From the NCBI RefSeq assembly GCF_058153355.1, contig NZ_CM177019.1: a DNA stretch of 64,000 nt. One strand, given 5' to 3'. Positions 1-64,000 of this stretch are shown here, one piece after another. The translations under genes were made by a program, and so were the position numbers. The notes below the pieces were generated by a model. It did not search any database, was not told where the DNA came from, and saw nothing but the letters and a program-made list of their open reading frames with translations. The stretch's first letter is position 1. Every line of letters begins with the position of its first letter.

Positions 1-90
1 TGGATCTTCAAAATCAAAGCCAGCGATGAAAGCGAACTGGAATCACTGCTGGATGCGACCGCATACGAAGCATTGTTAGAAGACGAGTAA
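1..90 (+). CDS. gcvH: glycine cleavage system H protein, 3' end (partial, start outside window)
   Basis: Frame ending at TAA 88-90 translates ...[29 protein letters not shown], matching the GcvH C-terminus as recalled; immediately upstream of gcvP. Confidence 0.85.
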
Positions 91-208
91 CAGCTTTATT
101 CCTCTTCTGCGGAAGAGGATCAGGGTGAGGAACATTTACGCCTCACCCTCACTCTCTTCGCAAGGAGAGAGGTTCACAATTCACTGCACGTTTCAGGAAC
201 CATCGCTC

Positions 209-3082
209 ATGACACAGACGTTAAGCCAGCTTGAAAACAGCGGCGCTTTTATTGAACGCCATATCGGACCGGACGCCGCGCAACAGCAAGAAATGCTGAA
301 TGCCGTTGGCGCACAATCGTTAAACGCGCTGACCGGCCAGATTGTGCCGAAAGATATTCAGCTTGCGACCCCGCCGCAGGTTGGCGCACCGGCGACCGAA
401 TACGCCGCGCTGGCGGAGCTCAAGGCTATTGCCAGTCGCAATAAACGCTTCACGTCTTACATCGGCATGGGTTACACCGCCGTGCAGCTACCGCCGGTTA
501 TTCTGCGTAACATGCTGGAAAATCCGGGCTGGTATACCGCGTATACTCCGTATCAACCTGAAGTCTCCCAGGGCCGCCTTGAAGCACTGCTCAACTTCCA
601 GCAGGTAACGCTGGATTTGACCGGGCTGGATATGGCTTCGGCTTCTCTTCTTGACGAAGCCACTGCTGCTGCCGAAGCAATGGCGATGGCAAAACGCGTC
701 AGTAAACTGAAAAATGCCAACCGCTTCTTCGTTGCTTCTGACGTGCATCCGCAAACCTTAGATGTAGTACGTACACGCGCAGAAACCTTTGGTTTTGAAG
801 TGATTGTCGACGATGCGCAAAAAGTTCTCGATCACCAGGACGTCTTCGGCGTGCTGTTACAGCAGGTTGGCACTACCGGTGAAATTCACGACTACACTGC
901 GCTTATCAGCGAACTGAAATCACGCAAAATTGTGGTCAGCGTCGCCGCCGATATTATGGCGCTGGTGCTGTTAACCGCGCCGGGTAAACAGGGCGCGGAT
1001 ATTGTCTTTGGTTCGGCGCAACGCTTCGGCGTGCCGATGGGCTACGGTGGCCCACATGCGGCATTCTTTGCGGCGAAAGATGAATACAAACGCTCAATGC
1101 CGGGCCGTATTATTGGTGTATCGAAAGATGCTGCGGGCAATACCGCGCTGCGCATGGCGATGCAGACTCGCGAGCAACATATTCGCCGTGAGAAAGCGAA
1201 CTCCAACATTTGTACTTCCCAGGTACTGCTGGCAAACATCGCCAGCCTGTATGCCGTTTATCACGGCCCGGTTGGCCTGAAACGTATCGCTAATCGCATC
1301 CACCGTCTGACCGATATCCTGGCAGCGGGCCTGCAACAAAAAGGTCTGAAGCTGCGCCATGCGCACTATTTCGATACTTTGTGTGTGGAAGTGGCCGACA
1401 AAGCGGGCGTGCTGGCGCGTGCCGAAGCGGCTGAAATCAACCTGCGTAGCGATATTCTGAATGCGGTTGGGATCACCCTTGATGAAACCACCACGCGCGA
1501 AAACGTGATGCAGCTTTTCAGCGTACTGCTGGGCGATAATCACGGACTGGACATCGACACGCTGGACAAAGACGTGGCTCACGACAGCCGTTCTATTCAG
1601 CCTGCAATGCTGCGCGATGACGAAATTCTCACCCATCCGGTGTTTAATCGCTACCACAGCGAAACCGAAATGATGCGCTATATGCACTCGCTGGAGCGTA
1701 AAGATCTGGCGCTGAATCAGGCGATGATCCCGCTGGGTTCCTGCACCATGAAACTGAACGCCGCCGCCGAGATGATCCCAATCACCTGGCCGGAATTTGC
1801 CGAACTGCACCCGTTCTGCCCGCCGGAACAGGCCGAAGGTTATCAGCAGATGATCGCGCAACTGGCTGACTGGCTGGTGAAACTGACCGGTTACGACGCC
1901 GTCTGTATGCAGCCGAACTCTGGCGCTCAGGGCGAATACGCGGGGCTGCTGGCGATTCGTCATTATCATGAAAGCCGCAACGAAGGGCATCGCGATATCT
2001 GCCTGATCCCGGCTTCTGCGCATGGCACTAACCCGGCTTCCGCGCATATGGCAGGAATGCAGGTGGTGGTTGTGGCGTGTGATAAAAACGGCAACATCGA
2101 TCTGACTGACCTGCGCGCGAAAGCGGAGCAGGCGGGCGATAATCTCTCCTGCATTATGGTGACCTATCCTTCCACCCACGGCGTGTACGAAGAAACGATC
2201 CGTGAAGTGTGTGAAATCGTGCATCAGTTCGGCGGTCAGGTTTACCTTGATGGCGCGAACATGAACGCTCAGGTTGGCATCACTTCGCCGGGCTTTATTG
2301 GCGCGGACGTTTCGCACCTTAACCTGCATAAAACTTTCTGCATTCCGCACGGCGGTGGTGGTCCGGGTATGGGACCGATCGGTGTGAAAGCGCATTTGGC
2401 ACCGTTTGTTCCGGGTCATAGTGTGGTGCAAATCGAAGGCATGTTAACCCGTCAGGGCGCGGTTTCTGCGGCACCGTTCGGTAGCGCTTCTATTCTGCCA
2501 ATTAGCTGGATGTACATCCGCATGATGGGCGCAGAAGGGCTGAAAAAAGCAAGCCAGGTGGCAATTCTTAACGCCAACTATATTGCCAGCCGCCTGCAGG
2601 ATGCCTTCCCGGTGCTGTATACCGGTCGCGACGGTCGCGTGGCGCACGAATGTATTCTCGATATTCGCCCGCTGAAAGAAGAAACCGGCATCAGCGAGCT
2701 GGATATTGCCAAGCGCCTGATCGACTACGGTTTTCACGCGCCGACTATGTCGTTCCCGGTGGCGGGGACGCTGATGGTAGAACCGACTGAATCTGAAAGC
2801 AAAGTGGAACTGGATCGCTTTATCGATGCGATGCTGTCTATCCGCGCAGAAATCGACCAGGTGAAAGCCGGTGTTTGGCCGCTGGAAGATAACCCGCTAG
2901 TGAACGCGCCGCACATTCAGAGCGAACTGGTCGCCGAGTGGGCGCATCCGTACAGCCGTGAAGTTGCAGTATTCCCGGCAGGCGTGGCAGACAAATACTG
3001 GCCGACAGTGAAACGTCTGGATGATGTTTATGGCGACCGTAACCTGTTCTGCTCCTGCGTACCGATTAGCGAATACCAGTAA
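209..3082 (+). CDS. gcvP: glycine dehydrogenase (decarboxylating), glycine cleavage system P protein
   Basis: ORF 125..3082; likely start is the internal ATG at 209 ([22 protein letters not shown]...), giving 957 aa with the PLP-dependent GcvP sequence. Confidence 0.95.
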
Positions 3083-3148
3083 TTTACTGATCCGACTATC
3101 TTCTAAAGGCGCTTCGGCGCCTTTGACACTGATGTCAAACTCAACATT

Positions 3149-3248
3149 GCCTGATACACCTCGTTTATCAGGCCTACATAGTCTGTGCAATGTATTGAAT
3201 TTGCACGATTTTGTAGGCTGGATAAGGCGTTCACGCCGCATCCGGCAT
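3149..3248. repeat. pair of REP (repetitive extragenic palindromic) elements in the gcvP-ygfF intergenic region
   Basis: gcctgatacacctcgtttatcaggcctac (3149-3177) and gtaggctggataaggcgttcacgccgcatccggca (3214-3248) match the E. coli REP consensus as recalled. Confidence 0.7.
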
Positions 3249-3277
3249 AATAAAAGCACTTTGTCATCAATAATTTG

Positions 3278-3305
3278 AAAGGCGCTTCGGCGCCTTTATT
3301 TTTTT
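3278..3305 (+). terminator. intrinsic terminator-like hairpin followed by a T-run
   Basis: aaaggcgcttcggcgccttt (perfect 8-bp stem, tetraloop) followed by atttttttt; an identical hairpin without T-run occurs at 3105-3124. Confidence 0.6.
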
Positions 3306-3315
3306 AGGAAAACAA

Positions 3316-4059
3316 ATGACTATAGCACTTGTGACCGGTGGCAGTCGCGGCATCGGGCGGGCAACTGCATTACTGTTGGCGCAAGAAGGATATACGGTGG
3401 CGGTTAATTATCAGCAAAACCGCCACGCAGCGCAGGAAGTTGTGAACTTAATAACTGAAGCAGGTGGCAAAGCGTTTGCGCTCCAGGCGGATATCAGTGA
3501 CGAAAATCAGGTCATCGCAATGTTTACAGCAATCGATCAGCACGATGAACCGCTAGCCGCGCTGGTCAATAACGCCGGGATCTTGTTTACCCAGTGCACC
3601 GTAGAAAACCTTACCGCAGAGCGAATCAACCGGGTACTTTCCACCAATGTGACGGGATATTTTCTCTGTTGCCGCGAGGCGGTAAAACGCATGGCGCTTA
3701 AAAATGGCGGTAATGGCGGTGCTATCGTCAATGTCTCTTCAGTGGCCTCACGGCTGGGATCTCCGGGGGAATACGTTGATTATGCGGCCTCGAAAGGGGC
3801 GATTGATACGTTAACCACCGGACTATCGCTGGAAGTCGCCGCGCAGGGGATCCGCGTTAACGGCGTGCGGCCAGGGTTTATTTATACCGAAATGCACGCC
3901 AGCGGTGGCGAGCCTGGACGCGTTGATCGCGTTAAGTCGAATATCCCCATGCAGCGTGGCGGACAGGCGGAAGAGGTCGCGCAGGCCATCGTCTGGCTGT
4001 TAAGTGATAAAGCCTCTTATGTCACGGGAAGTTTTATCGATTTGGCGGGTGGAAAATAA
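3316..4059 (+). CDS. ygfF: short-chain dehydrogenase/reductase family oxidoreductase
   Basis: 247-aa ORF with N-terminal TGGSRGIG Rossmann motif and SDR catalytic region; position downstream of gcvP as in K-12. Confidence 0.9.
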   Translation: MTIALVTGGSRGIGRATALLLAQEGYTVAVNYQQNRHAAQEVVNLITEAGGKAFALQADISDENQVIAMFTAIDQHDEPLAALVNNAGILFTQCTVENLTAERINRVLSTNVTGYFLCCREAVKRMALKNGGNGGAIVNVSSVASRLGSPGEYVDYAASKGAIDTLTTGLSLEVAAQGIRVNGVRPGFIYTEMHASGGEPGRVDRVKSNIPMQRGGQAEEVAQAIVWLLSDKASYVTGSFIDLAGGK

Positions 4060-4120
4060 AACAGGACAGTTGTCTGACCGGATGCAACGCAACAAGTATT
4101 GCATCCGGTACTTCATCGAC

Positions 4121-5581
<1,461 letters not shown>

Positions 5582-5598
5582 TTACAGGAAATAGTACC

Positions 5599-5910
5599 AT
5601 GCAGCCAAACGACATCACTTTTTTTCAACGTTTCCAGGATGACATTCTGGCTGGGCGTAAAACCATCACCATCCGCGACGAGTCTGAATCGCACTTCAAA
5701 ACGGGTGATGTGCTTCGTGTCGGGCGCTTTGAAGATGACGGTTATTTTTGCACGATTGAAGTCACTGCAACCTCAACCGTAACGCTGGATACACTGACGG
5801 AAAAACATGCAGAGCAGGAAAATATGCCCCTGACTGATCTGAAAAAGGTCATTGCCGATATCTATCCCGGCCAGACACAGTTTTATGTGATTGAATTTAA
5901 ATGCCTTTAA
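5599..5910 (+). CDS. yqfB: ASCH-domain protein YqfB (N4-acetylcytidine amidohydrolase family)
   Basis: 103-aa [33 protein letters not shown]..., recognised as YqfB. Confidence 0.85.
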
Positions 5911-6070
5911 ATTGAACTCACGCCTGTTAGTTGAAATTTCGCATTTAATTTCATGATTTTTCGGAGATTAGTCTCAAATCAGAATTTATTTTAGCTAACA
6001 GGTGTTCACTGGAACTATTCTCAGTTACGCTGGAGAAGTGTTCACGTGCGTGTACGTTTCTCCGGAGTAA

Positions 6071-6733
<663 letters not shown>

Positions 6734-6745
6734 TGAGTGTGCCTT

Positions 6746-6776
<31 letters not shown>

Positions 6777-6806
6777 TCTACCCCGGTTTCCCAGATTGCA
6801 GGCATG

Positions 6807-8185
<1,379 letters not shown>

Positions 8186-8207
8186 GTCGCCGGAGCGATA
8201 CAGAGAT

Positions 8208-9188
8208 TTACTCTTCGAGCGAATACGGCAGCGGCTCGATATGCAATGTATTCATATCGTCGCGTACGCGGAAGATGCTGTCCGGTTCCATATCGTTATT
8301 CATGACGACCTGTACCACGACCTGACCATCTTCCAGTTTTACCGCAGCCAGCACCGTACCGGTACGACGCCAGTTCTCGCCCATTTTCAGCTCTAAATCT
8401 TCACCCGCTTCCGGCAGTCGGCTGGCGCTACCTGCCAGCAGCCAGAGGGCACGTTTGTTGGCACCGCGGAATTTAGCTCGTGCCACCATCTCTTGTCCGG
8501 TATAACAGCCTTTTTTAAAGCTGATGCCGCCCAGCGCCTGGAGGTTGGTCGCCTGTGGGATAAACTGCCCGCTGTTGGCGGCATCAATCACCGGAAAACC
8601 CGCTTCAATGTTTAATGCCAGCCACTGTTGGCTATTGTTCAGTTCCGCTTCACCGCGCAGTTTATCGGTCAGCGTATTGGCGGTAGCTTCATCGGTTACG
8701 ATCAGGAAACGTTCTGCTGGGTGTTCAAACCATAGCAGGGTAGTCGCACCTTCTCTGATAACCTGCTTTTCCTTCGAAGGTAATTCACTAAAGAGGTTAG
8801 CCAGCGCAGCGCGTGCCTGAAAACCGGCAACACCAAGCAGCACACGTTCATCGTCTGGCGCGATGGTCACTTTAGAGAACACCGCATATTTTTTCAGTTC
8901 AGTCAGTTGCGACTCGCGCACGCTGCGCCGTTCAATCCACGCAAAGCCATCGCCGTCGCGGAACAGACGTAAATTGCTCCACATTTTACCTTTGGCGTCG
9001 CAATGGGCGGCGAGCAGGTGCTGATCTTCTGTCATCTGGCTGACATCTGCTGTCACCTGACCCTGCATATATTTTTCGCTGTCCGTGCCAGTAATGGTGG
9101 CAAGCGCCCAGTCATCAAGCGTCATCAGCGTCAGCGGTAAACGGGCAGAAGCCGTAGGCTGACGGGGAGGAAAAGGTGTAAAAGCCAT
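8208..9188 (-). CDS. ygfZ: tRNA-modifying folate-binding protein YgfZ
   Basis: ORF 8208..9254; start assigned to the internal Met ([34 protein letters not shown]...), 326 aa. Confidence 0.9.
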
Positions 9189-9427
9189 AATGGAGTCCTG
9201 TTTTACAAACGGCGTATTTATGACTAATGGTAAAAGAGCTATGAGGCAATGCAAGTGCTTTCACTACGCGATCTGTGCCTTCTGATATGCTTTGCGAGGC
9301 GACTTCCAAAAAAATGAAGCCCTTGAAATATTGTGGGTTAATTTCGCGATCGCGATTGTGTTTACTGATATTCCCGCAAAAGAAGTCGAAAAACACGTTA
9401 CAATAGCCTGGTACTGGATTTTCGTGA

Positions 9428-10094
<667 letters not shown>

Positions 10095-10133
10095 AGATGA
10101 CGGCAAAGGCTGTGTGCTAAGCCGTCAGTGACA

Positions 10134-10655
10134 TCAGGCGTAATGCTCTGCCATTTCGTTGAGGATTTGCTCGCACCAGCTCTGAATACGCTCGTCGCTA
10201 AGGTCATACTGGTTAGTTTCGTCCAGTGCCAGACCCACGAACAGTTGCCCGTCAGCAATCACCGGTTTCGGGCTGGTAAACTCATATCCTTCCGTTGGCC
10301 AGTAGCCGACGAACTTCACGCCTTTGGTCGAGAGTTTGTCATGCAGCATGCCGAGCGCATCGAGGAACCACTCGCCGTACCCCAGTTGATCGCCAAGCCC
10401 ATACAGCGCAACAATTTTACCTTCGAGATTCAGGTCGTCGAGCTGATCCCAGACGGCTTCCCAGTCTTCCTGGATTTCGCCAAAATCCCAGGTCGGGATA
10501 CCCAGAATGAGCACATCGTACTGCTCCATTAATTTCGGGGAGTCGTCCTTGAGGTTATGTAAGGTCACCAGTTCTGGGCCGATAATATCGCGGATTTTTT
10601 CTGCCGCCATTTCGGTATAACAGGTGCTGGAACCATAAAAAAGACCCATATTCAT
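10134..10655 (-). CDS. fldB: flavodoxin 2
   Basis: 173-aa [26 protein letters not shown]..., long-chain flavodoxin. Confidence 0.9.
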
Positions 10656-10766
10656 AACGTAAGCTTCTCGATTCTGCTGTGGCTTTTGCGGCTAGTGTAT
10701 CAGAATCGCTTTAGTCACGGCACAATAAGGCATAATGGATCAAATGAGTGACCATAAGGGGCGCAA

Positions 10767-11663
10767 GTGAAACAGGATCTGGCACGCATCGAGCAGTTTC
10801 TTGATGCTCTGTGGCTGGAAAAAAATCTGGCTGAAAATACGTTGAACGCATACCGTCGCGATCTGTCAATGATGGTGGAGTGGTTGCATCACCGCGGGTT
10901 GACGCTGGCGACGGCGCAAAGTGACGATTTGCAGGCATTACTGGCAGAACGGCTGGAGGGCGGGTATAAAGCCACCAGCTCAGCGCGTTTGCTGAGTGCA
11001 GTGCGACGATTGTTCCAGTATCTTTATCGCGAAAACTTTCGTGAAGACGATCCCAGCGCGCATCTGGCTTCGCCGAAATTGCCCCAGCGTTTGCCAAAAG
11101 ATTTAAGCGAAGCGCAGGTCGAACGATTATTACAGGCACCATTAATTGATCAGCCACTGGAGCTGCGCGATAAAGCCATGCTTGAAGTGTTGTATGCTAC
11201 CGGGCTGCGTGTCTCTGAACTGGTCGGGCTGACAATGAGTGATATCAGCCTGCGTCAGGGCGTAGTGCGGGTCATTGGTAAAGGCAACAAAGAACGCCTT
11301 GTGCCGTTAGGTGAAGAGGCGGTTTACTGGCTGGAAACTTATCTGGAACACGGGCGACCGTGGTTGCTAAACGGTGTGTCGATTGACGTGTTGTTTCCCA
11401 GCCAGCGCGCGCAGCAGATGACGAGACAAACCTTCTGGCACCGCATTAAACATTATGCTGTGCTGGCGGGGATCGACAGCGAAAAGCTGTCACCGCATGT
11501 GTTGCGTCACGCCTTTGCCACTCATTTATTAAATCATGGTGCGGATTTACGCGTGGTTCAGATGCTACTGGGCCACAGCGATCTTTCCACCACGCAAATT
11601 TATACGCATGTCGCTACCGAGCGTCTGCGGCAACTTCATCAACAGCATCACCCGCGGGCGTGA
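10767..11663 (+). CDS. xerD: site-specific tyrosine recombinase XerD
   Basis: 298-aa ORF with conserved R..HxxR..Y catalytic residues (HVLRHAFATHLL, LGHSDLSTTQIYTH). Confidence 0.95.
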   Translation: MKQDLARIEQFLDALWLEKNLAENTLNAYRRDLSMMVEWLHHRGLTLATAQSDDLQALLAERLEGGYKATSSARLLSAVRRLFQYLYRENFREDDPSAHLASPKLPQRLPKDLSEAQVERLLQAPLIDQPLELRDKAMLEVLYATGLRVSELVGLTMSDISLRQGVVRVIGKGNKERLVPLGEEAVYWLETYLEHGRPWLLNGVSIDVLFPSQRAQQMTRQTFWHRIKHYAVLAGIDSEKLSPHVLRHAFATHLLNHGADLRVVQMLLGHSDLSTTQIYTHVATERLRQLHQQHHPRA

Positions 11664-11687
11664 TGTCTGAAAAGAACGGGAAGATTT

Positions 11688-12398
11688 ATGAAGAAAGGTT
11701 TTATGTTATTTACGTTGTTGGCGGCGTTTTCTGGTTTTGCTCAGGCTGATGACGCGGCAATTCAACAAACGTTAGCCAAAATGGGCATCAAAAGCAGCGA
11801 TATTCAGCCTGCACCCGTGGCTGGCATGAAGACAGTTCTGACTAACAGCGGTGTGTTGTACATCACCGATGACGGTAAACATATCATTCAGGGGCCAATG
11901 TATGACGTTAGCGGAACGGCTCCGGTCAATGTCACCAATAAGATGCTGTTAAAGCAACTGAACGCGCTTGAAAACGAGATGATCGTTTATAAAGCGCCGC
12001 AGGAAAAACACGTCATTACCGTGTTTACTGATATTACCTGTGGTTACTGCCACAAACTGCATGAGCAAATGGCAGACTACAACGCGCTGGGGATCACCGT
12101 GCGTTATCTTGCTTTCCCTCGCCAGGGGCTGGAGAGCCAGGCTGAGCAACAAATGAAAGCCATCTGGTGTGCGAAAGATAAAAAGAAAGCGTTTGATGAT
12201 GTGATGGCGGGTAAAGCTGCCACTCCGGCAAGTTGCGATATCGATATTGCCGATCATTACGCACTTGGCGTCCAGCTTGGCGTTAGTGGCACTCCGGCAA
12301 TTGTGCTGAGCAATGGCACACTTGTTCCGGGTTACCAGCCGCCGAAAGAGATGAAAGAATTCCTCGACGAACACCAAAAAATGACCAGCGGTAAATAA
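11688..12398 (+). CDS. dsbC: thiol:disulfide interchange protein DsbC
   Basis: 236-aa ORF with signal peptide and CGYC active site. Confidence 0.95.
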   Translation: MKKGFMLFTLLAAFSGFAQADDAAIQQTLAKMGIKSSDIQPAPVAGMKTVLTNSGVLYITDDGKHIIQGPMYDVSGTAPVNVTNKMLLKQLNALENEMIVYKAPQEKHVITVFTDITCGYCHKLHEQMADYNALGITVRYLAFPRQGLESQAEQQMKAIWCAKDKKKAFDDVMAGKAATPASCDIDIADHYALGVQLGVSGTPAIVLSNGTLVPGYQPPKEMKEFLDEHQKMTSGK

Positions 12399-12403
12399 TT
12401 CGC

Positions 12404-14137
12404 GTGAAACAACAGATACAACTTCGTCGCCGTGAAGTCGATGAAACGGCAGACTTGCCCGCTGAATTGCCTCCCTTGCTGCGCCGTTTATATGCCAGCC
12501 GGGGAGTACGCAGTGCGCAAGAACTGGAACGTAGTGTAAAAGGTATGCTGCCCTGGCAGCAACTGAGCGGCGTCGAAAAGGCCGTTGAGATCCTTTACAA
12601 CGCTTTTCGCGAAGGAACGCGGATTATGGTGGTCGGTGACTTCGACGCCGACGGTGCCACCAGCACGGCTCTAAGCGTGCTGGCGATGCGCTCGCTTGGT
12701 TGCAGCAATATCGACTACCTGGTACCAAACCGTTTCGAAGACGGTTACGGCTTAAGCCCGGAAGTGGTCGATCAGGCCCATGCCCGTGGCGCGCAGTTAA
12801 TTGTCACGGTGGATAACGGCATTTCCTCCCATGCGGGGGTTGAACATGCTCGATCGTTGGGCATTCCGGTTATTGTTACCGATCACCATTTGCCGGGCGA
12901 AACATTACCCGCGGCGGAAGCGATCATTAACCCTAACTTGCGCGACTGCAATTTCCCGTCGAAATCACTGGCAGGCGTGGGTGTGGCGTTTTATTTAATG
13001 CTGGCGCTGCGCACCTTTTTGCGTGATCAGGGCTGGTTTGATGAGCGCGGCATCGCAATTCCTAACCTGGCAGAACTGCTGGATCTGGTCGCGTTGGGGA
13101 CAGTGGCGGACGTCGTGCCGCTGGACGCTAATAATCGCATTCTGACCTGGCAGGGGATGAGTCGCATCCGTGCCGGAAAGTGCCGTCCAGGGATTAAAGC
13201 GTTGCTGGAAGTGGCCAACCGCGATGCGCAAAAACTCGCCGCCAGCGATTTAGGTTTTGCGCTGGGGCCACGTCTCAATGCAGCTGGGAGACTGGATGAT
13301 ATGTCCGTTGGTGTGGCGCTGTTGCTGTGCGACAACATCGGCGAAGCGCGAGTACTGGCAAATGAACTCGATGCGCTAAACCAGACGCGAAAAGAGATCG
13401 AACAGGGAATGCAGGTTGAAGCCCTGACCCTGTGCGAGAAACTGGAGCGCAGCCGCGACACGCTACCCGGCGGGCTGGCAATGTATCACCCGGAATGGCA
13501 TCAGGGCGTGGTTGGTATTCTGGCTTCGCGTATTAAAGAGCGTTTTCACCGTCCGGTTATCGCTTTTGCGCCTGCGGGTGACGGTACGCTGAAAGGTTCC
13601 GGTCGCTCCATTCAGGGGCTGCATATGCGTGATGCGCTGGAGCGGCTAGACACACTCTACCCCGGCATGATGCTGAAGTTTGGCGGTCATGCGATGGCGG
13701 CAGGCCTGTCGCTGGAAGAGGATAAATTCGAACTCTTTCAGCAACGGTTTGGCGAACTGGTTACTGAGTGGCTGGACCCTTCGCTATTGCAAGGCGAAGT
13801 GGTGTCAGACGGTCCGCTAAGCCCAGCCGAAATGACCATGGAAGTGGCGCAGCTGCTGCGCGATGCTGGCCCGTGGGGGCAGATGTTCCCGGAGCCGCTG
13901 TTTGACGGTCATTTCCGTCTGCTGCAACAGCGACTGGTGGGTGAACGTCATTTGAAAGTCATGGTCGAACCGGTCGGCGGCGGTCCGCTGCTGGACGGTA
14001 TTGCTTTTAATGTCGATACCGCCCTCTGGCCGGATAACGGCGTGCGCGAAGTGCAACTGGCTTACAAGCTGGATATCAACGAGTTTCGTGGCAACCGCAG
14101 CCTGCAAATTATCATCGACAATATCTGGCCAATTTAG
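12404..14137 (+). CDS. recJ: single-stranded-DNA-specific exonuclease RecJ
   Basis: 577-aa ORF, GTG start, DHH motifs (VVGDFDADGATS, DHH). Confidence 0.95.
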   Translation: MKQQIQLRRREVDETADLPAELPPLLRRLYASRGVRSAQELERSVKGMLPWQQLSGVEKAVEILYNAFREGTRIMVVGDFDADGATSTALSVLAMRSLGCSNIDYLVPNRFEDGYGLSPEVVDQAHARGAQLIVTVDNGISSHAGVEHARSLGIPVIVTDHHLPGETLPAAEAIINPNLRDCNFPSKSLAGVGVAFYLMLALRTFLRDQGWFDERGIAIPNLAELLDLVALGTVADVVPLDANNRILTWQGMSRIRAGKCRPGIKALLEVANRDAQKLAASDLGFALGPRLNAAGRLDDMSVGVALLLCDNIGEARVLANELDALNQTRKEIEQGMQVEALTLCEKLERSRDTLPGGLAMYHPEWHQGVVGILASRIKERFHRPVIAFAPAGDGTLKGSGRSIQGLHMRDALERLDTLYPGMMLKFGGHAMAAGLSLEEDKFELFQQRFGELVTEWLDPSLLQGEVVSDGPLSPAEMTMEVAQLLRDAGPWGQMFPEPLFDGHFRLLQQRLVGERHLKVMVEPVGGGPLLDGIAFNVDTALWPDNGVREVQLAYKLDINEFRGNRSLQIIIDNIWPI

Positions 14138-14227
14138 CGTCATATTATCTATAAAAAAGAGCGTGGATTGGGTACAATCCCGCTCTTATCACCGCATTTT
14201 GACTAGCTCAATAAAAGAAATCAGACC

Positions 14228-15326
14228 ATGTTTGAAATTAATCCGGTAAATAATCGCATTCAGGACCTCACGGAACGCTCCGACGTTCTTAGGGGGTATC
14301 TTTGACTACGACGCCAAGAAAGAGCGTCTGGAAGAAGTAAACGCCGAGCTGGAACAGCCGGATGTCTGGAACGAACCCGAACGCGCACAGGCGCTGGGTA
14401 AAGAGCGTTCCTCCCTCGAAGCCGTTGTCGACACCCTCGACCAAATGAAACAGGGGCTGGAAGATGTTTCTGGTCTGCTGGAGCTGGCTGTAGAAGCTGA
14501 CGACGAAGAAACCTTTAACGAAGCCGTTGCTGAACTCGACGCCCTGGAAGAAAAACTGGCGCAGCTTGAGTTCCGTCGTATGTTCTCTGGCGAATATGAT
14601 AGCGCCGACTGCTACCTCGATATTCAGGCAGGTTCTGGCGGTACGGAAGCACAGGACTGGGCGAGCATGCTTGAGCGTATGTATCTGCGCTGGGCTGAAT
14701 CGCGTGGTTTCAAAACTGAAATCATCGAAGAGTCGGAAGGTGAAGTGGCGGGTATTAAATCCGTGACTATCAAAATCTCCGGCGATTACGCTTACGGCTG
14801 GCTGCGTACTGAAACCGGCGTTCACCGCCTGGTGCGCAAGAGCCCGTTTGACTCCGGCGGTCGTCGCCACACGTCGTTCAGCTCCGCGTTTGTTTACCCG
14901 GAAGTCGATGATGATATCGATATCGAAATCAATCCGGCGGATCTGCGCATCGACGTTTATCGCGCATCCGGCGCGGGTGGTCAGCACGTTAACCGTACCG
15001 AATCTGCGGTGCGTATTACTCACATCCCAACCGGGATTGTGACCCAATGCCAGAACGACCGTTCCCAGCACAAGAACAAAGACCAGGCCATGAAGCAGAT
15101 GAAAGCGAAGCTTTATGAACTGGAGATGCAGAAGAAAAATGCCGAGAAACAGGCGATGGAAGATAACAAATCTGACATCGGCTGGGGCAGCCAGATTCGT
15201 TCTTATGTCCTTGATGACTCCCGCATTAAAGATCTGCGTACCGGGGTAGAAACTCGTAACACGCAGGCAGTGCTGGACGGCAGCCTGGATCAATTTATCG
15301 AAGCAAGTTTGAAAGCAGGGTTATGA
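14228..15326 (+). CDS. prfB: peptide chain release factor 2, requires programmed +1 ribosomal frameshift
   Basis: ATG at 14228; frame 0 reaches CUU UGA at 14300-14305, preceded by SD-like AGGGGG; the +1 frame from 14304 continues into the 293-aa ORF ending 15326, which contains the GGQ motif. Confidence 0.92.
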
Positions 15327-15335
15327 GGAACCAAC

Positions 15336-16853
15336 ATGTCTGAACAACACGCACAGGGCGCTGACGCGGTAGTCGATCTTAACAATGAACTGAAAACGCG
15401 TCGTGAGAAGCTGGCGAACCTGCGTGAGCAGGGGATTGCCTTCCCGAACGATTTCCGTCGCGATCATACCTCTGACCAATTGCACGCAGAATTCGACGGC
15501 AAAGAAAACGAAGAACTGGAAGCGCTGAACATCGAAGTTGCCGTTGCTGGCCGCATGATGACCCGCCGTATTATGGGTAAAGCGTCTTTCGTTACCCTGC
15601 AGGATGTGGGGGGCCGCATTCAGCTGTACGTTGCTCGTGACGATCTGCCGGAAGGCGTTTACAACGAGCAGTTCAAAAAATGGGACCTCGGCGATATCCT
15701 CGGCGCGAAAGGTAAACTGTTCAAAACCAAAACCGGCGAACTGTCTATCCACTGCACCGAGCTGCGTCTGCTGACCAAAGCACTGCGTCCGCTGCCGGAC
15801 AAATTCCACGGTTTGCAGGATCAGGAAGCGCGCTATCGTCAGCGTTATCTGGATCTCATTTCTAACGATGAATCCCGCAACACCTTTAAAGTGCGTTCGC
15901 AGATCCTCTCTGGCATTCGCCAGTTCATGGTGAATCGTGGCTTTATGGAAGTTGAAACGCCGATGATGCAGGTGATCCCAGGCGGCGCGGCGGCGCGTCC
16001 GTTTATCACCCATCACAATGCGCTGGATCTCGACATGTACTTGCGTATCGCGCCGGAACTGTACCTCAAGCGTCTGGTGGTTGGTGGCTTCGAGCGTGTA
16101 TTCGAAATCAACCGTAACTTCCGTAACGAAGGTATCTCCGTACGTCATAACCCAGAGTTCACCATGATGGAACTCTATATGGCTTACGCTGATTACAAAG
16201 ATCTGATCGAGCTGACCGAATCGCTGTTCCGTACTCTGGCACAGGATATTCTCGGTAAGACCGAAGTGACCTACGGCGACGTGACGCTGGACTTCGGTAA
16301 ACCGTTCGAAAAACTGACCATGCGTGAAGCGATCAAGAAATATCGCCCGGAAACCGACATGGCGGATCTGGACAACTTCGACTCTGCGAAAGCGATTGCT
16401 GAATCTATCGGCATCCACGTTGAGAAGAGCTGGGGTCTGGGCCGTATCGTTACCGAGATCTTCGAAGAAGTGGCAGAAGCACATCTGATCCAGCCGACCT
16501 TCATTACTGAATATCCGGCAGAAGTTTCTCCGCTGGCGCGTCGTAACGACGTTAACCCGGAAATCACTGACCGCTTTGAGTTCTTCATTGGTGGTCGTGA
16601 AATCGGTAACGGCTTTAGCGAGTTGAATGACGCGGAAGATCAGGCGCAGCGCTTCCTGGATCAGGTTGCCGCGAAAGACGCAGGCGACGACGAAGCGATG
16701 TTCTACGACGAAGATTACGTCACCGCACTGGAACACGGCTTACCGCCGACAGCAGGTCTGGGAATTGGTATCGACCGTATGGTAATGCTGTTCACCAACA
16801 GCCATACCATCCGCGACGTTATTCTGTTCCCGGCGATGCGTCCGGTGAAATAA
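15336..16853 (+). CDS. lysS: lysine--tRNA ligase (constitutive)
   Basis: 505-aa class II aa[38 protein letters not shown]... Confidence 0.95.
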
Positions 16854-16888
16854 GCATTACGTTATGCTCACAACCCCGGCAAATGTCG

Positions 16889-18314
16889 TAATGCCAGTCA
16901 GTTAAGCAACTGACTGGCTCTTTTTCGGGGCTGTGGGGTATTTCCAGGGCCTCTCCTTTACCACTCTCGGGAAGGCCCTTTCCCTTCTTGTCGGTAATTT
17001 CACAAGTTGTCCCATACTTGCAAGATCGCGCATCAGCTCCGGTATACGTCCCGGTGAAGCGCCCTGCAATGTCATCAGCATTCTCATCACCATTCCGCAT
17101 GATTCTGAGAAACTCAGTTGATTCGGCCAGTAACCTTTCAGATGTTCCGCCATTTTAATCATCTGATATCTCACCAGATTATAAGCCAGTAAGACACCCC
17201 ACAGCTCTTGCTCCACAAGCTCCGGCTTTTTACTTCTCAGCGTCAGCCTGCTCAGTTGCATCGTCTGTTTTATCTCCCTGTATCCCAGTTCGATTTCCCA
17301 GCGATGACTGTACAGATCCGCCATTTCTCCTCCGGGGAAGCGCATGGCGTCCGTCATCGACGTCAGCAGATGGCAGACTTTTCCTTTGCGCGTCACGGTC
17401 AGCAGGCGGGCTGTCACTTCATTTCCCAGTCCCGGCCACTTTTTTCGTGCCTGCGGGCTGGTTTTCAGCTTCACCAGATGATCGCCTTTACCCAGTTTTC
17501 TGATCTCTTCATATTGCGCTCCCTTTCTGAGAGGTATCATCCAGTGGCGGTGTTCTCCCGCCAGGCTCCAGGCATTTAACAGTCCCAGTGAGTAATAACC
17601 TTTATCCATTAACGTCAGAGTGTTATCGCCGGTTTGTTCTATAAGTTGCTCAGCAAGCTCATTTTCGCTGTTCTTCATCGTGCCGAAGGCTGCAGCCGTC
17701 AGCAGATGGCTGGTCAGTTCCATCTGGCAGACCATTTTGACCTGCGGGTAGAGCGCCGGGTTCCCGGCATGTGTCTGGCGGGGGAAGGCTGCATCGTTCT
17801 CTGGTGTATCCGGTGTGCGCCAGAACACACCATCGATGGCCAGCAGGGTCAGGCCGCACCAGTGCGGATGCGGCGTGGCGTTATGCCAGAGCTGCGCTGT
17901 TTTCGTGAACACGCGGCGGACAGCCTCACTTCCCAGGCGCTGGCGGGCCTGAATAACGGCACTGGGGGCAACGAAGGGGCGATTGCCCGGCAGCATGATG
18001 TCCAGGCGATTCACAATCTGGTGAAGAGGTTCTTTACGCTCAAGCGCCATGCCAACAATACACCAGACCATCATTTCGAGGGGAAGACGGCGCTTGCGTA
18101 GCGTTACAGTACCTGATTCGGCAAGGCAACGAGAGATGAGTTCGGGGTCGAGGTAATCCCCCAGAGAAGTCAGTGGGTTACGCAGAGAATCGTAACGGGA
18201 TACCAGATCAAGAGCCTGTCCAATGTGCATAAAAAAATCCGGAAACAAGTGAGCGTTTCCGGATTCTTACACAGCCACTGGATCGGTCAACTGATCCTTA
18301 ACTGATCGGCATTA
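16889..18314 (-). mobile_element. IS4 insertion sequence (1426 bp) with 12-bp target-site duplication
   Basis: Terminal inverted repeats taatgccagtcagttaag (16889-16906) and cttaactgatcggcatta (18297-18314); flanking direct repeat cggcaaatgtcg at 16877-16888 and 18315-18326. Confidence 0.9.
16902..18230 (-). CDS. insG: IS4 transposase (DDE)
   Basis: ORF 16902..18248; start assigned to the internal Met ([40 protein letters not shown]...), 442 aa, recognised as the IS4 transposase. Confidence 0.9.
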
Positions 18315-18333
18315 CGGCAAATGTCGGGGTTTT

Positions 18334-18877
18334 TTATTTAAGCTGGGTAAATGCAGATAATCGTTTTCTGGCTTCGCGATTTGTCGCCTGCATCACCATC
18401 CACGGACTGAACGCCCACGGCGTGGCATCAATACCGCGTAAAACCGCTGCTAAATCACACCATTGATAATCCATCACTTCATCATCGTTGATCTGTAACG
18501 CACTGGTCGTGCGTGCGGCAAATACCGGACATACTTCATTTCTACAATGCCATTCGGATCGGTGGCGCGATAGCGAAAGTCAGGATAGATTCAGGAGGTG
18601 TAATTTCCACGCCAAGCTCATAACGGCAACGGCGGATCACCGCGTCTTCGTTGCTTTCTCCCAGTTGTGGGTGCCCACAAACCGAGTTAGTCCACACGCC
18701 CGGCCATGCTTTTTTGCTAAGGGCGCGGCGGGTAACTAATAATTGCCCTTTGGCATTAAACAGCCAGCAGGAGAACGCGAGATGTAAGAGAGTGTCTGCC
18801 GTGTGTGCGGCATACTTTTCCAGCGTACCCGTGGGAACTCCCTGTGCATTCAATAAAATGACGTGTTCCGTTTGCAT
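18334..18877 (-). pseudogene. idi: isopentenyl-diphosphate delta-isomerase, disrupted by a frameshift
   Basis: N-terminal 98 residues match Idi ([28 protein letters not shown]...ITPPESI), then the frame stops at 18542. The remainder ([30 protein letters not shown]...AFTQLK*) continues in another frame to 18334. The break lies at gaatctatcctgac, which lacks the YP codons of intact Idi. Confidence 0.8.
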
Positions 18878-19125
18878 AATTTCTCACATGTAATTCTAAT
18901 CACTCATCATTATAGATAATTGAAGAGTGAAATGATTAACCAAGTGAGCGTTTATCGACAACCGCCCGTTTTGAGCGGATGTCGACAGGTAAAACCATTT
19001 AAAAAAGCAGCATCATATATTTGAAGCGACTTTCAATGGCCATTGCAACACAGTCAGAAATGACAGGAATAGAGAGAGTAAAAAGCAACAACAGACTGAA
19101 TATAGCGCGCATTAAAAGATTCATA

Positions 19126-20574
19126 TTATTCTCCATGCTCATTTTTCTTCAGCTTGCGCATCAGAAGCCACATACGTACTGTCCTGACTTTTAAATCTTT
19201 ATCAGAGACGGATTCCTTCACCAGATCAGCATGATGCTGATAGCCATTAAAGAAGACGTTCAGCGCAACGGCGCTAAGGGTTGCGAGCATAATGCCGCTA
19301 TGCAGCAACGGTTGCAGTACGGCCGGTAACTTAGAAAAGAAATCGTGAGAGAGCGTCGGAGTCATGCCAACGCCGAGACTGATCGCCACAATATAGAGGT
19401 TGTAACGGTTAGTGGTGTAGTTACAGCGCGACAGAATTCGAATCCCCGTCGCCAGTACCATGCCGAACATCACCAGCCCTGCGCCGCCAAGCACAAATTG
19501 CGGAATCGAGGCTACCAGCACCGCCATTTTGGGCACCATGCCAAACATGATTAATATGATCCCCGAAGAAATACACACCCAGCGACTATGAACGCGAGTC
19601 ACGCTAACCAGGCCAACGTTTTGAGAAAATGACGTGTGGGGGAAGCTGTTAAACGTTCCGCCTATCATTGTCCCTACACCATCGACACGCAGCCCGCGAA
19701 TAATATCGTGCGAAGAGAGTTTACGACCGACTATTTCACCCAGTGCCAGGAACATCCCCATCGACTCGATAAACACGATGATTAACACAGCGGTCATGGT
19801 TAGAATAGAAACGGGGTCAAATACCGGCATACCAAACGACATTGGGGTGACAATCGCAAACCACGAAGCATCATGTAGCCCGGACAAATTGACTTCATTC
19901 ATCATCCACGAAAGTAAAAAGCCAAATACAATCCCCAGTAATACGGCGACGTTGGACATAAATCCTTTCGCATAGCGAGTAATGAGCAAGATAAAAATTA
20001 AGACGGCAAAGGAGATACCTAAATAAACGGGATTACCATATTGCGGATTCCCTTCACCTCCAGCGGCCCAGTCAATACCGACCTGAATAATGCTAAGCCC
20101 GATAGAAGTAATAACCACACCGGTAACCAGTGGCGGGAATAAAGGCATTAAGCGACCGATAAGTGGTGCTAATAATGTGGTGATAAATCCCGCGGCGATA
20201 GTGGCACCAAATATCCCCAGCAGGCCGATATCCGGGTTCATGCCAATGGCTATCATTGGTGTTACAGCAGCAAAGGTTACCGACATAATCACCGGCAGAC
20301 GGATCCCCATAAAGCGGCCGATACCGATACATTGTAATAATGTGACGATCCCGCAGCAAAAGAGATCCGAGCTAATGAGCATCGCAATAGCTTCTTTTGA
20401 GAGGCCCAGTCGGTCACCAATCATAAGAGGAACAGCGACTGCACCTGCGTACATTACAAGGACGTGTTGCAGACCGAGTATGATCAGCTTTCCTGGTGAT
20501 AATATGCGGTCAACCTCATCAGTTGGGCGGTCTTGCCCTGAAGATGAGGGAAGTTGGGAATCTATGGCGCTCAT
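19126..20574 (-). CDS. uacT: uric acid permease (NCS2 family)
   Basis: ORF 19126..20703; start assigned to the internal Met (MSAIDSQLPSSSGQDRPTDEV...), 482 aa, multi-TM transporter. Confidence 0.9.
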   Translation of the reverse strand: MSAIDSQLPSSSGQDRPTDEVDRILSPGKLIILGLQHVLVMYAGAVAVPLMIGDRLGLSKEAIAMLISSDLFCCGIVTLLQCIGIGRFMGIRLPVIMSVTFAAVTPMIAIGMNPDIGLLGIFGATIAAGFITTLLAPLIGRLMPLFPPLVTGVVITSIGLSIIQVGIDWAAGGEGNPQYGNPVYLGISFAVLIFILLITRYAKGFMSNVAVLLGIVFGFLLSWMMNEVNLSGLHDASWFAIVTPMSFGMPVFDPVSILTMTAVLIIVFIESMGMFLALGEIVGRKLSSHDIIRGLRVDGVGTMIGGTFNSFPHTSFSQNVGLVSVTRVHSRWVCISSGIILIMFGMVPKMAVLVASIPQFVLGGAGLVMFGMVLATGIRILSRCNYTTNRYNLYIVAISLGVGMTPTLSHDFFSKLPAVLQPLLHSGIMLATLSAVALNVFFNGYQHHADLVKESVSDKDLKVRTVRMWLLMRKLKKNEHGE

Positions 20575-21009
20575 CAGTGTTTCTCCTTTCGCCCGCCAGA
20601 GTAAAAAGCAACCGTTTACGTTATTGAAACTGTCTAAACATATGCTCGTGGAGTGCCAGTTTTTGCGAGGAAGGGGAGTTAGAGACAGGAATTGCGGAGG
20701 CAATCACATAATCGTGGTTAAACCACGAAAATGAGAAGAGAACCTGACAATGGAATTATCTGTAATTTTCTCATATTGATATTTTATTAATCATTCTGGC
20801 ATGTCGCACTCTCGCATTTAATCGTTTTTATCTGGATAGCGCTCTTTTGGTCGGCAATGTTGAAATAATGAAAGCGGCACAGATTGAGGGGCAATAATTT
20901 GAACTCAGTCGCAAAATTATAATTAAAACGGTCATGCTACCTAATATATGCCCGTTTATTGCATCGCGAACTTTGAGAAGACATAACTCATTAAATGAAA
21001 GGGATGCAA

Positions 21010-22929
21010 ATGAATAAGTTTATCGCTGCTGAAGCTGCGGAATGTATAGGCTGTCATGCTTGTGAAATTGCCTGTGCGGTGGCACATAATCAAGAAAACT
21101 GGCCGCTGAGTCACAGTGACTTTCGACCGCGTATCCACGTTGTAGGGAAAGGCCAGGCTGCGAATCCGGTGGCCTGCCATCATTGCAACAATGCCCCTTG
21201 CGTTACGGCTTGTCCGGTTAATGCTCTGACTTTCCAGCCCGATAGCGTACAACTGGACGAGCAAAAATGTATTGGTTGTAAAAGATGCGCAATCGCTTGC
21301 CCCTTTGGCGTCGTTGAGATGGTCGATACGATTGCGCAGAAATGCGACCTTTGTAACCAGCGCAGTTCCGGCACGCAAGCCTGTATTGACGTATGCCCAA
21401 CACAGGCGTTACGGCTGATGGACGATAAAGGGTTGCAGCAGATAAAGGTGGCCCGCCAGCGCAAAACGGCAGCAGGAAAAGCGTCATCAGACGCTCAGCC
21501 ATCTCGCAGTGCAGCGTTGCTCCCCGTTAACTCGCGTAAAGGCGCAGATAAAATTTCAGCGAATGAACGGAAAACCCACTTTGGCGAAATTTATTGCGGG
21601 CTGGATCCACAACAAGCGACTTATGAGAGTGACCGCTGTGTTTATTGCGCCGAAAAAGCTAACTGCAACTGGCATTGCCCGCTGCATAACGCTATTCCGG
21701 ATTACATCCGTCTGGTGCAGGAAGGAAAGATTATTGAAGCGGCAGAACTTTGCCACCAGACCAGTTCCTTACCAGAAATCTGCGGCAGGGTATGTCCACA
21801 GGACCGTCTTTGTGAAGGCGCATGTACTTTGAAAGATCACTCTGGCGCAGTCTCTATCGGGAATCTGGAACGCTACATCACCGATACCGCGCTGGCGATG
21901 GGCTGGCGTCCTGATGTCAGCCATGTTGTTCCCCGTATCGAAAAAGTGGCGGTGATTGGCGCAGGGCCTGCAGGGTTAGGGTGTGCTGATATTCTGGCGC
22001 GCGCAGGAGTTCAGGTTGATGTCTTTGATCGCCATCCAGAAATTGGCGGTATGCTGACTTTTGGCATACCTCCTTTCAAACTCGATAAAACGGTATTAAG
22101 CCAGCGGCGAGAGATATTCACCGCAATGGGAATCGACTTTCATCTTAACTGTGAAATTGGCCGCGATATTACCTTTAGCGATTTAACTTCTGAATATGAT
22201 GCAGTTTTCATCGGCGTGGGGACTTACGGGATGATGCGAGCAGATCTGCCGCATGAAGATGCGCCCGGTGTCATTCAGGCTCTACCGTTCCTGACTGCCC
22301 ATACCCGCCAGCTCATGGGGTTGCCGGAGTCTGAAGAGTATCCGCTGACGGATGTGGAAGGTAAGCGAGTTGTGGTATTGGGCGGTGGCGATACGACCAT
22401 GGATTGTTTGCGGACTTCCATCCGCCTCAATGCCGCCAGCGTGACCTGCGCCTATCGTCGTGATGAAGTCAGTATGCCGGGCTCGCGCAAAGAGGTGGTC
22501 AATGCGCGCGAGGAAGGTGTCGAGTTTCAGTTCAATGTTCAGCCGCAATATATCGCTTGTGACGAAGATGGGCGTTTAACTGCGGTGGGCCTGATTCGTA
22601 CCGCTATGGGGGAGCCGGGGCCGGATGGTCGCCGTCGTCCTCGTCCGGTAGCGGGTTCAGAGTTTGAGCTGCCCGCCGATGTTCTGATTATGGCCTTTGG
22701 TTTCCAGGCGCATGCCATGCCGTGGTTGCAAGGCAGCGGAATTAAGCTCGATAAATGGGGCCTGATTCAAACCGGGGACGTCGGGTATTTACCCACCCAG
22801 ACGCATCTGAAAAAAGTCTTTGCTGGTGGTGATGCAGTTCATGGCGCGGATCTGGTCGTCACTGCAATGGCTGCAGGAAGGCAAGCGGCGCGCGATATGT
22901 TAACTCTGTTTGATTCGAAGGCATTGTGA
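21010..22929 (+). CDS. ygfT: Fe-S and FAD/NAD(P)-binding oxidoreductase (glutamate synthase small-subunit-like)
   Basis: 639 aa from [24 protein letters not shown]...; N-terminal ferredoxin-like Cys clusters and C-terminal dinucleotide-binding GAGPAG motif. Confidence 0.9.
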
Positions 22930-23417
22930 TGAAATCGTTAATTGTCGTTAATCCGGCTGATTGTATTGGCTGCCGTACTTGTGAAGTAGCCTGTGTGGTC
23001 GCTCATCCTTCAGAACAGGCGTTGAATGCCGATGTCTTTTTACCCCGGCTGAAGGTACAGCGACTGGACTGCATCAGTGCGCCGGTGATGTGCCATCAGT
23101 GTGAAAACGCCCCTTGTGTTGGCGCTTGCCCCGTGGGAGCGCTGACGATGGGCGAGCAGGTGGTGCAGGCCAATTCTGCCCGTTGTATTGGCTGTCAGAG
23201 TTGCGTCAGTGCGTGCCCGTTTGGGATGATAACCATTCAGTCGTTGCCGGGGGATACCCGGCAACAAATTGTGAAATGCGATCTCTGTGAACAGCGGGAA
23301 GAGGGGCCTGCCTGCGTTGAATCTTGCCCGACACAGGCACTGCAGTTGCTTACTGAAAGAGAACTCAGGCGAGTCCGCCAGCAGCGTATTGTTGCCAGCG
23401 GTGAGAATCCTCTCTGA
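22926..23417 (+). CDS. ygfS: 4Fe-4S ferredoxin-type protein
   Basis: 163-aa ORF with four CxxCxxCxxxCP motifs; start overlaps the ygfT stop. Confidence 0.9.
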
Positions 23418-23452
23418 AAGAATTCTCCGCGCTGAAAGGCGCGGAGAATCTA

Positions 23453-24820
23453 TTAGATAGCCCATCCACCCGCGTAAAATGCGACCAGTGCGGCAGTAAT
23501 GATTACCGTACCAATATTCAGCTTTTGCCATTCGCGTGCAAAGACGCGGCCTACGACCAGTGTCACAAAGCCCAGCATAATACCGGTAACGATATTACAA
23601 GTCAGAACGATAAACACGGCACACACCAGGCCAGCCATTGCGTCAATAAAATCGTTGAAATCCAGCTTCGAGACGTTACTTAACATCAGCAAACCTACGT
23701 ACATCAGAGCGGGTGCAGTGGCGTAACCAGGGATCAAAAATGACAGTGGTGATAAAAACAGAATCAACAGGAATAACGCCCCCACTACGGTTGCGGTCAA
23801 CCCTGTTTTACCCCCGGCGGCGGTTCCTGCCGCTGATTCGATATAAACCGCTGCGGGCGCAGCACCCACCAGGCCGGAGAATATTGAACTTACTGAGTCA
23901 CTGGTCAGGGCTTTACCGCCGTTGATGATCTGGTTGTCTTTATCTAACAAATTCGCCTGACCGGCGACGGCACGGATGGTACCGGTGGCGTCGAACACTG
24001 CGGTCATCACCAATGCCAGTACACTCGGAAGTACAGTTGGCTGGAGTGCCCCCATAATATCGAGGCTGAAAATCAGAGACTTACCATCTTCGCCAGTCAG
24101 ACTGGGCATCGCCACCAGACCGTGGTACTTCACCGCTGGATCAAAGATTAAGCCGATGATCGAAATTGCAATAATCACCAACAAGATCCCGCCAGGTACG
24201 CGGCACTTTTCCAGACCGAAGATGACCGCCAGACCCAGTAAGCTCATCATCACCGGGAAGGAGGTAAACGCGCCGAGCGCCACCGGCAAGCCTTCAATCG
24301 GGTTTTTGATAACCATTCCCACACCGTTAGCAGCAATCAGCAGCAGAAACAGGCCGATACCGATACCTGTGCCGTGAGCGATACCCATCGGTAAATTACG
24401 TAATATCCAGGTTCGCACACCGGTTACAGAAATGGCGGTGAAGATGACGCCCATCAGAAAGACCGCGCCCAGTGCGACAGGAACGCTAATTTGTTGCCCG
24501 AGTACCAGACTGAATGCGGTAAATGCCGTTAAGGAAATAGCGCAACCAATCGCCATTGGCAAGTTGGCCCACAAGCCCATCAGCAACGAGCCGAAGCCCG
24601 CGACCAGACAGGTGGCAACAAACACAGCTGCGGGAGGAAAACCTGCTTTGCCCAGCATTCCCGGAACGACGATAACGGAATAAACCATGGCCAGAAAGGT
24701 CGTTAAGCCAGCCAGTACTTCCTGACGAACGGTACTGCCACGAGCGGTAATTTTAAAATAATTATCCAGCGCGCCTTGTGGCTTTGGTGCGTCCGGTGTT
24801 TGTAGGATGTCTCCAGACAT
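23453..24820 (-). CDS. ghxQ: guanine/hypoxanthine permease (NCS2/AzgA family)
   Basis: 455-aa multi-TM ORF recognised as GhxQ (YgfQ). Confidence 0.9.
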
Positions 24821-24855
24821 AATGATGTCCTCACGAGGATGTTAAAGTTTTATTA

Positions 24856-26175
24856 TTAGTTGCGTTCGTACACCAGACGACCATCAACGTAGGTGCGGTA
24901 GATCGAACGGTCATCGCCCAACGTCATCATCACGAACAATTTGTCGACTAAAGAAACAGAGTTGTCATAGCGCAGCTGCTGTAGCGGGGTGGCGGTGGGT
25001 TCCATCACCACGAAATCAGCCTCTTTGCCAGGTAAAAAGTTGCCAATCAAATCGTCAAGGCCCAGAGATTTCGCCCCGCCGAGCGTGGCAAGGTAAAACG
25101 CTTCATATGCCGAGAGGCGATAGCCTTGTAATTGCAACACTTTGTAGGCTTCGTTCAGCGTTTGCAGCATGTTGAAAGTTGTTCCTGCGCCAATGTCAGT
25201 CCCCATGCCCACTTTGACTTTCTTCTGCCATGCTTTTTTCAAGTTGAATAAGCCACTGCCGAGGTAAAGGTTGGAGGTAGGACAGAAAGCAATGCTGGAT
25301 TTGGTTTCGCTGAGACGATCCCACTCTTTCTCTTCGAGATGGACGCAGTGAGCAAAGACACAATTTTTACCTGTCAGACCGTACTGATGGTAAACATCCA
25401 AATAACCATCATGGTCAGGATAAAGCGATTTGACCCAGGCAATTTCATCTTTATTTTCACAAAGATGGGTATGTACCCATGTGTCGGGATACTCTTCTTT
25501 CAGGCGTTGCGCCATCGCCATCTGTTCAGGAGATGAGGTTGGGGCGAAGCGTGGCGTAATCGCATACAACAGACGACCATTTTTGTGCCAGCGTTCGATC
25601 AGTTCTTTGCTTTGGTGATAGCTGCTTTCGGCAGTGTCGAGCAGATAATCCGGTGCGTTGCGGTCCATCATCACCTTACCGGCAATCATACGCATATTGA
25701 TATGACTGGCGGCTTCAAACAGCGCATCAACGGATTGCGGATGAACGGTACCAAACACCAACGCTGTGGTGGTTCCGTTACGTAAAAGCTGCTTGATGAA
25801 GAACGCCGACATTTCGCGGGCGTACTCTAAATCCTCATAACGACGTTCAGTAGGGAAGGTGTGTTTATTCAACCACTCCAACAATTGTTCACCATAGGCC
25901 CCAACCATTTCACTTTGCGGATAATGGATATGTGTATCGACAAAGCCCGGTACTACCAGTTTGCCGCGATAGTCGCGCACGCGAATGGTGTCAGGAATTT
26001 GATGCTTTCCGTCTTCCCATTCGCCAAACCATTCCACTTTTCCCTGTTTAATGAGTAATAAACCATCCTCAATAAACCGCAGCGCAGAGGCAATCTCTTC
26101 CGGGTTATCGACCGTACGGGTGACATCAATAAAACTGCCTCGTACCGCTTTTAACGTGTGTTCTCCTGACATCAT
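24856..26175 (-). CDS. guaD: guanine deaminase
   Basis: ORF 24856..26295; start assigned to the internal Met (MMSGEHTLKAVRGSFIDV...), 439 aa, amidohydrolase HxH motif (DTHIHYPQ). Confidence 0.9.
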   Translation of the reverse strand: MMSGEHTLKAVRGSFIDVTRTVDNPEEIASALRFIEDGLLLIKQGKVEWFGEWEDGKHQIPDTIRVRDYRGKLVVPGFVDTHIHYPQSEMVGAYGEQLLEWLNKHTFPTERRYEDLEYAREMSAFFIKQLLRNGTTTALVFGTVHPQSVDALFEAASHINMRMIAGKVMMDRNAPDYLLDTAESSYHQSKELIERWHKNGRLLYAITPRFAPTSSPEQMAMAQRLKEEYPDTWVHTHLCENKDEIAWVKSLYPDHDGYLDVYHQYGLTGKNCVFAHCVHLEEKEWDRLSETKSSIAFCPTSNLYLGSGLFNLKKAWQKKVKVGMGTDIGAGTTFNMLQTLNEAYKVLQLQGYRLSAYEAFYLATLGGAKSLGLDDLIGNFLPGKEADFVVMEPTATPLQQLRYDNSVSLVDKLFVMMTLGDDRSIYRTYVDGRLVYERN

Positions 26176-26189
26176 TGACTCCTTTACTG

Positions 26190-27590
26190 TTAATCCATCT
26201 CTTCCGCTGAGGTAATACCAGGCAGAACGTTTTCCTGTCGGTAGCCACCAGGGAGGATAATATTTAATAAAATCGCAGTTAATCCACCAGCACAAATAGG
26301 GTTTTCAACTAATACATAAATAGAGGCTGGCAATATTTTAAAAATTTCCGGGTCGTAGGAGACGCCAAGCCCTAAACCTAAAGAAGTGGCGACAATAAGT
26401 GTTTCACGGCGCTTTAATCCGTTGGTGATGATGATGCGAATCCCAGCGATGGCAATCATGGAAAACATCAACGTCATTGCGCCTCCCAGAACAGCCGAGG
26501 GAATGGTCGTGAAGAAGCCGCCAATCATCGGAAACAAGCCGAGAATAACCAACATGACCGCGATGGTTCGCCCGACATAACGTGAAGCGACACCGGTCAT
26601 CTGAATAACCCCATTATTTTGCGCAAACGTGGTTAACGGTAATGAACCGACAGCGGAAGCGATAACCGAAACCAGGCCATCTGCCAGTACGCCGCCTTTC
26701 AGACGCGACTGATACTCTTCTCCCTGGATGGGGCGGCGGGAAACCATTGCCGTGGCGGTGATATCACCGACAGCTTCCAGCACGCTAAGCAAATAAATCG
26801 TGCCGACCACCAGGAACTGATGGAAGCTGAAACTAAACCCGTATTTGAACGGATGCGGGATGGTGATTAACGGCAAATTGCGCATACTGCTGAAATCCAC
26901 CATGCCCAGGCATAACGACGCGATATAACCGACACATAGCCCAATGGCAATCCCTCCCATGCGTAGTAACGGACTGCGGCAGCAGTTAAAGCCGATCACC
27001 ACAATCAAAACCAATAAACCAACGCCGAGATGTTCGTAATTGCCGAACGTACCGCTGCTTTTGGCAGCAAATCCTCCACCAAAATCGATAATGCCGACTT
27101 TAATCAGGCTTAAGCCGATCATCAGCACCACAATGCCGCTAACGGTAGGTGTAATAACCCGACGTAAATAGGGCAGGATAAAAGAAGAGCCGACAACCAG
27201 AAATGCGCCAACGAAGGAGACGCCGAGAAGCGACGACATGATTAACTCTTCGTGAAAACCATCGCTTTTCATGCTGCTGCCCAGCGCAATCATGACTGTA
27301 ACAAATGAAAAATTGACTGACTGAATTGAGAGTAGGCCAGAACCGACGATGCCATAGCGGTTTACCTGTAACCAGGTACCAATACCAGAGGCGATCATCG
27401 CCATAGAAACAAGATAGGCGGTTGTTTCAGCGGAAAGCTGTAAGGCCGCACCCACGATTAACGCAGGGGTTACCATCGGAACGAAAATTGCCAACAGATG
27501 GGTAATGGCACCAACGAGAGCCTGATGAAAGGGAGGGCGATCCTCCAGTTCAAATATAAGGTCAGAACCTGCATGGTTTATATCAGACAT
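26190..27590 (-). CDS. xanQ: xanthine permease (NCS2 family)
   Basis: ORF 26190..27647; start at internal Met (MSDINHAGSDLIFELEDRPPF...), 466 aa. Confidence 0.9.
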   Translation of the reverse strand: MSDINHAGSDLIFELEDRPPFHQALVGAITHLLAIFVPMVTPALIVGAALQLSAETTAYLVSMAMIASGIGTWLQVNRYGIVGSGLLSIQSVNFSFVTVMIALGSSMKSDGFHEELIMSSLLGVSFVGAFLVVGSSFILPYLRRVITPTVSGIVVLMIGLSLIKVGIIDFGGGFAAKSSGTFGNYEHLGVGLLVLIVVIGFNCCRSPLLRMGGIAIGLCVGYIASLCLGMVDFSSMRNLPLITIPHPFKYGFSFSFHQFLVVGTIYLLSVLEAVGDITATAMVSRRPIQGEEYQSRLKGGVLADGLVSVIASAVGSLPLTTFAQNNGVIQMTGVASRYVGRTIAVMLVILGLFPMIGGFFTTIPSAVLGGAMTLMFSMIAIAGIRIIITNGLKRRETLIVATSLGLGLGVSYDPEIFKILPASIYVLVENPICAGGLTAILLNIILPGGYRQENVLPGITSAEEMD

Positions 27591-27755
27591 CCCTTCACTC
27601 CTTTTAAAGTAAATTTGATCATCTGAATCAGTAAAATAAATTCCCACGAATTTGGGGCGCAGGACGCCTTGAGAACGGCTTATCTCATTTTCGCAGTCAA
27701 CTATTTAGTCATCGTTCAAACAGAGAAACAGGCCGCCGAAGCGGCCATTTATTAT

Positions 27756-30626
27756 TTATATTTTTTCCAGCGCGGTGAGTATTTTCTCCGGTGTGAAATG
27801 CCATTCGCGTAACCAGATGCCGCAGGCATCGTGAATTGCGGTAGCAATCGCCGGAGCTGCGCCATTTACACCGATTTCTGAGATTGATTTCGCCCCGAAT
27901 GGGCCGACTTTATCGTCGCTCGGCACCAGCACAGCGCGGAAATCACGCGGAATGTCACCAATTTTCGGTGCGCCGTAACTGCGTAAATCACGCGTTAACG
28001 GGTGGCCTTCGGCGTCATAAATGATTTCTTCGCTCATACTGTGCCCGATAGCACGCAGGGTGGCTCCGTAGATTTGTCCCAACGCTAACTCTGGATTGAC
28101 CGGTGTACCACAGTCCAGCAAGGCGTAGAATTTATCCAGGCGGATTTCACCCGTACGTGTGTTGACGGCAACTTCAGCAAAGTTTGCGCCATACGGGAAG
28201 GCGAAATCAGGCGTGATATAACTGGCAGTTCCCACCAGTGAACCAAAACCGGTGCCGGTTTCGCCTTTATGGGCAATATCCCCGAAACTAACTTCGCCTT
28301 TCTTGCCGCGCACGACGCCCGGCGTTGCTAGTTGAACATCTGCCACTGGCTCACCCAACATTTGCGCGCCGTGGAACAGAATTTTATCCCGCAGATTTTC
28401 CGCTGCCAAACGCGCCGCGTTACCCGAGAAGCAAGTACCGGACGAGGCATATGCGCCTTTATCAAACAACGCATGATCGGTATCACCGGAGATAACATGC
28501 ACGTCCTGCGGTGGGCAGTGCAGCACTTCTGCTGCCAGTTTCGTCACCACGGTATCCAGACCAGTACCAATATCCGCACCGCCAGAATGAACAATAAAGG
28601 TACCGTCCGATTCCAGTTTAATCATGCAGTTAGCCTGATCGATATCCGGGATCCCCGATTTCTGCATGATAATGGCGACGCCGCGACCGATGTGCCAGTC
28701 ACCATTTTGCGGTTTTGGTGAAGACCATTGGATCATCTCGCGACCCTGACGCAGGATCTCTTCCAGCGCGCAGCTGGCGGCGGAAGGAACGGAGGTCGGC
28801 GCTTTACCTTCACCAATCGCACCGAGAATTTTCAGCTCTTGCCCTTCGTGTACCCGGTTACGTTCGATAATTTCCAGTTGGTCGATCTGTAACTGTTCAG
28901 CCAGTTCCGCTAATGCCATGGTGATAGCGAAGTTACCTTTCGGTGCGCCATAACCCTGATAAGCACCATTTGGGCAAATGTTGCTGTAGTAGGTGGTGAC
29001 CTGGAAATCGACGTTATCGCACGGATATAACGGCAGCGACAGCGCCGGTCCGTTACACGGTACGGTGAGTGAGTGGTTGCCGTAAGGGCCTGTGTTGGCG
29101 CGGAAATCCATCTTCACAGCCGTCAGGCGACCATCTTTCTTTGCCCCCAGTTTGACGGTGACTTTCGCGACGTGACGAGAGGTGTTAGCAATAAACTCTT
29201 CTTCACGGGTGTAGCGGAACAGTACCGGACGCCCGGTCACGCGGGTTGCCCAGGCGCACACTTCTTCCAGCAGGATGTCCTGTTTGGAACCAAAACCACC
29301 GCCTACGCGTTCTTTAATGACATGAACTTTATGTTGTTTCATGCCCACGAGGCGCGCAACCTGGCGGCGCAAGTGCCATGGTACCTGGGTGGAGGCGTGG
29401 ATCACCAGACGGTCGCCATCCATACGGGTAAAGCAGATATGTGTTTCAGTCGGGCATTGCTGCGCCTGAGTTGAGTTATAGGTTCGTTCAATGATCACAT
29501 CGGCATCGGCAAAGCCTTTATCCATATCGCCAATATGACCATGAATACTGGCGGCGATATTTTTACGAGGGCGAGAACCGATAGGGAAGTTGATGATCAT
29601 ATGCTCGCCGCGCTGGGCTGCATGGCTGTTATCGTCTTCCAGAGTGTCTGGCGCACCCGCCACATACACCACCGGTTCATCGTGTACGACAGGCGCATCT
29701 TCCGCCATTGCCTCGTCAATCGACATTACCGGCTTAAGCACTTCATATTCAACGTCGATGAGCTTCAGTGCTTCGAGCGCAATTTCTTCACTTTCAGCGA
29801 CTACCGCAGCAACGCGATCGCCGACGTGACGCATTTTCTTGCCGAACATACGGCGGTCAAGCGGTGACGGTTCCGGTGCGCTCTGACCACCCGGGGTATA
29901 GTAGATATCCGGGCAATTCAGGTGAGTAATAACGTGAACGACGCCCGGTAAGGCTTCAGCTTTGCTGACATCCAGATGAGTAATCAGTGCGTGAGCGTGT
30001 GGGCTACGTAACATTTTAATGACGCAGGCGTCAGCCGTTACGCGGTCTTCAACATAGCAGGGTTTCGCCTGCACCATTTTTGCGGCATCAGTTTTAGGAT
30101 AATGCTTACCAATGACTTCAAGGTCATCGCGGAAAGTCGGAGCGATATCAATGGTGGCCTGCGGGTTATTTTTACGTGCAATTGCCAGTTCAACGACCTG
30201 ATAGTATTGTTGCCAGCCTGCATCGCGACTGAACAAACCAGAAAGCGCGTCGTCGATCTCTTCGCGGGTCGGTGCGGCGATACGCTCGAGCAGATCAGTG
30301 ATAATCAGAGCAGCAGCAGGATCGTTATAACCAGACTGCACCACGCCAACATCAACCATTGCCTGTTGAACCAGACTTAACTCGTTCCATTTTCCCAGAG
30401 ACTCTGCCGTACGAATATCAGCCTTCTCTATCTGTGCGGCAATAAGTAAGGACGCGTTAACGATATTACCGTTAAAGATAATTGCGTCAGAACCGGCAAA
30501 CCCGAATCCATCATCGCTGTTGCGTACAGAGTGCATTCCCATGTTAAACAACAGCTTTTGCACGTTTTCGCCTGGATTAACGGTTAGCTCCTGAGGCGCG
30601 CCATTTAAAGTAAAGTGGATGATCAT
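27756..30626 (-). CDS. xdhD: molybdopterin-dependent hydroxylase, large subunit with N-terminal 2Fe-2S domain (xanthine dehydrogenase family)
   Basis: 956-aa ORF MIIHFTLNGAPQELTVNPGENVQKLL..., recognised as XdhD (YgfN). Confidence 0.9.
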   Translation of the reverse strand: MIIHFTLNGAPQELTVNPGENVQKLLFNMGMHSVRNSDDGFGFAGSDAIIFNGNIVNASLLIAAQIEKADIRTAESLGKWNELSLVQQAMVDVGVVQSGYNDPAAALIITDLLERIAAPTREEIDDALSGLFSRDAGWQQYYQVVELAIARKNNPQATIDIAPTFRDDLEVIGKHYPKTDAAKMVQAKPCYVEDRVTADACVIKMLRSPHAHALITHLDVSKAEALPGVVHVITHLNCPDIYYTPGGQSAPEPSPLDRRMFGKKMRHVGDRVAAVVAESEEIALEALKLIDVEYEVLKPVMSIDEAMAEDAPVVHDEPVVYVAGAPDTLEDDNSHAAQRGEHMIINFPIGSRPRKNIAASIHGHIGDMDKGFADADVIIERTYNSTQAQQCPTETHICFTRMDGDRLVIHASTQVPWHLRRQVARLVGMKQHKVHVIKERVGGGFGSKQDILLEEVCAWATRVTGRPVLFRYTREEEFIANTSRHVAKVTVKLGAKKDGRLTAVKMDFRANTGPYGNHSLTVPCNGPALSLPLYPCDNVDFQVTTYYSNICPNGAYQGYGAPKGNFAITMALAELAEQLQIDQLEIIERNRVHEGQELKILGAIGEGKAPTSVPSAASCALEEILRQGREMIQWSSPKPQNGDWHIGRGVAIIMQKSGIPDIDQANCMIKLESDGTFIVHSGGADIGTGLDTVVTKLAAEVLHCPPQDVHVISGDTDHALFDKGAYASSGTCFSGNAARLAAENLRDKILFHGAQMLGEPVADVQLATPGVVRGKKGEVSFGDIAHKGETGTGFGSLVGTASYITPDFAFPYGANFAEVAVNTRTGEIRLDKFYALLDCGTPVNPELALGQIYGATLRAIGHSMSEEIIYDAEGHPLTRDLRSYGAPKIGDIPRDFRAVLVPSDDKVGPFGAKSISEIGVNGAAPAIATAIHDACGIWLREWHFTPEKILTALEKI

Positions 30627-31402
30627 ACGGCTTCCTCCCCAGCCTGTTGGCAGTCGGCATAAAGGTCGGCTACCAGAACTCCCGTGATATAGCGTTTATA
30701 GGCCACGCTGCCCCGCAAATCTTCCTGCGGGAAAATGGCGTTGGCGACAGCCTGTTCAAGGGCATCGCCTTCCAGGTTTTGTTTTTCAACATCGTGCAGA
30801 CGCAGTGCTTTACTGGCCACGCCATCCAACGCAATTCGCATACCGTCGTGATCGGTTAACGCAACGGCTGCCGTTACTACCGTTAACCCAGCCTGAGAAC
30901 GGCTAATTTTGCGAGTCGCACAGGTGCGATACGGATCTTTAATGATGATTTCGGTTAGCAGGCGATCGCATGGGCAGGCCAGGTACTCCTCAATTGACAG
31001 AGTTTCACCGTTGCCAAAAACCAGTTCGGCATCCAGTGCCAGCAGGACGGGAAGCAGCACCGACTCTTCCTGCCGGGCGGCGATTTCACCACCAATGGTC
31101 GACTGATTACGAATATGGCGAGAGTAGACAAAGCCGAGAGCCTCACGCAGTGCTGCAGGAATAAACCGTGCATCACGCAGTGTTTGCAAGCGAGACATCG
31201 CGCCAATCCGCAATGCACCGTTATCCCAGTCAACCCAGTCCAGTTCCAGATCCTGTAAGGATATGGCAATCTTTTTATCGGTACGGGTTGGTGTGGCGTT
31301 GAGTTTACTGCCTCCGGCAAACCAGACAGCTTCATCCTGATAGCGGCGCTTCAGTTCCAGCGCCTGTTCGACAGAGTCGGGTCTGAAAAATTGTTCAATC
31401 AT
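30623..31402 (-). CDS. ygfM: FAD-binding subunit of molybdenum hydroxylase (CO dehydrogenase medium-subunit-like)
   Basis: 259-aa ORF overlapping the xdhD start by 4 bp; recognised as YgfM. Confidence 0.85.
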   Translation of the reverse strand: MIEQFFRPDSVEQALELKRRYQDEAVWFAGGSKLNATPTRTDKKIAISLQDLELDWVDWDNGALRIGAMSRLQTLRDARFIPAALREALGFVYSRHIRNQSTIGGEIAARQEESVLLPVLLALDAELVFGNGETLSIEEYLACPCDRLLTEIIIKDPYRTCATRKISRSQAGLTVVTAAVALTDHDGMRIALDGVASKALRLHDVEKQNLEGDALEQAVANAIFPQEDLRGSVAYKRYITGVLVADLYADCQQAGEEAV

Positions 31403-31452
31403 CTTCTTTCCTTATTTAACCCTCTTCCTTTAAGGAAGAGGGTATCTGTCAT

Positions 31453-32781
31453 TTATGCCAGCGCATCCATCCGACGCCACATAGCAGCGGCGGCTTTTTG
31501 GGCTTGCGCATAAATGGAATCGCAATCGAAGTTAAACTGACGGTCTTCATAGACCATAACGCCGTTGACCATCACGCTGTGGACGCTGCCTGAACCCATG
31601 CCGAAAGCGATATGTCCAGCGATATTGTCTGCCAGCAGTGGCGTCGGCGAGTTGTAATCGCAAATGGTTAAATCGGCTTTATAACCGGTTTCCAGCAGGC
31701 CAAATTTCGCGCCAAAGTTGCGGCTCATCAGTTCGTTGCCGTTAGCCAGAGCTTTGGCAAAGCTGTCAGGCCACAGCGGACCACCCGCATCGCGATGTTT
31801 AAAGAAGGCAAATTTCATCTCTTCAAACATATCTGAACCAATACCGTCCGTACCCAACGCCAGATTGCGGATGTCGCAAAGATGATGGTTGTAGCCGACA
31901 TGGTTGTTCATGTTTGAACGGGCGTTATGCACCAGGAATGCATCACGCTGATTGAGCAACGCGATGTCGTCTTTAGACAGATAAAGCCCATGAGCGACCA
32001 GCGTTTTGCTGTCGATGAGATCGAATTGCGCTAATCGTGCCAGCAGATCTTTGCCGTACCAGTGATGACTATGGGAAACATCGTAAAGGTCTTCCGCAGC
32101 GTGAATATGTAAACCACGGCCTGTGGCTTTCACGGCCTCACGCAGCATTTCCAGACCGGCATCCGGCACAGTAAACGGCGCGTGAGCACCAATATGAGCC
32201 TCTACCAGATACGGTTCAGTTGCCGCTTTCTTCGCATCGTCAATCTGACGGGCGAAGCGGATATTTTCCTCTACTCCTTCCTGTAGTTCTTTAATGCCGT
32301 TGTTACGGTCAGTGGTTTCAAAACAGGTCATCGCACGCAGGCCAACTTTTAAAAATGCGTTGCGCAATGTGGAGAGCGACCCGCTGATATACGCCGGAGA
32401 GGCATGGTGATCGATAACAGATGTACAGCCGCTCTTAATCGCTTCCAGTGAACAAATCAGCCCGCTGTAATAGAGCGACTCTTCATCAAGGGCGCGATCG
32501 AGCCGCCACCAGAGATTTTTCAGCGTTGAAATGAAATCCGGGCAGGGGGCGATGTTTGCCATAATTCCACGGGAAAGCCCCGAGTAAAAATGGTTGTGCG
32601 AGCAGACAATTCCCGGCATCACAATCCGACCATGCATCTCTTTGTAGTTGGCATCGGGGTAGCGTTGCGTCAGCGCATCGCCGATAGCGACAATCACATC
32701 ATTTTCGATGGCGATATCAACGCCTTCCTGCACTTTCGCCGGGTGTAACTGCACTGCGGTGACATTCTTCAGAATCAACAT
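31453..32781 (-). CDS. ssnA: putative aminohydrolase SsnA (amidohydrolase superfamily)
   Basis: 442-aa ORF with SHNHFYSG metal-binding motif; recognised as SsnA (YgfL). Confidence 0.9.
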   Translation of the reverse strand: MLILKNVTAVQLHPAKVQEGVDIAIENDVIVAIGDALTQRYPDANYKEMHGRIVMPGIVCSHNHFYSGLSRGIMANIAPCPDFISTLKNLWWRLDRALDEESLYYSGLICSLEAIKSGCTSVIDHHASPAYISGSLSTLRNAFLKVGLRAMTCFETTDRNNGIKELQEGVEENIRFARQIDDAKKAATEPYLVEAHIGAHAPFTVPDAGLEMLREAVKATGRGLHIHAAEDLYDVSHSHHWYGKDLLARLAQFDLIDSKTLVAHGLYLSKDDIALLNQRDAFLVHNARSNMNNHVGYNHHLCDIRNLALGTDGIGSDMFEEMKFAFFKHRDAGGPLWPDSFAKALANGNELMSRNFGAKFGLLETGYKADLTICDYNSPTPLLADNIAGHIAFGMGSGSVHSVMVNGVMVYEDRQFNFDCDSIYAQAQKAAAAMWRRMDALA

Positions 32782-32783
32782 GA

Positions 32784-35700
32784 TTACACCTCCACGCGGC
32801 CCAGCAGATAATGATGATGCTGGTGGACATGGCTAATGATGCGGCACATATCGTTCAGCTCCGGTGGTACGTTGTTGAACTGACCTTCGCTGTCGATGTT
32901 TAACACCCAGCTTTGGTTATTCAGACGTATGCGTACCTGGCAATCTTCCACAAGGAAGCCAGGGTTGCTGCTGTTATCAAAGTCTTGCGACAGGCTGAAT
33001 ACGGTGATTTTGTCTTTATATGGTTTACCGTTCCACGGGCAGAACTGGGCGCAGTTGCCGCATTCGTTACAGTAAGCGTCGAGGTGCAGCGTCTGGAAAC
33101 GGTTCTGGAATCCAGGGACCGCAATTGAGACATTGGCGCGGTTAGGGCAGACATCCACACACTTGCTGCAAACGTAGTTACATTCAAGACAGCGAGAAGC
33201 TTCCTGAGCGACAAACGCATCACGATCGTCGCTGTTCACCAGGGTGACTGAGATATCGCCTTTACGTTGGTAGATTTCCGCCGGATTGACGTTGTTCCAG
33301 TATTTATCGTTCTGGTGGGAACGGATATTTTCCCGACTCAGGATGGCATCGGTAGCCCGACGCGCAGTTCCGACAGCTGCAACGATAGAGGACGGTCCGC
33401 GCTGTACGTCGCCGATCATAAAGACGTCAGTCAGACGAGTTTCGCCATTATGGTCGACGTCTGGCCAGCCATTTTTGTCCAGCGGCACGCCCATCGCATT
33501 CAGGGCTTCAGTATCCTGCTGTTCGCCAATGGCGGTGATCAGGCTGTCTACATGCAGTGTTACTGTTTCGTTGGTTTCAACCGGACGGCGACGACCTTTC
33601 TCATCAGGTTCGCCAAGCGACATAACGCGCAAGGTTAAGGTGCCATCAGCATCGAAACGTTCCGGATTATTCAGGAAACGGAACTCCACGCCGTCGTGCA
33701 ACGCTTCTTCATACTCTTCGCGCCATGCTGGCATCTCTTGCAGTGAACGACGATAAACGACCGTTGCTTTTTCTACGCCTGGAACGCGTAACGCCGCACG
33801 AGCGCAGTCCATTGCGGTGTTACCCGCCCCGACAACGACCACATGCTTGCCCAGCTTGAGCGTAGTGCCTTTGTTGTATTCACGCAGGAAGGGGAGTGAT
33901 TTCCACACATTTTGGTTGTCGCCCGCCAATTTCACACCGCTATTTTTATCAGTGCCGGTGGCAATCAGAACATAGTGGAAGCCCTGATTTTTTAACTGTT
34001 CAACGGTCAGATCGGGTGAGCAGCCATACTCAAATTTCACGCCGTGAGCGGCAACAAAATCGATATCGTGCTGAATTAACTCTGCAGGAATACGGAACTG
34101 AGGAATGATATTTTTCACCACGCCGCCCGCATTGGCTTCGCGTTCAAACAGCGTAACCGGATGGCCCGCTCTGGCAAGGAAGTAACCTGCTGCCAGACCC
34201 GCCGGACCTGCACCAATCACGGCAACCGGATGGCGTGAACCAGAACCGGCTGGTTTGTGCCAGCGTTGCTTATATTCATCCCAACCTTTTTCCAGCGCGA
34301 CTTTTTTCAGTTCGCGGATATTCAGCGCACTGTCGTAATCCAGGCGGGTACAGTTGTATTGGCACTGGTGATCGCAAATATGACCGGTAATGGCGGGCAG
34401 GGCGTTGCGTTGGTAGATGAGTTCCAGTGCGTCGGCATAGCGGTGTTCGCCAAGCAGACGGATGTATTCCGGAATATCCTGTTTAATGGCGCAAGCAGTA
34501 ACGCACGGTGCAACGTAGCAGTCGGTCAGCGGCAGGTCTTCTGCCACTTCAATACGCTCTTCTGGCTTCCAGTGTTTCTGCGTGTATTCCATGGTTAACG
34601 CGTCTGCTGCCAGTTTGTTCAGTCGTTCGACGTCAACATGGTCAAGCCCCCAGGCGTCGGAGCCTTCCAGCTCGCGCATGCAGGCACTTAAGCGCAGATA
34701 GCCGCCAGGTTTCAGCAGGTCGGTTGCCATAGTAATAGGGCGAATACCAGTATCAAAAATATCGCGGATAGTCAGCTGACTGGCACCACCGGAATAAGAA
34801 ATGGGCAGTTTGCCGTCAAAGGCGCGAGAGAGAACTGCTGCAACATTGATGGAGAGCGGGAACAGCGCACGGCCTGACATATACATCTCTTCACCAGGCA
34901 GTGCGCCTTTATTGTTGATGGTGCCGAGAGTGTTAGTCAGTTTTACGCCAAAGCCGAGTGATTTTTCTTTTGCCAGTACCATCAGGCGTTCCAGCATTTC
35001 CAGCGCTTGCGTCAGCTTGAGGTCGTGATCAAATGACTCTTCTTTTAAGCCTATGTAACCGAAACCGCAGACATCGAGGATCTCACGAACACGCGCGTAC
35101 CCCAGTAAGGTCGGGTTGAGTTTCACAAAGGTATTGAGCCCTTTTTCTTCCAGCATGTAGCGGCAAATGGCTTCGATTTCATGCGGAGGACAGCCGTGCA
35201 TCGTGGAGAGGGTGACGCCCTGCACCATGCTGGTGGGGATGCGAGCGGGTAAGGCCTGCAAGCATTCGCGTTTTTCCTGTAAGCCGTGGCGGGCTAAAAA
35301 TGCGTCATCCTGGAGTAATTTATTCAGCGTATCGCGATATTGAGCGAATTTCGGATGGTCAGATGCGTCCATCATATTGTCGATGAACTGTTGCATTGGC
35401 GGTTGCTTAATACCTTCGAGGTTGTAACCGACGCTCATATTAAAGATGAACGATTTACCGGAATCAGAAGGCTGGAACATCGCTTCGAGAAGGTGCAGGG
35501 CAAACCAGGCTTTGAGGTATTCATCCCAGGCTTTAAGCAGGGTAAATTCGGTAGACCATTCGGTGTTAAAGCACTCGTCTTCAGCGTCGATACAGGGCTT
35601 TTCCAGTTCCAGGCGGTCAAGAATTTGGACAGTTTTTAGTTCGATGAAGCGTCCGCCAGTCAGCCAGGATGTGACAATATTTTGCGCGAGCTGCGTGTGC

Positions 35701-35882
35701 GGACCAGCGGCAGGGCCGACGGGAGTGGCACAGGTTTCACCGAAGACGCTAACAGTTTTACCTTTTACGGGTGAGTAAAACTGTTGCTCGGGAATACCAA
35801 AGATTGAGCGTTGTTGTTGGTATTCATCAAATATGCGCGTCAAAAGTTCCTCAAACGGAATGGGACGCATAATATCCCCCAT
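32784..35882 (-). CDS. ygfK: Fe-S/FAD-dependent oxidoreductase YgfK (putative selenate reductase subunit)
   Basis: 1032-aa ORF with central GAGPAG dinucleotide-binding motif and C-terminal Cys-rich 4Fe-4S region. Confidence 0.9.
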   Translation of the reverse strand: MGDIMRPIPFEELLTRIFDEYQQQRSIFGIPEQQFYSPVKGKTVSVFGETCATPVGPAAGPHTQLAQNIVTSWLTGGRFIELKTVQILDRLELEKPCIDAEDECFNTEWSTEFTLLKAWDEYLKAWFALHLLEAMFQPSDSGKSFIFNMSVGYNLEGIKQPPMQQFIDNMMDASDHPKFAQYRDTLNKLLQDDAFLARHGLQEKRECLQALPARIPTSMVQGVTLSTMHGCPPHEIEAICRYMLEEKGLNTFVKLNPTLLGYARVREILDVCGFGYIGLKEESFDHDLKLTQALEMLERLMVLAKEKSLGFGVKLTNTLGTINNKGALPGEEMYMSGRALFPLSINVAAVLSRAFDGKLPISYSGGASQLTIRDIFDTGIRPITMATDLLKPGGYLRLSACMRELEGSDAWGLDHVDVERLNKLAADALTMEYTQKHWKPEERIEVAEDLPLTDCYVAPCVTACAIKQDIPEYIRLLGEHRYADALELIYQRNALPAITGHICDHQCQYNCTRLDYDSALNIRELKKVALEKGWDEYKQRWHKPAGSGSRHPVAVIGAGPAGLAAGYFLARAGHPVTLFEREANAGGVVKNIIPQFRIPAELIQHDIDFVAAHGVKFEYGCSPDLTVEQLKNQGFHYVLIATGTDKNSGVKLAGDNQNVWKSLPFLREYNKGTTLKLGKHVVVVGAGNTAMDCARAALRVPGVEKATVVYRRSLQEMPAWREEYEEALHDGVEFRFLNNPERFDADGTLTLRVMSLGEPDEKGRRRPVETNETVTLHVDSLITAIGEQQDTEALNAMGVPLDKNGWPDVDHNGETRLTDVFMIGDVQRGPSSIVAAVGTARRATDAILSRENIRSHQNDKYWNNVNPAEIYQRKGDISVTLVNSDDRDAFVAQEASRCLECNYVCSKCVDVCPNRANVSIAVPGFQNRFQTLHLDAYCNECGNCAQFCPWNGKPYKDKITVFSLSQDFDNSSNPGFLVEDCQVRIRLNNQSWVLNIDSEGQFNNVPPELNDMCRIISHVHQHHHYLLGRVEV

Positions 35883-36203
35883 AACCCTCTCCTTAGCTTA
35901 TACAGATATCATTGAGTGACCGGTGTTGAGAAATCCGGTGGTTTAGGGGGATAAAGCAACAATCGCACCACTCTTGCCAGGTTTGGCGGGAAATATAAAA
36001 AAATGTGAGGCGGCTCGAAACTTAAGGGCTTTTTGTGAATGAACTCACAGGTGCCAAATGAGAATTAAAATCACTCCTGGAAATTATTATTACCAGCCCA
36101 TTTATCACTTTTTCTCTTTTCTCAAAATCAGTGATTCCTTATCATAATGATAAAGCAGGCTGGATGGTTTAGATATTTGAACGCAAACGTTTAACTACGT
36201 TTT

Positions 36204-36782
36204 CTAAATTTTAGTATACCTTTTTTGCGCTGTAATAAAGTCGTCCGGAGTATCAATATCTAAAATTATTTCTGCATTTTCTATTTCGACGGAATAATGT
36301 TCTCCCATAAGAAGTGCCTGACGCATATTGGTGACATTGGGTCGCTGGGTTGCCTGCATCAGGCATGGCTTTGACACTAAAATCGGATGGCCGGGGATAC
36401 CTTTATGGAGTGGCAGTATTGCGCCATCATTACGTAACGGCCAGATTTTTCTAAAAATATCGATGGTGAGGGTTGGCATGTCACCGTGGGTGAGAAAACA
36501 ATGTTCGGTTTGCACCGCGGGTACTGCGGCCTTTACTGATGTCAGTAAACCCTGCGCATAATATGGGTTGTGGATAATAGTGATATTACTCTGGTTCGCA
36601 TAACGTTCGTGCAGTTCATTACCACGATAGCCGGTGACTAAAATAATTCGGCTACAAAACTGCAACGCATTTTTGATACTTGCATCAAGAATTGTTCCCT
36701 GTTGCCAGGGTAACATCATTTTCCATTGCCCCATTCTTGATGATAATCCGGCAGCGGTAATTATACAGTCGATGGCTGACAT
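36204..36782 (-). CDS. mocA: molybdenum cofactor cytidylyltransferase
   Basis: 192-aa ORF MSAIDCIITAAGLSSRMGQWKMMLPW..., nucleotidyltransferase fold. Confidence 0.9.
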   Translation of the reverse strand: MSAIDCIITAAGLSSRMGQWKMMLPWQQGTILDASIKNALQFCSRIILVTGYRGNELHERYANQSNITIIHNPYYAQGLLTSVKAAVPAVQTEHCFLTHGDMPTLTIDIFRKIWPLRNDGAILPLHKGIPGHPILVSKPCLMQATQRPNVTNMRQALLMGEHYSVEIENAEIILDIDTPDDFITAQKRYTKI

Positions 36783-36884
36783 AGTGGTTCCATTATTAAT
36801 AGGGGCTAATAACGCCTGTTAATTGCGTTACTCCCTGATGGATTAAGTTGGGGATAATTTATCCCAGAGAGGTCATAAAGACTC

Positions 36885-37655
36885 GTGAAAAGTATAGTTG
36901 ACCCATCGGCATTATTCATTGATTTAGGCGCGCAGAAACGTTCCACTGTGATTTCTGTTGTTGGGGCTGGGGGGAAAACCAGCTTGCTTTTTTGGCTGGC
37001 AGAGCTGCTCCAGTCTAGCGGCAGGCGTGTGTTAATCACTACGACGACACATATGTTTATGCCAACGTCTCACTGGCCCGTGGTTTTCTGTCGTGATCCC
37101 GCCATGCTTCCTCATGCGTCTCTTACATCCCCCATTTCATTTTGTTTTCACAGCTGGAAAGCGAACCAGGGAAAAGTGCAGGGATTTATGCCAGAAGCGA
37201 TTGATGCACTGGTGCAACGACCAGAGTGTGACGTAATTCTCATTGAGGCAGATGGCTCGCGTGGAATGCCGTTAAAAGCGCCTGATGAGCACGAACCTTG
37301 CATACCCAAAAGCAGTTGCTGCGTGATTGCTGTGATGGGAGGACATATTTTGGGTGCGAAAGTGAGCACAGAAAATGTCCATCGCTGGTCGCAGTTTGCT
37401 GATATTACCGGGTTAACACCTGATGCAACCTTGCAACTGAGCGATCTCGTTGCGCTGGTTCGCCACCCTCAGGGCGCATTTAAAAACGTACCGCAAGGTT
37501 GTCGGCGAGTCTGGTTCATTAACCGTTTTTCTCAATGTGAGAATGCGATTGCGCAAAGCGAGCTCCTTCAACCGCTGCAACAACACGACGTAGAGGCAAT
37601 CTGGCTGGGCGATATACAAGAACATCCTGCAATCGCGCGCAGATTTGTGAATTAG
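36885..37655 (+). CDS. yqeC: selenium-dependent hydroxylase accessory protein YqeC
   Basis: 256-aa ORF with P-loop-like VVGAGGKTS; recognised as YqeC. Confidence 0.85.
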   Translation: MKSIVDPSALFIDLGAQKRSTVISVVGAGGKTSLLFWLAELLQSSGRRVLITTTTHMFMPTSHWPVVFCRDPAMLPHASLTSPISFCFHSWKANQGKVQGFMPEAIDALVQRPECDVILIEADGSRGMPLKAPDEHEPCIPKSSCCVIAVMGGHILGAKVSTENVHRWSQFADITGLTPDATLQLSDLVALVRHPQGAFKNVPQGCRRVWFINRFSQCENAIAQSELLQPLQQHDVEAIWLGDIQEHPAIARRFVN

Positions 37656-37702
37656 CGGCCCGGGTATTCCGGGTTACTGAAAGGATATCCATTGAGGTTG
37701 GT

Positions 37703-39328
37703 ATGAATATTTTCACAGAGGCTGCAAAACTTGAAGAGCAAAATTGTCCGTTTGCGATGGCGCAAATTGTTGATAGCCGAGGCTCGACTCCCCGCCATTC
37801 TGCACAAATGTTAGTGCGCGCCGATGGTTCTATCGTCGGTACAATTGGTGGTGGAATGGTTGAGCGGAAGGTGATTGAAGAGTCGCTTCAGGCATTGCAG
37901 GAACGTAAGCCGCGATTATTCCATGGACGTATGGCTCGTAACGGTGTGGATGCTGTCGGGTCAGATTGTGGAGGTGCAATGTCCGTGTTTATCAGCGTCC
38001 ATGGTATGCGTCCTCGTCTGGTGTTGATTGGCGCGGGGCATGTCAACCGGGCGATAGCCCAGAGTGCGGCGCTATTAGGATTTGATATTGCCGTTGCCGA
38101 TATTTATCGCGAAAGCCTTAATCCTGAATTATTCCCACCATCAACCACGCTTCTCCATGCTGAGTCGTTTGGTGCGGCAGTGGAAGCACTGGATATTCGC
38201 CCTGATAATTTTGTCCTGATTGCCACGAATAATCAGGATCGTGAAGCCCTCGACAAACTCATTGAACAGCCCATTGCATGGCTGGGGTTGCTGGCAAGTC
38301 GCCGCAAGGTTCAGCTTTTCCTACGTCAATTGCGTGAGAAAGGCGTGGCTGAAGAACATATTGCCCGTTTACATGCGCCCGTTGGTTACAACATAGGTGC
38401 GGAAACGCCGCAGGAGATCGCCATCAGCGTGCTGGCAGAAATATTACAGGTGAAAAATAACGCGCCGGGTGGGCTGATGATGAAACCTTCTCATCCTTCC
38501 GGACACCAGCTGGTGGTGATTCGCGGTGCGGGGGATATCGCCAGTGGTGTGGCGCTACGTCTGTATCATGCGGGTTTTAAAGTGATCATGCTGGAAGTGG
38601 AAAAACCGACAGTGATTCGTTGTACCGTGGCGTTTGCCCAGGCCGTGTTCGATGGCGAAATGACGGTCGAAGGCGTCACTGCCCGCCTGGCAACCAGCTC
38701 TGCGGAAGCGATGAAACTTACCGAACGCGGATTCATCACTGTGATGGTAGATCCCGCCTGTTCATTGCTTGATGAACTGAAACCGCTTTGCGTGGTGGAC
38801 GCTATTCTGGCGAAACAGAATTTGGGTACGCGGGCAGATATGGCACCAGTAACAATCGCGCTTGGGCCGGGCTTTACTGCTGGAAAGGATTGCCATGCGG
38901 TAATTGAAACAAATCGCGGGCACTGGCTCGGTCAGGTGATTTACTCTGGTTGTGCGCAGGAGAATACCGGTGTTCCCGGCAATATTATGGGGCATACCAC
39001 CCGACGGGTGATCCGTGCTCCTGCTGCAGGCATTATGCGATCCAACGTGAAATTAGGCGATCTGGTGAAAGAGGGCGATGTGATTGCCTGGATTGGTGAG
39101 CATGAAATTAAAGCACCGTTGACGGGGATGGTGCGTGGCTTGTTGAACGACGGACTGGCGGTGGTCGGTGGTTTTAAAATTGGTGATATCGATCCACGTG
39201 GTGAAACGGCTGATTTCACCAGCGTTTCTGATAAAGCCCGGGCAATTGGCGGCGGCGTACTTGAGGCGTTAATGATGTTGATGCATCAGGGCGTTAAAGC
39301 GACAAAAGAAGTGCTGGAAGTGGCTTAA
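37703..39328 (+). CDS. yqeB: XdhC/CoxI-family molybdenum cofactor insertion protein YqeB
   Basis: 541-aa ORF with two Rossmann-like GAG motifs; recognised as YqeB. Confidence 0.85.
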   Translation: MNIFTEAAKLEEQNCPFAMAQIVDSRGSTPRHSAQMLVRADGSIVGTIGGGMVERKVIEESLQALQERKPRLFHGRMARNGVDAVGSDCGGAMSVFISVHGMRPRLVLIGAGHVNRAIAQSAALLGFDIAVADIYRESLNPELFPPSTTLLHAESFGAAVEALDIRPDNFVLIATNNQDREALDKLIEQPIAWLGLLASRRKVQLFLRQLREKGVAEEHIARLHAPVGYNIGAETPQEIAISVLAEILQVKNNAPGGLMMKPSHPSGHQLVVIRGAGDIASGVALRLYHAGFKVIMLEVEKPTVIRCTVAFAQAVFDGEMTVEGVTARLATSSAEAMKLTERGFITVMVDPACSLLDELKPLCVVDAILAKQNLGTRADMAPVTIALGPGFTAGKDCHAVIETNRGHWLGQVIYSGCAQENTGVPGNIMGHTTRRVIRAPAAGIMRSNVKLGDLVKEGDVIAWIGEHEIKAPLTGMVRGLLNDGLAVVGGFKIGDIDPRGETADFTSVSDKARAIGGGVLEALMMLMHQGVKATKEVLEVA

Positions 39329-39368
39329 ATGAAAATGGCCGGATGGTATTACCCACCCGGCCTTTAAA

Positions 39369-40301
39369 TTACTGACAAATCACCGTTCCGGTTTTGCCTT
39401 CAATCCCTTCTTTCGCTTTGCTCAATACGGTAATCAGTGCTTCGCGTCCAGCGCGAGAGCGAGCAAACGAGGCGGCTGCTTCCACTTTAGGCAGCATAGA
39501 ACCTTTCGCAAAATGACCTTCTTCGATAAAGCGTTCAGCATCACTTAATGACAGGCGATCGAGCCACTGTTCGTTCTCTTTACCGAAGTTAATGGCCACT
39601 TTTTCTACCGCAGTCAGAATGATCAGCATATCGGCATCAATCATTTCTGCTAAACGGGCGCTGGCCCAGTCTTTATCAATAACCGCGCTGGCACCACGCA
39701 GATGGTTACCTTCACGAATAACAGGAATACCACCACCGCCAACGGTGATCACCACCTGGCCTGCTTCTACCAGCGCTTTTACCGTCTCTTTTTCAATGAT
39801 ATCAACCGGTTTTGGTGAAGCAACAACACGACGATAGCCGCGACCAGCATCTTCTTTCAGGGTGTAGCCCTGTTTTGTCAGAAGTTCAGCTTCCTGCTCG
39901 GTAAAGAACGAACCGATCGGTTTGGTCGGGTTGAGGAATGCCGGATCGTTAGCGTCGACTTCGACCTGGGTCACCAGAGTGACAACGGGTTTATGAATGC
40001 CACGGGAGAGCAACTCTTCCCTTAAGGCGTTTTGTAGATCGTAACCAATATAACCCTGGCTTAAGGCAACACAGACGGACATCGGCAGCATTGGCGAGTG
40101 CGCTTCAGTTTTTGCCGCGGCTTCAAAGGCCTGGTTAATCATGCCTACCTGCGGCCCGTTACCATGAGTGACGATGACCTCATGTCCCTGGGCAATTAAA
40201 TCAACAATTGCCTGAGACGTAATTTTTACCGCTTTCATTTGTCCGGCTAGATCGTCGCCCAGCGCATTCCCGCCCAGGGCGAGAACAATTTTCTTACTCA
40301 T
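39369..40301 (-). CDS. yqeA: carbamate kinase-like protein
   Basis: 310-aa ORF MSKKIVLALGGNALGDDLAG..., amino acid kinase family. Confidence 0.9.
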   Translation of the reverse strand: MSKKIVLALGGNALGDDLAGQMKAVKITSQAIVDLIAQGHEVIVTHGNGPQVGMINQAFEAAAKTEAHSPMLPMSVCVALSQGYIGYDLQNALREELLSRGIHKPVVTLVTQVEVDANDPAFLNPTKPIGSFFTEQEAELLTKQGYTLKEDAGRGYRRVVASPKPVDIIEKETVKALVEAGQVVITVGGGGIPVIREGNHLRGASAVIDKDWASARLAEMIDADMLIILTAVEKVAINFGKENEQWLDRLSLSDAERFIEEGHFAKGSMLPKVEAAASFARSRAGREALITVLSKAKEGIEGKTGTVICQ

Positions 40302-40348
40302 TTTTCCTCACTCATCATTCTTGATTGTGTATAGATCCCTGGCAGTGG

Positions 40349-41734
40349 TTAGAGCACGGGAGGGACAAACGGTTTGCGTCGCAGGAAACGACCTCGCCCG
40401 GCTTTGCCTGTAAAGGTGCCGTCACAGAAAATCGTTTCACCACGGGATAATGTTCTGACAATCGCGCCCTGACAGGTAAACCCCTCCCAGGGCGAGTAGT
40501 CGGCGTTGTCGTGGAGATGGCGATGCTGAATTTGTTGGCTCTGACGTGGGTCGATAATCACCACGTCACCATCGGAACCGGGTGCTAATATCCCTTTTTG
40601 CGGCCACAGGCCAAACAGCCTGGCGGGCATTGCGCTGGTTAGTTCAACAAAACGCTCCGGTGTGATACGTCCCGTCATCACGCCACTGGAAAACAGTAAC
40701 TGCATGCGGTTTTCCACACCGGGTAAGCCATTTGGGCAGCGACTGAAATCGCCTTTAGAAATTTGCAGGCGTTGAGCCATCGAGAAGGTGCAGTGATCGG
40801 TCGCCACCACGTCAATCGCACCATCGCTGATGCCACACCACAGTTTGTCCTGCTCGCGTACGTTACGCAGCGGTGGGCTAAGAATGAACTTCATGCCATC
40901 TTCTGTATCGTAACTGCGTTCGTCCAACAGGAGATATTGTGGGCAGGTTTCAACCCAGACTGGCTGGTGATTCGCACGGGCAAGACGCAGATAATCCAGA
41001 CCTAAGCCGTTAGAGAGGTGGACGATATAGAGCGGGGCGTTACCGGCAATTTGTGCCAGGTTAATCATGCGTGCGATGGCTTCCGCTTCGCATTCCAGAG
41101 GGCGACTCAAGGCGTGATAGCGCGGCGCGGTTAACCCTGCGGCAATAAACTCCGCCCGCTTGCTGGCGATAGCCGCGTCATTTTCCGGGTGCACGGTGGT
41201 CAGTGCGCCAGACTCATGCAAGCGGCGTAATGCCTGCAACACTTCATCATCGTTGAGTTTATATTGATAGGTTAAATAGAGTTTAAAACTGCTCAGCCCT
41301 TCTTCGACCATCATCGGAATTTCGTCGAGGATGGCGTGATTAATGTGCTGGATAACACCGTGAAAGCTGTAGTCAATAACCGCTTTATGGGCGGCATAGC
41401 CACGATAAACTTCCAGTTGATGGCGTAACCGGCAGCCATTTGGTCCAAATCCCATATGGTCAATAATGGTTGTTGTACCGCCACACGCAGCTGCGCGGGT
41501 ACCGGTAAAAAAATCATCACAACTGCGCGCGATGCCGACATCAATATTGAAGTGTGTATGGACATCTACGCCGCCAGGGAAAACGTAACAGCCAGTAGCA
41601 TCAATTTCTTCATAAGGGAGCTGCGGCGAAATATCGGTGCCCAACTGGCGAACAATCCCGCTTTCAATCAGCAAATCCTGTTTGGCTTGTCCATCTGCGT
41701 TAACGATAGTGCCGTTTTTGATCAATACGCGCAT
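40349..41734 (-). CDS. hyuA: D-phenylhydantoinase (dihydropyrimidinase family)
   Basis: ORF 40349..41746; start assigned to the internal Met (MRVLIKNGTIVNADGQ...), 461 aa, amidohydrolase HxH motif (DVHTHF). Confidence 0.9.
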   Translation of the reverse strand: MRVLIKNGTIVNADGQAKQDLLIESGIVRQLGTDISPQLPYEEIDATGCYVFPGGVDVHTHFNIDVGIARSCDDFFTGTRAAACGGTTTIIDHMGFGPNGCRLRHQLEVYRGYAAHKAVIDYSFHGVIQHINHAILDEIPMMVEEGLSSFKLYLTYQYKLNDDEVLQALRRLHESGALTTVHPENDAAIASKRAEFIAAGLTAPRYHALSRPLECEAEAIARMINLAQIAGNAPLYIVHLSNGLGLDYLRLARANHQPVWVETCPQYLLLDERSYDTEDGMKFILSPPLRNVREQDKLWCGISDGAIDVVATDHCTFSMAQRLQISKGDFSRCPNGLPGVENRMQLLFSSGVMTGRITPERFVELTSAMPARLFGLWPQKGILAPGSDGDVVIIDPRQSQQIQHRHLHDNADYSPWEGFTCQGAIVRTLSRGETIFCDGTFTGKAGRGRFLRRKPFVPPVL

Positions 41735-41786
41735 AGCAAACTCCAAAAACCCTCCGGCGAACCGGAGGGGAATAAGTGAAGAATAA

Positions 41787-42998
41787 TTATTCGGTTGCCA
41801 GCCAGCTTAACGGGATTGCAGCGTACATAGCGGCACAGGTCACCAGGTGAGATTTCCAGGTTTTTTCGTTAGGTGCGTGCGCTTCAGGTTCTTTACCAGG
41901 GCCAAAACCGATCACCGGAATGCCGTGACGACCCATGATGGAGACGCCGTTAGTTGAGAAGGTCCACTTATCAACAACCGGCGCTTTGCCAAACAGCCCT
42001 TCGTAGGCGTTTACCAGGGCTTTAACAGTGAAGTGATCTTCTTCCACTTTCCAGGTCGGGAAGTAGCATTCGGTTGGGTAAACCAGGCCAGTCCAGGAAG
42101 GACGGTCGTAGTTGTACATAGAAACAACCGCGTTAGCTTTCTGTACCGCAGGCAGGGCGCGGATTTCGTCCAGCGCGCCTTCCCAGGTTTCGCCCCAGGT
42201 CAGACGACGGTCAATTGAAACTGCGCAGCTGTCTGCTACAGCGCAACGGCTTGGAGATGTGAAGAAGATTTCAGAAACGGTGAGGGTGCCTTTGCCGAGG
42301 AATTCGTCATAGCCCAGGCGCTGGGAGAGTTCCTGCAATTCGCCAAGAATCGGACCCATTTTGAAAATGGCGTTATCACCGCGTTCTGGCGCAGAGCCGT
42401 GGCAGCTAACGCCCTGAACATCAATGCGAATTTCCATACGACCGCGTTGACCACGATATACCTGGCAGTCGGTTGGTTCGGTACTGACCACAAATTCCGG
42501 GCGAATGCCAGATTGTTCAATAATGTACTGCCAGCACAGACCGTCGCAGTCTTCTTCCTGCACAGTGCCGGTGACCAGCAGGGTGTATTCATCTTCCAGA
42601 CCGAGGTCTTTAATGATTTTACCGGCATAAACCATAGATGCCATGCCGCCTTCCTGGTCGGAAGTACCACGGCCGCCGATCAGCTCATCAGTTTCCATGC
42701 CTTCGTACGGATCGAAGTCCCAGTTTTTGATGTTGCCAATGCCGACGGTGTCGATATGCGCGTCCATCGCCACCAGACGCGGGCCGTGACCGATATAACC
42801 GAGCACGTTGCCCATCGGGTCGATTTCAACTTTATCGAAGCCGACTTTTTCCATCTCTTCTTTAATACGATGCACTACGCGTTTTTCGTCGCAGCTTTCG
42901 CTGGGGATCGCAACCATGTCGCGCAGGAAGCGAGTCATGTCTGCCTGGTAATCTTTTGCTTTTTCAAGAATCAGTTTGAATGGAATATTCTTAGCCAT
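41787..42998 (-). CDS. ygeY: M20-family peptidase/amidohydrolase YgeY
   Basis: 403-aa [30 protein letters not shown]... Confidence 0.9.
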
Positions 42999-43055
42999 TA
43001 TTTTTCTCCAGATTTTTTACTCCCCGTTTGGCGGGGAGCAGTTCCAATAGGGTGA

Positions 43056-44252
43056 TTAAGGTGCTACAGAGTGTTTGCCTTCCCAGACAACTTCGCGGTA
43101 GTGCTTCACGTCGGTGTCGCCTTCAGTGCTGATAACCAGCACCACTGCATCTTTGTTCAGCGCCAGTTTTTCCATCAGGCTTTGACGTTGCGGGTGATAA
43201 TGAACCGCCGCGAGAACGCCTAAACCGACAGCGCCGGATTCACCGGAGATGATGCGCGGGTCGTTGCCGTACGGATTACCCAGCACGCGCATACCTAATG
43301 CGGCAACGCTGTCCTGGCAGGAGATGAATTGGGTGGCGCAGTTACGTAGGATTTCCCAGCCCAGTGGGTTAGGTTCGCCGCAAGCCAGGCCCGCCATGAT
43401 AGTGGCCATATCGCCGCCAACGTTGACGATGTCGCCTTTGACACCAGAACGATAGATACAGTCAGCTTTGTCAGGTTCAACAATAATGCTGTGCAGATTT
43501 TGCGGGCTGTAGACGTCGACCAGATAACCCAGCACACCACCGGCCATAGCACCGACACCGGCTTGCAGCAGAACGTGCGTCGGGGTTACGCCCATTTCAC
43601 GCATTTGCTCTACGGCTTCATCTGCCAGGGTGGCGTAACCTTGCATGATCCAGGTTGGGATTTTGGTGTAGCCTTCCCTGGCGGTATCTTGCACCACTTC
43701 CCAGCCGTGTTGCTGCGCGTGTTGCATGGTCAGACGAACGGTATCGTCATAGTTCATATCAGTGACGATGCACTCGGCTCCGAGGTTCAGAATGGCGTCA
43801 ACGCGTTCCTGAGCGGAACCTTTCGGCATGTAAATTACCGCGTTCTGACCGAGTTGCTGTGCTGCCCAGGCAACACCGCGCCCGTGGTTGCCGTCGGTCG
43901 TTGTAGCAAATGTCATTTTTTCGCCGATGGCATTTTTCAGATGCTCGAATGACAGTGTTTCGATATCAAGATGATATTTTTCGCACAACAACTGAGCGAT
44001 GGCATATGCGCCGCCGAGCATTTTGAATGCGTTCAGACCGAATCGTTTTGATTCGTCCTTAACGAGAATTTTTTTTACCCCAAAAAGGTTTGCGAGATCG
44101 TCCAGCGCGCAAAGTGGTGTTGGGCGATAGCCAGCAATTTTCTGGTGGAACTGGCGCGCCAGTTTTGCCTGGCTTTGCGAAAAGAGCGGTGATGTTTCGC
44201 CGTTGAAAAATTTGTTATCGGCGATATCAATCTTCAATGAGAAAACGGACAT
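43056..44252 (-). CDS. dpaL: 2,3-diaminopropionate ammonia-lyase (PLP-dependent)
   Basis: 398-aa ORF recognised as YgeX; PLP fold type II. Confidence 0.9.
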   Translation of the reverse strand: MSVFSLKIDIADNKFFNGETSPLFSQSQAKLARQFHQKIAGYRPTPLCALDDLANLFGVKKILVKDESKRFGLNAFKMLGGAYAIAQLLCEKYHLDIETLSFEHLKNAIGEKMTFATTTDGNHGRGVAWAAQQLGQNAVIYMPKGSAQERVDAILNLGAECIVTDMNYDDTVRLTMQHAQQHGWEVVQDTAREGYTKIPTWIMQGYATLADEAVEQMREMGVTPTHVLLQAGVGAMAGGVLGYLVDVYSPQNLHSIIVEPDKADCIYRSGVKGDIVNVGGDMATIMAGLACGEPNPLGWEILRNCATQFISCQDSVAALGMRVLGNPYGNDPRIISGESGAVGLGVLAAVHYHPQRQSLMEKLALNKDAVVLVISTEGDTDVKHYREVVWEGKHSVAP

Positions 44253-44310
44253 ATCCTATCCTTTTGGCCTCTGGAAATAGAGAGCCGACCTGTCGATCGG
44301 CCCGAGGGGG

Positions 44311-45501
44311 TTATTTCACGCGTTCTTGCGCTTCTTTCAGCAGTTGTTCGAGCAGTGCGCCTGGTTTGGAATATTTACGGGAAAGGATCATTGCTGCGAT
44401 GATGTATGGCTTCCAGCTGGCTTCTTTGTAGGTCGCGATACGGTATTTTTCGAATACGCCTTCAGTGACTTCACCTTCTTTGCAGGATACGCCGCTGATA
44501 TCTGCTGGCAGGCAGTGCATGTACAGGGCTTCGCCATCACGGGTCAGTTCCATCATCTCTTCAGTGCAATGCCAGTCTTTGTGTTGCGCGTTCTGTGCCA
44601 GACACTGTTTTTCCAGTGCTTTTAAGCCTTCGTGATCGTTCGCACGCAGCAGTTCAGTACGCTCTTCCATCACTTTGTAAGGTGCCCATGACTTCGGATA
44701 AACGATGTCTGCGTCTTTGAAGGCTTCTTCCATGCTGGTGACCTGACGGAAGCTACCGCCAGAGGCTTTAGCATTATTTTTCGCTACTTCAACTACATCC
44801 GGGATCAAATCGTAGCCTTCCGGATGGGCCAGGGTGACGTCCATACCGAAGCGGGTCATCAGGCCGATAATGCCTTGCGGTACAGAGAGCGGTTTGCCGT
44901 AGCTTGGGGAGTATGCCCAGGTCATGGCGATTTTTTTACCTTTCAGGTTTTCGAGCGAACCAAAGTGTTCACGCAACCATGCCAGGTCAGCCATTGACTG
45001 AGTCGGATGGTCGATATCGCATTGCAGGTTCACTAAAGCCGGACGCTGTGGAAGCACGCCCTGCTTGTAGCCGTCATCAAGCGCAGCGCCAACTTCACGC
45101 ATATAGGCGTTACCTGCGCCCAGATACATATCGTCACGAATACCAATAGCGTCGGCGCAGAAGGAGATCATATTGGCGGTTTCACGTACGGTTTCGCCGT
45201 GAGCGATTTGTGATTTGCCTTCGTCGAGATCTTGCTGTGCAAGGCCGAGCAGGTTAAGCGCGGAAGCATAAGAGAAGCGGGTACGGGTGGAGTTGTCGCG
45301 GAATACGGAAATACCTAATCCACTATTAAAGACTTTGGTTGAGATGTTTTCAGCACGCAGTGCTTTTAATGCTGCGGCAACGTCCAGTACTTGTTTCAGT
45401 TCATCAGGCGTCTGTTCCCACGTTAACAAAAAATCTTTCTCGTGAAGGTGAGAGGTCAGCGAATTGATATCCTTAATCAGCTCATTAACAGTTTTCATCA
45501 T
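44311..45501 (-). CDS. ygeW: carbamoyltransferase YgeW (aspartate/ornithine carbamoyltransferase family)
   Basis: 396-aa ORF with STRTR carbamoyl-phosphate-binding motif. Confidence 0.9.
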   Translation of the reverse strand: MMKTVNELIKDINSLTSHLHEKDFLLTWEQTPDELKQVLDVAAALKALRAENISTKVFNSGLGISVFRDNSTRTRFSYASALNLLGLAQQDLDEGKSQIAHGETVRETANMISFCADAIGIRDDMYLGAGNAYMREVGAALDDGYKQGVLPQRPALVNLQCDIDHPTQSMADLAWLREHFGSLENLKGKKIAMTWAYSPSYGKPLSVPQGIIGLMTRFGMDVTLAHPEGYDLIPDVVEVAKNNAKASGGSFRQVTSMEEAFKDADIVYPKSWAPYKVMEERTELLRANDHEGLKALEKQCLAQNAQHKDWHCTEEMMELTRDGEALYMHCLPADISGVSCKEGEVTEGVFEKYRIATYKEASWKPYIIAAMILSRKYSKPGALLEQLLKEAQERVK

Positions 45502-45976
45502 AAAGTCCCGGTAGTGGAATGACAGGCAAAGTGGTTTATTTCACTGTGACTTGCCAAAGTGATTGGTGTTTTCACAGCTATACCAGGGACTAACAATAAG
45601 TGTGCCAGAATTATCCACGCGGCTATAAAAGACTAATTTGACGGGTAATGTGTGGTGTAGATCACAAATTGATGCCAGCTTCCGGTTGTGTGTAAAATAC
45701 GAAAACGTTTGGCTTTTTTTATTGCGTTGTTTATTTGCTGCTAAGTATCAGAAATAAGATAAAGGGGCAGGCTATCCCTCGTCAGTTTGATAAACTCACC
45801 GCTGTAATTCTCATATTGATATAGAAATGTGATATCTCTTCCATAATTTCATTAGAAAGTGATAAAAACCTTATGTTTTTATCAAAGCCAATTTCGCCTG
45901 AGTTAATATCATGATGATCTGTGAACCATCAACGTCTTCAATGATCGACTTTTAAGTAAGTCTGGAAGGTAAAGCT

Positions 45977-47755
45977 ATGGAGCTTGCTACTACGCAGTCA
46001 GTATTGATGCAAATTCAACCGACAATTCAGCGTTTTGCCAGAATGCTTGCCAGCGTTTTGCAGCTTGAGGTTGAGATCGTTGATGAAAACTTGTGTCGCG
46101 TCGCCGGAACGGGCGCGTATGGGAAGTTTCTTGGCCGCCAGTTGAGCGGCAACTCACGCCTGCTCCGCCACGTCCTGGAAACGAAAACTGAAAAAGTTGT
46201 GACACAGTCTCGCTTCGATCCCCTTTGCGAAGGTTGCGATAATAAAGATAATTGTCGCGAAAAAGCATTTCTGGGTACGCCTGTCATTTTACAGGATCGT
46301 TGTGTTGGGGTGATAAGTTTGATTGCAGTTACCCACGAGCAACAAGAACATATCAGTGATAATTTACGCGAGTTTTCTGATTACGTTCGCCATATATCCA
46401 CCATTTTTGTTTCGAAACTTCTGGAAGATCAGGGACCAGGAGATAACATCAGTAAAATATTTGCGACCATGATCGATAATATGGATCAGGGCGTTTTAGT
46501 TGTTGATGACGAAAATCGGGTTCAGTTTGTTAATCAGACTGCCTTAAAAACACTCGGTGTTGTGCAAAATAATATTATTGGGAAACCTATTCGTTTCAGA
46601 CCATTAACATTTGAGAGTAATTTTACCCATGGACATATGCAGCATATTGTTTCGTGGGACGATAAAAGTGAATTAATCATTGGTCAATTACATAACATTC
46701 AGGGCCGACAATTATTTTTAATGGCGTTTCACCAATCGCATACCAGTTTTTCTGTAGCAAATGCACCTGATGAACCGCATATTGAACAATTGGTTGGCGA
46801 GTGCCGTGTTATGCGGCAATTAAAACGACTCATTAGCCGTATTGCACCCAGCCCATCCAGCGTTATGGTGGTTGGTGAAAGCGGCACGGGTAAAGAAGTC
46901 GTCGCGCGTGCAATCCATAAGTTGAGTGGAAGACGAAATAAACCCTTTATTGCTATCAACTGTGCCGCGATTCCTGAACAACTTCTGGAGAGCGAACTAT
47001 TCGGTTATGTTAAAGGCGCATTTACTGGCGCTTCAGCCAACGGTAAAACAGGGTTGATTCAGGCGGCGAATACGGGCACGCTGTTTCTCGATGAAATTGG
47101 TGATATGCCATTAATGTTGCAGGCTAAATTACTGCGCGCTATTGAGGCGCGTGAAATACTGCCGATTGGTGCCAGTAGCCCAATTCAGGTCGACATCCGT
47201 ATCATTTCTGCAACTAACCAGAATTTGGCCCAGTTCATCGCCGAAGGTAAATTCCGCGAAGATCTCTTCTACCGACTTAATGTTATCCCGATCACTCTTC
47301 CACCGCTGCGTGAACGTCAGGAAGATATTGAACTGCTGGTACATTACTTTTTACATCTGCATACCCGTCGTCTGGGATCGGTTTATCCGGGTATTGCTCC
47401 CGATGTCGTCGAGATATTGCGTAAGCATCGTTGGCCCGGAAACCTGCGCGAGTTAAGCAATTTAATGGAATATCTGGTTAACGTTGTTCCTTCAGGTGAA
47501 GTTATCGACAGCACGCTATTGCCGCCAAATTTGCTGAATAATGGCACAACAGAGCAAAGTGATGTAACAGAGGTCAGCGAGGCGCACTTGACACTCGATG
47601 ATGCGGGCGGCACGGCGCTGGAGGAGATGGAAAAGCAAATGATCCGCGAGGCACTTTCACGTCATAACAGCAAGAAGCAAGTTGCTGATGAACTGGGTAT
47701 CGGCATTGCTACGCTCTATCGCAAGATAAAGAAATATGAGTTGTTAAACGCATAA
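45977..47755 (+). CDS. ygeV: sigma-54-dependent transcriptional activator YgeV
   Basis: 592-aa ORF with AAA+ sigma54-interaction domain (VVGESGTGKEVVARAIH, GAFTGA) and C-terminal HTH. Confidence 0.92.
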   Translation: MELATTQSVLMQIQPTIQRFARMLASVLQLEVEIVDENLCRVAGTGAYGKFLGRQLSGNSRLLRHVLETKTEKVVTQSRFDPLCEGCDNKDNCREKAFLGTPVILQDRCVGVISLIAVTHEQQEHISDNLREFSDYVRHISTIFVSKLLEDQGPGDNISKIFATMIDNMDQGVLVVDDENRVQFVNQTALKTLGVVQNNIIGKPIRFRPLTFESNFTHGHMQHIVSWDDKSELIIGQLHNIQGRQLFLMAFHQSHTSFSVANAPDEPHIEQLVGECRVMRQLKRLISRIAPSPSSVMVVGESGTGKEVVARAIHKLSGRRNKPFIAINCAAIPEQLLESELFGYVKGAFTGASANGKTGLIQAANTGTLFLDEIGDMPLMLQAKLLRAIEAREILPIGASSPIQVDIRIISATNQNLAQFIAEGKFREDLFYRLNVIPITLPPLRERQEDIELLVHYFLHLHTRRLGSVYPGIAPDVVEILRKHRWPGNLRELSNLMEYLVNVVPSGEVIDSTLLPPNLLNNGTTEQSDVTEVSEAHLTLDDAGGTALEEMEKQMIREALSRHNSKKQVADELGIGIATLYRKIKKYELLNA

Positions 47756-47765
47756 CCTCAGTAAA

Positions 47766-47789
47766 TCCGGCCTGAGTTCAGGCCGGATA
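47766..47789. terminator. bidirectional terminator-like hairpin between convergent ygeV and xdhC
   Basis: ccggcctgagttcaggccgg (8-bp GC-rich stem) located between the ygeV stop (47755) and the xdhC stop (47795). Confidence 0.5.
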
Positions 47790-47794
47790 TCCTT

Positions 47795-48274
47795 TTACTT
47801 CGTTTTCTCGCAATCCAGAACTGTATTTACAATCATCTGATACCCCGTGCAGCGACAAAGATTTCCCGCCAGGCCGCGACGAATCTCCGTAATAGTTAAT
47901 GGCTTCTCGCGTGGTTTCGCCAGCATTGCCGTGGTAGCCATAATCAGGCCAGGCGTACAAAACCCGCACTGCACCGCGCCGGATTTCGCATAAGCTTGCT
48001 GGACATGAGAAAGTTTTCCGCCTTTCGCTTCACCTTCCAGCGTGCGGATTTCTTTGCCTTCAGCCCAGGCGGCAAGGTATAAGCAACTGTCTATCGCAGT
48101 ACCGTCGACCAGCACCGTACAGGCACCACATTCACCCACGCAGCAACCTTGCTTGACGCTTAGCAGTCCTTGTTCGCGGAGTAATTCCGAGAGCGGCGTG
48201 CCTGGCGCGGCGTGAAGCTGAAAAGGTATCTCGTTAATGGTGCATTCGATGGTAATTGTTTCGCTGTGATTCAT
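47795..48274 (-). CDS. xdhC: xanthine dehydrogenase Fe-S binding subunit (2Fe-2S)
   Basis: 159-aa ORF with CxxGxCGxC and CxxC 2Fe-2S motifs. Confidence 0.92.
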
Positions 48275-49149
48275 TGCAATTTTCCCCCCGCCGCGGCGAC
48301 GGCTTCACTAATCACTTTTTTGGTCATCGTCTGGATGAGATGCAGACGAAACTCTTTGCTGGCCCGCCATGATGAACGCGGGGCGACATCCTGCAGGACT
48401 GATTCGCTGATGGCTTCCAGCGTTTGCAGGTTTAATGGCGCATTTTGTGCAGTTTGTTCGGCATGTTGGCAGCGAATCGGCGTTGGCGCGGCAACGCCAA
48501 ATGCCAGGCGTAATTCGCTGAAATTGCCGTTATCCAGTCGGCAATGTGCGGCACAGCCAATCGTTGAAATATCCATCGCATCGCGCATGGCATATTTGAA
48601 ATGCGCGCTGCCTGCGTGTTCTTTCGGCTGGGGCGGAAAATGAAAGGCGACAAGGATTTCGTCATGCTCAAGGGACACTTTGCCCGGTCCGGTGTGGAAG
48701 CCATTAATCGGGACGAAATGAACACCGCGCGGGGAGTGGATCTCCAGCTTCGCATCATAAATTAGCGTTGGCGTGGCAGAATCCGCGCTGGTGGCTCCGT
48801 TGCAAATATTTCCTCCGTAGGTAGCGACGTTACGGATCTGCGGCCCGGCAATGGATGATGCCGCAGCACATAATGCCGGGAGATGACGTTGAGTTACAGG
48901 ATCTTCAATGAGCTGGGTAAATGTCGTTGCTGAGCCGATGCGTAGCGAGTCATCTTCCGCTAGCGTAATTCCACGAAGCTCCGTCAGATTGTGGATATCA
49001 ACAATATGGCGATAACGGTCATTGTGATGGTGGAGCTGAATCAGTACGTCAGTGCCACCGGCGAGCAGTTTGGCCTGCGGGTTGTCAGCCAGCAGGTTGA
49101 TGGCATCGGCAAGGGTTGCTGCGCGATGGTAAGAAGCAAAATCAAACAT
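48271..49149 (-). CDS. xdhB: xanthine dehydrogenase FAD-binding subunit
   Basis: 292-aa ORF; start overlaps the xdhC end. Confidence 0.92.
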
Positions 49150-49159
49150 GATGTTATCC

Positions 49160-51418
49160 TCAAATCAATCCTGCCAGATGGAACTCTTCATATAACCGTT
49201 TTGGCGTCAGCGGCAGTGTATTGATTGCAACACCGGTAGCCATCTTCACTGCGTTACGAATAGCAGCGGCAACAGGAATTATGGGTGGCTCACCCAGTGA
49301 CTTATGTCCGTATGCGGATTGCGGCTCATTGATTTCGACGAACGCGCTTTCCAGTTGTGGCAGATCCGGCATGGTAGGCATTTTGTAATCCAGCAGATTG
49401 GGGTTACGGACCACGCCGCTTTTCGCATCGATGATCATTTCTTCAAATAGCGCCCAGCCAATGCCCATTCCCATTCCGCCGTGTACCTGACCTTCTGCCA
49501 GCAACGGATTAAGAATATGGCCCGAATCATGAACGTTGAGGATGCGGTTGATGGTGACTTTGCACAGCGCAATATCGACAGTCAGATCAACAAAGGTACA
49601 GCCAAACGCCGGTGGGTTAGTGGTGGTTTTGATGGAGCTTTCGGCAGAGAGCTGCCCGCCGCGTTCAGGGTGGTAGAAAGCGTCCATCGCCACATCTTTT
49701 AACGACATTAACGGCTCTTCCGGTCGTTCAACCAGCACGATATGGCCTTTTATCAGGGTAAGATTCATCGCTGACTGATGTAGCATGACAGCGGCGTGAG
49801 CGATGATTTTCTCCTTTAATAACAGTGCCGCACTGCGCAGCGCAGGCGCGGCAACATAGCTCTGGCGTGAGGCAAATGCACCGGGATCGAACGGCGTAAT
49901 GTCGGTATCTTGGGTTGAAATAACGCGAACGTCGCTGACCTGAACCCCCACGGTTTCTGCTACCATTTGCGAGAAGACAGTGTCGGCCCCCTGACCGATT
50001 TCCGTCGCGCCGCTTTGCACATTGATGGTTCCATCCTGATTCATCAGAAGGCGCGCGCCTGCTATTTCTACGCCGACAGGCCAGGTGTTAGAGGTGTAGC
50101 TAAAACAGGCGACGCCAACGCCGCGGCGTAAATTGCCTTGCTGGTTCTGGCATTCTGCACGGCGTTTTTCCCATTCAAATATTTTCCGGCCTTTTTCAAG
50201 ACACTCCGGTAACCCTGCGCTGTAAATACGTTTGCCCGTGAGCGGATTAGCATCTCCTTCGCGGGCGGCGTTGCGTAAACGAATTTCAATAGGATCAATA
50301 TTTAACGCTGTCGCGGCGTCATCAAGCATTGACTCAACGGCAAATACGACTTGTGGCGCGCCATAACCGCGCATCGCTCCAGCCGAGGGGAGGTTGGTAT
50401 AAAAGGTCTTTGAACTGTAAGCGTAGGCACAACGAGGATAAAGGTAAGCGACTTTATTCCCGCCCGCAGAAGCGATGGAGTGCCCGTGAGATGCATAAGC
50501 GCCGGTGTTAGACAGAACATCCAGACTATAACCTTTCAATGTTCCGTCGCGGTTCACGCCCATTTGCCCGTCAATAGTAAAAGCGTGGCGGGTACGGGTT
50601 GCGAGGAAACACTCTTCACGGCTAAGGGAAACTTTCACCGGAATGCCGCCGAGCTTGCTGGTCAGAAATGCCGCCATTGGCTCTTCCAGTACATCCTGTT
50701 TATTACCAAAACCGCCACCGACAAACGGTTTGATGACTCGTACGCATGACCAGGGAATATCCAGCGCCTGACCAACTACGCGGCGAACAATGTGCGGGAT
50801 CTGGGTGCTGGAAACGATGGTAATTCGAGAGTCATCCTCCATCCATGCCAGCGATGTCACGCTTTCCATATGACAATGTTGAATAACGGGAGTCTGATAG
50901 TGCCCCTGCACCTGGTAATCGGCGGCATCGATTGTTTGTTGGACATTACCCGTCGACATCGAGCTTTGTTTTAGTAAATTGCCGCCGTTATGGATTGGTG
51001 CAGCATCTTCTGCCAACGCCGCTTCTGGCGTGGTGATAACGGGTAATTCTTGCCACTCAATGCTGACCAATTGCGCCGCTTTTTCTGCCGTGAGTTCATC
51101 ACGGGCCACGACGATGGCAACGGCGTCACCATGATGACGAACATGGCGAGTTAGCAGTGCGCGATCGGCGGTATCGCGCTTGTTTTCGTCAAGTGTCCAG
51201 GCATGCCCAGCTGTAGCGAATGGGATATCAGGTACATCTTCCCAGGTAAAAATTGCCAGTACGCCTGGTAAACTTCTGGCTTGTTCATCATTAATACTTA
51301 CGGCATAACCATGTGCGATAGGGCTACGTACATATTTCGCGTAACACATGCCCGCCATAACATAATCGTCAGTATATCGTGCCCGCCCAGTGACCTTAGC
51401 AATGGCATCGACGCGCAT
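49160..51418 (-). CDS. xdhA: xanthine dehydrogenase molybdenum-binding subunit
   Basis: ORF 49160..51457; start assigned to the internal Met (MRVDAIAKVTGRARYTDDY...), 752 aa. Confidence 0.9.
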   Translation of the reverse strand: MRVDAIAKVTGRARYTDDYVMAGMCYAKYVRSPIAHGYAVSINDEQARSLPGVLAIFTWEDVPDIPFATAGHAWTLDENKRDTADRALLTRHVRHHGDAVAIVVARDELTAEKAAQLVSIEWQELPVITTPEAALAEDAAPIHNGGNLLKQSSMSTGNVQQTIDAADYQVQGHYQTPVIQHCHMESVTSLAWMEDDSRITIVSSTQIPHIVRRVVGQALDIPWSCVRVIKPFVGGGFGNKQDVLEEPMAAFLTSKLGGIPVKVSLSREECFLATRTRHAFTIDGQMGVNRDGTLKGYSLDVLSNTGAYASHGHSIASAGGNKVAYLYPRCAYAYSSKTFYTNLPSAGAMRGYGAPQVVFAVESMLDDAATALNIDPIEIRLRNAAREGDANPLTGKRIYSAGLPECLEKGRKIFEWEKRRAECQNQQGNLRRGVGVACFSYTSNTWPVGVEIAGARLLMNQDGTINVQSGATEIGQGADTVFSQMVAETVGVQVSDVRVISTQDTDITPFDPGAFASRQSYVAAPALRSAALLLKEKIIAHAAVMLHQSAMNLTLIKGHIVLVERPEEPLMSLKDVAMDAFYHPERGGQLSAESSIKTTTNPPAFGCTFVDLTVDIALCKVTINRILNVHDSGHILNPLLAEGQVHGGMGMGIGWALFEEMIIDAKSGVVRNPNLLDYKMPTMPDLPQLESAFVEINEPQSAYGHKSLGEPPIIPVAAAIRNAVKMATGVAINTLPLTPKRLYEEFHLAGLI

Positions 51419-51872
51419 GCATGATTCACCCGTAGCGGTTGCTTCCCGCGCTTCCATAGAAATCCCCTCGATTTGAACATTTGGTTCTTATGGCAAAGAT
51501 TTAGTCTAAGCAGGCAAGATTTACGCCAGAAACGACGATAAACGTTAGGGGAGGAAGGAAGTGTGATGACGTTAAAAAAATACAGATACGATACGAAACA
51601 GGACTTTGAATAGGGACAGTGATACGTATCAATATGAGTGGCGATAAAATCAATGTGATAAATTAGGATTATTACGCATCAGGATGGGAAATAGGGTAAA
51701 AGAGTCAGGAACTTCGATACCACCACAGCAAATATTTTGCTTATGATACTTCCCTTTGCCAAATGAAATTAATCTCTTTCTCAATTACCTCGTTTTTCCA
51801 GAAGCGAGAGATTGGGTATCAAGAGGCTGGCTGCTATGATATGGCGTCTTGTTTTTTAAGCGAGGAAAGATT

Positions 51873-52628
51873 TTGAGTGCGGGACGCCTGAATAAAAAAT
51901 CTCTGGGTATCGTGATGTTGTTATCGATTGGACTGCTTTTGGCGGGCTGTTCGGGTTGCAAATCATCCGATACAGGAACGTATTCCGGCTCCGTTTACAC
52001 CGTGAAACGGGGGGATACGCTATATCGTATTTCGCGCACCACGGGAACCAGCGTAAAAGAACTTGCGCGACTGAACGGCATTTCACCCCCTTACACCATT
52101 GAAGTTGGTCAGAAACTAAAACTGGGTGGGGCGAAAAATAGCAGTAGTACACGTAAAGCAACCGCCAAATCAACGACCAAAACCGCATCGGTTACACCGT
52201 CATCAGCGGTACCGAAATCTTCCTGGCCGCCAGTAGGGCAACGTTGTTGGTTATGGCCAACGACAGGGAAAGTTATCATGCCGTATTCGACAGCTGATGG
52301 CGGCAATAAAGGGATTGATATCTCTGCTCCACGGGGTACACCTATTTACGCCGCGGGTGCAGGAAAGGTGGTGTATGTGGGCAACCAGCTGCGTGGCTAC
52401 GGTAATCTCATCATGATTAAACACAGTGAAGATTACATTACGGCTTACGCCCATAATGACACGATGCTGGTAAATAATGGGCAAAGCGTGAAGGCTGGGC
52501 AAAAAATCGCCACTATGGGGAGCACTGATGCGGCATCGGTTCGCCTGCATTTCCAGATTCGTTACCGTGCAACGGCAATTGATCCGCTACGTTACTTGCC
52601 GCCTCAGGGCAGCAAGCCAAAATGCTGA
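51873..52628 (+). CDS. ygeR: LysM/M23-peptidase-domain lipoprotein YgeR
   Basis: ORF 51849..52628; likely TTG start at 51873 (MSAGRLNKKSLGIVMLL...LLAGCSG lipobox), LysM plus LytM domains; start codon uncertain. Confidence 0.8.
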   Translation: MSAGRLNKKSLGIVMLLSIGLLLAGCSGCKSSDTGTYSGSVYTVKRGDTLYRISRTTGTSVKELARLNGISPPYTIEVGQKLKLGGAKNSSSTRKATAKSTTKTASVTPSSAVPKSSWPPVGQRCWLWPTTGKVIMPYSTADGGNKGIDISAPRGTPIYAAGAGKVVYVGNQLRGYGNLIMIKHSEDYITAYAHNDTMLVNNGQSVKAGQKIATMGSTDAASVRLHFQIRYRATAIDPLRYLPPQGSKPKC

Positions 52629-52706
52629 TGGCGAATTAATCAGCAGTCAGCAGCGCGGCACTTGCTAAGGAGAGCGTAAGGTTTATAATGCCTTACGCAT
52701 CTCGAA

Positions 52707-52780
52707 GCGGGCGTAGTTCAATGGTAGAACGAGAGCTTCCCAAGCTCTATACGAGGGTTCGATTCCCTTCGTCCGCTCCA
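52707..52780 (+). tRNA. glyU: tRNA-Gly (anticodon CCC)
   Basis: 74-nt sequence gcgggcgtagttcaatggtagaacgagagcttcccaagctctatacgagggttcgattcccttcgtccgctcca with cloverleaf arms and encoded CCA; the island starts immediately 3' of it. Confidence 0.92.
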
Positions 52781-52944
52781 AACAAACATTTCTCAACGTC
52801 TACTAAAGTCCATCAAACCCACGAGTATCAAGCCTTCCAGCCATTTTCATAGTTTATTAACGTCTACTCACAACTACCAGAATCTACACACAGAAGTGTA
52901 TAGTAATGCGTATAGGACAAAATTTATTTTTTGGAGCTATACAC

Positions 52945-54309
52945 ATGCTGCTTTCAGACCTTGCCATCAGGCGCGCGAAGCCGAAAGAAAAGGCTTATAC
53001 ACTCAATGACGGTAACGGGCTTTCGTTGCTCATTGAGCCGAACGGTTCGAAAGGGTGGCGACTGCGCTACAGGTTTGCAGGAAAGCCCAAAATGTTGTCG
53101 TTGGGTGTGTACCCTGATGTGTCTCTGTCTGATGCCAGGGCGGCAAGGGATGAGGCTAAAAGGCTTCTTGCTGGTGGTATAAATCCAAGTGAGGCCAGAA
53201 AAGCCCAAAAGCGAGAACAGGCGAGCAAATTTGGCAATACTTTTGAGGGTATCGCTCGCGAATGGTACGAAAAGCGGATCGACAGGTGGTCATCGTCATA
53301 CGCCGAGGAAATGATCGAGACGTTTGAAAAAGACGTTTTTCCGTACATTGGCGGTAGGCCGATCGCAGAAATTAAGCCGATGGAATTGCTGGCGGTTCTT
53401 TCCCGTCTTAATGACCGTGGTGCGACTGAAAAATTGCGTAAGGTTCGCCAGCGATGTGGCGAGGTGTTCCGGTACGCAATCATCACCGGACGCGCCGAAT
53501 ATAATCCAGCCCCTGACCTGGTGAGCGCATTTGCTCCACATAAAAAAGAGCATTACGCCTGTTTGAAGGCCGATGAACTGCCGGAATTTTTCCGCGTTTT
53601 TAATACGTACACCGGAAGCCAGATCGTCAAACTGGCAATGCGGCTATTAATTCTGACAGGTGTCAGACCCGGGGAATTACGGCAGGCAGAATGGCGGGAG
53701 ATCGATTTTGATAATCGTTTGTGGGAAGTGCCTAAAGAACGAATGAAGATGCGCCGTCCGCATTGCGTGCCATTACCAGAACAGGCGATAAAAATACTGG
53801 AGCAGTTAAAAAACATGACAGGTCAGTATCAGTTTATTTTCCCCGGTCGTATTCACCACAGTAAACCAATGAGTGAAATGGCAATGAATGTGCTCATTCG
53901 TCGTATTGGCTACGCCGGGCGCGTTACTGGTCATGGATTCCGGCACACCATGAGCACCATTTTGCATGAGCAGGGCTATAACACCGCGTGGATAGAGACA
54001 CAGCTTGCGCACGCCGATAAAAACTCAATTCGTGGCACATACAACCATGCGCAATATCTGGATGGCAGACGCGAAATGCTCCAGTGGTATGCCGACTATA
54101 TGGATTCGCTCGAGCATGGCGGAAATGTGGTGCATGGTGAGTTCGGAAAATGCGGGGGACTGGTTGAGTATACAGTAGTAGACTTTGAGCGACTAAAAAC
54201 GGCTGTGTCTAGGGTCGCTCCTGAAAACCCGTACACCTCTGCGGGCTGGCACAGCCACTATGGTAGAGGGCGCGAGGTGACGCGTGATCGATATTGCCGA
54301 ATTACTTAA
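52945..54309 (+). CDS. int: tyrosine-type site-specific integrase, P4-like (tRNA-associated)
   Basis: ORF 52906..54309; start assigned to ATG 52945 with GGAG 8 nt upstream (MLLSDLAIRRAKPKEKAYTLNDGNGLSLLIEPNGSKGWRLRYRF...); C-terminal catalytic residues (HGFRHTMST, Y in GTYNHAQY). Confidence 0.9.
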   Translation: MLLSDLAIRRAKPKEKAYTLNDGNGLSLLIEPNGSKGWRLRYRFAGKPKMLSLGVYPDVSLSDARAARDEAKRLLAGGINPSEARKAQKREQASKFGNTFEGIAREWYEKRIDRWSSSYAEEMIETFEKDVFPYIGGRPIAEIKPMELLAVLSRLNDRGATEKLRKVRQRCGEVFRYAIITGRAEYNPAPDLVSAFAPHKKEHYACLKADELPEFFRVFNTYTGSQIVKLAMRLLILTGVRPGELRQAEWREIDFDNRLWEVPKERMKMRRPHCVPLPEQAIKILEQLKNMTGQYQFIFPGRIHHSKPMSEMAMNVLIRRIGYAGRVTGHGFRHTMSTILHEQGYNTAWIETQLAHADKNSIRGTYNHAQYLDGRREMLQWYADYMDSLEHGGNVVHGEFGKCGGLVEYTVVDFERLKTAVSRVAPENPYTSAGWHSHYGRGREVTRDRYCRIT

Positions 54310-54604
54310 CGCAGAAAAGAATAATTTCATTAGCCTGAGAGAGTTAATAGAGCGTATTAAATTATCTCAACCGAAAGCTACTACATCCCAGATAGTAAGT
54401 TTTCTTTATCAGACGCGGCAGAAATTACCCGAATGGGTTAAGTGGGATGAAATGATGGGCATTGAGCAAACATCGGAGAATCCTTTTGATGGGGATTGGT
54501 CTTTATCAGAGGTTCTTGAAGGCATTTTAAGACTAGGCTTTGTGCCAGAGGTTGAAGATTCTGTACCCCTCGCTATCGATGATAGCGACGATATTCCGTA
54601 TTGA
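54284..54604 (+). CDS. hypothetical protein (106 aa, AT-rich gene; GTG start, overlaps int 3' end)
   Basis: ORF with SD-like gagg upstream of GTG 54284; no recognisable domain; start uncertain. Confidence 0.45.
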   Translation: MIDIAELLNAEKNNFISLRELIERIKLSQPKATTSQIVSFLYQTRQKLPEWVKWDEMMGIEQTSENPFDGDWSLSEVLEGILRLGFVPEVEDSVPLAIDDSDDIPY

Positions 54605-54623
54605 TGAAGACTTAAGGTGAATT

Positions 54624-55067
54624 ATGGCAGATGAAGTTTATTTGGCTCGTGCTTGTGATAAGTATGGTTTTCGTCGAGCAGAGCTTAAAGAATTTGCTGA
54701 AAAACTAGGGGTTAATTTATTTTCCCCAATGGATGAAATAACCCAGTCCATTCCTGAGGTTGCTGCTAGTGATTCTTTGAATAATGGGCCGACTGTTGAT
54801 GAATTACGTGCGGAAATTGCTTTACTTAAAGCGCGAATTGAAGAACTTGAAAGCGAACGACCAATTCTCTTAAATAAATACAGGGATAATGATCCGCTAT
54901 ATCTGGCTATCGAGATTAGAAACAGAGAGTGGGCCAATTACGACCCGGAGAATGATCGCGCCACCAGGGGAAACCAGGGCGCGATTACTACTGAGCTTGA
55001 AAAACGAGGTTTTACCTCCCGACAGGCCGCATCTATTGAGCTTGTCGCCTGTCCTATCAAACGATGA
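54624..55067 (+). CDS. hypothetical protein (147 aa, predicted coiled-coil segment)
   Basis: ATG with SD aaggtga 7 nt upstream; heptad-like VDELRAEIALLKARIEELESE; no recognisable domain. Confidence 0.55.
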   Translation: MADEVYLARACDKYGFRRAELKEFAEKLGVNLFSPMDEITQSIPEVAASDSLNNGPTVDELRAEIALLKARIEELESERPILLNKYRDNDPLYLAIEIRNREWANYDPENDRATRGNQGAITTELEKRGFTSRQAASIELVACPIKR

Positions 55068-55072
55068 AGCCT

Positions 55073-55219
55073 TACCCTAGAGGTATCTCATGTTTTGTTC
55101 GCGTCTCACCCTAAGGGTAATCAGACCTCACCCTTAGGGTATTTTTGTATGCTTTCCCATCAATTTTACTATTACCCTTAGGGTAAAAATATTCCCGATT
55201 ACCATTAGGCCTGAGGGTA
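55073..55219. promoter_or_regulatory. array of palindromic operator-like sites (consensus ACCCTwAGGGT) upstream of alpA
   Basis: Sites at 55073-55085 (taccctagaggta, imperfect), 55109-55119 (accctaagggt), 55130-55140 (acccttagggt), 55174-55184 (acccttagggt) and a half-site gagggta at 55213-55219. Confidence 0.6.
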
Positions 55220-55287
55220 TGAAAATATTCGTTATTTCTGTGCCATGATTACCTCGTCAAATTGAGTAGACGTTATGAGGTAAATAT

Positions 55288-55485
55288 ATGTCAAATACGC
55301 TTATTCGTTTAACGGAAGTTCAGCGTAGAACTGGATATAGCAAGGCATGGATTTATCGCCTTATGGGGCAAGGTAAATTTCCTGCATCAGTTAAAATTGG
55401 CTCGCGAGCTATTGCTTTCGTTGAGAGTGAAATTGACGAGTGGATTAATCAGCGTATTGCTGAATCACGCGGAACAGCTACCTGA
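55288..55485 (+). CDS. alpA: AlpA-family phage/island transcriptional regulator (excisionase-like HTH)
   Basis: 65-aa ORF MSNTLIRLTEVQRRTGYSKAWIYRLMGQGKFPASVKIGSRAIAFVESEIDEWI..., strong SD gaggtaaa. Confidence 0.85.
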   Translation: MSNTLIRLTEVQRRTGYSKAWIYRLMGQGKFPASVKIGSRAIAFVESEIDEWINQRIAESRGTAT

Positions 55486-55563
55486 TTAAATGGCTACGGG
55501 GCCAGAAGCCCCAGCTATCCACCAGCAAATAAAAAGTAACTTAATTCGATAGCAGGAGTTTTT

Positions 55564-56364
55564 ATGAAATTTCCAAAAACGCCCATACAGGGGCAGGGCT
55601 TCGTTCGGCTTGAAAACCAGAATCTGCAAAATTTTGGCAAAATTATCCCGGTTATTTCCGGCGTTATTGGCGGGCGTGAAACCAATATTGTTAGCGCCAG
55701 AGCGTTGCATAAGGCGCTCGGGGTAGGCCGTGATTTCACAACCTGGATTAAAGTACGCATTGATGAGTACGGATTTAAAAAGGGCGTGGATTTTGAATTC
55801 GTAGAAAATTTGACCTCCCCCAATCCGGTGAGCGCAAAATCTCGCCAACGTATAGAGCACGACTACCTGAGCACTATCAACATGGCGAAAGAACTGGCGA
55901 TGGTCGAACGCACCGAACAGGGCCGCGCCGTTCGTCAGTATTTCATCAAATGCGAGGAGGAGCTACACAAGGTAGCGCCTGTGCGTTCCGCAGCGTTACG
56001 CCGGGAACTGAAAGCCCGTATCACTGTTGCCAGCTACTTTAAGCCAATGTGCGCCGCGCTGGAGGCGTACCGGGCAGAACTGGGTAAAAACACTCTACAG
56101 CACCACTACACCACGGAAGCTAATATGCTGGCGCGTATCGTGCTGGGTGGCATGACTGCAAAACAGTGGGCACTGGCGAACGGCATCACAAGCGAACCAC
56201 GCGACCACATGAGCACGTTGCAGCTTGAGCACCTTTCTTACCTTGAGCAGAGCAATATCACGCTGATTGAGTTAGGCCAGGACTACCACCAGCGGAAAGC
56301 TGAATTAATTCGTCTTTCGCAGCGCTGGTTAGCCCGTCGCATGGAGGAAAACAACCATGTGTAA
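55564..56364 (+). CDS. phage antirepressor-like protein (AntA/KilAC-type domains)
   Basis: 266-aa ORF with SD aggag; N-terminal region resembles AntA/Bro-type antirepressor domain; assignment by recall, moderate confidence. Confidence 0.6.
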   Translation: MKFPKTPIQGQGFVRLENQNLQNFGKIIPVISGVIGGRETNIVSARALHKALGVGRDFTTWIKVRIDEYGFKKGVDFEFVENLTSPNPVSAKSRQRIEHDYLSTINMAKELAMVERTEQGRAVRQYFIKCEEELHKVAPVRSAALRRELKARITVASYFKPMCAALEAYRAELGKNTLQHHYTTEANMLARIVLGGMTAKQWALANGITSEPRDHMSTLQLEHLSYLEQSNITLIELGQDYHQRKAELIRLSQRWLARRMEENNHV

Positions 56365-57018
56365 CGCTCTGACCGTTACAAAAAGAGAAAGCGCCCCGTT
56401 GCCGGAGCGCCTTTGTGAACGAATAGCCTACTGCGCCATATTGCTTACTGTCTACGAGGCAGATTATAGCGTTGTGGTCGCACAGAGTGAAGGCACTGAT
56501 CACCGTTACTACAGCACGCCAGAAATGCAGAATATTTTGCTGCAAAATGCCGCTGGCCACGCTGTCCGGAAAGCAAAAAATTTTGCTGGTGGCGCGACTG
56601 ATACGATTTTTTCTGGTCGCCAGGTGCTGATCAATCTGATGTCTGATTTCGTTCTGGATAAAACAAAGGCGACCGCAGAGGGCCACCAGTGGGAAAGCTA
56701 CACACTTGAACACATCGCCAACAATGCCAGATTTGCGGCTGGTGGGCAATGTGATCAGTGTGTTGGCTTGCTGGTGGGCTGTTCGTCTGGTTCAGTCCGT
56801 TGCCATGCATGGAGTGAACGCATTTTCCAGGAATACTCTTTGAGGTACTTCTCAAGAGCAAACGCACACGGGGCGAATCTCTCCGGTTCATGTTCGTTTA
56901 CCGCATTTTTGCGTTGTTTTTTCCTGGATGAGGATAATTTCTTTAATGATTTGTCAGTCATCGTATATACCTGTAACCCTGTGCGCCACAGTTCACTGCA
57001 CCACGGCGCTGATGGTGA

Positions 57019-57198
57019 TTACTCTGATTCTTTGGCCTTGCGGCGCTGGCGGCGTTTGATCTCACCTTCAAGTGCCGAAACGATAAATTGTCCAGTGCTT
57101 TCGCCTTCTTCCTTTAAACTTTCTACAGCGTCAGCTATTGCATGGGGTACTCGTGCCTCAAGTTTTTTTGATTTTCCATTAACTGCTTTCGTTGCCAT
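57019..57198 (-). CDS. ribbon-helix-helix (CopG/Arc-like) DNA-binding protein
   Basis: 59 aa MATKAVNGKSKKLEARVPHAIADAVESLKEEGESTGQFIVSALEGEIKRRQRRKAKESE; beta-strand then two helices typical of RHH; SD aaggga upstream; divergent from the promoter at 57260-57288. Confidence 0.6.
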   Translation of the reverse strand: MATKAVNGKSKKLEARVPHAIADAVESLKEEGESTGQFIVSALEGEIKRRQRRKAKESE

Positions 57199-57219
57199 AT
57201 CTGATTCCCTTGTTATTAG

Positions 57220-57299
57220 GTGGCTGACAGTATACACACAAGAAAATGGAAAAACACTATTGACGTGGCTGACACCTGTTACTAGTATAGTGGCTGACA
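57220..57299 (+). promoter_or_regulatory. near-consensus sigma70 promoter (TTGACG-17 bp-TAGTAT) overlapped by three direct repeats GTGGCTGACA
   Basis: -35 ttgacg 57260-57265, -10 tagtat 57283-57288; direct repeats at 57220-57229, 57265-57274 and 57290-57299. Confidence 0.6.
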
Positions 57300-57562
57300 C
57301 CTTTATTAAGGTAATCGATGAAAAGACAAAGCCCGCAGGCGCTACCAACACCAACGGGCTTCTAACCACCAACGATAGAAAGCGTATCGAGGTAGCTATG
57401 TTAAATCATACCACACACCCGCAAGGGCGGGACTCGCACAACCTGAATAAAGCGGGGGTAAAAAACCAGTTGATCGCCACTGCCAGCCAGGGCTATGATT
57501 TATCTGCACCAGCAAAATCTGGTGCCCGGATTGGCGTCCTGAAAATTCTGAAGGCGACATAT

Positions 57563-57584
57563 GACGCGCCGAGCGTCTTTTTTT
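57563..57584 (+). terminator. intrinsic terminator-like hairpin plus T-run inside the leader downstream of the promoter
   Basis: gacgcgccgagcgtc (5-bp stem) followed by ttttttt. Confidence 0.45.
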
Positions 57585-57787
57585 ATGTCGTAGGTCTGAC
57601 TCACCCATTTTTTGGGCGTTGGTGTATAATCCAGCGCCTTTGTCAATCAATGGTGGCTCAGGCGGGGGCTTCTTCGGAAGCGCCGGTATCCTTCAGAGCC
57701 GGTTACGCCAACCCTGTCTGGGCTACCACCAGCGAAATTGGCGTTTCCGGTGGTAGCGTAACCTGCTATCTGAAGGAGGCTGCCGAC

Positions 57788-57976
57788 ATGGCTACTACCC
57801 CTACCCTTGTACATTCTCAAACCGTCTTTCTCTGGCGCTTTATCGCCCTGAGCACAGCACAACCGCGCGTGATTCACATCGTGGCCACCAGCGAACAGGA
57901 AGCCCGCCAGCAATCTCCGGCTGGCTGCGTGATGGTATTCGCCGCCCGTATTCGTCAGGAGGTGGGCCATGATTAA
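57788..57976 (+). CDS. small hypothetical protein (62 aa) of the island early operon
   Basis: ATG 57788 preceded by SD gaaggagg; stop overlaps the next start (atgattaa). Confidence 0.55.
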   Translation: MATTPTLVHSQTVFLWRFIALSTAQPRVIHIVATSEQEARQQSPAGCVMVFAARIRQEVGHD

Positions 57977-58074
57977 TCTGTCACTTACCGACCTTAACCG
58001 TAAGCGTCTTATCAGGACCGTCTGGCAAATTCCCGATGCTTTGGACAAAGTATCCACCACTAAATTAATAGTGG

Positions 58075-64000: not shown

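Follow-up and report, generated by a model that had tools for sequence, protein, structure and literature searches.

What does the 650-bp segment (56357-57018) between an antirepressor gene and a gene on the opposite strand encode? The question arises in the window, the whole 64,000-nucleotide stretch of DNA analysed here, where an ATG at 56357 opens a frame that then runs stop-free for 1.6 kb. A sequence-only reading of the locus had offered a choice between a plus-strand gene without its stop and a true gene on the minus strand; this dichotomy fails, because both strands are in use. The segment consists of the start of an Eta-like frame, two minus-strand intrinsic terminators and a real 68-aa minus-strand gene. 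The 1.6-kb frame itself is real and is held open by selection in related satellite islands, and it is not a conventional protein.

A long stop-free frame begins on the antA stop codon

The window contains an apparent satellite-type island at tRNA-Gly(CCC), with the order int, alpA, antA, immunity region, DUF4222, primase. Its recognized components are the tRNA-Gly(CCC), a P4-type integrase ORF, AlpA, DUF4222 and a D5_N primase, the last truncated by an IS, and the window stops before any packaging or late genes. This copy of the island carries two IS insertions downstream of the frame and, given these, may be inactive. AlpA is an activator in Gram-negative PICIs, where alpA is helper-induced and activates the island cycle (PMC6092414); here alpA is the first gene of the upstream transcription unit, which is presumably helper-inducible. 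The upstream genes and the frame are:

55288..55485, plus strand: alpA, AlpA/Vis-family HTH regulator (Pfam Phage_AlpA, 69.4 bits)
55564..56364, plus strand: antA, AntA/AntB-type antirepressor gene of the Bro network (Pfam AntA, 80.2 bits; homologues named antA/AntB by PGAP)
56343..56359, plus strand: Shine-Dalgarno sequence GGAGG and, after 9 nt, the ATG that opens the Eta-like frame in an overlap with the antA stop (sequence reading; conserved junction)
56357..57976, plus strand: Eta-like stop-free reading frame, 539 codons (ORF list, open homologous frames, P4 Eta match, PHROG matches)

Read in the sequence, GGAGG occupies 56343-56347 and the ATG 56357-56359, which gives the 9-nt spacer; antA ends with TAA at 56362-56364, and start and stop overlap as ATGTGTAA. 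Re-reading the coordinates thus upheld the sequence-only reading on the start codon, its ribosome-binding site, the overlap with the antA stop and the 539-codon extent of the frame to 57976. Followed 5′ to 3′, the frame crosses both minus-strand genes, three GTGGCTGACA repeats, an isrK element and a C4 RNA, and ends as a 62-aa ORF. Over the same span the other two plus-strand frames hold 29 and 33 stops.

The minus strand carries a divergent operon and two terminators

The features that the frame crosses before it reaches the RNA genes are:

56378..56413, minus strand: intrinsic terminator t2, 11-bp stem then T tract, in a conserved ‘KSAPLPER’ nucleotide block (terminator scan and folding)
56658..56687, minus strand: intrinsic terminator t1 of the RHH-orf68 operon, 7-bp stem then T tract, in a conserved ‘DKTKAT’ block (terminator scan and folding)
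56755..56961, minus strand: orf68, small basic protein, second gene of the divergent operon (phrog_21027, E 2.3e-28; homologues annotated by PGAP)
57019..57198, minus strand: YlcI/YnfO-family (RHH-like) small DNA-binding protein, 59 aa (NCBIfam NF041551, 64.4 bits; phrog_949)
57220..57299, no strand: three exact GTGGCTGACA repeats (57220, 57265, 57290) around a promoter-like site TTGACG-17-TAGTAT (57260-57288, plus strand) (sequence search)

The earlier suggestion that the 68-aa minus-strand ORF might be a true gene was well founded. Besides its phrog_21027 match and the PGAP calls in E. coli, orf68 has 37 distinct intact variants, all with an ATG start and the core ERFAPCAF-LE-FLKEY, and its variable sites lean to third codon positions (31/33/44). 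Of the operon's two genes, the first lies in a minus-strand ORF at 57019..57372, in which an inner ATG at 57198 yields the 59-aa RHH protein; its pN/pS is 0.36 in its own frame versus 0.51 in the eta frame.

Both terminators fold better as minus-strand RNA. For t2 the folding energy is −20.3 kcal/mol (z −4.3) on the minus strand versus −12.6 (z −1.7) on the plus strand, and for t1 it is −12.3 versus −6.7 kcal/mol. The t2 block is present in 66/129 distinct loci, one variant of which is changed on both arms with the pairing kept. t1 lies ~70 nt beyond the orf68 stop; in relatives its distance to the module is fixed, at 71 or 116 nt. Its block is the portion of the 650-bp segment that is common to hundreds of E. 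coli genomes. Exact copies of GTGGCTGACA all fall in the 80-bp stretch listed above, with ten other matches in the window that each have one mismatch; the repeats are presumed operators, and the RHH protein is the presumed repressor of the adjacent plus-strand promoter. The existence of a repressor in Gram-negative PICIs has been called unclear (PMC6092414).

Other candidates in this area were rejected. A 163-aa minus-strand ORF with a TTG start in 56258-56749 overlaps antA, is 100 aa long in the E. coli relative L001 and lacks periodicity, whichever frame is read. An inverted copy of the isrK/C4 target at 56725-56748, noticed by eye, has no Rfam support, and terminator t1 with its surroundings explains the block better. 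A permissive Rfam scan of 56300-57500 gave noise only (E ≥0.88) and no known RNA family.

With two genuine genes on the minus strand, the plus-strand frame could be their shadow, plus chance. Third codon positions coincide between the strands, and after synonymous recoding the plus-strand frame stays open with a probability of 0.38 opposite the RHH gene and 0.69 opposite orf68. These antisense parts are therefore cheap to keep open, and the significance of the frame comes from its non-coding parts and from the comparison with homologues. A shadow is an adequate explanation for the two antisense genes only; they account for just 387 of 1,620 nt. Stops are missing as well from the ~400 nt that contain the terminators, from the intergenic spacer, from some 300 nt of promoter and leader sequence, and from both RNA genes. 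By base composition alone, the probability of 539 open codons is 1.7e-11.

Openness and phase are conserved in related islands

To compare homologous loci, drawn from IMG/VR and GTDB, we anchored one survey on antA, which gave 58 distinct antA-to-icd intervals of 39 distinct lengths from Escherichia, Serratia, Xenorhabdus, Proteus, Photorhabdus and IMG/VR contigs. All 58 have an ATG on the antA stop, in the form ATGNNTAA, ATGA or TAATG with a purine-rich motif 5′ of it, which bears out the earlier view that the overlap resembles translational coupling. The ORF so coupled has at least 150 codons in 56/58 intervals. It stops exactly at the Icd-like stop in 48 and continues beyond it in 6, so that 54/58 are open; over the 58 intervals the eta frame holds a mean of 2.0 stops versus 18.0 and 22.8 in the other two frames.

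Loci that contain the RHH gene behave in the same manner. The frame is open across the complete antisense RHH module in 91/104 distinct loci, a count that, like the others here, comes from mutually related loci and so from non-independent events; all 13 closed loci are phase-shifted. The RHH start and the Icd stop are spaced in one phase in 84/96 sequences and in 23/33 distinct lengths (binomial P 2e-5). At its two ends, the long frame overlaps the upstream ORF's stop in 84/104 loci, and the start of the downstream ORF overlaps the Icd stop in 101/104. Because the frame is shifted or closed in ~12% of loci, islands need not keep it open, unless the ones concerned are in decay. One relative, L020, sits within a phage portal gene, as helper-embedded PICIs do.

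A shadow of the minus-strand genes does not predict this behaviour: openness and mod-3 phase are kept over 33-39 length variants, and the same antA-coupled frame is found in loci without any minus-strand module (L004, L005, L007, L008, L011). We therefore regard the view that only orf68 and RHH are real as highly improbable. By its own terms, the sequence-only reading would be contradicted by homologous islands that carry the full-length frame. They do carry it as far as openness is concerned, with frames of 419, 420, 510-598 and up to 765 codons, but protein sequence is not conserved along with it.

The frame ends in an RNA immunity region and an Icd-like ORF

The downstream part of the frame contains the following features:

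57470..57499, plus strand: promoter-like site TTGATC-18-TATGAT, 7 nt upstream of isrK (consensus match)
57506..57583, plus strand: isrK-like RNA element, seqA / a1b1 target analogue (Rfam RF01394, 68.8 bits versus gathering score 50)
57646..57733, plus strand: C4 / CI-type antisense immunity RNA (Rfam RF01695, 79.9 bits versus gathering score 45)
57727..57753, plus strand: second C4-target-like copy CACCAGCGAAATTGGCGTTTCCGGTGG, just 5′ of the Icd-like RBS (by-eye similarity to the 5′ part of isrK)
57788..57976, plus strand: nested 62-aa Icd/Kil-like ORF with its own GGAGG 8 nt upstream (NCBIfam phage_ICD_like NF033153, 69.3 bits)
57969..58000, plus strand: start of the next ORF (MINLSLTDLN...), its ATG overlapping the Icd-like stop as ATGATTAA (ORF cut at 58001 by an IS66-family insertion)

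The promoter-like sites at 57260-57288 and 57470-57499 are consensus matches, found in a number not above shuffle expectation; the second is a candidate constitutive internal promoter, the analogue of P4 PLE. The isrK-like element contains an intrinsic terminator (57563-57577), and CACCAGCGAAATTGGCGTTTCCGGTGG would, by its sequence, correspond to seqC / a2b2. A small replication-operon ORF, unrelated to the antirepressor, is coupled to the icd stop.

The last 195 codons of the frame match P4 Eta (199 aa) by blastp with 39% identity over 171 aa (E 1e-26). Within this part, phrog_29966 and phrog_6928 cover aa 345-538, and Pfam PF10554 Phage_ASH covers aa 381-487 with 120.9 bits versus a cut-off of 26. 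The earlier description of the downstream part as low-complexity was inaccurate; it is the in-frame translation of a promoter, a leader and RNA genes.

Only the Icd-like part evolves as a protein

If the frame encoded a conventional protein, variation should respect its codons. The counts of variable sites at the three codon positions are even in 56357-56754 (42/43/40) and in the leader (52/55/52), and are 17/14/14 in isrK and 16/16/17 in C4; in the Icd-like ORF they are 21/18/32. Likewise, pN/pS is 0.80 in 56357-56752 versus 0.11 in the antA control at similar pS, and it is 0.6-1.0 in all six frames over the first part of the frame. Stop-creating variants were absent from each non-coding segment where ~4-5 were expected (P 0.006-0.015 per segment, in alignments limited to loci with open frames). 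Within the long frame, evolution as a protein is confined to the last 62 aa, the Icd/Kil-like ORF, and the earlier judgement that an ordinary 539-aa protein is unlikely is confirmed, as amino-acid-level constraint is absent except in the last 62 codons.

These patterns bear on the proposal that ATG 56357 is the start of an ordinary gene of ~130-180 aa whose stop was lost in this copy, with the remainder open by accident. The good Shine-Dalgarno sequence and the overlap with the antA stop would suit such a gene, the first 135 residues are not low-complexity, and a few database proteins of 106-236 aa start with this sequence. However, these shorter proteins are frameshift variants or partial calls, and the even codon positions and the pN/pS values set against antA speak against a gene here: third-position excess, low dN/dS and a recognizable family, the marks of a conventional gene, are all absent from 56357-56754. 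The first 135 codons match no family in Pfam, NCBIfam or PHROGs; a protein homology search with them returned only 31 matches, all from E. coli, heterogeneous in length and many of them partial, so a conserved domain there was ruled out, and the substitution pattern over the same codons speaks against a folded domain. In E. coli genomes this stretch bears no PGAP annotation. Among the homologues compared, none has a consistent earlier stop, 48/58 reaching that of Icd. The loss of a stop, as raised in the sequence-only reading, is thus very hard to credit.

A functional fusion protein, with an Ash or Bro-network part and an Icd-like C-terminus, would place selection on the product and not on the act of translation. 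Such a fusion could account for the Phage_ASH score and the PHROG families at the end of the frame, and in some islands a BRO-N N-terminus is joined in frame to the same frame (L094; PGAP calls a ‘frameshifted BRO-N’ in L020). P4 eta is handled as a Bro-network gene in the portion of PMC10111431 that concerns it. Nevertheless, variation is even over the codon positions everywhere outside the Icd-like 62 aa, including the isrK/C4 part that Phage_ASH matches; the N-terminal parts are unrelated between genera and the frame varies from 189 to 765 codons; and large stretches of it are dictated by antisense genes, terminators and promoters. Because the Phage_ASH match covers the translation of isrK and the C4 gene, without codon periodicity, it probably reflects RNA conservation. 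We consider a fusion protein quite unlikely.

A proposed role for translation of the frame

We favour the explanation that the frame is an enlarged counterpart of P4 eta, and that antA-coupled translation lets the upstream transcript read through the RNA-based immunity region; on the present evidence this is probable. It draws on the homology and shared anatomy with P4 Eta, on the start junction, on the conservation of openness and phase, and on the lack of amino-acid selection outside the Icd-like part, all of which we count as established. We infer from them both translation from ATG 56357 and its prevention of termination. In P4, eta translation is reportedly tied to the immunity terminator, and we take this mechanism as precedent.

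By this explanation, the frame would start by translational coupling on the antA stop (that of vis in P4) and span everything up to the replication operon. In this lineage it has grown by two pieces, ~400 nt with two minus-strand terminators and the divergent repressor module (YlcI/YnfO RHH and orf68) with its operators and promoters, and has still stayed stop-free and in phase. Three steps can be envisaged by analogy with P4. First, transcripts from the internal promoter would be untranslated 5′ of icd, and their early termination under C4 RNA control would constitute immunity. Second, helper-induced transcripts from the alpA promoter would carry the antA-coupled start, so that ribosomes would translate the whole stretch. 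Third, with the C4 targets and Rho entry sites covered by these ribosomes, transcription would get to the replication genes.

The frame might instead be translated for a role other than immunity-specific antitermination, such as general protection from Rho polarity where genes are sparse over a long distance, or shut-off of the RHH-orf68 repressor operon by convergent transcription and translation once alpA is induced. Overlapping start/stop junctions link antA with the replication genes in an unbroken chain, a complete divergent operon with its two terminators lies head-on in the path of the frame, and E. coli relatives such as L001 and the CI5 island (L019) keep the frame open although they are without isrK and C4. 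Sequence data cannot separate such a role from our explanation, but the P4 precedent links eta translation with the immunity terminator and C4 targets lie inside the frame in this window, and we judge the alternative unlikely.

More tentatively, and with some doubt, we suggest that islands may keep frames of 189-765 codons purely as ‘translation tracks’, the antisense track through the repressor operon being a translation-driven switch. Phase and freedom from stops would then be under selection; the amino acids would not. A helper-induced, ribosome-covered alpA/antA transcript would at the same time evade termination that depends on C4 RNA and Rho, silence the divergent RHH repressor by collision, and bring ribosomes to the replication operon. 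If true, this would be a clean natural example of an ORF selected only for openness.

These results have implications for annotation. Satellite islands of enterobacteria recurrently receive ‘Icd-like’, ‘Ash family’ and ‘frameshifted BRO-N’ calls that vary wildly in length and overlap opposite-strand genes, a pattern that these results explain; the signal of Pfam Phage_ASH in this window comes largely from two RNA genes in translation. A frame that is open, in phase over 30-40 length variants and neutral in its amino acids carries the signature expected if selection is on the act of translation and not on its product. If the P4 eta mechanism holds, the locus also illustrates the way in which transcription from helper-induced alpA gets past both RNA immunity and a divergent repressor to the replication genes of Gram-negative PICIs.

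Comparison with known systems

In the immI operon of P1 and P7 (c4 RNA - icd - ant), C4 RNA with its upstream and downstream targets controls a small icd that is coupled to downstream genes. The island likewise has a C4 antisense RNA with a small icd-like gene whose stop overlaps the next ORF start. However, antA here lies 5′ of the RNA region, whereas the antirepressor of P1 is downstream of icd and coupled to it, and the gene after icd in the island is part of the replication operon. No long frame is known to enter the P1 region from upstream.

The Salmonella Gifsy-1 region isrK - orf45 - anrP (PMC4825925) also begins its transcript with an isrK-family RNA, and this transcript is not translated until it is remodelled. 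There, in contrast, translation of the long mRNA is switched on in trans by the short IsrK RNA, and the abstract of that paper describes no long overlapping frame coupled to an upstream gene.

Closer in island type and gene order are the Eta-like Bro-network genes of Gram-negative and helper-embedded PICIs (Mageeney et al. 2023, PMC10111431) and the EcCIMP1-type islands (AlpA, antirepressor, Ash, primase; PMC11773190), according to the relevant parts of these papers. CI/seqA homologues are reported there in PICI Bro genes (PMC10111431), and the Eta-like genes have the same Rfam matches, C4 and isrK, within an ORF of the Ash/Bro zone (PMC10111431; PMC11773190). In those parts, neither source describes openness without amino-acid constraint, the span across an antisense repressor operon or a phase kept over dozens of lengths.

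The closest counterpart is the eta/kil left operon of P4 (vis - eta[PLE, seqA, cI RNA, seqC] - kil), in which, according to the account of eta in PMC10111431, eta translation prevents termination. Several differences are evident. The frame has 539 codons here versus 197-199 in P4, its first ~340 codons being without a P4 counterpart; it is coupled to antA and not directly to an AlpA/Vis homologue; it spans an antisense RHH-orf68 operon, two terminators and an operator/promoter region, none of which P4 has; and no delta/Ogr-type late promoter is evident. Despite these differences, the two systems share their anatomy. At the P4 vis/eta junction, GCATGATGATG, the eta start codons (MMM) overlap the vis stop, so both frames open on the stop of the gene before them. 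The P4 frame begins 5′ of an internal promoter, and the frame here begins 5′ of candidate promoters identified as consensus matches. P4 eta holds Rfam isrK and C4 matches inside it, P4 CI matching the C4 model, and the order of an isrK/seqA-like element followed by C4/CI RNA is identical. Finally, each frame ends in a nested Icd/Kil-like ORF with its own ribosome-binding site, the C-terminus of P4 Eta (the Kil region) scoring 73.3 bits on NF033153.

An open frame coupled to antA in a satellite-type island

A satellite-type island is integrated within the window; the neighbouring chromosomal DNA shares 98.6% identity with E. coli xdhA/actS. The features run in this order.

Features of the island
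52707-52780, tRNA-Gly(CCC), first in the island order
P4-type integrase gene, following the tRNA gene
54202-54269, int-alpA RNA at the 3′ end of the integrase gene (Rfam RF02996, 45.5 bits; gathering score 35.8)
alpA, following the int-alpA RNA (Pfam Phage_AlpA)
55564-56364, plus, antA, AntA/AntB-type antirepressor gene (Pfam AntA), after alpA and directly before the 650-bp segment
56357-57976, plus, the long (eta) frame, 539 aa (ORF list)
56413-56388, T tract to 56378, minus, intrinsic terminator t2, 11-bp stem
56687-56668, minus, intrinsic terminator t1, ~70 nt beyond the orf68 stop
56755-56961, minus, orf68, 68 aa (ORF list), paired with the next gene
57019-57198, minus, RHH gene, YlcI/YnfO family (NCBIfam NF041551), ending at 57019
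Three exact GTGGCTGACA repeats around a plus-strand promoter-like site
57506-57583, isrK-family element (Rfam, above gathering score)
57646-57733, C4 antisense RNA (Rfam, above gathering score)
57788-57976, plus, 62-aa Icd-like ORF, following C4 (NCBIfam phage_ICD_like)
58001-60470, IS66-family element with three ORFs (transposase 58867-60438)
DUF4222 and D5_N primase at the downstream end; primase ORF 61149-62189, 346 aa, about half of its 707-aa homologue in the E. coli locus L001
62248-63423, IS110-family transposase, after the primase ORF

The sequence-only reading had proposed a start at ATG 56357, 9 nt downstream of GGAGG and overlapping the antA stop, with 539 stop-free codons behind it, and both observations hold. 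The ribosome-binding motif lies at 56343-56347 and, after the 9-nt spacer, the ATG overlaps the antA TAA (56362-56364) as ATGTGTAA; the ORF list contains the frame at 56357-57976. The other two plus-strand frames carry 29 and 33 stops over this interval, and base composition alone would give 539 open codons with P = 1.7e-11.

The downstream operon is broken by two IS elements. The IS66-family insertion, flanked by an 8-bp target duplication (CCTTAACC, 57993-58000 and 60471-60478), cuts the first ORF 3′ of the Icd-like gene behind its tenth codon, so that this copy has a disrupted early/replication operon. The shortened primase followed by the IS110-family transposase looks like the product of a second insertion, which makes a defective island probable. 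The int-alpA RNA is also matched in several related loci (L003, L004 and L007).

Minus-strand elements opposite the frame

Both terminators fold more stably as minus-strand than as plus-strand RNA (t2, -20.3 versus -12.6 kcal/mol; t1, -12.3 versus -6.7 kcal/mol). Each coincides with one of two nucleotide blocks shared by many islands, and in one t2 variant both arms are changed with pairing kept. Upstream of t2 on the minus strand is a promoter-like TTCACT-17-TATAAT (10/12 matches, 56491-56463), which together with t2 could yield a ~75-nt RNA complementary to the long frame at codons 8-33; some relatives (L131, L132, L123) have unrelated sequence in place of 56425-56495.

The suggestion that the true gene might be on the minus strand was borne out for orf68, which is a real gene: it matches phrog_21027 (E 2e-28), is intact in 37 distinct variants that begin with ATG and share a conserved core, varies preferentially at third codon positions, and has homologues called by PGAP. 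In relatives it is 58-66 aa, with its stop after ...EPD or ...KEQE (3′ end, window 56755-56790, minus strand); because that stop is absent here, the window copy runs on through ...EQPTSKPTH to the next stop and reaches 68 aa. The eta frame and the two minus-strand genes, RHH and orf68, have their third codon positions in register, and after synonymous recoding the plus frame stays open with probability 0.38 (RHH) or 0.69 (orf68). As recoding often leaves the frame open, these antisense stretches are cheap to keep open and add little to the statistics. On the plus strand opposite RHH, a weak hairpin with seven T's behind it (57143-57170) resembles a terminator; should it act as one, suppression by ribosomes on the long frame would be expected.

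Absence of protein-level selection

A conventional 539-aa protein had been judged implausible, and the substitution pattern agrees: outside the Icd-like ORF, variable sites are spread evenly over codon positions.

Variable sites at eta-frame codon positions 1/2/3
56357-56754: 42/43/40 (22 distinct sequences)
Promoter and leader, 57199-57505: 52/55/52 (9 distinct sequences)
isrK: 17/14/14 (9 distinct sequences)
C4: 16/16/17 (9 distinct sequences)
Icd-like 62-aa ORF: 21/18/32 (9 distinct sequences)

Over 56357-56752, the eta frame has a pN/pS of 0.80 and the remaining five frames lie at 0.60-1.03; in the adjacent antA it is 0.11 at similar pS. Amino-acid evolution outside the Icd-like part is neutral. 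The first 135 residues had no match in Pfam, NCBIfam or PHROG searches, and PGAP annotates nothing over the start stretch of the frame in E. coli genomes. Despite this neutral pattern, indels within the aligned stretch of 56357-56754 are 3 and 6 nt, and no stop-creating variant was seen where ~4-5 per segment are expected (P 0.006-0.015 per segment, in alignments built from open-frame loci).

Pfam PF10554 (Phage_ASH) matches 57497-57817 (eta-frame residues 381-487, E 4e-35), exactly the isrK and C4 RNA genes. Because variation in the matched stretch is even over codon positions, this protein family model seems to reflect conservation of the RNAs as seen through an open frame, so that Phage_ASH is here largely a model of RNA genes in translation. 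By eye, CACCAGCGAAATTGGCGTTTCCGGTGG at 57727-57753 is similar to the 5′ portion of isrK (the C4 target); placed right before the ribosome-binding site of the Icd-like ORF, it would be an analogue of P4 seqC or P1 a2/b2.

Conservation of openness and phase

In L001 (87% DNA identity) an ATG likewise overlaps the antA stop and opens a 419-codon frame, which reaches the same C-terminus although the isrK/C4 stretch is missing. We gathered further loci by an AntA scan with one genome per species, IMG/VR scans with AntA and with the RHH protein, and three additional E. coli loci, obtaining 58 distinct antA-to-icd intervals of 39 different lengths from Escherichia, Serratia, Xenorhabdus, Proteus, Photorhabdus and uncultured contigs. 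The coupling junction is conserved: in 58/58 an ATG overlaps or abuts the antA stop (ATGNNTAA in 48, ATGA in 7, TAATG in 3) behind a purine-rich motif. The coupled ORF has at least 150 codons (189-619) in 56 of the 58, and ends exactly at the Icd-like stop in 48 and beyond it in 6. The mean number of stops per interval is 2.0 in the eta frame, whereas the two alternative frames have 18.0 and 22.8.

Openness and phase are conserved as well. Of the 104 distinct loci that carry RHH in antisense, 91 keep the frame open across the entire minus-strand module to the Icd stop and all 13 closed ones have shifted phase, these loci, like the 58 intervals, being related and so not independent events. The distance from RHH start to Icd stop falls in a single phase in 84/96 sequences and 23/33 distinct lengths (binomial P = 2e-5); even among related loci, it is difficult to account for so many in-phase length variants unless selection acts. 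At its upstream end the frame overlaps the stop of the preceding ORF in 84/104 loci, and the next ORF's start overlaps the eta-frame stop in 101/104. Stop-free frames also cross two tandem antisense RHH modules in the IMG/VR contigs L065 (1616-3913, 765 codons) and L074 (1616-3577, 653 codons), where entire immunity modules seem to have been added one after another with the frame unbroken. In both, the frame also crosses a truncated first Icd-like start.

Junctions exist in fused and split (stop/start overlap) forms, because in locus L094 (1832-3232) a BRO-N/AntA-like N-terminus is joined in frame to an Eta-like frame, and in locus L020 (2925-3502) PGAP labels a BRO-N gene 'frameshifted' where the Eta-like frame takes over. 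In one Xenorhabdus griffiniae locus (L009, ~6150-6248) the frame coupled to antA finishes with a long (TG)n microsatellite (translated as CVCVCV...) and not with an Icd-like end.

An enlarged relative of phage P4 Eta

We propose that the frame would be translated from ATG 56357 on alpA/antA-unit transcripts, that this translation would shield them from C4- and Rho-dependent termination, and that it might also interfere with the divergent repressor operon. We regard this explanation as a whole, an Eta-like frame kept open and acting in antitermination, as probable; within it, we have little doubt that an Eta homologue is kept open by selection, and the antitermination function is somewhat favoured.

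P4 eta reportedly starts upstream of the constitutive promoter PLE, is said to be translated only from the upstream late promoter, and is said to end as kil. As summarized in PMC10111431, its translation blocks immunity-specific termination, and CI/seqA homologues occur in PICI 'Bro' genes. The helper induces alpA, which in turn switches on the cycle of the island (PMC6092414).

The eta/kil principle and its occurrence in PICIs are already published. In those parts of the eta/PICI literature examined, we found no description of an enlarged frame running antisense through a complete repressor operon with terminators and operators, of quantitative evidence for selection on openness and phase only, or of Phage_ASH here as largely translated RNA genes.

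The window frame is homologous to P4 Eta: its last 195 codons are 39% identical to it (E 1e-26), both C-termini match phage_ICD_like, and P4 eta contains isrK-like and C4 (CI) matches in the same order. In the simplest relatives, loci L007 and L011, the frame measures 195 and 189 codons, near the 197-199 of P4 Eta. In P4, the three candidate eta start codons lie on the vis stop (GCATGATGATG). The upstream partner of the window frame is antA, to which it is coupled, and at its other end it connects to the replication operon. Given this homology and shared anatomy, the window frame is an enlarged Eta-like frame.

Follow-up and report, generated by a model that had tools for sequence, protein, structure and literature searches.

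In the immI region of phage P22, the ribbon-helix-helix (RHH) repressors Mnt and Arc act at the divergent promoters Pmnt and Pant from an operator lying over the promoter core and are autoregulated, each of them binding one dyad operator of ~17-21 bp as a tetramer. Stl of the SaPIs and Rpr of the Gram-positive PICIs are helix-turn-helix proteins, encoded by small repressor genes at the boundary between integrase and replication functions, divergent from the operon. Both are inactivated by helper-phage proteins (PMC6092414). The Omega repressor of pSM19035 (PDB 1irq, 2bnw) is an RHH protein that recognizes short repeated units, direct or inverted (title of 2bnw), which are contiguous 7-bp heptads bound cooperatively, while immunity of the P4 CI and P1/P7 C4 type depends on RNAs encoded upstream of an icd-like gene (c4-icd-ant in P1 immI; the cI region in P4). 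For Gram-negative PICIs, the searchable literature describes the activator AlpA and RNA immunity alone: induction of EcCICFT073 requires AlpA, and overexpression of AlpA by itself leads to excision and replication (PMC6092414); a global repressor in these elements has been called "unclear" (Fillol-Salom et al., 2018; PMC6092414); and C4 and isrK immunity RNAs have been placed in a "Bro zone", without the YlcI protein considered here (Mageeney et al., 2023).

We describe a 64-kb stretch of DNA (hereafter the window, meaning the whole stretch analyzed) in which a 59-aa protein of the YlcI family is quite likely to be the RHH repressor of a Gram-negative PICI, with three 11-bp operators of the form GTG-N5-CAC at divergent promoters and probable repression of its own gene. 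A role like that of Stl and Rpr would be in keeping with the divergent position of ylcI at the integrase/replication boundary and with the candidate operators over the promoter, although YlcI differs from both in its predicted RHH fold and has no sequence relation to them. The divergence of an RHH repressor gene from its target promoter recalls P22 immI, but the YlcI locus has three distinct 11-bp sites at distances of 45 and 22-36 bp and in variable orientation, and no sequence similarity to the P22 proteins is detectable. Omega offers a further RHH precedent for short repeated units, though its heptads are contiguous whereas the YlcI sites are 11-bp units separated by 11-34 bp.

An island of the EcCICFT073 type and its RNA cassette

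The island adjoins tRNA-Gly(CCC) (52707-52780) and runs from the integrase gene through the int-alpA RNA, two ORFs, the genes for AlpA and an AntA/Bro-type protein, orf68 and ylcI (both leftward) and the control region to the isrK and C4 RNAs, the icd-like gene, an IS66-family element, small ORFs, a DUF4222 gene and a D5/P4-type primase gene (Table 1). This order is collinear with EcCICFT073, and int, alpA and primase follow one another at an attachment site as in Gram-negative PICIs; by gene content and order we assign the element to the Gram-negative PICIs, EcCICFT073 type. EcCICFT073 itself has int, alpA, a Bro/AntA remnant, leftward ylcI, the icd-like gene, small ORFs, the DUF4222 gene and the primase gene. 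Its YlcI gene, C_RS30120, is accompanied by two GTGGGCCACAC sites, at the -35 and at the start, and by GTGGGGGACAG beside the gene. EcCICFT073 lacks the isrK/C4 cassette, and the island in the window is set apart by two insertions, an IS110-family element that interrupts the primase gene and an IS66-family element that splits the operon. Thus interrupted, this island has probably lost the ability to replicate, though its switch is intact; its right-hand part extends past the end of the window.

Table 1. Positions of features of the island and its control region within the window.
Feature	Position	Strand	Remarks
int-alpA RNA	54202-54269		At 3' end of integrase gene; Rfam 45.5 bits (gathering score 35.8)
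Terminator ending the leftward unit	56687-56668	-	Terminator scan
68-aa ORF (orf68)	56755..56961	-	Downstream of ylcI, same strand; phrog_21027, function-less label
ylcI-family gene (59 aa)	57019..57198	-	Candidate repressor; predicted ribbon-helix-helix
Shine-Dalgarno AGGGAA	57205..57210	-	6 nt upstream of ylcI ATG; read from sequence
Site 1 (O1), GTGGCTGACAG	57220..57230	+	Imperfect copy; over expected leftward ylcI transcript start
Candidate -10 TATACT of leftward ylcI promoter	57229..57234	-	Inferred from conserved motif
Rightward promoter TTGACG-17-TAGTAT	57260..57288	+	9/12 consensus; faces away from the 59-aa gene
-35 TTGACG; -10 TAGTAT	57260-57265; 57283-57288	+	17-bp spacer
Site 2 (O2), GTGGCTGACAC	57265..57275	+	Overlaps -35 and spacer
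Site 3 (O3), GTGGCTGACAC	57290..57300	+	~-5 to +6 of rightward promoter
Short inverted repeat ACCTT-N4-AAGGT	57299..57312	+	Predicted 5' end of rightward transcript
Leader hairpin GCCCG...CGGGC, then TCTAACCAC	57331..57371	+	Conserved
P4/P1-type RNA immunity cassette	57470..57733	+	Between rightward promoter and icd-like gene
Cassette promoter-like site	57470-57499	+	Promoter scan
isrK (seqA-like)	57506-57583	+	Rfam RF01394, 68.8 bits
isrK terminator	57563-57577	+	Terminator scan
C4/CI RNA	57646-57733	+	Rfam RF01695 (C4) 79.9 bits; c4-a1b1 32 bits
icd-like gene	57788..57976	+	First intact gene of the rightward operon; NCBIfam NF033153, 69.3 bits
IS66-family element	58075-60438		Three ORFs; splits operon behind icd-like gene
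DUF4222 gene and P4/D5-type primase gene	60853..62189	+	Replication module; order as in EcCICFT073
IS110-family element, transposase gene	62248-63423		Truncates primase gene

Between the control region and the icd-like gene lies an RNA immunity cassette in which isrK and C4 both score above the Rfam gathering threshold, giving the P4-like combination of a CI/C4 RNA with a seqA/isrK target. The DNA of the cassette resembles the P4 cI region and the immunity regions of SfV and Stx phages. This layer is separate from, and downstream of, the YlcI switch and occurs in few YlcI loci: among those scanned for it, the window and one E. coli relative (L001) have the cassette, and EcCICFT073, L002 and 16 others do not. 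In the loci that lack it the icd-like ORF opens with a peptide that is kept in the window as a short ORF, MLNHTTHPQGRDSHNLNK (57398-57454), and the cassette (~57450-57840) has the look of having been inserted near the start of what was once a longer icd-like ORF, at its 5' end. Since the similarity to phages covers the cassette alone, we regard it as an add-on to a more widespread protein switch. A P4 or phage origin of the YlcI module itself was considered and rejected, as no homologue of YlcI was found in 50,697 phage records, P4 included, and the DNA similarity to phages is confined to the isrK/C4 part. Among the ORFs scanned no match to the P4 core genes psu, delta, sid and epsilon was found, the right half of the element lying outside the window. 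The preliminary description of this DNA had likened the locus to the immunity switches of satellite phages; the likeness to a satellite repressor switch appears sound on comparative grounds, but the P4 model fails, as P4 has no YlcI, and the fit is with the Gram-negative PICIs.

Several annotations in and around the island should be read with care. A 539-aa ORF (56357-57976, +), antisense to ylcI and extending over the RNA genes, is almost certainly not a real gene; a similar ORF is annotated in RefSeq as a 270-aa "Icd-like" CDS overlapping ylcI in L001 (6226-7038). The PHROG label "transcriptional repressor" on Icd-like proteins may, we infer, trace to the P4 cI ORF that overlaps the CI RNA. 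In EcCICFT073 (our locus L075) the genes for YlcI (20473-20652) and the Icd-like protein (20852-21052) bear the high-numbered tags C_RS30120 and C_RS30125, which suggests that they were annotated late, and this may be why publications on EcCICFT073 are silent on both. The int-alpA RNA recurs in four related loci. At the extreme end of the window two identical 78-aa ORFs (63558-63794 and 63763-63999) lie 205 bp apart, indicating a tandem repeat.

The YlcI protein and its control region

The 59-aa protein belongs to the NCBIfam family NF041551, YlcI/YnfO (score 64.4 bits, curated cut-off 30; E 7e-18), and its homologues carry the same name in RefSeq. The family is uncharacterized, and the PHROGs assignment of the protein (phrog_949) bears a function-less label. 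No Pfam family, those of RHH proteins included, was matched at E <= 0.1, no significant sequence match was found in the PDB, and Foldseek returned nothing better than E > 7. A tethered-dimer model (pTM 0.71) gives each half one strand (residues 10-18) and two helices (19-28 and 35-59), predicting the beta-alpha-alpha arrangement with N-terminal strands paired in the dimer that is typical of RHH proteins. The Gly-X-Ser/Thr turn that opens helix 2 in such proteins is present as G32-E33-S34-T35 and is nearly invariant in 38 homologues. Within the strand R16 is invariant and positions 11-15 vary. We accept the RHH fold as a prediction, one that agrees with the preliminary description; in default of any Pfam, PDB or Foldseek match, membership of the RHH group derives entirely from the predicted fold.

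The control region contains three exact plus-strand copies of GTGGCTGACA (57220-57229, 57265-57274 and 57290-57299), and a scan of both strands of the window found no fourth, against a chance expectation of ~0.12 exact 10-mer matches by simple arithmetic. The match between copies 2 and 3 continues to GTGGCTGACACCT, and copy 1 reads GTGGCTGACAG. The 11-bp sites have the form GTG-N5-CAC. The final -35 base and the adjoining 10 bp of spacer fall within copy 2; copy 3, starting 2 bp past the -10, lies over the expected transcription start; and copy 1 stands 22 bp from the ATG of ylcI (57198, minus strand). The repeats and their geometry, with two copies on the promoter and one beside the start of the RHH gene, are thus exactly as first described. 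No further operator copies above chance were found elsewhere in the island, and inspection by eye found no LexA box near site 1.

The rightward promoter is best judged by its conservation. A promoter scan returned three promoter-like sites in 1.9 kb where 1.8 are expected, and a single match is accordingly not significant; among 42 related loci, 41-42 have TTGA(C/A/G)N in place with TAnnnT 17-18 bp downstream. The promoter noted in the preliminary description is therefore conserved in site and position, but given the scan statistics the term "near-consensus" was generous for 9 of 12 matching bases. It does point toward the primase operon, as had been said, yet it does not feed it directly, because the isrK/C4 cassette, the icd-like gene and IS66 intervene. 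For the leftward promoter the motif CAGTATAC (TATACT on the minus strand) is conserved in ~40 of 42 loci whatever their operator class, from which we infer that it is the -10 of ylcI; no convincing -35 accompanies it, and the promoter scan missed it. GGAG-like motifs stand at the place matching the Shine-Dalgarno sequence in homologous loci.

The predicted leader of the rightward transcript is also structured. A longer version of the inverted repeat at its 5' end, CACCTTGA...TCAAGGTG, is found in EcCICFT073 and many other loci. For the hairpin that follows, an alignment of 28 loci shows compensatory changes in six of nine predicted pairs; the TCTAACCAC motif behind it is near-invariant, and no Rfam family matches the hairpin.

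Conservation of the three sites and their co-variation with YlcI

Scanning one genome per species gave 71 loci from many genera of the Enterobacterales. In nearly all, read in the orientation of the window, the ATG of ylcI is followed after ~20 bp by site 1 (GGTG-N5-CAG), then by TATAC, an A-rich stretch of ~27 bp, TTGA(C/A/G)N overlapping site 2 (GTG-N5-CAC), the TAnnnT -10 and site 3 (GTG-N5-CACC). Sites 1 and 2 are 44-46 bp apart across ~70 loci (45 bp in the window), and sites 2 and 3 are 22-25 bp apart or, in two large classes, ~35 bp (up to 36). In most classes site 1 departs from the other two by 1-3 nt. In several classes site 3 is inverted, as would be expected if a symmetric dimer read the sites in double-stranded DNA, and not if they were an RNA signal. 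The gene always lies at the boundary between the int/alpA and icd/primase modules, divergent from icd/primase and, in all loci, convergent with alpA. Of 5,426 complete E. coli genomes, at least 493 have a copy of ylcI plus control region that can be recognized at the DNA level, always on the chromosome and in up to four copies per genome. In two loci with the core TTCAA (L017 and L026) an additional, fourth site stands by the -35, 16 bp upstream of site 2.

These positions bear on whether YlcI could instead be an activator or dual regulator, stimulating its own promoter from site 2 while repressing the rightward one, or activating rightward transcription. Lambda CI at PRM and P22 Mnt at Pmnt are precedents for such activation; the leftward promoter lacks a -35, as is typical of activator-dependent promoters, and site 2 lies ~35-45 bp upstream of the putative leftward start. 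However, a conserved promoter with sites at ~-30 to -20 and ~-5 to +6 is laid out for repression: site 2 sits in the rightward spacer, site 3 on the rightward start and site 1 on the leftward one, and the variation of site 3 in spacing (22-36 bp) and orientation is hard to square with activation from one face of the helix. We consider activation or dual regulation unlikely.

The 5-bp core falls into ~20 classes (for example GCTGA, GGCCA, TCCGA, TATTT, GTGTT and CGATT), and the three sites of any one locus share a single core. When the site-2 sequence of each of 14 class representatives was matched to the site-1 and site-3 zones of its own and of the other loci, the mean distance was 2.07 mismatches for self against 7.80 for cross comparisons, and in 100,000 permutations the observed total was never attained. 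Where one class extends over several genera, its sites and promoter hexamers have stayed invariant and the spacers have diverged. L002 is 96% identical to the window in YlcI and identical in its operators, while its primase and integrase are at 40% and 26%; conversely L001, with primase at 68% and DUF4222 at 81%, has a YlcI at 66% and a different operator core. Three loci (L040, L013 and L060) with AlpA 81-86% identical to that of the window belong to other operator classes. Judged by these comparisons, operator class follows the YlcI variant and not primase, integrase or AlpA.

On the protein side, residues 12 and 14 of the strand, which face outward, differ from one operator class to another, and each recurring strand motif pairs with one core (KKLEARV with GCTGA, QALKARV with GGCCA, QMTTVRI with TATTT, LQVSVRL with GTGTT), with the exception of QKIQARA, which pairs with two different cores. 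Mantel tests of operator distance were weak and gave the beta strand no preference (r 0.14 for residues 1-18, r 0.22 for residues 19-50), and the specificity residues of YlcI are thus putative. Part of the co-variation reflects shared ancestry, given that the gene and its operators are physically adjacent.

The same comparisons weigh against the sites being read by another protein of the island (AlpA, the Icd-like protein or Bro/AntA) while YlcI does something else. AlpA is a known activator of EcCICFT073 genes (PMC6092414), and the adjacent icd-like gene is linked to the sites as well. Yet AlpA proteins at 79-86% identity are found beside different operators, and the same operators recur where no AlpA similarity is detectable; loci without a detectable icd or antA homologue still have the sites; and the NCBIfam name of the Icd-like family denotes a cell-division inhibitor, not a DNA binder. 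We hold this to be improbable, more so than activation. Still less probable is an antitoxin role for YlcI in a type II toxin-antitoxin pair whose repeats serve autoregulation alone. An adjacent, co-conserved toxin gene was sought and not found: homologues of orf68, the ORF downstream of ylcI, are confined to three E. coli relatives (L001, L002 and EcCICFT073) and absent from every other scanned locus, in many loci alpA converges within ~250-400 bp and leaves no space for a toxin gene, and both perfect sites lie on the opposite promoter. Least probable of all are replication-origin iterons read by the island primase/Rep, which direct repeats flanking an A-rich stretch superficially resemble, since operator class is independent of primase type and EcCICFT073 has a separate CTGTCTACC cluster right behind its primase gene and its operators nowhere else in the island.

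From the three-site layout, the co-varying cores and the tie between operator class and YlcI, we therefore read the protein as the probable repressor of the icd-primase operon. The preliminary description had proposed the repeats as operators of the 59-aa protein for the replication operon and for its own gene, a proposal to which the comparison, with ~70 loci keeping the layout while the core co-varies, lends strong support.

YlcI as a putative maintenance repressor

Repression by YlcI would work as follows. Bound to the two perfect sites, one over the -35 and spacer and the other over the transcription start, the protein would exclude RNA polymerase from the rightward promoter, and the operon of the icd-like gene, small ORFs, DUF4222 gene and primase gene would be silent in the quiescent island. 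The weaker site 1 by the ylcI -10 suggests negative autoregulation: as this imperfect site sits just downstream of the TATACT element, YlcI would probably limit its own synthesis at higher concentration. In the window the isrK/C4 cassette, with its own promoter-like site, may form a second, RNA-based lock downstream.

Since overexpression of AlpA alone is sufficient for excision and replication of EcCICFT073 (PMC6092414), any repression by YlcI must be bypassable. The convergence of alpA and ylcI in all loci, together with the AlpA data, makes rightward AlpA-driven transcription running into ylcI one candidate route of relief; an anti-repressor, supplied by the helper phage or by the island's own Bro/AntA gene, would be another. 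A link between the PICI AlpA and the AlpA antiterminator of Pseudomonas was considered and set aside, homology not being established in the paper examined.

We offer more tentatively, as a reading that may or may not extend to the family as a whole and to which we give slightly less than even weight, that YlcI-family RHH proteins are unrecognized maintenance repressors of Gram-negative PICIs, EcCICFT073 included, that their at least ~20 mutually exclusive operator specificities constitute immunity groups, and that helper induction removes or bypasses the repressor through convergent transcription driven by AlpA or through an anti-repressor. Tandem YlcI elements with different operator classes occur on one contig 4.6 kb apart (L003/L047) and in another pair 5.2 kb apart (L028/L030). 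Counted by hand over 11 multi-copy genomes, one of 22 pairs of co-resident islands shares an operator class where ~2.9 would be expected, a difference that is not significant.

An RHH repressor acting on a divergent promoter is an ordinary type of mechanism and already familiar. In the openly searchable literature, which leaves subscription-only papers aside, we found no YlcI/YnfO or RHH protein linked to PICIs, and the family, with its ~20 classes of specificity and its occurrence in the model PICI, appears to be undescribed. The ~20 natural pairs of protein and operator provide a ready set for studies of how RHH proteins read DNA and for orthogonal repressors. PICIs and related satellites carry virulence and defense genes between enterobacteria, and the three-operator switch in the prototype EcCICFT073 gives these elements a concrete, directly testable repressor candidate.

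Follow-up and report, generated by a model that had tools for sequence, protein, structure and literature searches.

Positions 57303-57787 of the 64,000-nt stretch of DNA analyzed here (the window; contig NZ_CM177019.1 of assembly GCF_058153355.1) raise a simple question: is the DNA between a promoter and the first well-supported gene behind it empty spacer, or is it a control element? An earlier note, made from the sequence alone, had described a leader of ~480 nt and suggested a regulatory RNA or attenuator of the P4 immunity type. In a P4-type switch, the following gene is governed by two RNAs, one short and terminated, the other small and antisense. We found Rfam isrK and C4 matches above their gathering scores in the stretch, and both models also match P4, which speaks for regulatory RNA rather than spacer. 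The region is a real but ordinary member of the known P4-type RNA switch, and what was presumed to be a leader is very probably the part of a P4-like satellite island that provides RNA-based immunity (early control). The P4-type proposal is borne out by 68% nucleotide identity with P4 across the whole module, by structures that covary and by antisense loops that track their targets. The idea of a single untranslated leader did not survive, because the stretch has its own promoter inside (57470-57499) and lies in a conserved eta/kil-like frame.

The island is integrated beside a tRNA-Gly(CCC) gene (52707-52780). A tyrosine integrase ORF (52906-54309) next to this tRNA gene and an AlpA regulator (55288-55485; Pfam PF05930) are traits of P4-like satellites and of Gram-negative PICIs, and the int-alpA RNA of Rfam also has a match in the window. 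Downstream of the control region are DUF4222 and a D5_N ORF, the latter cut to 346 aa by an IS110-family element. An IS66-family insertion (58001-60468, plus strand; recognized by Pfam IS66 domains, with break points taken from comparison with the relative L001) interrupts the icd-coupled gene and parts the control region from the replication genes. With these two insertions downstream, the island is defective, and since they break it, the module may no longer control anything in cis. The window closes, at 64000, before the end of the island, and the ORFs scanned from 52.7 kb onward include no epsilon, sid, delta or psu gene.

Two structured RNAs and their target sites

The features of the control region lie on the plus strand unless stated otherwise, and they were compared across about 40-50 distinct relatives (42 for C4, 50 for IsrK and its promoter). 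The internal promoter is a sigma-70-type site found by consensus scan, TTGATC-18-TATGAT (57470-57499), with a predicted start at ~57506. Its -10 element retains A-11 and T-7 in 50/50 distinct relatives and T-12 in 46/50, and a T of the -35 element is kept in 49/50, with varying flanking bases. Situated immediately before IsrK, it is the putative counterpart of P4 PLE and of the Gifsy-1 isrK promoter, and the IsrK-like RNA is predicted to be its primary transcript. Because of this promoter, most of the stretch is not leader of the promoter at 57260.

The IsrK/seqA-like RNA (57506-57583) matches Rfam RF01394 with 68.8 bits against a gathering score of 50 (E = 1e-12). It comprises hairpin 1 (57506-57525), a hairpin 2 with the a1 sequence AUUGGCGU (57530-57537) in its loop, and the b1 sequence UUCUGAAGG (57546-57554). 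The terminator scan placed an intrinsic terminator, GACGC-GCCGA-GCGTC (57563-57577) followed by seven T (57578-57584), where the earlier note had seen a terminator-like hairpin and T-run; the scan taken alone is not above chance. In an alignment of 50 sequences, 92.9% of the cells of the IsrK structure are paired and 8 pairs have changes on both sides, with one C-U mismatch in hairpin 2 of the window. The c4-a1b1 model (Rfam RF03163) remains below its gathering score, with 32 vs 46.7 bits over bases already under the isrK model, and P4 itself stays just under the same threshold at 44.1 bits.

The second RNA is a C4 or CI-like antisense RNA (57646-57733) that matches Rfam RF01695 over its full length (model positions 1-87; 79.9 bits against a gathering score of 45, E = 5e-14). 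It comprises a closing stem (57651-57667 with 57712-57728), hairpin 1 (57668-57681), hairpin 2 (57682-57703) carrying b' = UCCUUCAGA (57689-57697) in its loop, and a single-stranded a' = ACGCCAA (57705-57711). The segment folds with z = -4.8. Across 42 distinct sequences and 27 pairs, 100% of 1134 cells are paired and 13 pairs show compensatory changes, a level of pairing equaled in 0/500 shuffles; when the 3' partner was slid by one to three columns as a control, 33-50% of cells were paired. The structure and covariation check across relatives that had been proposed thus came out positive for both RNAs.

Downstream of C4 we read a target region in the sequence (57737-57779), the counterpart of P4 seqC and of a2/b2 in P1. 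It consists of a2 = AUUGGCGU (57737-57744) and b2 = UCUGAAGGA (57769-57777), the latter overlapping the icd Shine-Dalgarno sequence AGGAGG (57774-57779). The antisense segment a' is complementary to 57531-57537 in a1 and to 57738-57744 in a2, and b' is complementary to both b1 and b2; in the 64 kb, a1 and a2 are the only two places with ATTGGCGT. Among 31 distinct b' loops, the longest Watson-Crick match averages 7.3 nt to their own b1 and 8.3 nt to their own b2, as compared with 4.8 and 4.6 nt for the b1 and b2 of other loci. In all 31 distinct modules b2 lies over a Shine-Dalgarno sequence ~10 nt before the ATG, and this distance is fixed.

An overlapping open frame and rival readings of the conservation

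The same DNA is also open for translation. An eta-like ORF of 192 codons (57398-57976, from translation; Pfam PF10554, Phage_ASH) begins behind a Shine-Dalgarno GAGG (57389-57392) and ahead of the internal promoter; without leaving its frame it covers IsrK, the spacer, C4 and a2/b2 and ends with icd. Its ATG at 57398-57400 overturns the claim that the leader holds only one ATG with a start context. The ORF matches Phage_ASH with E = 5e-36 to 4e-35 and PHROG 29966 over its full length (E = 4e-55), and its identity to the eta frame of P4 is 39% over 171 aa. No stop interrupts this frame in 59/69 modules, and the open stretch ahead of C4 has a median length of 373 nt, vs 69 and 68 nt for the two alternative frames; all indels seen in relatives (3, 42 and 48 nt) preserve the frame. 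Within it, an Icd/Kil-like gene of 62 aa (57788-57976) matches NCBIfam NF033153 with E = 2e-18 to 3e-18, a family that also matches the Kil part of the old P4 'cI' ORF. At ATGATTAA (57969-57976) the stop codon of icd and the ATG of the gene behind it overlap, and this points to translational coupling. For the minus-strand ORFs 57396-57650 and 57647-58060 no Pfam family was found.

These coding signals allow a different reading, in which the conserved entity is an 'Ash family' or 'transcriptional repressor' protein and the RNA-model matches are side effects of conserved coding. The Phage_ASH match (E = 4e-35), the full-length PHROG match, the open frame and the in-frame indels would all fit a protein, as would existing labels: RefSeq names an 'ash family protein' here (355 aa in one case), and other PHROGs are labeled transcriptional repressor. 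We nevertheless regard this reading as highly improbable. All C4 pairs survive by compensatory double changes that alter the encoded amino acids, and the b' loop co-varies with both of its targets. Conservation of the Ash frame at the protein level was not found, as amino-acid identity in this frame (0.48) does not exceed that in the alternative ones (0.47 and 0.48), and the variability shows only a weak codon periodicity. The 'repressor' label has probably been passed down from the old P4 'cI protein' annotation, and the P4 immunity factor is an RNA (PMC4825925, PMC10111431, PMC3632133). The eta-like frame is real, and selection appears to be for openness rather than for an amino-acid sequence. 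That the stretch is instead an ordinary long 5' UTR, with a terminator-like hairpin by chance and no regulatory role, has next to no probability: the terminator scan by itself is no better than chance (3 sites vs 1.2 +/- 1.4 in shuffles), but the Rfam E-values of 1e-12 to 1e-14, the covariation in C4 and IsrK, the homology with P4 and the presence of the cassette in ~950 E. coli genomes already refute it. The entire 506-nt stretch folds with z = -5.5. Finally, the hexamer TATAAT noted at 57625-57630 is present as described, and it could be a second promoter for C4 alone, which would make C4 independent of terminator read-through. It is a perfect -10 hexamer located 20 nt before the C4 match, and 6/17 distinct long-spacer relatives contain it. 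It lacks an acceptable -35 or extended -10 element, however, and the promoter scan made no call; it is missing in 11/17 relatives of the same class, and the entire insert is missing in the short-spacer class. The hexamer is in fact part of the loop UGUAUAAU of a spacer hairpin, GGGCGUUGG / CCAGCGCCU (57614-57639; -15.8 kcal/mol, z = -4.4), which belongs to a 42-nt in-frame insert of one, long-spacer, class of relatives. A hairpin is found at this site in 17/17 distinct long-spacer variants, built from different sequences, and it is the hairpin that is conserved. We thus rejected the hexamer as a promoter; such a role is unlikely, and TATAAT is probably not a promoter.

Control DNA upstream of the module

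A promoter before the leader had been postulated, and a consensus scan indeed locates a promoter-like site, TTGACG-17-TAGTAT, at 57260-57288 (9/12 matches). It is overlapped by operator-like direct repeats, GTGGCTGACA, which we read at three positions (57220-57229, 57265-57274 and 57290-57299; no strand assigned). A divergent gene of 59 aa on the minus strand (57019-57198) belongs to the YlcI/YnfO family (NCBIfam NF041551, E = 8e-18; PHROG 949), and relatives carry the YlcI/YnfO annotation as well. In the relative L002 the same three repeat positions read GTGGGGGACA and GTGGGCCACA, and its YlcI is only 65% identical. The operator-like repeats thus vary in step with the protein, which makes the YlcI/YnfO-family protein a candidate repressor of the upstream promoter; the promoter-like site is probably regulated and the counterpart of P4 PLL in role.

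The transcribed DNA behind this site would contain a 5' leader hairpin (57329-57373; arms 57329-57335 and 57355-57361; fold z = -2.8), in which the stem is followed by an invariant tail, CUAACCACCAAC (57362-57373). The sequence GGGCNTCTAACCANCAAC is found in at least 120 IMG/VR loci, in 58 distinct versions. Pairing holds in 85% of the hairpin's cells (73% in shuffles), both sides have changed in 26 cells, and no Rfam family matches. A mini-ORF overlaps it (57318-57365): the short reading frame reported previously exists, with 15 codons and a stop, and its ATG lies at 57318-57320, one base off the position given before (57317). As a leader peptide we rejected it, since the frame is not conserved; L002 has another ATG and frame, and most other relatives have none. 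The GC-rich hairpin CCCGC-AAGG-GCGGG (57418-57431) likewise is present, but its fold (z = -1.06) is at chance level, and its bases encode part of the conserved N-terminus of the eta-like frame (HPQGRDS). A role as an element of its own is consequently not supported; the variation seen in relatives at this site is compatible with either an RNA hairpin or coding.

The frame that contains eta and icd extends further. Translation gives a 539-codon stop-free frame (56357-57976, plus strand) that overlaps the stop of an AntA-domain gene, is antisense to a 68-aa gene and to ylcI, and crosses the promoter region; equivalents have 483 codons in L002 and 437 in L059. Openness over ylcI and the 68-aa gene was rejected as a sign of selection, as synonymous resampling leaves the frame stop-free (P 0.26-0.90). 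The intergenic part (P about 0.03) carries weight, as does the test across clusters. We tentatively consider, as a possibility that is more doubtful than probable, that the icd/eta frame is deliberately kept stop-free far beyond the RNA module, so that ribosomes from the upstream alpA-antA operon could translate through the cassette without a break and thereby override it. This frame also runs through divergent promoter/operator DNA and through the leader hairpin. In the sequences compared, the IsrK-C4 cassette is apparently a 375-nt in-frame addition to a common short form of the gene. We dismissed the idea that short relatives (L001 type) are deletion derivatives: the short form is the common one, in ~80/91 contexts.

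A control model and its known relatives

With high confidence, the stretch matches the P4 PLE-seqA-cI-seqC-kil region, itself nested in eta, part for part. In P4 the isrK and C4 models match at 8692-8615 and 8507-8420, with the same order of parts as in the window. In both systems the internal promoter directly precedes seqA/IsrK and the downstream target lies on the kil/icd Shine-Dalgarno sequence; P4 Kil and the window Icd fall into one NCBIfam family. The recognition sequences differ: the a sites are UUGGCGU/ACGCCAA here vs GUGAGAA/UUCUCAC in P4, and the b sites CUGAAGGA/UCCUUCAG vs CACAGGA/UCCUGUG. The window is therefore expected to be heteroimmune to P4. The same a/b specificity is found at ~97.6% identity in many E. 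coli genomes, ETEC H10407 among them. The spacer measures 62 nt with one hairpin in the window and 107 nt in P4, and the DNA ahead of eta carries a co-directional alpA-type gene (orf88) in P4 but the divergent ylcI, the operator-like repeats and the conserved leader hairpin in the window. In publications on P4, the names seqA and CI stand for IsrK and C4 (PMC3632133). In P4, termination is suppressed when ribosomes translate eta on transcripts from the upstream promoter, and downstream there is a Rho-dependent terminator (PMC10111431).

Our model takes RNA processing, repression, the involvement of Rho and bypass from P4, P1 and Gifsy-1; start sites, the terminator 3' end, processing and repression at this locus are predictions. 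Transcription from the internal promoter would be constitutive and start at ~57506. The intrinsic terminator (57563-57584) would end most transcripts, yielding an IsrK/seqA-like RNA of ~78 nt that bears a1 and b1. As an isrK family member it would be expected to bind Hfq, with a long isoform arising by partial read-through. Read-through transcripts would contain the C4/CI-like RNA, which has a tRNA-like stem with CCACCA visible at its 3' side, as in RNase P substrates; it is presumably excised, by RNase P as predicted from its relatives, as a stable trans-acting repressor of ~80 nt. Its exposed a' and b' segments may then bind their partners a2 and b2 at the icd/kil Shine-Dalgarno sequence (gene start at 57788). 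Icd and the coupled downstream replication operon would not be translated, and Rho would be expected to terminate the untranslated RNA. Control at the icd start would go beyond an intrinsic terminator and consist in occlusion of the ribosome-binding site, which is also the mode of P1 c4 and P4 kil. The a1/b1 copy, be it part of the leader or of free IsrK RNA, could bind the same C4 loops and either aid termination (P4 model) or titrate the antisense RNA and turn translation on (Gifsy-1 model). Transcripts from the repressor-controlled promoter at 57260-57288, or from further upstream, would include the start codon at 57398, and ribosomes on the eta-like frame passing through the module should block RNA folds, pairing and termination, amounting to a bypass of immunity.

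The C4 family of Rfam is named after c4 of P1/P7, whose immI region (c4, a1/b1, a2/b2, icd, ant) encodes the same RNA family as the window C4. Citron and Schuster reportedly found for P1/P7 that two target pairs flank c4, that b2 covers the icd ribosome-binding site and that icd is translationally coupled to the next gene. P1 controls the antirepressor of a separate protein repressor, C1, whereas the window module, like that of P4, would control satellite replication genes. N15 (CA RNA, icd, antA-C) matches the C4 part of the cassette; it is a linear-plasmid prophage, not a satellite, in which, as Ravin et al. are said to have described in 1999, a processed small RNA controls the icd-ant operon. 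In P1/P7, loop sequences set immunity specificity (PMC12197685).

Gifsy-1 offers a rival model. Its isrK-orf45-anrP region resembles the window in having an isrK family member, a terminated short RNA next to a read-through mRNA, a downstream C4-like RNA, an overlapping ORF and translational coupling to the next gene. In Gifsy-1, IsrK and STnc1160 are homologs of seqA and CI, respectively, and the ORF that overlaps STnc1160 is translated (PMC4825925). Its orf45, over the C4 region, ends at the antirepressor gene, and the short RNA is a demonstrated activator; P4 and Gifsy-1 give opposite signs to the short RNA. If the window behaved likewise, pairing in cis between IsrK and C4 would lock the read-through mRNA, and free IsrK acting in trans would open the fold and turn on icd and the genes downstream. 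The parts are homologous, and the published mechanism is supported by compensatory mutations (PMC4825925). Furthermore, the full-length RNA does not reach its minimum energy with the isolated C4 shape; in its fold IsrK pairs with the C4 region instead, and a conserved AUG (57651-57653) in the open frame at the C4 5' end recalls the first AUG of orf45. This AUG has no Shine-Dalgarno sequence, however, and the window frame, unlike that of Gifsy-1, continues into a separate icd with its own Shine-Dalgarno sequence and ATG, where b2 is placed directly on the former, as in P1/P4. Gifsy-1-like control is thus a real but less favored possibility. It is also not exclusive with the repressor model, as the same pairings would account for C4 repression and for its relief by IsrK.

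Recognizing the P4-type switch gives a concrete function to a stretch publicly annotated as protein only ('ash family protein', 'Icd-like', 'transcriptional repressor'), and such labels show here where annotation misses RNA genes. The analysis also supplies the a and b recognition sequences, the expected determinants of the island's immunity specificity. The in-frame cassette polymorphism, the leader hairpin outside known Rfam families and the frame that is open across a divergent promoter all bear on how satellites bypass their own RNA immunity. If the reading of the 539-codon frame is true, the principle of P4 eta would extend to a frame crossing a divergent control region, openness and not the encoded protein would be what is selected, and IsrK-C4 would be an in-frame module of 375 nt that one and the same icd gene may contain or lack.

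An IsrK-C4 RNA module upstream of icd

The stretch preceding icd (57303-57787) contains two Rfam matches, isrK at 57506-57583 (68.8 bits; gathering score 50) and C4 antisense RNA at 57646-57733 (79.9 bits; gathering score 45); over the first half of IsrK, the related Rfam model c4-a1b1 stays below its threshold. We assigned the pairing sites by comparing the window with the consensus of the C4 family. Segment b' (UCCUUCAGA, 57689-57697), in the loop of C4 hairpin 2, is complementary to b1 in IsrK (UUCUGAAGG, 57546-57554) and to b2 (UCUGAAGGA, 57769-57777), the latter overlapping the Shine-Dalgarno sequence (AGGAGG) of the ORF at 57788. The single-stranded a' segment (ACGCCAA, 57705-57711) is complementary to AUUGGCGU, found only twice in the 64-kb window: as a1 (57530-57537), located in the loop of the second IsrK hairpin, and as a2 just 3' of C4 (57737-57744). 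The ORF itself, icd (57788-57976), encodes an Icd-like cell-division inhibitor as judged by its match to NCBIfam NF033153, and its stop codon overlaps the start codon (ATG) of the following gene.

We compared this module with its relatives by searching IMG/VR with a C4-core pattern, which returned 120 loci, 69 of them with distinct complete modules. The pattern fixed helix 3 and part of a' in all fetched loci, and these columns are therefore uninformative. In 42 distinct C4 sequences, standard pairs occupy all pair cells (1134/1134, 100%), and 13 pairs have changed on both sides; none of 500 shuffles paired as well, and slid controls reached 33-50%. For IsrK (50 sequences), 92.9% of cells are paired and 8 pairs show compensatory changes. 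When 31 different b' loops were matched to their own sites, the mean match was 7.3 nt for b1 and 8.3 nt for b2, compared with 4.8 and 4.6 nt, respectively, for non-cognate combinations, and b2 lies on the Shine-Dalgarno sequence in every module compared.

In phage P4, the same models match 8692-8615 (isrK, corresponding to seqA) and 8507-8420 (C4, corresponding to CI RNA). The two modules share 68% nucleotide identity and the same layout but differ in their a and b sequences. IsrK has been equated with seqA, and the stable RNA downstream of it with CI (PMC4825925; PMC3632133). The Rfam matches, the P4 homology and the covariation together bear out in substance the P4-type RNA immunity proposed in the earlier note. 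In Stx1/Stx2 phage records, the match is confined to the IsrK part of the module (bases 11-113 of query 57480-57800) and includes no C4 part. Elsewhere in the window, Rfam matches naRNA4 (REP-derived, both strands) and ES036, at 8030-8107 and 3170-3212.

Terminator and promoters of the module

The terminator-like hairpin and T-run noted earlier are present, with GACGC/GCGTC at 57563-57577 followed by seven T. A terminator scan is weak by itself (3 sites versus 1.2 +/- 1.4 in shuffles). The IsrK match ends at this hairpin, and a terminator present by chance is a reading we disfavour. The small hairpin CCCGC-AAGG-GCGGG was likewise found (57418-57431), and is weak when taken singly (folding z = -1.06). 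Over its full 506 nt, the stretch is far from random in its folding (z = -5.5).

A consensus scan located an upstream promoter-like site, TTGACG-17-TAGTAT (57260-57288), and an internal one at 57470-57499. Because of the second site, the stretch is not one leader of about 480 nt, as had been assumed. In the -10 hexamer of the internal site, A-11 and T-7 are kept in 50 of 50 relatives and T-12 in 46 of 50; the T of the -35 element is retained in 49 of 50. The spacing of both elements to the first IsrK base is fixed while their flanks vary freely, and 57470-57499 is therefore the predicted promoter of the IsrK-C4 module. The TATAAT hexamer at 57625-57630 exists, and could be read as an independent promoter. 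However, it is contained in a 42-nt insert common to one class of relatives, which forms a hairpin from differing sequences in 17 of 17 distinct versions and carries TATAAT in its loop in 6 of these, disfavouring such a reading.

The upstream promoter is flanked by three GTGGCTGACA repeats (57220-57299). In the related locus L002, GTGGGCCACA / GTGGGGGACA take their place, alongside a YlcI variant of 65% identity. This joint replacement suggests that the repeats and YlcI could form an operator-repressor pair.

Reading frames through and upstream of the RNA genes

The earlier note had placed the only ATG with a possible start context in a mini-ORF. This ORF is present (15 codons plus stop), its start lying at 57318, one base from the coordinate reported; its ATG is not the only candidate, however, as the ATG at 57398, preceded by GAGG, opens 192 codons. 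The resulting ORF (57398-57976) matches Pfam Phage_ASH (E = 5e-36) and, over its full length, PHROG 29966, and is 39% identical to the P4 eta frame over 171 residues. The old P4 'cI protein' ORF, which spans both P4 RNAs, also matches Phage_ASH, and the Icd-like model matches its C-terminal portion; from these profile matches we judge Kil of P4 and Icd of the window to be homologs. P4 Kil is a truncated Eta, and full-length Eta is translated only from an upstream promoter, its translation preventing termination (PMC10111431).

The Phage_ASH frame is stop-free from the IsrK 5' end to the icd ATG in 59 of 69 modules, with 1-7 stops in the other two frames over the same span. Upstream of C4, its median open stretch is 373 nt versus 69 and 68 nt in the others, and the a1-to-C4 length classes (124, 127, 130, 169 and 175 nt) differ from one another only by multiples of 3. 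Yet its amino-acid identity is not above that of the other two frames, and codon-position variability is only weakly periodic. The frame is conserved as open without amino-acid conservation, and the stretch is thus a translated frame and a set of RNA genes at once; RNA constraints dominate its sequence; for the frame, the main constraint seems to be that it contains no stop. Translation of an ORF across the C4 region has been shown (PMC4825925). We disfavour a protein-only reading of the stretch. Public labels for the cassette are protein-only ('ash family protein', 'Icd-like', 'transcriptional repressor'; related records L002, L003 and L242; PHROGs 6928, 6196 and 1743), and none of the public records inspected has an ncRNA feature on it.

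A further hairpin (57329-57361), followed by invariant CUAACCACCAAC (57362-57373), lies about 35 nt past the predicted upstream-promoter start and 42 nt before ATG 57398. Both elements recur in at least 120 IMG/VR loci (58 distinct versions) with moderate covariation (85% of cells paired versus 73% in shuffles), and no Rfam family matched 57329-57373. In about 80 of 91 contexts, the counterpart of ATG 57398 directly starts an Icd-like protein of 67 aa. The window and a few relatives carry a 375-nt IsrK-C4 cassette (57454-57828; compared with related locus L001, 3399-3602) in frame between N-terminal M(L/R)NHTTHPQGRDSHNLNK, whose coding part includes the CCCGC hairpin, and the Icd core. Locus L059 (955-2268) has an open frame of 437 codons in which a short-form icd remnant stands in tandem with a complete IsrK-C4-icd cassette.

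The eta/icd frame is open for 539 codons (56357-57976), overlapping the stop of the AntA-domain gene and running antisense through a 68-aa gene, ylcI (57019-57198, minus strand) and the divergent promoter region. It stays open for 483 codons in L002 (2487-3938), whose parts have diverged, and for the 437 codons of L059, whose parts are nearly unrelated; RefSeq also has 'Icd-like' proteins of 218-236 aa in which the upstream gene and Icd are joined through different intervening sequences. Openness over the antisense genes is unsurprising (stop-free probability 0.26-0.90 given the proteins). In 6-7 of 10 unrelated clusters of sequences, however, no stop occurs over the 150 nt of promoter/operator DNA, where the chance is 0.03-0.10 each. 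This is surprising and suggests selection for uninterrupted translation from upstream and would extend the P4 eta logic.

Island context and proposed mechanism

The island adjoins tRNA-Gly(CCC) and carries an integrase, int-alpA RNA, AlpA and an AntA-domain gene. The int-alpA RNA (RF02996, 45.5 bits; 54202-54269) lies inside the integrase ORF (467 codons, 52906-54309), at its 3' end. An IS66-family element (TnpA, TnpB, TnpC; about 58001-60468) has inserted about 25 nt past the icd stop, with a target duplication of about 8-9 bp, and interrupts the gene coupled to icd; an IS110-family transposase gene (62248-63423) cuts the D5_N primase/helicase ORF (61149-63423 region) to 346 aa. Because of these insertions, the island is predicted to be defective, including for replication. 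From 57514 onward, many complete E. coli genomes share the cassette at about 97.6% identity, and in every case its annotation is protein-only; no complete E. coli genome matches the whole of 57000-58030 at high identity.

The mechanism we propose builds on the part identities and boundaries, covariation, loop-target matching, conserved promoter and frame, and P4 homology obtained here; its termination, processing, repression, Rho and override steps we infer from P4, P1 and Gifsy-1. In P4, the transcript is terminated via CI and seqA and processed to CI RNA (PMC10111431). Most transcripts from 57506 would likewise end at 57584, and read-through RNA would be processed to a stable C4-like RNA. 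This RNA would occlude the ribosome-binding site of icd and so, aided by Rho, shut off the coupled operon, with the a1/b1 copy either assisting termination or titrating C4. The short RNA may instead have an activating role of the Gifsy-1 type. In the proposed C4-mediated immunity, ribosomes translating the long frame on transcripts from upstream promoters would override the system. As a regulatory module, the stretch is real, well conserved and of a known kind; it goes beyond what has been described only in its polymorphic in-frame cassette, its leader hairpin and its long open frame.
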